12,950 nucleotides of DNA from Promethearchaeota archaeon (GTDB lineage Archaea > Asgardarchaeota > Hermodarchaeia > Hermodarchaeales > Hermodarchaeaceae). Each line of letters opens with the position of its first letter. Within the stretch, counting starts at the first letter, position 1. The stretch is from the NCBI GenBank assembly GCA_048938295.1, contig JBHLMI010000043.1:1-12950 (forward strand), written 5' to 3'. Made by a program: the position numbers and the translations under genes. Under the pieces are notes generated by a model. It made no database searches. It worked only from the letters and a program-made list of their open reading frames with translations, and was not told where the DNA came from. Shown in pieces: positions 1 to 12,950 of this stretch.

Positions 1-229
1 GTTCGACAAATTCGAATCGCGAAGCGAGTTGCTTCGCTGCTTTTGCGTCACGTTTTCTCAGGCTATCTAAAAGCATACTTCGAATTACATCAGCTGAGCT
101 TTCTTTGGTCGAAGCTCTCATTACTTCAGTTGCCACCTCTTCTGCAACTCCAGCTGCAACATTCAATTGAAGGAGCAAATCTATAGTCTGTAGTTTGAAT
201 TGACGCAGATTCTTAGGAATCTTTGACAT
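1..229 (-). CDS. 5' part of a gene running off the left edge; N-terminal helical domain resembling an ATP-cone
   Basis: Not in the ORF track. Manual translation from ATG at 229 is open to the edge: MSKIPKNLRQFKLQTIDLLLQLNVAAGVAEEVATEVMRASTKESSADVIRSMLLDSLRKRDAKAAKQLASRFEFVE. A GAGGAG Shine-Dalgarno-like site lies at 244-239. The ATP-cone resemblance (A-E-E-V-A-x-E-V ... S-A-D-V-I-R-x-M-L-L-D-x-L) is by eye only; coding status is better supported than the domain call. Confidence 0.7.
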   Translation of the reverse strand, partial: MSKIPKNLRQFKLQTIDLLLQLNVAAGVAEEVATEVMRASTKESSADVIRSMLLDSLRKRDAKAAKQLASRFEFVE

Positions 230-277
230 GAAGAATATCTCCTCAGAATTATGGTGTCAAATAGTGGATAACAGTAC

Positions 278-298
278 CTCTTAACCTCTTTCTTTCTT
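278..298 (-). promoter_or_regulatory. Putative archaeal BRE/TATA-like promoter for the 1-229 gene
   Basis: Minus strand reads AAGAAAGAAAGAGGTTAAGAG: a purine-rich tract then TTAA, about 52 nt upstream of the ATG. Confidence 0.3.
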
Positions 299-371
299 AC
301 TAGTGCCTGAACAGCTAAAGGCACATTGTTCCTAGTTATCATCTAAATCTCGATAAGGGAGCTAATCCACA

Positions 372-1229
372 ATGGAACTGATACAAGTCAGTAAATCTAC
401 TTGGGCCGTCATCGACGGTTCAACCTTCGGAAATGTTGGATGCATTCGAATACCCAAGCACATTGCCGTCATCGATACAGGCATGACCCCAGAAATCGCT
501 AAAGAATTTCATACCCGAATTCAACAAGAAATCGGAACACCAATTACTGAGGTTATTTTGACCCACTATCATTCGGACCATGTATTTGGTGCCCAAGAAT
601 TCCAACGATATCCACTTATTGCCTCATTGAAGATGGCTAAATTATATCCGGACCTGCTTAAGGCTCATTGGTCACCCAAGGCAATAGCAGAAATGCAAAG
701 GACTTATGCAACAACTGATCCTACACTCAGTCAACAACTTGAAAATCTCCGTATTATTTCTCCCACCAGAACTTTTTTGGACACATTATATTTGGGAGAC
801 AACCATGAGATTGAAATCCGCCATACTGGTGGTCATACTGCTGGTCATTCCGTTATCCATTTCATTCCGGAGCGTATTCTCTTTGCTGGTGATTTAGTCT
901 TTTGTCAACAATACCCATATGCTGGCGATTCTACTAATAATCCCCAGGCATGGATACAAGTCTTGGAAGAAATCCTCGAAATGGATATCGAAACGATTGT
1001 TCCAGGGCATGGTCCGTTATGTAATAAAGCTGAAATCCGATTGCACCTAGCGTATTTCAAAGCCCTTGAACAATGGATTTGTAACAAAATAAAATTAGGG
1101 GCAACCCATACCGAAGTTCAACAAGACAAGGAAACTGGACCAACTCCGCCTTACCAACTGAAAGCAGAGAGACGGCTTGAAGCAACCATTCAGCGTTGGT
1201 ATAACTTCTATTCGGAACTTATAAACTAA
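372..1229 (+). CDS. Metallo-beta-lactamase-fold hydrolase (cyclase/CphA-like subgroup), substrate unknown
   Basis: Motifs VIDTG, THYHSDH (HxHxDH), HTGGHT, FAGDL, PGHG; AAGGGAG just upstream of the ATG. Confidence 0.9.
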   Translation: MELIQVSKSTWAVIDGSTFGNVGCIRIPKHIAVIDTGMTPEIAKEFHTRIQQEIGTPITEVILTHYHSDHVFGAQEFQRYPLIASLKMAKLYPDLLKAHWSPKAIAEMQRTYATTDPTLSQQLENLRIISPTRTFLDTLYLGDNHEIEIRHTGGHTAGHSVIHFIPERILFAGDLVFCQQYPYAGDSTNNPQAWIQVLEEILEMDIETIVPGHGPLCNKAEIRLHLAYFKALEQWICNKIKLGATHTEVQQDKETGPTPPYQLKAERRLEATIQRWYNFYSELIN

Positions 1230-1324
1230 AGATTTAGTTCCCTACATTCACTTTGGTTCGGAAGTTGATGGTTTTTACTTATCAAATCTATTCCTACTCT
1301 TTGAAGTACATCAAATTTAAGAGT

Positions 1325-1365
1325 GGTTTAATCATTGTTTATTACAAGACTAGCGCATTGCTAGT
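1325..1365 (+). promoter_or_regulatory. Putative TATA-like elements followed by palindrome ACTAGC-N5-GCTAGT
   Basis: GGTTTAATC at 1325-1333 and TTTATTA at 1338-1344, then a 6-5-6 inverted repeat at 1349-1365, 26 nt before the ATG at 1392. Confidence 0.35.
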
Positions 1366-1391
1366 AAAACCGGAAGTGCATCCTAAGGACA

Positions 1392-2459
1392 ATGAAAAAG
1401 GAATCCGATACAATTAGTCAAAGAGTCGCAAATGAACTCTTTACACAACACAGACCTGATGACTGGGACAATCTTCAAGAACGGCAATTGAAACTCAAAC
1501 GCCAACTTTGGCGAAATATGGTTGGCAACACGATTTTTCTTGAAGCACGAAATCTTGCACCCATTATTGGCTGTGAACGAGTCTATCTAAAGTTTGAAGG
1601 AAGTAATCCAACTGGAACTCAAAAAGACCGAATAGCAATGGTCTTGGCTGATCACGCCGCCTGTAAAGGCTTCAATGAGCTTACAACTGCAACTTGTGGA
1701 AACTTCGGTGTTGCCCTAGCCTTTGCCGCAAAACACTACGATCTCACTGCCCATATTTTTATTCCTAAAAAATATGATGTTCCTAAAGATCGGCAAAAAA
1801 GAATGGAAGCCTTTGGTGCCCGAGTCACACTCGTGGATGGGTATTATGAGGATGCTGTTGAGCATTCTATTAATTCTGCTGCAGAGCAAAATTGGTTTAA
1901 TGCTAATCCTGGATCAAGTGATATCCCCGAGTTATCAATTACCGCCTATAGCGAGATTGCTTATGAGATCTTTCGTGATCTACGTCGTGTACCCAACTAT
2001 ATTTTCTGCCCAGTTGGGAATGGAACGACATTCGCGGGAATCTATGCAGGGTTCAAAAGATTACTTCTAATGGGCAAAACAATGAATGTTCCCAAAATGG
2101 TAGCTACAAGTACACGCCGAGGTAACCCCATCATTAAATCATTTAAAGAAAATAAAACCACCATCGCCGATTTAAAGCCCGAAGAAATCAAAGAAAGTAA
2201 AATCAATGAACCTTTGACAAACTGGCGTGCCTTCGATGGGCAACTAGCATTAGACTCGATATACGAATCATTAGGGTTTGGAGAGTATGCCTCAGATTCG
2301 AGAATGATCGAGTTCTCAAAGCTTGTGCGATCTGAGGAAGGTCTAAGCGTGCTTCCAGCTTCCGCAAGTACACTTGCGGTCATGGAAACGCTTGGGCGTG
2401 AAGGATTTGTCGTAAAAGGGACCTATGTAGCAATCCTTACAGGACGGGATTTTTCCTAG
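1392..2459 (+). CDS. Fold-type II PLP-dependent enzyme, threonine synthase-like
   Basis: YLKFEGSNPTGTQKDR (Schiff-base Lys), TATCGNFG, PVGNGTT phosphate loop, EGLSVLPASA, terminal ILTG; TAAGGA upstream of the start. Confidence 0.85.
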   Translation: MKKESDTISQRVANELFTQHRPDDWDNLQERQLKLKRQLWRNMVGNTIFLEARNLAPIIGCERVYLKFEGSNPTGTQKDRIAMVLADHAACKGFNELTTATCGNFGVALAFAAKHYDLTAHIFIPKKYDVPKDRQKRMEAFGARVTLVDGYYEDAVEHSINSAAEQNWFNANPGSSDIPELSITAYSEIAYEIFRDLRRVPNYIFCPVGNGTTFAGIYAGFKRLLLMGKTMNVPKMVATSTRRGNPIIKSFKENKTTIADLKPEEIKESKINEPLTNWRAFDGQLALDSIYESLGFGEYASDSRMIEFSKLVRSEEGLSVLPASASTLAVMETLGREGFVVKGTYVAILTGRDFS

Positions 2460-2504
2460 GGCTAACTCTCTTAATCCAGTCTTATAGTCTAACAGACTCT
2501 GAGT

Positions 2505-3074
2505 TCATTCATGATCCCGAGAATTCTCATGTATCACTCTACTATTATCAAGGTCAAGTCGCATAGTGAGATCCCCCTGCTCTGTTCGAGTGATTGCTTC
2601 GAACCCGTGTTCCTCATAAAAGTGACGTAACGGTATTCCCTTCTCGTCCTTTTCTTCCGTATCTAGCACAATTGCTTGATAAGTTCTATCGCGTGCTCGA
2701 TTGATAACAAATTGCAAAACTATATCACCAATCCCTCGTCCACGCTGGCGAATGGCTATCGTATCTAGATAGAAGGTTGGTGGTTCAAAATCTGGCAGTC
2801 GATAGCCTAAAACCAGGATCTCCGGGATTTCATGGCTAACAACGAAAAAGAAGAGCACTTCTGGATTGTTCAAGCGTTCAATGATTTCTTGACGACTATA
2901 ACGTAAATCAAACCGGAAATCTTCTTCCTCGAGGATTTGAAACCAGCGAAAACATCGTTCATCACACTCTTTTGGCAAAACAAGCTCAAGTTCTCCAGAA
3001 TATTTCATGGACAGTTCGGCTTTCAACTGGAGCCATCTTTCCTTTTCCTCGTTTTCAGGAATTTGCCATATCAT
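2505..3074 (-). CDS. GNAT-family N-acetyltransferase
   Basis: YLDTIAIRQRGRGIG (acetyl-CoA motif A), IVLDT, LRHFYEEHGF (motif B); GGCGGG upstream of the ATG. Confidence 0.85.
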   Translation of the reverse strand: MIWQIPENEEKERWLQLKAELSMKYSGELELVLPKECDERCFRWFQILEEEDFRFDLRYSRQEIIERLNNPEVLFFFVVSHEIPEILVLGYRLPDFEPPTFYLDTIAIRQRGRGIGDIVLQFVINRARDRTYQAIVLDTEEKDEKGIPLRHFYEEHGFEAITRTEQGDLTMRLDLDNSRVIHENSRDHE

Positions 3075-3133
3075 TCGAATTCCCGCCTTAGGTCTTTGAT
3101 TGGTTATCTGCTACACTCGTTGTCCCAAACCTA

Positions 3134-4159
3134 TCACAGTTGAAGATTGTATCTGGCACATGCTGACTCGAGCAATCGTCGAATCAAATCATCATAAGTG
3201 TAACCTGTTTTCATAGCCATATAAGGATAGAATGAAAGGTCATTTTCAATAGTATCAAAATCCATTCCTGGTAATGGATTCACCTCAAGAAAGAAGATTT
3301 CGTCTTGTTGATTCATTCGAAAATCAATTCGAACGAAATCACGAATATTCAGAGCGTTCCAAATTTTTATTGAAATCTCTTCTAATCTGTTTCTCAGGGT
3401 TTTAGGAATTTTCGCTGGACAGATATAGTGCTCAAGGGAGTCAAGGATAGTCTTTGCGCGTTGTCCAAAGACCCCTTGAACCTCTGGAAATTGAGAGAAA
3501 TTAATTTCAAGTACTGCTAGCATTTCCGGGTTTTTACCAGGTCGTCCTAACAGGCCTGTACTAAATTCTCTGCCCTCAATGAATTGTTCGATTAGGATTG
3601 GCTGTGAATATTCAGTAAGCATAGATGCAAGCTTGGCTTTGAGTTGACTGAGATTTGAAACAACATTGTCTTCATTGATTCCCATTGAAGAACCTTCTTC
3701 GAGGGGTTTCAGAATATATGGGTATCCTTGTTTGACCTCTGAAGCTTGTTTGAGGGTGGAACAGACAAAAAATTGAGGGGTCTGGATTCTATGGTACATC
3801 AAGATTTTTTTGGTCCATGCTTTGTTGAGCCCAACCGCCGTTGTAATTACATTTGAGCCCACGTATGGAATATTGAGCATTTCAAGAATGCTTGGAACAT
3901 GGGATTCACGGCTATCACCTCGCAATCCTTCGGTCCGATTAAAGACTAAATCTGGTTTAATTCGTTTCAGTGTCTCGACAAAATTCTCATCAGCTTCGAT
4001 GAATACGTATTCATGACCAGTCGCTTCAATGCCATGTTTAATGAGTTCAACTGTATGAGGTGGATCATACTCAACCTGAAACTCAGTCTCCTCACTCCGA
4101 GTATTCAACATCAGTGCAATTCGCATCTTCTTCCCCTTCATAGGCTTTTTAGACATCAT
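3134..4159 (-). CDS. D-alanine-D-alanine ligase-like ATP-grasp peptide ligase, substrate uncertain
   Basis: LEMLNIPYVGS, NKAWTKKIL, YPYILKPLEEGSSMGI, LIEQFIEGREF, VRIDFR, LEVNPLPGM. The track start is 4180; ATG 4159 (1 nt after the upstream stop), 4156 or 4126 are more likely. Confidence 0.85.
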   Translation of the reverse strand: MMSKKPMKGKKMRIALMLNTRSEETEFQVEYDPPHTVELIKHGIEATGHEYVFIEADENFVETLKRIKPDLVFNRTEGLRGDSRESHVPSILEMLNIPYVGSNVITTAVGLNKAWTKKILMYHRIQTPQFFVCSTLKQASEVKQGYPYILKPLEEGSSMGINEDNVVSNLSQLKAKLASMLTEYSQPILIEQFIEGREFSTGLLGRPGKNPEMLAVLEINFSQFPEVQGVFGQRAKTILDSLEHYICPAKIPKTLRNRLEEISIKIWNALNIRDFVRIDFRMNQQDEIFFLEVNPLPGMDFDTIENDLSFYPYMAMKTGYTYDDLIRRLLESACARYNLQL

Positions 4160-4160
4160 G

Positions 4161-5522
4161 TTAGATTTCAAAGGATGCAATTTCTTCCTTAAAAATCGAC
4201 AAGACTTGTGGTTTCAATTCCTTTGGAACTGAAATTGCATCATAGATTGAGACAAAGGTTTTAACAAGCTCTTCTTCTCGTTCCTTTGCTTCTTCAAAAA
4301 GTTTCCCCGTTCTAAAATCGTCAACTAACCCACCTTGAACTCCTTTCAATGAGGCTAAATAGAACGCAAACAGTTGCTCATCACGTCCCACTTTCGTATG
4401 AGCATAAGTGAGTGTTATCGTCTTCCCTCCAAACAATGTGAAGAATTGCTTATACGAGCGTTCAAGCATATTCACACGAAGCCCAATACTTTTTGGATCA
4501 ATCCCACTCGCTACACACATTAGATACATCTTAGCACAAATCGAGCAGTTATGACACCAACGGTAATCCCGCCCTGCCTCAGTTTCGGTAAAACAACTCA
4601 TTTGGTACTTCGCAATTTTTGGATAACGGTGAGCAAGTGTTCGTTGAATCATCATATCCATTAACGGTTCAATCAAACTCCCTGTGCGAACAGAACCCCC
4701 TGAAAACATCTGAGAGATTTGATCAATATGAATCGTCCACAGATGGGATTGATCGTAACAAGGATGAATAATCCATCTTTCCTCGGCATCCATATACGAG
4801 GCCGCTGCGGTTTGCTCATTCCCAAAAAGAAAATACTTTCCCTGGTCTGCATAAGCGAAAGGAATGAATTCAAGGGCATATTCTGTTGTTTGTAATCCCC
4901 ACCCTAATTCCGTTATGGGAAGCCCTAGATATGGATAATCACGGAGTTTCCCAGTTTCATGTTGTAGGATTCGCATTTCTTTTCCAAATTCTTTTTTGAA
5001 TTTCTCGGCTAGCTTCGTTTTATGTTTCTCTTCATAGGTCATACTGGCTTCGACAACATAGACCATTTCAGGATCAAGACCAATTTCTTCCGCCACAGCG
5101 TAAGTTAAGAGGCTATCTTTCCCAAAACTCACCCCGACAATCGCTCGAAAAGGTGAAGCTACCGGTTCAGGATCAGGGCTAATAATGACCGAATCCTGGA
5201 ATTGATAATCGATATTATAGAATCTACGCACGATGTCATCTGTTGATGTTCCGTCAACAACAGTACATGAGGGGATGTCCTTCAGGAAGTTTTGGACGAA
5301 GTAGGGTTCAAGGAGTGGGCGACCTGAATAATATGTGATAGCATTTTTCTGAAGAACGAGAGGCAAATGCATCGTGGTTGCGAGGGCTAAGTTATCCTTG
5401 AGTGCAATGCGGGTTTGGGTTGGTGTAACTTCCCAAACTGGCTTCGGATAGATTATCGGATAGCTACTGTCGCGAAATCGTACTGCTATACCATTGTCTG
5501 TGCATTCGGAAAAGATTTCCAT
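4161..5522 (-). CDS. PP-loop (adenine-nucleotide alpha-hydrolase) protein with C-terminal Cys cluster, MurL peptidyl-glutamate epimerase-like
   Basis: AIVGVSFGKDSL (SxGKDS at 5129-5112), FGNEQTA, SLIEPL, QMSCF, RWCHNCSICAKMYL (CxxCxxC at 4556-4536), about 453 aa. The track start is TTG 5543; ATG 5522 is the alternative used here. The PP-loop call is strong; the MurL likeness is by-eye motif order. Confidence 0.7.
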   Translation of the reverse strand: MEIFSECTDNGIAVRFRDSSYPIIYPKPVWEVTPTQTRIALKDNLALATTMHLPLVLQKNAITYYSGRPLLEPYFVQNFLKDIPSCTVVDGTSTDDIVRRFYNIDYQFQDSVIISPDPEPVASPFRAIVGVSFGKDSLLTYAVAEEIGLDPEMVYVVEASMTYEEKHKTKLAEKFKKEFGKEMRILQHETGKLRDYPYLGLPITELGWGLQTTEYALEFIPFAYADQGKYFLFGNEQTAAASYMDAEERWIIHPCYDQSHLWTIHIDQISQMFSGGSVRTGSLIEPLMDMMIQRTLAHRYPKIAKYQMSCFTETEAGRDYRWCHNCSICAKMYLMCVASGIDPKSIGLRVNMLERSYKQFFTLFGGKTITLTYAHTKVGRDEQLFAFYLASLKGVQGGLVDDFRTGKLFEEAKEREEELVKTFVSIYDAISVPKELKPQVLSIFKEEIASFEI

Positions 5523-5563
5523 GAATATAACCAAACTTATCAAAGATCACTTGTTGATAACTG

Positions 5564-7270
5564 CTATACAGCTGCCTTTAATCGTACTGGCGCAGAACGA
5601 TCGAGATACCGTTTAGATACCGGATAGTTTTCAAAGGCGATCGTGTAGGAACTTTCGAAATATTCACGAATCTCCTTCTCAACGACCTTTGCTAAATCTG
5701 GCTCTGGCGTTGCATCAATCCAATGAGTGCTCCCTTTTGGTGTTGCTATCATTTTCCCTTCTTTTTGAACCACAATTCCATCCTTAATAGTCATCCAAGC
5801 TTGGCTAAGTCCGTTCACCAGCTTATCAGGATTTTTCCCATAATCTTCCTTGGGGTCGATGTCATAGATGGCAATATCCGCATCCGCACCTGTGCCAAGA
5901 TGGCCTTTCATCGGTAAGCCCAATATTTTGGCGGGGCCAGCGCGAGTTCCTATGATGTAGTCCTGTAGCGACCATTCTGTTTCAAGTGCAGGAAGCACCA
6001 TGCGCTTCTGAGCAGATTTTCTAATATCTTTGAACGTCATATCACGCGCCTTTCGACTCATCAGCCATGCGGCAATCCAAGGATAATTGATGAAGGTTCC
6101 CGCATTGGGATGGTCTGTGCTGGGAATGACACGCCACGGATCGTTTACCAAGAGGGCAATTTCAAGGCCGATTCCCCATTGGATTGCATTCACTCGGGAA
6201 CTTTTCTTGAACACATAGGGAACAACACCACCGCCGCATTCAATTTCAATGTCATCGTTAACCCAGCGGCTCCCACTAATCCCTCTTAAAATCCACTCCC
6301 AGGGACCATCTGCTGTCATAGTAGTGGTGTCAGAAAAGACAATTTGCCCGAGATCACAGCTGACATTCTGATGGTTCTTAAGGTAATTCGCAATGGGTTC
6401 ACTACCTGACTGAAAAGTAATGAAACTGTCTCCTCCATAGGAGTGGAATTGAATGTGGGTCATATGCAGATTAAAGCCAGATTCCCGTTGGATTGCTCGA
6501 TTTTCTGCAAGCTTCATCGTTTCAATGGTGATACCCGTATTACCAGGTCGTCCTAGCATATTTGCGTGCAAGTGAAGCGAATGGGGGAGCCCTAAACGTT
6601 CTGCGGCTTCAATTAGGGTTGTAATGGTATCACGAGCCGTCACGTCAAAACACGAAATCTGCTCATCCAAGCTCTCAACATTACCACCCCACGACCAATC
6701 GCACACTCCTGCGGGATTCACTGCCTTCACAGCATACCCCTTAGTTGCTTGCAGCATCCAAGCTACAAAAGCTGCGGCTTTATCATATTCCTTCTCACGT
6801 GCATAATCCATGATTTGCACATGATTCCCAAAGAGTGGAAACATAATTTTATCATGTGGCTGAATTTCTCCCAGCTCCTCATGGGTATGACGTGCAACAA
6901 TCCCTGCTGTAGCCGCCTCCGTCACAAAGGTGTAGCCCATCTGAGAAAACTTGTAACCTGTCATGAATGTTGGAGGAACACTTGCCCAAACTCCTGCTCG
7001 GCAAATATCCGAATAAGTGTAGGGGTCCATTCGGGATTGATCACAACGGAGCACACGACCCGAATCAACCTTCGGTGTTGCGAGGTGAGCATGAATATCT
7101 ACACCACCCGCCACTACCATTCGGTTTTCAGCATCAATGATTTCAGCGGATTCAGGAATAACCGAATCGACGATCTTTCCATCTTGAATAGCTAAATCCA
7201 TAATTTCGAAAATTTCGTTTTTGGGATCGACGACGAAGCCATTTTTTATGACAATATTACGCGTTTTCAA
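5564..7270 (-). CDS. fwdA: Formylmethanofuran dehydrogenase subunit A (amidohydrolase subunit)
   Basis: GGVDIHAH, GYTFVTEAA, HTHEEL, GYAVKAVNPAG, LGLPHSLHLHANMLGRPGN, HMTHIQFHSYGG, TMTADGPWE, DIEIECGGGVVPY, AIQWGIGLE, STDHPNAG; 568 aa; TTG start with GGTGGG upstream. Confidence 0.92.
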   Translation of the reverse strand: MKTRNIVIKNGFVVDPKNEIFEIMDLAIQDGKIVDSVIPESAEIIDAENRMVVAGGVDIHAHLATPKVDSGRVLRCDQSRMDPYTYSDICRAGVWASVPPTFMTGYKFSQMGYTFVTEAATAGIVARHTHEELGEIQPHDKIMFPLFGNHVQIMDYAREKEYDKAAAFVAWMLQATKGYAVKAVNPAGVCDWSWGGNVESLDEQISCFDVTARDTITTLIEAAERLGLPHSLHLHANMLGRPGNTGITIETMKLAENRAIQRESGFNLHMTHIQFHSYGGDSFITFQSGSEPIANYLKNHQNVSCDLGQIVFSDTTTMTADGPWEWILRGISGSRWVNDDIEIECGGGVVPYVFKKSSRVNAIQWGIGLEIALLVNDPWRVIPSTDHPNAGTFINYPWIAAWLMSRKARDMTFKDIRKSAQKRMVLPALETEWSLQDYIIGTRAGPAKILGLPMKGHLGTGADADIAIYDIDPKEDYGKNPDKLVNGLSQAWMTIKDGIVVQKEGKMIATPKGSTHWIDATPEPDLAKVVEKEIREYFESSYTIAFENYPVSKRYLDRSAPVRLKAAV

Positions 7271-7339
7271 GCTTACCCACCAAGGTCAAGAAGATGAAAT
7301 CTAGGTGCCGGCGGTTACAACGCAATACAGTAGCACAGC

Positions 7340-7356
7340 TAATTAAGCGTTCTGCC
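7340..7356 (-). promoter_or_regulatory. Putative BRE/TATA promoter of the fwdA operon
   Basis: Minus strand reads GGCAGAACGCTTAATTA, about 70 nt upstream of the TTG start. Confidence 0.35.
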
Positions 7357-7391
7357 ATTCCGAATTTCCCATAACTACTATAATATTTAGT

Positions 7392-7412
7392 AAAAATCGG
7401 AAGCCTTATACG
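7392..7412 (+). promoter_or_regulatory. Putative BRE/TATA promoter of the DUF389 gene
   Basis: AAAAATCGGAAGCCTTATACG with TTATA at 7406-7410, about 53 nt upstream of the ATG; GGGGGA SD-like site before 7463. Confidence 0.35.
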
Positions 7413-7462
7413 GAGATAATCTGAGGGGGGTAGTCGCTCGTATTTGAGCGGGGGAACCAAAT

Positions 7463-8473
7463 ATGCGCCAATTTCAGATAACGCTCCCCGAAGAAAAAGT
7501 TGGAGAAGTAATGGAGTTTCTCGAAGAGAAAGAGGCTGTGCGTAATATCGCCAAGATTCATACAGCTCCCGGGTTCATGCTCATCTTCCGTGTTTCAGAC
7601 GCAAAGAGTTCACTAATTCTTACAGCCCTTGAAGCCATCGGAGTCGGCGTTCACTATGGTATAATCGACGTGTTGCCCGTTGAAGCTAGCAAACCCATGA
7701 CTGAGGACAAGGATAGCATCAAACCAACCGAACGCCTTTCCGTCGAAGAAATCTATAGCAAAATCGCTTCTGGCACACGCCTTTCTTTTGACTTTCTAGC
7801 CCTCCTCGTCGTTTCATGTATTATCGCTGCTATCGGACTAGCCACTAATAGCCCTGTGTTCATTGTCGCAGGCATGCTTCTTGCCCCTCTGATGGGTCCG
7901 ATTCTCGGACTCAGTTTTGGAGTACTCATCAGAGACCGACGCCTTGTCACGACAGGTATTAAGAATGAAGCCCTAGGGCTCGCTATCGCTGTTATTATGG
8001 GTCTCATTATGGGCGCTGTCCTTATTCCGTTGACTCTTATTTCTGGATGGCCGTGGCCCTGGCCTACTGCAGAAATGGTTGCTCGAGCATCTCTGTGGCT
8101 GCTTGCTCTCGGAATCGTTGTTGCCGCTGCCTCAGGTGCGGGTGTAGCCCTCGGCGCCACAAGGGGTGATATTGGTAGCCTTGTCGGCGTCGCCATCGCT
8201 GCATCTTTGATGCCTCCAGCAGTTAATGCCGGAATGAACGTCATCTATGCAATCTTGTCTTTCATCCAGGGCAACATTCTTATGTTTTACTTTGGATTAG
8301 ATGTCGCTGGACTAAGCTTCGTTCTTGTCCTCATGAACATCCTTCTCATGAACATCGTCGCCATGGCCGTCTTCAAACTCAAACAGGTTGCTCCAATCAA
8401 GAGTAAATCCATCTTTTGGCACGATCTTCCGCAGCTGGATAAACGACGGCGAGACGAGCTCTGGCACCGATAA
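7463..8473 (+). CDS. DUF389 / TIGR00341-type integral membrane protein with a small N-terminal soluble domain
   Basis: IAAIGLATNSPVFIVAGMLLAPLMGPI and LVGVAIAASLMPPAVNAG motifs, about 7 hydrophobic segments. Confidence 0.85.
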   Translation: MRQFQITLPEEKVGEVMEFLEEKEAVRNIAKIHTAPGFMLIFRVSDAKSSLILTALEAIGVGVHYGIIDVLPVEASKPMTEDKDSIKPTERLSVEEIYSKIASGTRLSFDFLALLVVSCIIAAIGLATNSPVFIVAGMLLAPLMGPILGLSFGVLIRDRRLVTTGIKNEALGLAIAVIMGLIMGAVLIPLTLISGWPWPWPTAEMVARASLWLLALGIVVAAASGAGVALGATRGDIGSLVGVAIAASLMPPAVNAGMNVIYAILSFIQGNILMFYFGLDVAGLSFVLVLMNILLMNIVAMAVFKLKQVAPIKSKSIFWHDLPQLDKRRRDELWHR

Positions 8474-8526
8474 CGAGCTGAGTGCACTTCATCACCACCG
8501 AATCGGTGCCCTCTTTCCTCTCTTTT
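8463..8526 (+). terminator. Possible terminator: inverted repeat followed by a pyrimidine tract
   Basis: GGCACCGAT (8463-8471) pairs with ATCGGTGCC (8502-8510); alternative short hairpin CACCG-AAT-CGGTG (8496-8508); then CTCTTTCCTCTCTTTT (8511-8526). Confidence 0.4.
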
Positions 8527-8574
8527 ATGCTAGTTTTCATGCGTAATGCTTAAGAGCTGTTGAATGTGTCTAAC

Positions 8575-8599
8575 TTATAATATGCACCATCATGCATAT
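8575..8599 (+). promoter_or_regulatory. TATA-like box abutting a perfect palindrome, candidate operator of the ECF operon
   Basis: TTATAA at 8575-8580 overlaps by 1 nt ATATGCA-CCATCA-TGCATAT (8580-8599), 36 nt before the ATG at 8636. Confidence 0.5.
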
Positions 8600-8635
8600 C
8601 TTAACTAGTCCTGTAACTAGCCGGGGTTTCAAACC

Positions 8636-9748
8636 ATGTCAAAAATGGATCAAAGTGTCAAATACGGCCTTGTTATCGTCATCATTGCAATCATAGTCGC
8701 AGCAGGCGCGATTCTCGGAATAAGCCTCCTGACGAACCCACCGGCTGAGCCACCACAAACCGGCGAAGTCAATGTTCAGGTAATCAATGATGACAACACA
8801 TTCAACCTCAATTACTCAACTCTACTCACTCTAACCTCAATTGAAGGAAGTTCATCATACCAAAATCGATTTGGTAACTGGCGCGGAATTGGAACCTATA
8901 TTGGTGCACCCCTGTCTTCGATTGTTGGGCTTGTTGGAGGAATGGACAACAACGACCTCATCAGGGTCAATGCAACCGATGGTTATTCCCAATACTACAC
9001 CTACGACAATCTCTACCCCAATTCCTCGTTTAGTACTATACAAGGTGATCTGGTCCTTGCATACTCCTATAATGAAACAACACCTACCTCATGGGCTGAT
9101 GGTCCCCAATCAGCTTTCATTCCTGTAGATGGGGCCTTTAGCAACGAGGATGCCAACCAGACGACTCATCCTGCGTTCTTCTTCGGCAGCGCTGGTGCCC
9201 GATGGGTAAGAAATGTTGCATCGATTGAAGTCATCCATGATGTCTACATTGACAGTAAATTCCATGTGACCATCGTCGACGGAGACGACGAACGTGATGT
9301 CTATCTTGTAGATCTCGCTCTAATGAATAACCTAGAAGGATTTACAGGTTATCAAACAGGGGGTTTGTCTTGGCCAGGAAATGGCACATACAGGGGGGTT
9401 CTAATCTCAAAAATTGTTGAATTGGTCACCACAATCGAGGCCGATGATATTGTCAAAGTTATTGCTGCTGACGGATATAACCAGTCCTTTACTCATTACA
9501 ATCTCTATCCGAATTCAACGATTTCCCTTATTCAGGGTGATTTGATCTTGGCCTATGTTTTTAATGGTACAATGGTTACTGACTGGACTGAAGGTCCAAA
9601 GATAATCTTCTTGGCTCCTGATGGAGCCTACAGCAATACGGATGCGAGTCTCACAACAGAGCCCGCCTTCTTCTATGGCAGTGCAGGATCTCGATGTGTG
9701 AAAAATGTCGCAATTATTGAAGTTATCCGTAATGGGTTCCCTCCCTAG
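8636..9748 (+). CDS. N-terminally membrane-anchored extracellular protein with two tandem sulfite-oxidase/Moco-binding-like domains; probable ECF accessory binding protein
   Basis: Hydrophobic aa 11-32 and Pro-rich linker, then two repeats with the TYxG...A(T/A)DGY...LAY..N....GP...GxRxV(K/R)NV..IEV pattern typical of oxidoreductase molybdopterin-binding domains; 9 N-x-S/T sequons. Confidence 0.7.
   Translation: MSKMDQSVKYGLVIVIIAIIVAAGAILGISLLTNPPAEPPQTGEVNVQVINDDNTFNLNYSTLLTLTSIEGSSSYQNRFGNWRGIGTYIGAPLSSIVGLVGGMDNNDLIRVNATDGYSQYYTYDNLYPNSSFSTIQGDLVLAYSYNETTPTSWADGPQSAFIPVDGAFSNEDANQTTHPAFFFGSAGARWVRNVASIEVIHDVYIDSKFHVTIVDGDDERDVYLVDLALMNNLEGFTGYQTGGLSWPGNGTYRGVLISKIVELVTTIEADDIVKVIAADGYNQSFTHYNLYPNSTISLIQGDLILAYVFNGTMVTDWTEGPKIIFLAPDGAYSNTDASLTTEPAFFYGSAGSRCVKNVAIIEVIRNGFPP
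8768..9727 (+). repeat. Intragenic tandem domain duplication, about 156 aa units with a 164 aa period
   Basis: aa 45-200 versus aa 209-364 share GTYxG, DGYxQ, NLYPNS, IQGDLxLAY, WxxGP, DGAxSNxDA, PAFFxGSAGxRxVxNVAxIEVI. Confidence 0.9.
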
Positions 9749-9768
9749 TAATTGAATGATGTGAAGAA

Positions 9769-10821
9769 ATGAACAGCTCCGCTTCCACCTATTATTTCAC
9801 AACCCGTGATCTTGTCACGATCGCTGTGCTCAGTGCACTGGGCGGAGCGTTAAGCACCTTTGTAAGTTATATCGGGCAGCTCTTTAACGCCGCCGTCGGT
9901 ACTCCATTCGGCGCTGGACAGTTTCTGAGTGGCTTACATGTGTTCTGGATTATTTTGGCTGCTGGCTTAATCCGCAAAACCGGTGCTGCGACTGCAACTG
10001 GTCTGCTCAAAGGATTTGTCGAATTCTTCACAGGAAGCACGCATGGAATCATTGTTGTTCTAATCTCTCTTATCCAGGGTCTCATCATTGACATCGGTTT
10101 CTATGCAATTAAACAACAGGATTCTCTTCCAATTTGGACATTAATCGGAGGTTTCGCAGCCGCCTCCAATGTCATTGTTTTTCAGCTGTTCTTCTTCTCT
10201 GGGGCCCCCCTGATATTCTTGGCCCTTCTCGTCATTTTAGCCTTTGCATCTGGGATCATCTTTGCTGGTTATTTTGGGCATGCTACCACCCTCCTTGTCT
10301 TAGAATCCAGAATTTATCGCAGAGCTGCTACAATGAACACTGTAACGCCAAAATCCCCATGGCGACGTCTTGGTCCTTATCGTCTTTCTGCGCTAATCTT
10401 TTTGATTGTGATTGCCTTCGGAGCGAGTCTTTATGCTGTCTTTGTATGGCGTCCTGTTCTTGATTCTCTCAGCTGCGAAGTTGTGGGCCAAGTATCCCAT
10501 CCATTCCGGTTTTCATATTTTAGCTACTCGAGTCAAGAAGTGACAATCGAAGCAGAACTCATCGGCTCGGTCACCCATCTTCCTCCGCAAAATTACACTG
10601 GGATACCTCTGCCTGTCATCCTTGCTGACGCTCAACCCGCCACATCTGCGACTACGCTTCAGGTTATATCCTATGATGGTTATAGGGCTACCTTCAATCT
10701 CACCGCGGTACTAAGCGATTCAGAAATCATCCTGGTAATCGATGATGGACTCCGTCTGGTAGCAAAGAATTACCCAGGATGGTTCTGGGTGCAGAAGGTC
10801 GTCAGCTTTGTCATCATTTAA
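9769..10821 (+). CDS. ECF transporter S component fused via an extra TM helix to a C-terminal Moco-binding-like domain
   Basis: TRDLVTIAVLSAL (AxxxA in TM1), RKTGAA loop, about 6 TM helices, basic linker RIYRR..WRR, a seventh TM, then EVVGQV..P...NYTGIPL...SYDGY...GLRLV...GWFWVQKV. Confidence 0.8.
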   Translation: MNSSASTYYFTTRDLVTIAVLSALGGALSTFVSYIGQLFNAAVGTPFGAGQFLSGLHVFWIILAAGLIRKTGAATATGLLKGFVEFFTGSTHGIIVVLISLIQGLIIDIGFYAIKQQDSLPIWTLIGGFAAASNVIVFQLFFFSGAPLIFLALLVILAFASGIIFAGYFGHATTLLVLESRIYRRAATMNTVTPKSPWRRLGPYRLSALIFLIVIAFGASLYAVFVWRPVLDSLSCEVVGQVSHPFRFSYFSYSSQEVTIEAELIGSVTHLPPQNYTGIPLPVILADAQPATSATTLQVISYDGYRATFNLTAVLSDSEIILVIDDGLRLVAKNYPGWFWVQKVVSFVII

Positions 10822-12391
10822 CGACTCCTCTACCGCATCAGTTCCACTAATTCGAATTTCGAATTTAACCTATACCTATGAGGGAAGCGACCAGCCTGCT
10901 GTACGTGATATTAATCTGGCACTTCATCAAGGCGAGTTCACTATCCTTGCAGGACCCAGTGGTTGTGGTAAAAGCACCTTAGCTCGTTGCCTCACAGGAT
11001 TTATTCCTCATGAATATCTGGGCAAATTCCAAGGCACCATCACAATCCGAGACCAAGATACCCGCTCTCTTCCAATTCATGATTTAGCCAAATCAGTCAG
11101 TCTTATTCAACAAGATCCCGACAGTCAATTTGTGACACTCAACGTCACTAACGAAGTTGCATTTGGATTGGAGAACTTCCAGCACTCTCCAGAAACAATT
11201 GAACCACGCATCGAATGGGCACTAAGAGCAGCAAATGCAGAAAATCTGCAATCTCGTAACACCCACACCCTCTCAGGCGGCGAAAAACAGAAAGTCATCA
11301 TCTCTTCGTTTATTGCACTACAGTCTCCCGTCCTTATTTTAGATGAGCCGACCGCTAGACTCGATCCTCAAACAGCAACGGAAGTTCTCACAACCCTCCA
11401 ACAATTGCATAATCAAGGTGCCACAATACTAGTAATTGAACACCGAATCCAACCCTTTCTCTCCTCCGCTTCCCGCGTCCTTCTTATGAATGAAGGAACA
11501 ATTACTTACGACGGTAGTCCAACCCAACTCTCAACAGATCCTGCACCCCTCAACGATTTGGGTGTGTATCTGCAACCATCAATCTTTTCGGAGGCTATTC
11601 AACAAAGGGCACAACCTGAAAGAGAAATATTGAGGGTTCGTGGCCTTACTTTCACTTATCCGCGGATTGAAGAACAGGTCTCTCCGCGTCCTGCCTTGGA
11701 GAATCTGACCTTCTCACTTCACCCAGGAGAAATTATAGCATTGATGGGTGCAAATGGGTCAGGAAAATCAACACTCCTCCTCCAGCTTATGGGCTTATTA
11801 GCACCCGATGCTGGAGCGGTTCATCTTAACCAACAGAATATCCATGCGCAACCAGTTTCTCAGCTAGCTCGTCAGATAGGATTCATTTTCCAAAATCCTC
11901 TCCATCAGATATTCGCCTCCACCGTGAAGGAAGAAGTGCTGCTTGCTACGAAACATCTCGGACTCTCCGAATCCCGGGAAATTGAACTCCGCGCAGAGCA
12001 ACTAATATGTAACTTTGGCCTCCTCAAGTATCAAGATCAATCCCCCTATACTTTGAGTCTGGGAGAGCAGCGTCGACTAACCATTGCTTCTATCCTGGTC
12101 CACAAGCCTCAGGTACTCTTACTCGATGAACCTTTCATTGGTCAGGATTATCGCAATGTGCATCGTCTCATGAGTGTCATCCGAAGTGAAGCTGCTCAGG
12201 GAACCACGGTGTTACTCGCCACCCATGATACAGCAATCGCTGAAACCTACTGCTCACGCCTTTTGTTCCTATTTGATGGGCGACTCCTCATCGACACTCA
12301 CGTTAAGCAAGGACTGGAATACCTTGCCCTATTTGACCAATCCAGAGTTAGCCTCGAACCAAGGTCGTTGGAGGTCGAAGCTGAAGAATGA
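10808..12391 (+). CDS. ecfA: ECF transporter ATPase with two fused ABC domains (EcfA-A' type)
   Basis: Walker A GPSGCGKST and GANGSGKST; Q-loops QQDPDSQF and FQNPLHQI; signatures LSGGEKQ and LSLGEQRR; Walker B LILDEPT and LLLDEPF; H-switches IEH and ATHD. The TTG start overlaps the S-component stop, so the exact start is uncertain. Confidence 0.93.
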   Translation: MSSFNDSSTASVPLIRISNLTYTYEGSDQPAVRDINLALHQGEFTILAGPSGCGKSTLARCLTGFIPHEYLGKFQGTITIRDQDTRSLPIHDLAKSVSLIQQDPDSQFVTLNVTNEVAFGLENFQHSPETIEPRIEWALRAANAENLQSRNTHTLSGGEKQKVIISSFIALQSPVLILDEPTARLDPQTATEVLTTLQQLHNQGATILVIEHRIQPFLSSASRVLLMNEGTITYDGSPTQLSTDPAPLNDLGVYLQPSIFSEAIQQRAQPEREILRVRGLTFTYPRIEEQVSPRPALENLTFSLHPGEIIALMGANGSGKSTLLLQLMGLLAPDAGAVHLNQQNIHAQPVSQLARQIGFIFQNPLHQIFASTVKEEVLLATKHLGLSESREIELRAEQLICNFGLLKYQDQSPYTLSLGEQRRLTIASILVHKPQVLLLDEPFIGQDYRNVHRLMSVIRSEAAQGTTVLLATHDTAIAETYCSRLLFLFDGRLLIDTHVKQGLEYLALFDQSRVSLEPRSLEVEAEE

Positions 12392-12950
12392 AAATGCGAA
12401 CCTCCTCCTTTGGCTATATACAACGTGACTCCTTTGTTCATCGACTCAACCCACTGACTAAATTCACTGTACTCATTCTCATCGTGATTTTAGCTGTCAC
12501 GTTGGTCTCCGATATCGTAGCCCTGTGCATCTTTGGCTTCCTGCTTCTAGGCTTCATCGGTGCGGGGATTAGTCTCCGGTATGCAATCGGGCGCCTTCGT
12601 CGGCTTTTAACCTTCGTACTCCTCATAGCCTTGGTTCAACTCCTTTTCACACCCAATGGAGTCGTTCTTTTCTACTTTATTCCGCCACTTGCCCCAGGAT
12701 TTGGTCCATTCTTCCCTATTACGACCGTCGGAATATCCAATGCTTTCAATCTCGCCTTCCGTCTCATAAATATTGTATTAGCAAGTGCGCTGTTTGTTGC
12801 ATCAACCGATCCCAGCCGTTTTGCCGCCGCCTTAACCTCAATTCGAATCCCTTATCGTTATGGATATACTCTTGTTCTTGCCTTACGGTTAGTTCCACTT
12901 TTTGATGAAGAATCCAATACGGTTCAGTCCGCCCAACGAGCCCGAGGAAT
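12388..12950 (+). CDS. ecfT: ECF transporter transmembrane T component, partial (runs off the right edge)
   Basis: Not in the ORF track. ATGA overlap with the ATPase stop and GGAGGT RBS at 12370-12375. Translation: MKMRTSSFGYIQRDSFVHRLNPLTKF...ASTDPSRFAAAL...IPYRYGYTLVLALRLVPLFDEE..TVQSAQRARG, with EcfT hallmarks HRLNPLTK, LALRLVP and the ARG motif. Confidence 0.93.
   Translation, partial: MKMRTSSFGYIQRDSFVHRLNPLTKFTVLILIVILAVTLVSDIVALCIFGFLLLGFIGAGISLRYAIGRLRRLLTFVLLIALVQLLFTPNGVVLFYFIPPLAPGFGPFFPITTVGISNAFNLAFRLINIVLASALFVASTDPSRFAAALTSIRIPYRYGYTLVLALRLVPLFDEESNTVQSAQRARG

Follow-up and report, generated by a model that had tools for sequence, protein, structure and literature searches.

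To our knowledge, MurL is the sole characterized member of its fold. Its known substrate is a C-terminal residue that is N-acylated, as opposed to any free amino acid (PMC5808125); its mechanism is unresolved (PMC8788868; PMC5808125). With the QueC core fold a carboxylate is converted to an amide with ammonia and a nitrile is formed, and QatC and Cap9 make amides with protein N-termini (PMC13329287). The literature searched contains no papers on archaeal MurL-like proteins or on the four-gene set described below.

The window, i.e., the whole stretch of 12,950 nucleotides that was analyzed, had been read from the sequence alone as archaeal DNA with an operon of three co-oriented genes, a MurL-like gene, a Ddl-like ligase gene and a GNAT gene. 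All three are real ORFs, on the minus strand at 2505-5543, and the host is indeed an archaeon, an Asgard whose closest genome is a Hermodarchaeota MAG. The gene set was incomplete, however, because a fourth conserved gene, coding for a PLP enzyme at 1392-2459 on the plus strand, was omitted. Rfam (E <= 0.1) recognizes no riboswitch or other RNA element anywhere in the window. We tentatively propose, at a little less than an even chance, that the four genes between 1392 and 5522 make up a self-contained module, most likely yielding a small modified, N-acetylated dipeptide-like metabolite, with the MurL-like protein as an adenylating and perhaps epimerizing enzyme. The features are as follows:

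1392..2459, plus strand: ThrC-like fold-type II PLP enzyme, 355 aa (PF00291, NF004996/PRK06381), convergent on the operon
2505..3074, minus strand: GNAT N-acyltransferase, 189 aa (PF00583)
3134..4159 (or to 4180), minus strand: Ddl-family ATP-grasp ligase (PF07478), likely start ATG at 4126, giving 330 aa
4161..5522 (or to 5543), minus strand: MurL-like protein with PP-loop and Zn-ribbon, predicted adenylating enzyme, 453 aa from the ATG at 5522
4536..4595, minus strand: presumed Zn site of the MurL-like protein, C310-x12-C323-x2-C326-x2-C329, aligned to MurL TSCN...WCGDCDKC
5112..5129, minus strand: PP-loop variant S-F-G-K-D-S of the MurL-like protein, residues 132-137, aligned to MurL GGGKDS and TtuA SGGKDS
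5564..7270, minus strand: FwdA-like amidohydrolase (TIGR03121 at 685 bits), upstream neighbor, outside the conserved module

A spacing of 1 nt between the MurL-like and ligase genes had been taken as a sign of translational coupling. The arrangement TAA(4163-4161)-C-ATG(4159-4157) is present in the sequence, yet coupling is doubtful because the ligase homologs start downstream. In 23 of them the first residue corresponds to M12, with the consensus MxIALxLNTR. This codon is the ATG at 4126-4124, 34 nt past the MurL-like stop, and the purine-rich AAGGGGAAGAAG precedes it; thus the first ATG is probably not the true start of the ligase. The corresponding gap in relatives is about 55 nt, and 4-nt overlaps occur at some bacterial and Borrarchaeal loci.

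The four genes are conserved as a set. A neighborhood survey covered 80 species, drawn from Asgard lineages and Bathyarchaeia together with a small number of bacterial MAGs. In 77 of them the Ddl-like ligase adjoins the MurL-like gene, while 72 loci have the PLP gene and 68 the GNAT, so that the proposed grouping recurs elsewhere. Distant Asgard copies (E about 1e-100) contain the same four genes in altered order. No other neighbor gene is conserved among the 80 species, the upstream fwdA-like gene included; neither is a small ORF (25-99 aa) or an exporter, regulator or further tailoring gene conserved near the module. The four genes are highly likely to belong to a single pathway. A link of fwdA to methanofuran chemistry was considered and rejected, since FwdA, MBL, DUF389, and ECF genes stand beside the module only at one further locus (L013), in a near-identical Hermodarchaeota MAG. 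A RiPP or carrier-protein substrate likewise finds no support, for want of a conserved ORF of 25-99 aa nearby. The module is present in 28 of 251 Asgard genomes and in 3 of 15 from its own genus, and its Asgard and Bathyarchaeia versions are 72-77% identical. Such a patchy spread, combined with high identity across phyla, suggests a mobile accessory module.

The AF2 model of the MurL-like protein (pLDDT 95.9) is divided into an N-terminal domain (residues ~1-120), a QueC-like core (~120-340) and a C-terminal helical domain. The best named full-length matches in Foldseek are three characterized MurL proteins (A4X982, P0DQD8, C4RJF8), which align over residues 2-444 with TM-scores of 0.71-0.73, E-values of 1e-13 to 1e-15 and 12-14% identity; QueC matches residues 119-314 only (TM by query 0.34). 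Among AFDB clusters the matches are MurL and MurL-MurD fusions. An hhalign comparison of the family with six MurL orthologs yields a probability of 99.2% (E 1.9e-19, 300 columns), and the NCBIfam MurL model, with E 3e-12 at best, picks up 49 of the 66 representatives of the family. The likeness to MurL which the sequence-only reading had claimed is borne out at the superfamily level by these full-length matches. Judged by alignments and a predicted structure, the 453-aa protein is very probably a member of the MurL superfamily, as a remote homolog. TtuA, MnmA, and QueC give weak matches at the PP-loop, which might instead point to a QueC-type or tRNA-modifying PP-loop enzyme with unrelated neighbors, a view we regard as hardly credible. 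These matches are confined to the core or the PP-loop, a PDB sequence-profile search returning TtuA and MnmA at the PP-loop level only; Pfam at E <= 0.01 recognizes no family in the protein, PF06508 included; the full-length matches are MurL; and the neighbors are co-conserved in roughly 70-77 of 80 species, also in reordered copies.

The motifs follow each other in the order read from the sequence: AIVGVSFGKDS (residues 127-137), FGNEQTA (233-239), SLIEPL (282-287), SCF (309-311), and RWCHNCSIC (321-329). The MurL motifs cited for that comparison are close to the consensus of the six orthologs, i.e., VGGGKDS, MSNERSAN, FSLLRPLSE, TSCN, and RWCGDCDKCRF. Residues S132, G134, K135, D136, and S137 of the PP-loop are invariant in 24 homologs, as are the four cysteines (C310, C323, C326, C329) in the 66 family representatives.

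The protein is not a MurL ortholog, as score, branch, residues and the lack of a Mur ligase match show. On the MurL equivalog NF041275 it reaches 16.7-16.8 bits, under the cut-off of 700; alphaproteobacterial MurL orthologs reach 300-480 bits. In a tree the MurL-like family is a separate deep clade, parted from MurL by a branch of ~4.5 substitutions per site. At aligned positions the MurL-invariant segments HQWSKS, SLLRPL, and PFECVGE read PCYDQSH, SLIEPL, and GRDEQL; what is replaced here, namely HQWSKS together with the SLLRPL arginine and the PFECVGE cysteine, comprises candidates for catalysis or binding in MurL. A search of the genome (91.6% complete) yields neither a Mur_ligase_M match nor an Asp/Glu racemase, in line with the earlier view that no Mur ligase accompanies the locus. 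The genome does encode an Ala_racemase_N protein elsewhere, and the cell may thus have a supply of free D-amino acids. The six MurL orthologs adjoin MurD-like genes, as judged by N-terminal sequence alone and not by family search. The sister family to which the protein belongs comprises about 330 clusters at 50% identity, all annotated as hypothetical, and this indicates that the MurL scaffold has uses far outside the making of cell walls.

The ligase is a PF07478 protein (124 bits, E 8e-36) which misses every Ddl cut-off of NCBIfam (best 183.7 bits, cut-off 243). In 74 homologs the DdlB residues K97, K144, E180, K215, R255, D257, E270, N272, S150, and S281 are kept; compared with E. coli DdlB, H63 is changed to E, Y216 to T or S, and L282 to F. 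S281 and R255 bind the acceptor carboxylate in DdlB, and because both are retained the product of the ligase should bear a free C-terminal carboxylate. The exchange at H63 is one of several charge reversals, the others being SNER to GNEQ and SLLRPL to SLIEPL in the MurL-like protein relative to MurL. As the shared motifs reverse charge, they suggest a substrate that lacks the negatively charged groups of UDP-MurNAc-Ala-Glu and may be cationic. A predicted complex of the MurL-like and Ddl-like proteins scored 0.32, rated as weak support (best control 0.00, partner pLDDT at least 79, runs agreeing in at least 0% of contacts); among solved complexes 58 of 80 attain the mark applied, as do 2 of 110 mismatched pairs, but a low-level pass is more often wrong than right. 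A seemingly natural MurL-like::Ddl-like fusion (L112, an 803-aa ORF) was discarded: the last 20 residues of its MurL-like part are replaced by unrelated sequence, which makes a frameshift or assembly error the probable origin.

The PLP enzyme scores 371 bits on NF004996/PRK06381 (cut-off 266), a model that exceeds its cut-off in 0 of 14 control genomes. On TIGR00260 (thrC) it attains 87.4 bits, below the required 167.1; a separate canonical ThrC (197 bits on TIGR00260) is encoded on another contig, C61, and the genome also has a cysteate synthase. With ThrC and cysteate synthase the enzyme shares the fold-type II PLP architecture and the Schiff-base Lys in NPTGTQKDR, and its best PDB matches are ThrC. 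It differs from ThrC in the Asn-loop, TCGNFG versus STGNT, and lacks the NPxRxEGQK segment. An ESM Atlas search returned generic "threonine synthase" clusters only. The automatic name of PRK06381, "threonine synthase", is probably wrong. The GNAT matches PF00583 with 28.6 bits, above the gathering cut-off of 20.7; at 25-60% identity across loci it is the least conserved member of the module. Resistance-type acetyltransferases are often poorly conserved, and Ddl-family enzymes normally use D-substrates. One may therefore think of an antimetabolite or specialized metabolite, built by the logic of D-cycloserine or dipeptide antibiotics. In such a scheme an unusual amino acid produced by the PLP enzyme would be inverted or activated by the MurL-like protein and ligated or cyclized by a D-specific Ddl-like enzyme, and the GNAT would provide self-protection. 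Altered specificity residues in a ligase of such a family, a ThrC-like enzyme with a non-ThrC active-site motif, a GNAT that varies like many resistance enzymes, and a patchy module with 72-77% identity between Asgard and Bathyarchaeia are all consistent with this. We nevertheless consider it improbable, for no exporter, regulator or tailoring gene is conserved nearby, the literature searched offers no precedent, and the known substrate of MurL is an N-acylated C-terminal residue rather than a free amino acid (PMC5808125).

Since the host archaea make no murein, the module probably builds a small modified peptide. In the reading we prefer, the PLP enzyme would start from a precursor that is phosphorylated or beta/gamma-substituted, and so supply or remodel an amino acid. 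The ATP-grasp ligase would couple a donor carboxylate to an alpha-amino acid and leave the C-terminal carboxylate free. The MurL-like enzyme would spend ATP, releasing AMP and PPi, for adenylation of this carboxylate and might then, by analogy with the MurD2/MurL ligase-epimerase pair, invert the residue from L to D. The GNAT would acetylate a free amine. Adenylation of a carboxylate by the MurL-like enzyme is probable. Epimerization, at ~13% identity to MurL and with MurL-invariant residues replaced, is possible but rather uncertain, and amidation or ligation following adenylation is equally compatible with the fold.

The latter leads to a different product of the same four-gene pathway. Osmolyte chemistry provides the model: Sagot et al. 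reportedly described in 2010 that NAGGN (N-acetylglutaminylglutamine amide) is made by Ngg, a GNAT plus ATP-grasp protein, and AsnO, a PP-loop amidotransferase. Accordingly, the MurL-like enzyme would adenylate the C-terminal carboxylate of the dipeptide, with ammonia or an amine as the acceptor, and the product would be an N-acetylated, C-amidated, uncharged dipeptide, a compatible solute like NAGGN. The NAGGN set has counterparts to three of the four enzyme classes, residues specific to MurL are not kept, and the patchy, transfer-like spread among sediment organisms would suit a stress or osmolyte module. Further, the core with its Zn motif is QueC-like, and QueC, QatC, and Cap9 form amides (PMC13329287). 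Yet the N- and C-terminal domains are common to MurL and not to QueC, none of the four proteins has a glutaminase domain or an Asn-synthetase match in Pfam or NCBIfam, and the PLP gene is conserved (72 of 80) although NAGGN synthesis needs none. On balance we rate amide formation as less likely than the preferred reading but as a serious competitor to it, and as more likely than an antimetabolite. To return to the epimerase, its most specific version, an Asgard/Bathyarchaeia ATP-driven peptide epimerase of the MurL superfamily which together with its module partners makes an N-acetyl dipeptide that contains a D-residue and may include a basic or non-proteinogenic one, is conceivable but somewhat doubtful.

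If the enzyme is a true epimerase, the module would stand for deliberate synthesis of D-amino-acid peptides in Asgard archaea and Bathyarchaeia, for a first instance of MurL-type chemistry that does not serve peptidoglycan synthesis, and for a non-ribosomal D-amino-acid metabolite in archaea without murein. If it is an amidating enzyme, a new compatible-solute-like pathway would be defined. Either way, four poorly annotated gene families acquire a pathway context. As the set of partners is fixed and compact, expression of the four genes can directly test the chemistry.

How, then, does the module compare with known systems? With MurL the 453-aa protein shares the three-domain architecture across its full length (TM 0.71-0.73); the PP-loop, the NE motif, S-L-x-x-P-L, the SC...WCxxCxxC Zn motif and the C-terminal helical domain align, and the gene adjoins an ATP-dependent amide ligase whose product should end in a free carboxylate. 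This partner, however, is an ATP-grasp enzyme of the Ddl family and not a Mur ligase, PLP and GNAT partners are added, and the host is an archaeon without murein genes. With DdlB, DdlA, and the Van ligases the ligase has in common the PF07478 fold and all ATP/Mg and acyl-phosphate residues, whereas the N-terminal GGxSxEHEVS segment is replaced and the peptidoglycan context is missing. QueC, QatC, and Cap9 resemble the MurL-like protein in the Rossmann-like PP-loop core, the C-terminal Cys4 Zn motif and, as predicted for the MurL-like protein, activation of a carboxylate at the expense of ATP (PMC13329287). The match is limited to the core (~119-314), with extra N- and C-terminal domains here; the cysteine spacing is C(x)12CxxCxxC as opposed to the QueC hallmark C(x)8CxxCxxC (PMC13329287), and no que, qat or CBASS genes lie near the MurL-like gene. 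The likeness to the NAGGN system lies in the enzyme classes, namely a GNAT, a dipeptide ligase of the ATP-grasp type and a PP-loop enzyme for adenylation of a carboxylate; in the archaeal module, by contrast, the proteins are separate and not fused, the PP-loop family is MurL-like, and a PLP enzyme is added.

Four neighbouring genes of the window, coding for a MurL-like protein, a Ddl-like ligase, a GNAT and a ThrC-like PLP enzyme, form a module that is preserved as a set. The three ORFs which the sequence-only reading had located at 2505-5543 are all present. The genes are arranged as follows.

1392-2459, plus strand: ThrC-like PLP enzyme, convergent on the minus-strand genes
2505-3074, minus strand: GNAT (Pfam)
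3134-4159, minus strand: Ddl-family ATP-grasp protein
4161-5522, minus strand: 453-aa MurL-like protein, without Pfam match
5564-7270, minus strand: FwdA-like amidohydrolase (TIGR03121, 685 bits)

The window sits on contig C13 of a 2.52 Mb genome (66 contigs, completeness 91.6%). Its closest public relative, a Hermodarchaeota (Asgard) MAG (L013), is syntenic over the whole window with protein identities of 75-96%. Scanning one genome from each species turned up 204 relatives, and 80 loci were kept. Conservation of the gene neighbourhood had been named as a check, and it is evident: by tblastn the Ddl-like gene adjoins the MurL-like gene in 77 of the 80 loci, and adjacency holds for the PLP gene in 72 loci and for the GNAT in 68. 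Gene order varies. The PLP gene is upstream, not downstream, in a clade at 47-53% identity; in distant Asgard copies (E about 1e-100) the MurL-like gene is followed by the PLP gene, the Ddl-like gene and a small ORF, this last being a GNAT in one locus (L113) and lacking a Pfam match in another (L114). That the same set is kept through such rearrangement is strong evidence that the four genes act in a single pathway. All-against-all clustering of flanking ORFs yielded no fifth conserved gene and no conserved small ORF near the module. FwdA, MBL, DUF389 and ECF genes stand beside it in L013 only among the 80 loci.

The FwdA-like gene is solitary, with no fwdBCD genes close by, and its product scores 634 bits against the FwdA exception model, under the cut-off of 950. 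The ECF-type transporter operon at 8636-12391 (plus strand; S-component-like protein with an ABC_cobalt domain, duplicated ATPase) has no relation to the module; ahead of it lies a 370-aa protein whose sole, weak match is to the GEGP diheme family. The metallo-beta-lactamase-fold gene at 372-1229 (plus strand) shows no conservation with the module; the top matches of its product, which stay below threshold, are SoxH-related quinoprotein relay hydrolases.

Archaeal hosts comprise Thor-, Hermod-, Hod-, Heimdall-, Borr- and Odinarchaeota, "Promethearchaeota" and two Bathyarchaeia clades; bacterial hosts are a few MAGs (Spirochaetales, Krumholzibacteria and others). Distribution is patchy, with the module present in 28 of the 251 Asgard genomes sampled and 3 of the 15 from its own genus, yet Asgard and Bathyarchaeia versions of its proteins share 70-77% identity, which points to an accessory, horizontally exchanged module. 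A 729-kb contig labelled Actinomycetota (L024, CAVQRL010000018.1) carries an archaeal-type four-gene module with 68-77% identity to the window; the explanation is either a recent transfer or a Bathyarchaeia contig that was mislabelled or misbinned.

The TAA-C-ATG junction between the MurL-like and Ddl-like ORFs exists as described. Its 1-nt spacing had been taken for translational coupling, which is doubtful because the ligases of 23 homologues begin further in, where the window protein has its M12 (consensus MxIALxLNTR). In the window M12 is the ATG at 4126, 34 nt past the MurL-like stop and preceded by the purine-rich AAGGGGAAGAAG. The gap in relatives is ~55 nt, and a 4-nt overlap occurs in some of the bacterial and Borrarchaeal copies. 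An 803-aa open frame spans both genes at L112:1683-4094 (G498:C12, a contig that also carries L050); as the MurL-like similarity ends 20 residues short of the protein end, a frameshift or an assembly artefact is more probable than a true fusion.

By profile comparison and by its predicted fold the 453-aa protein is MurL-like at superfamily level, as had been claimed. An AlphaFold2 model built from 66 family representatives has a mean pLDDT of 95.9. The three MurL enzymes that have been characterised by experiment are its top matches among Swiss-Prot models, over residues 2-444 (TM 0.71-0.73, E 1e-13 to 1e-15, identity 12-14%); QueC comes next, yet is limited to core residues 119-314. AFDB clusters of MurL and MurL-MurD fusion proteins also match. 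Among PDB structures the best matches are the QueC-family proteins QatC, QueC and Cap9, with no MurL structure among the matches. A QueC or tRNA role is very improbable, far behind both epimerisation and amidation. The MurL model is the sole NCBIfam match of the window protein (E 0.002) and matches 49 of the 66 representatives (best E 3e-12). Profile-profile comparison with MurL orthologues gave a probability of 99.2% (E 1.9e-19, 300 columns, residues 122-441). The PP-loop SFGKDS and the quartet C310, C323, C326 and C329 are invariant in the family.

All motifs quoted for the protein were found, and the MurL motifs given for comparison were essentially correct against the consensus of six fetched orthologues (VGGGKDS, MSNERSAN, VNHQWSKS, FSLLRPLSE, TSCN, RWCGDCDKCRF). 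The latter are from alphaproteobacterial genomes, each adjoining a gene that looks MurD-like by its N-terminal sequence. The window protein falls outside the MurL orthologues. Its score is 17 bits where the NCBIfam cut-off is 700, and the maximum-likelihood tree, the phylogeny with MurL proposed earlier, sets the whole family apart from MurL by ~4.5 substitutions per site (support 100/100). Residues invariant in MurL are replaced here, namely HQWSKS, the Cys of PFECVGE and the Arg in both SLLRPL and SNER; GNEQ for SNER and SLIEPL for SLLRPL each remove a positive charge from a shared active-site motif. Within this family, which is large and uncharacterised (329 clusters at 50% identity), the window's clade forms one monophyletic subclade (100/100), and all 483 close proteins are named "hypothetical". 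A distant member (L009:1195-3815 and L010, 27% identity) lies in another setting, where it shares a 4-nt overlap with the end of the gene for a seryl-tRNA synthetase; this may hint that other subclades have other substrates. A literature search retrieved no paper describing archaeal MurL-like proteins or the four-gene set. This is a new, well-defined MurL-superfamily subfamily, with a new partner set and host range.

The Ddl-like ligase retains the full ATP-grasp catalytic set of E. coli DdlB, together with S150 and with S281, which binds the carboxylate of the acceptor. Its specificity positions are changed, invariantly or nearly so (H63 to E, Y216 to T/S, L282 to F). It stays under every NCBIfam Ddl cut-off. 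In our reading it is an amino-acid ligase with another specificity, and its product would end in a free carboxylate. The PLP enzyme retains the Schiff-base Lys of ThrC, but its loop reads TCGNFG where ThrC has STGNT, and the NPxRxEGQK segment is missing. Because of these motifs, its failure against TIGR00260, its match to NF004996 (PRK06381; reached by 0 of 14 reference genomes) and a canonical ThrC elsewhere in the genome, the automatic name "threonine synthase" is doubtful. The genome further encodes a cysteate synthase and several CysK-like enzymes. At G000:C38:34534-36449 (L101, L012) the cysteate synthase (TIGR03844, 516 bits) directly adjoins a PAPS/APS-reductase-like PP-loop protein (PRK02090, 205 bits), a pair that hints at biosynthesis of cysteate-derived sulfonates in an Asgard archaeon. 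The GNAT is ordinary by Pfam and the least conserved module member. No Mur ligase had been noted in the window, and none was found in the 91.6% complete genome; a search for racemases there found no Asp/Glu racemase, but one Ala_racemase_N protein.

The acid-for-base substitutions in the MurL-like and Ddl-like proteins suggest a substrate without MurL's anionic groups, which may be cationic. Our best reading, tentatively held, is that the PLP enzyme would supply an amino acid, the ligase would form a dipeptide, the MurL-like enzyme would adenylate and epimerise its C-terminal residue, and the GNAT would cap an amine. In the main rival this pathway stands, but the MurL-like enzyme would be an adenylase that amidates or ligates, chemistry which QueC, QatC and Cap9 carry out on the same core (PMC13329287); we regard it as rather unlikely. 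If it were true, the product would be a neutral N-acetyl, C-amide dipeptide, analogous to the osmolyte N-acetylglutaminylglutamine amide (NAGGN). A D-cycloserine-like antimetabolite logic is less plausible than either and appears improbable.

For the preferred epimerisation route a bacterial parallel exists. There MurL acts after the ligase MurD2 has added L-Glu, and unidirectionally inverts this C-terminal residue, consuming ATP and releasing AMP, a route via an acyl-adenylate having been proposed (PMC5808125, PMC8788868). The archaeal module repeats this logic of a ligase plus a MurL-like enzyme, its ligase being of the ATP-grasp type.
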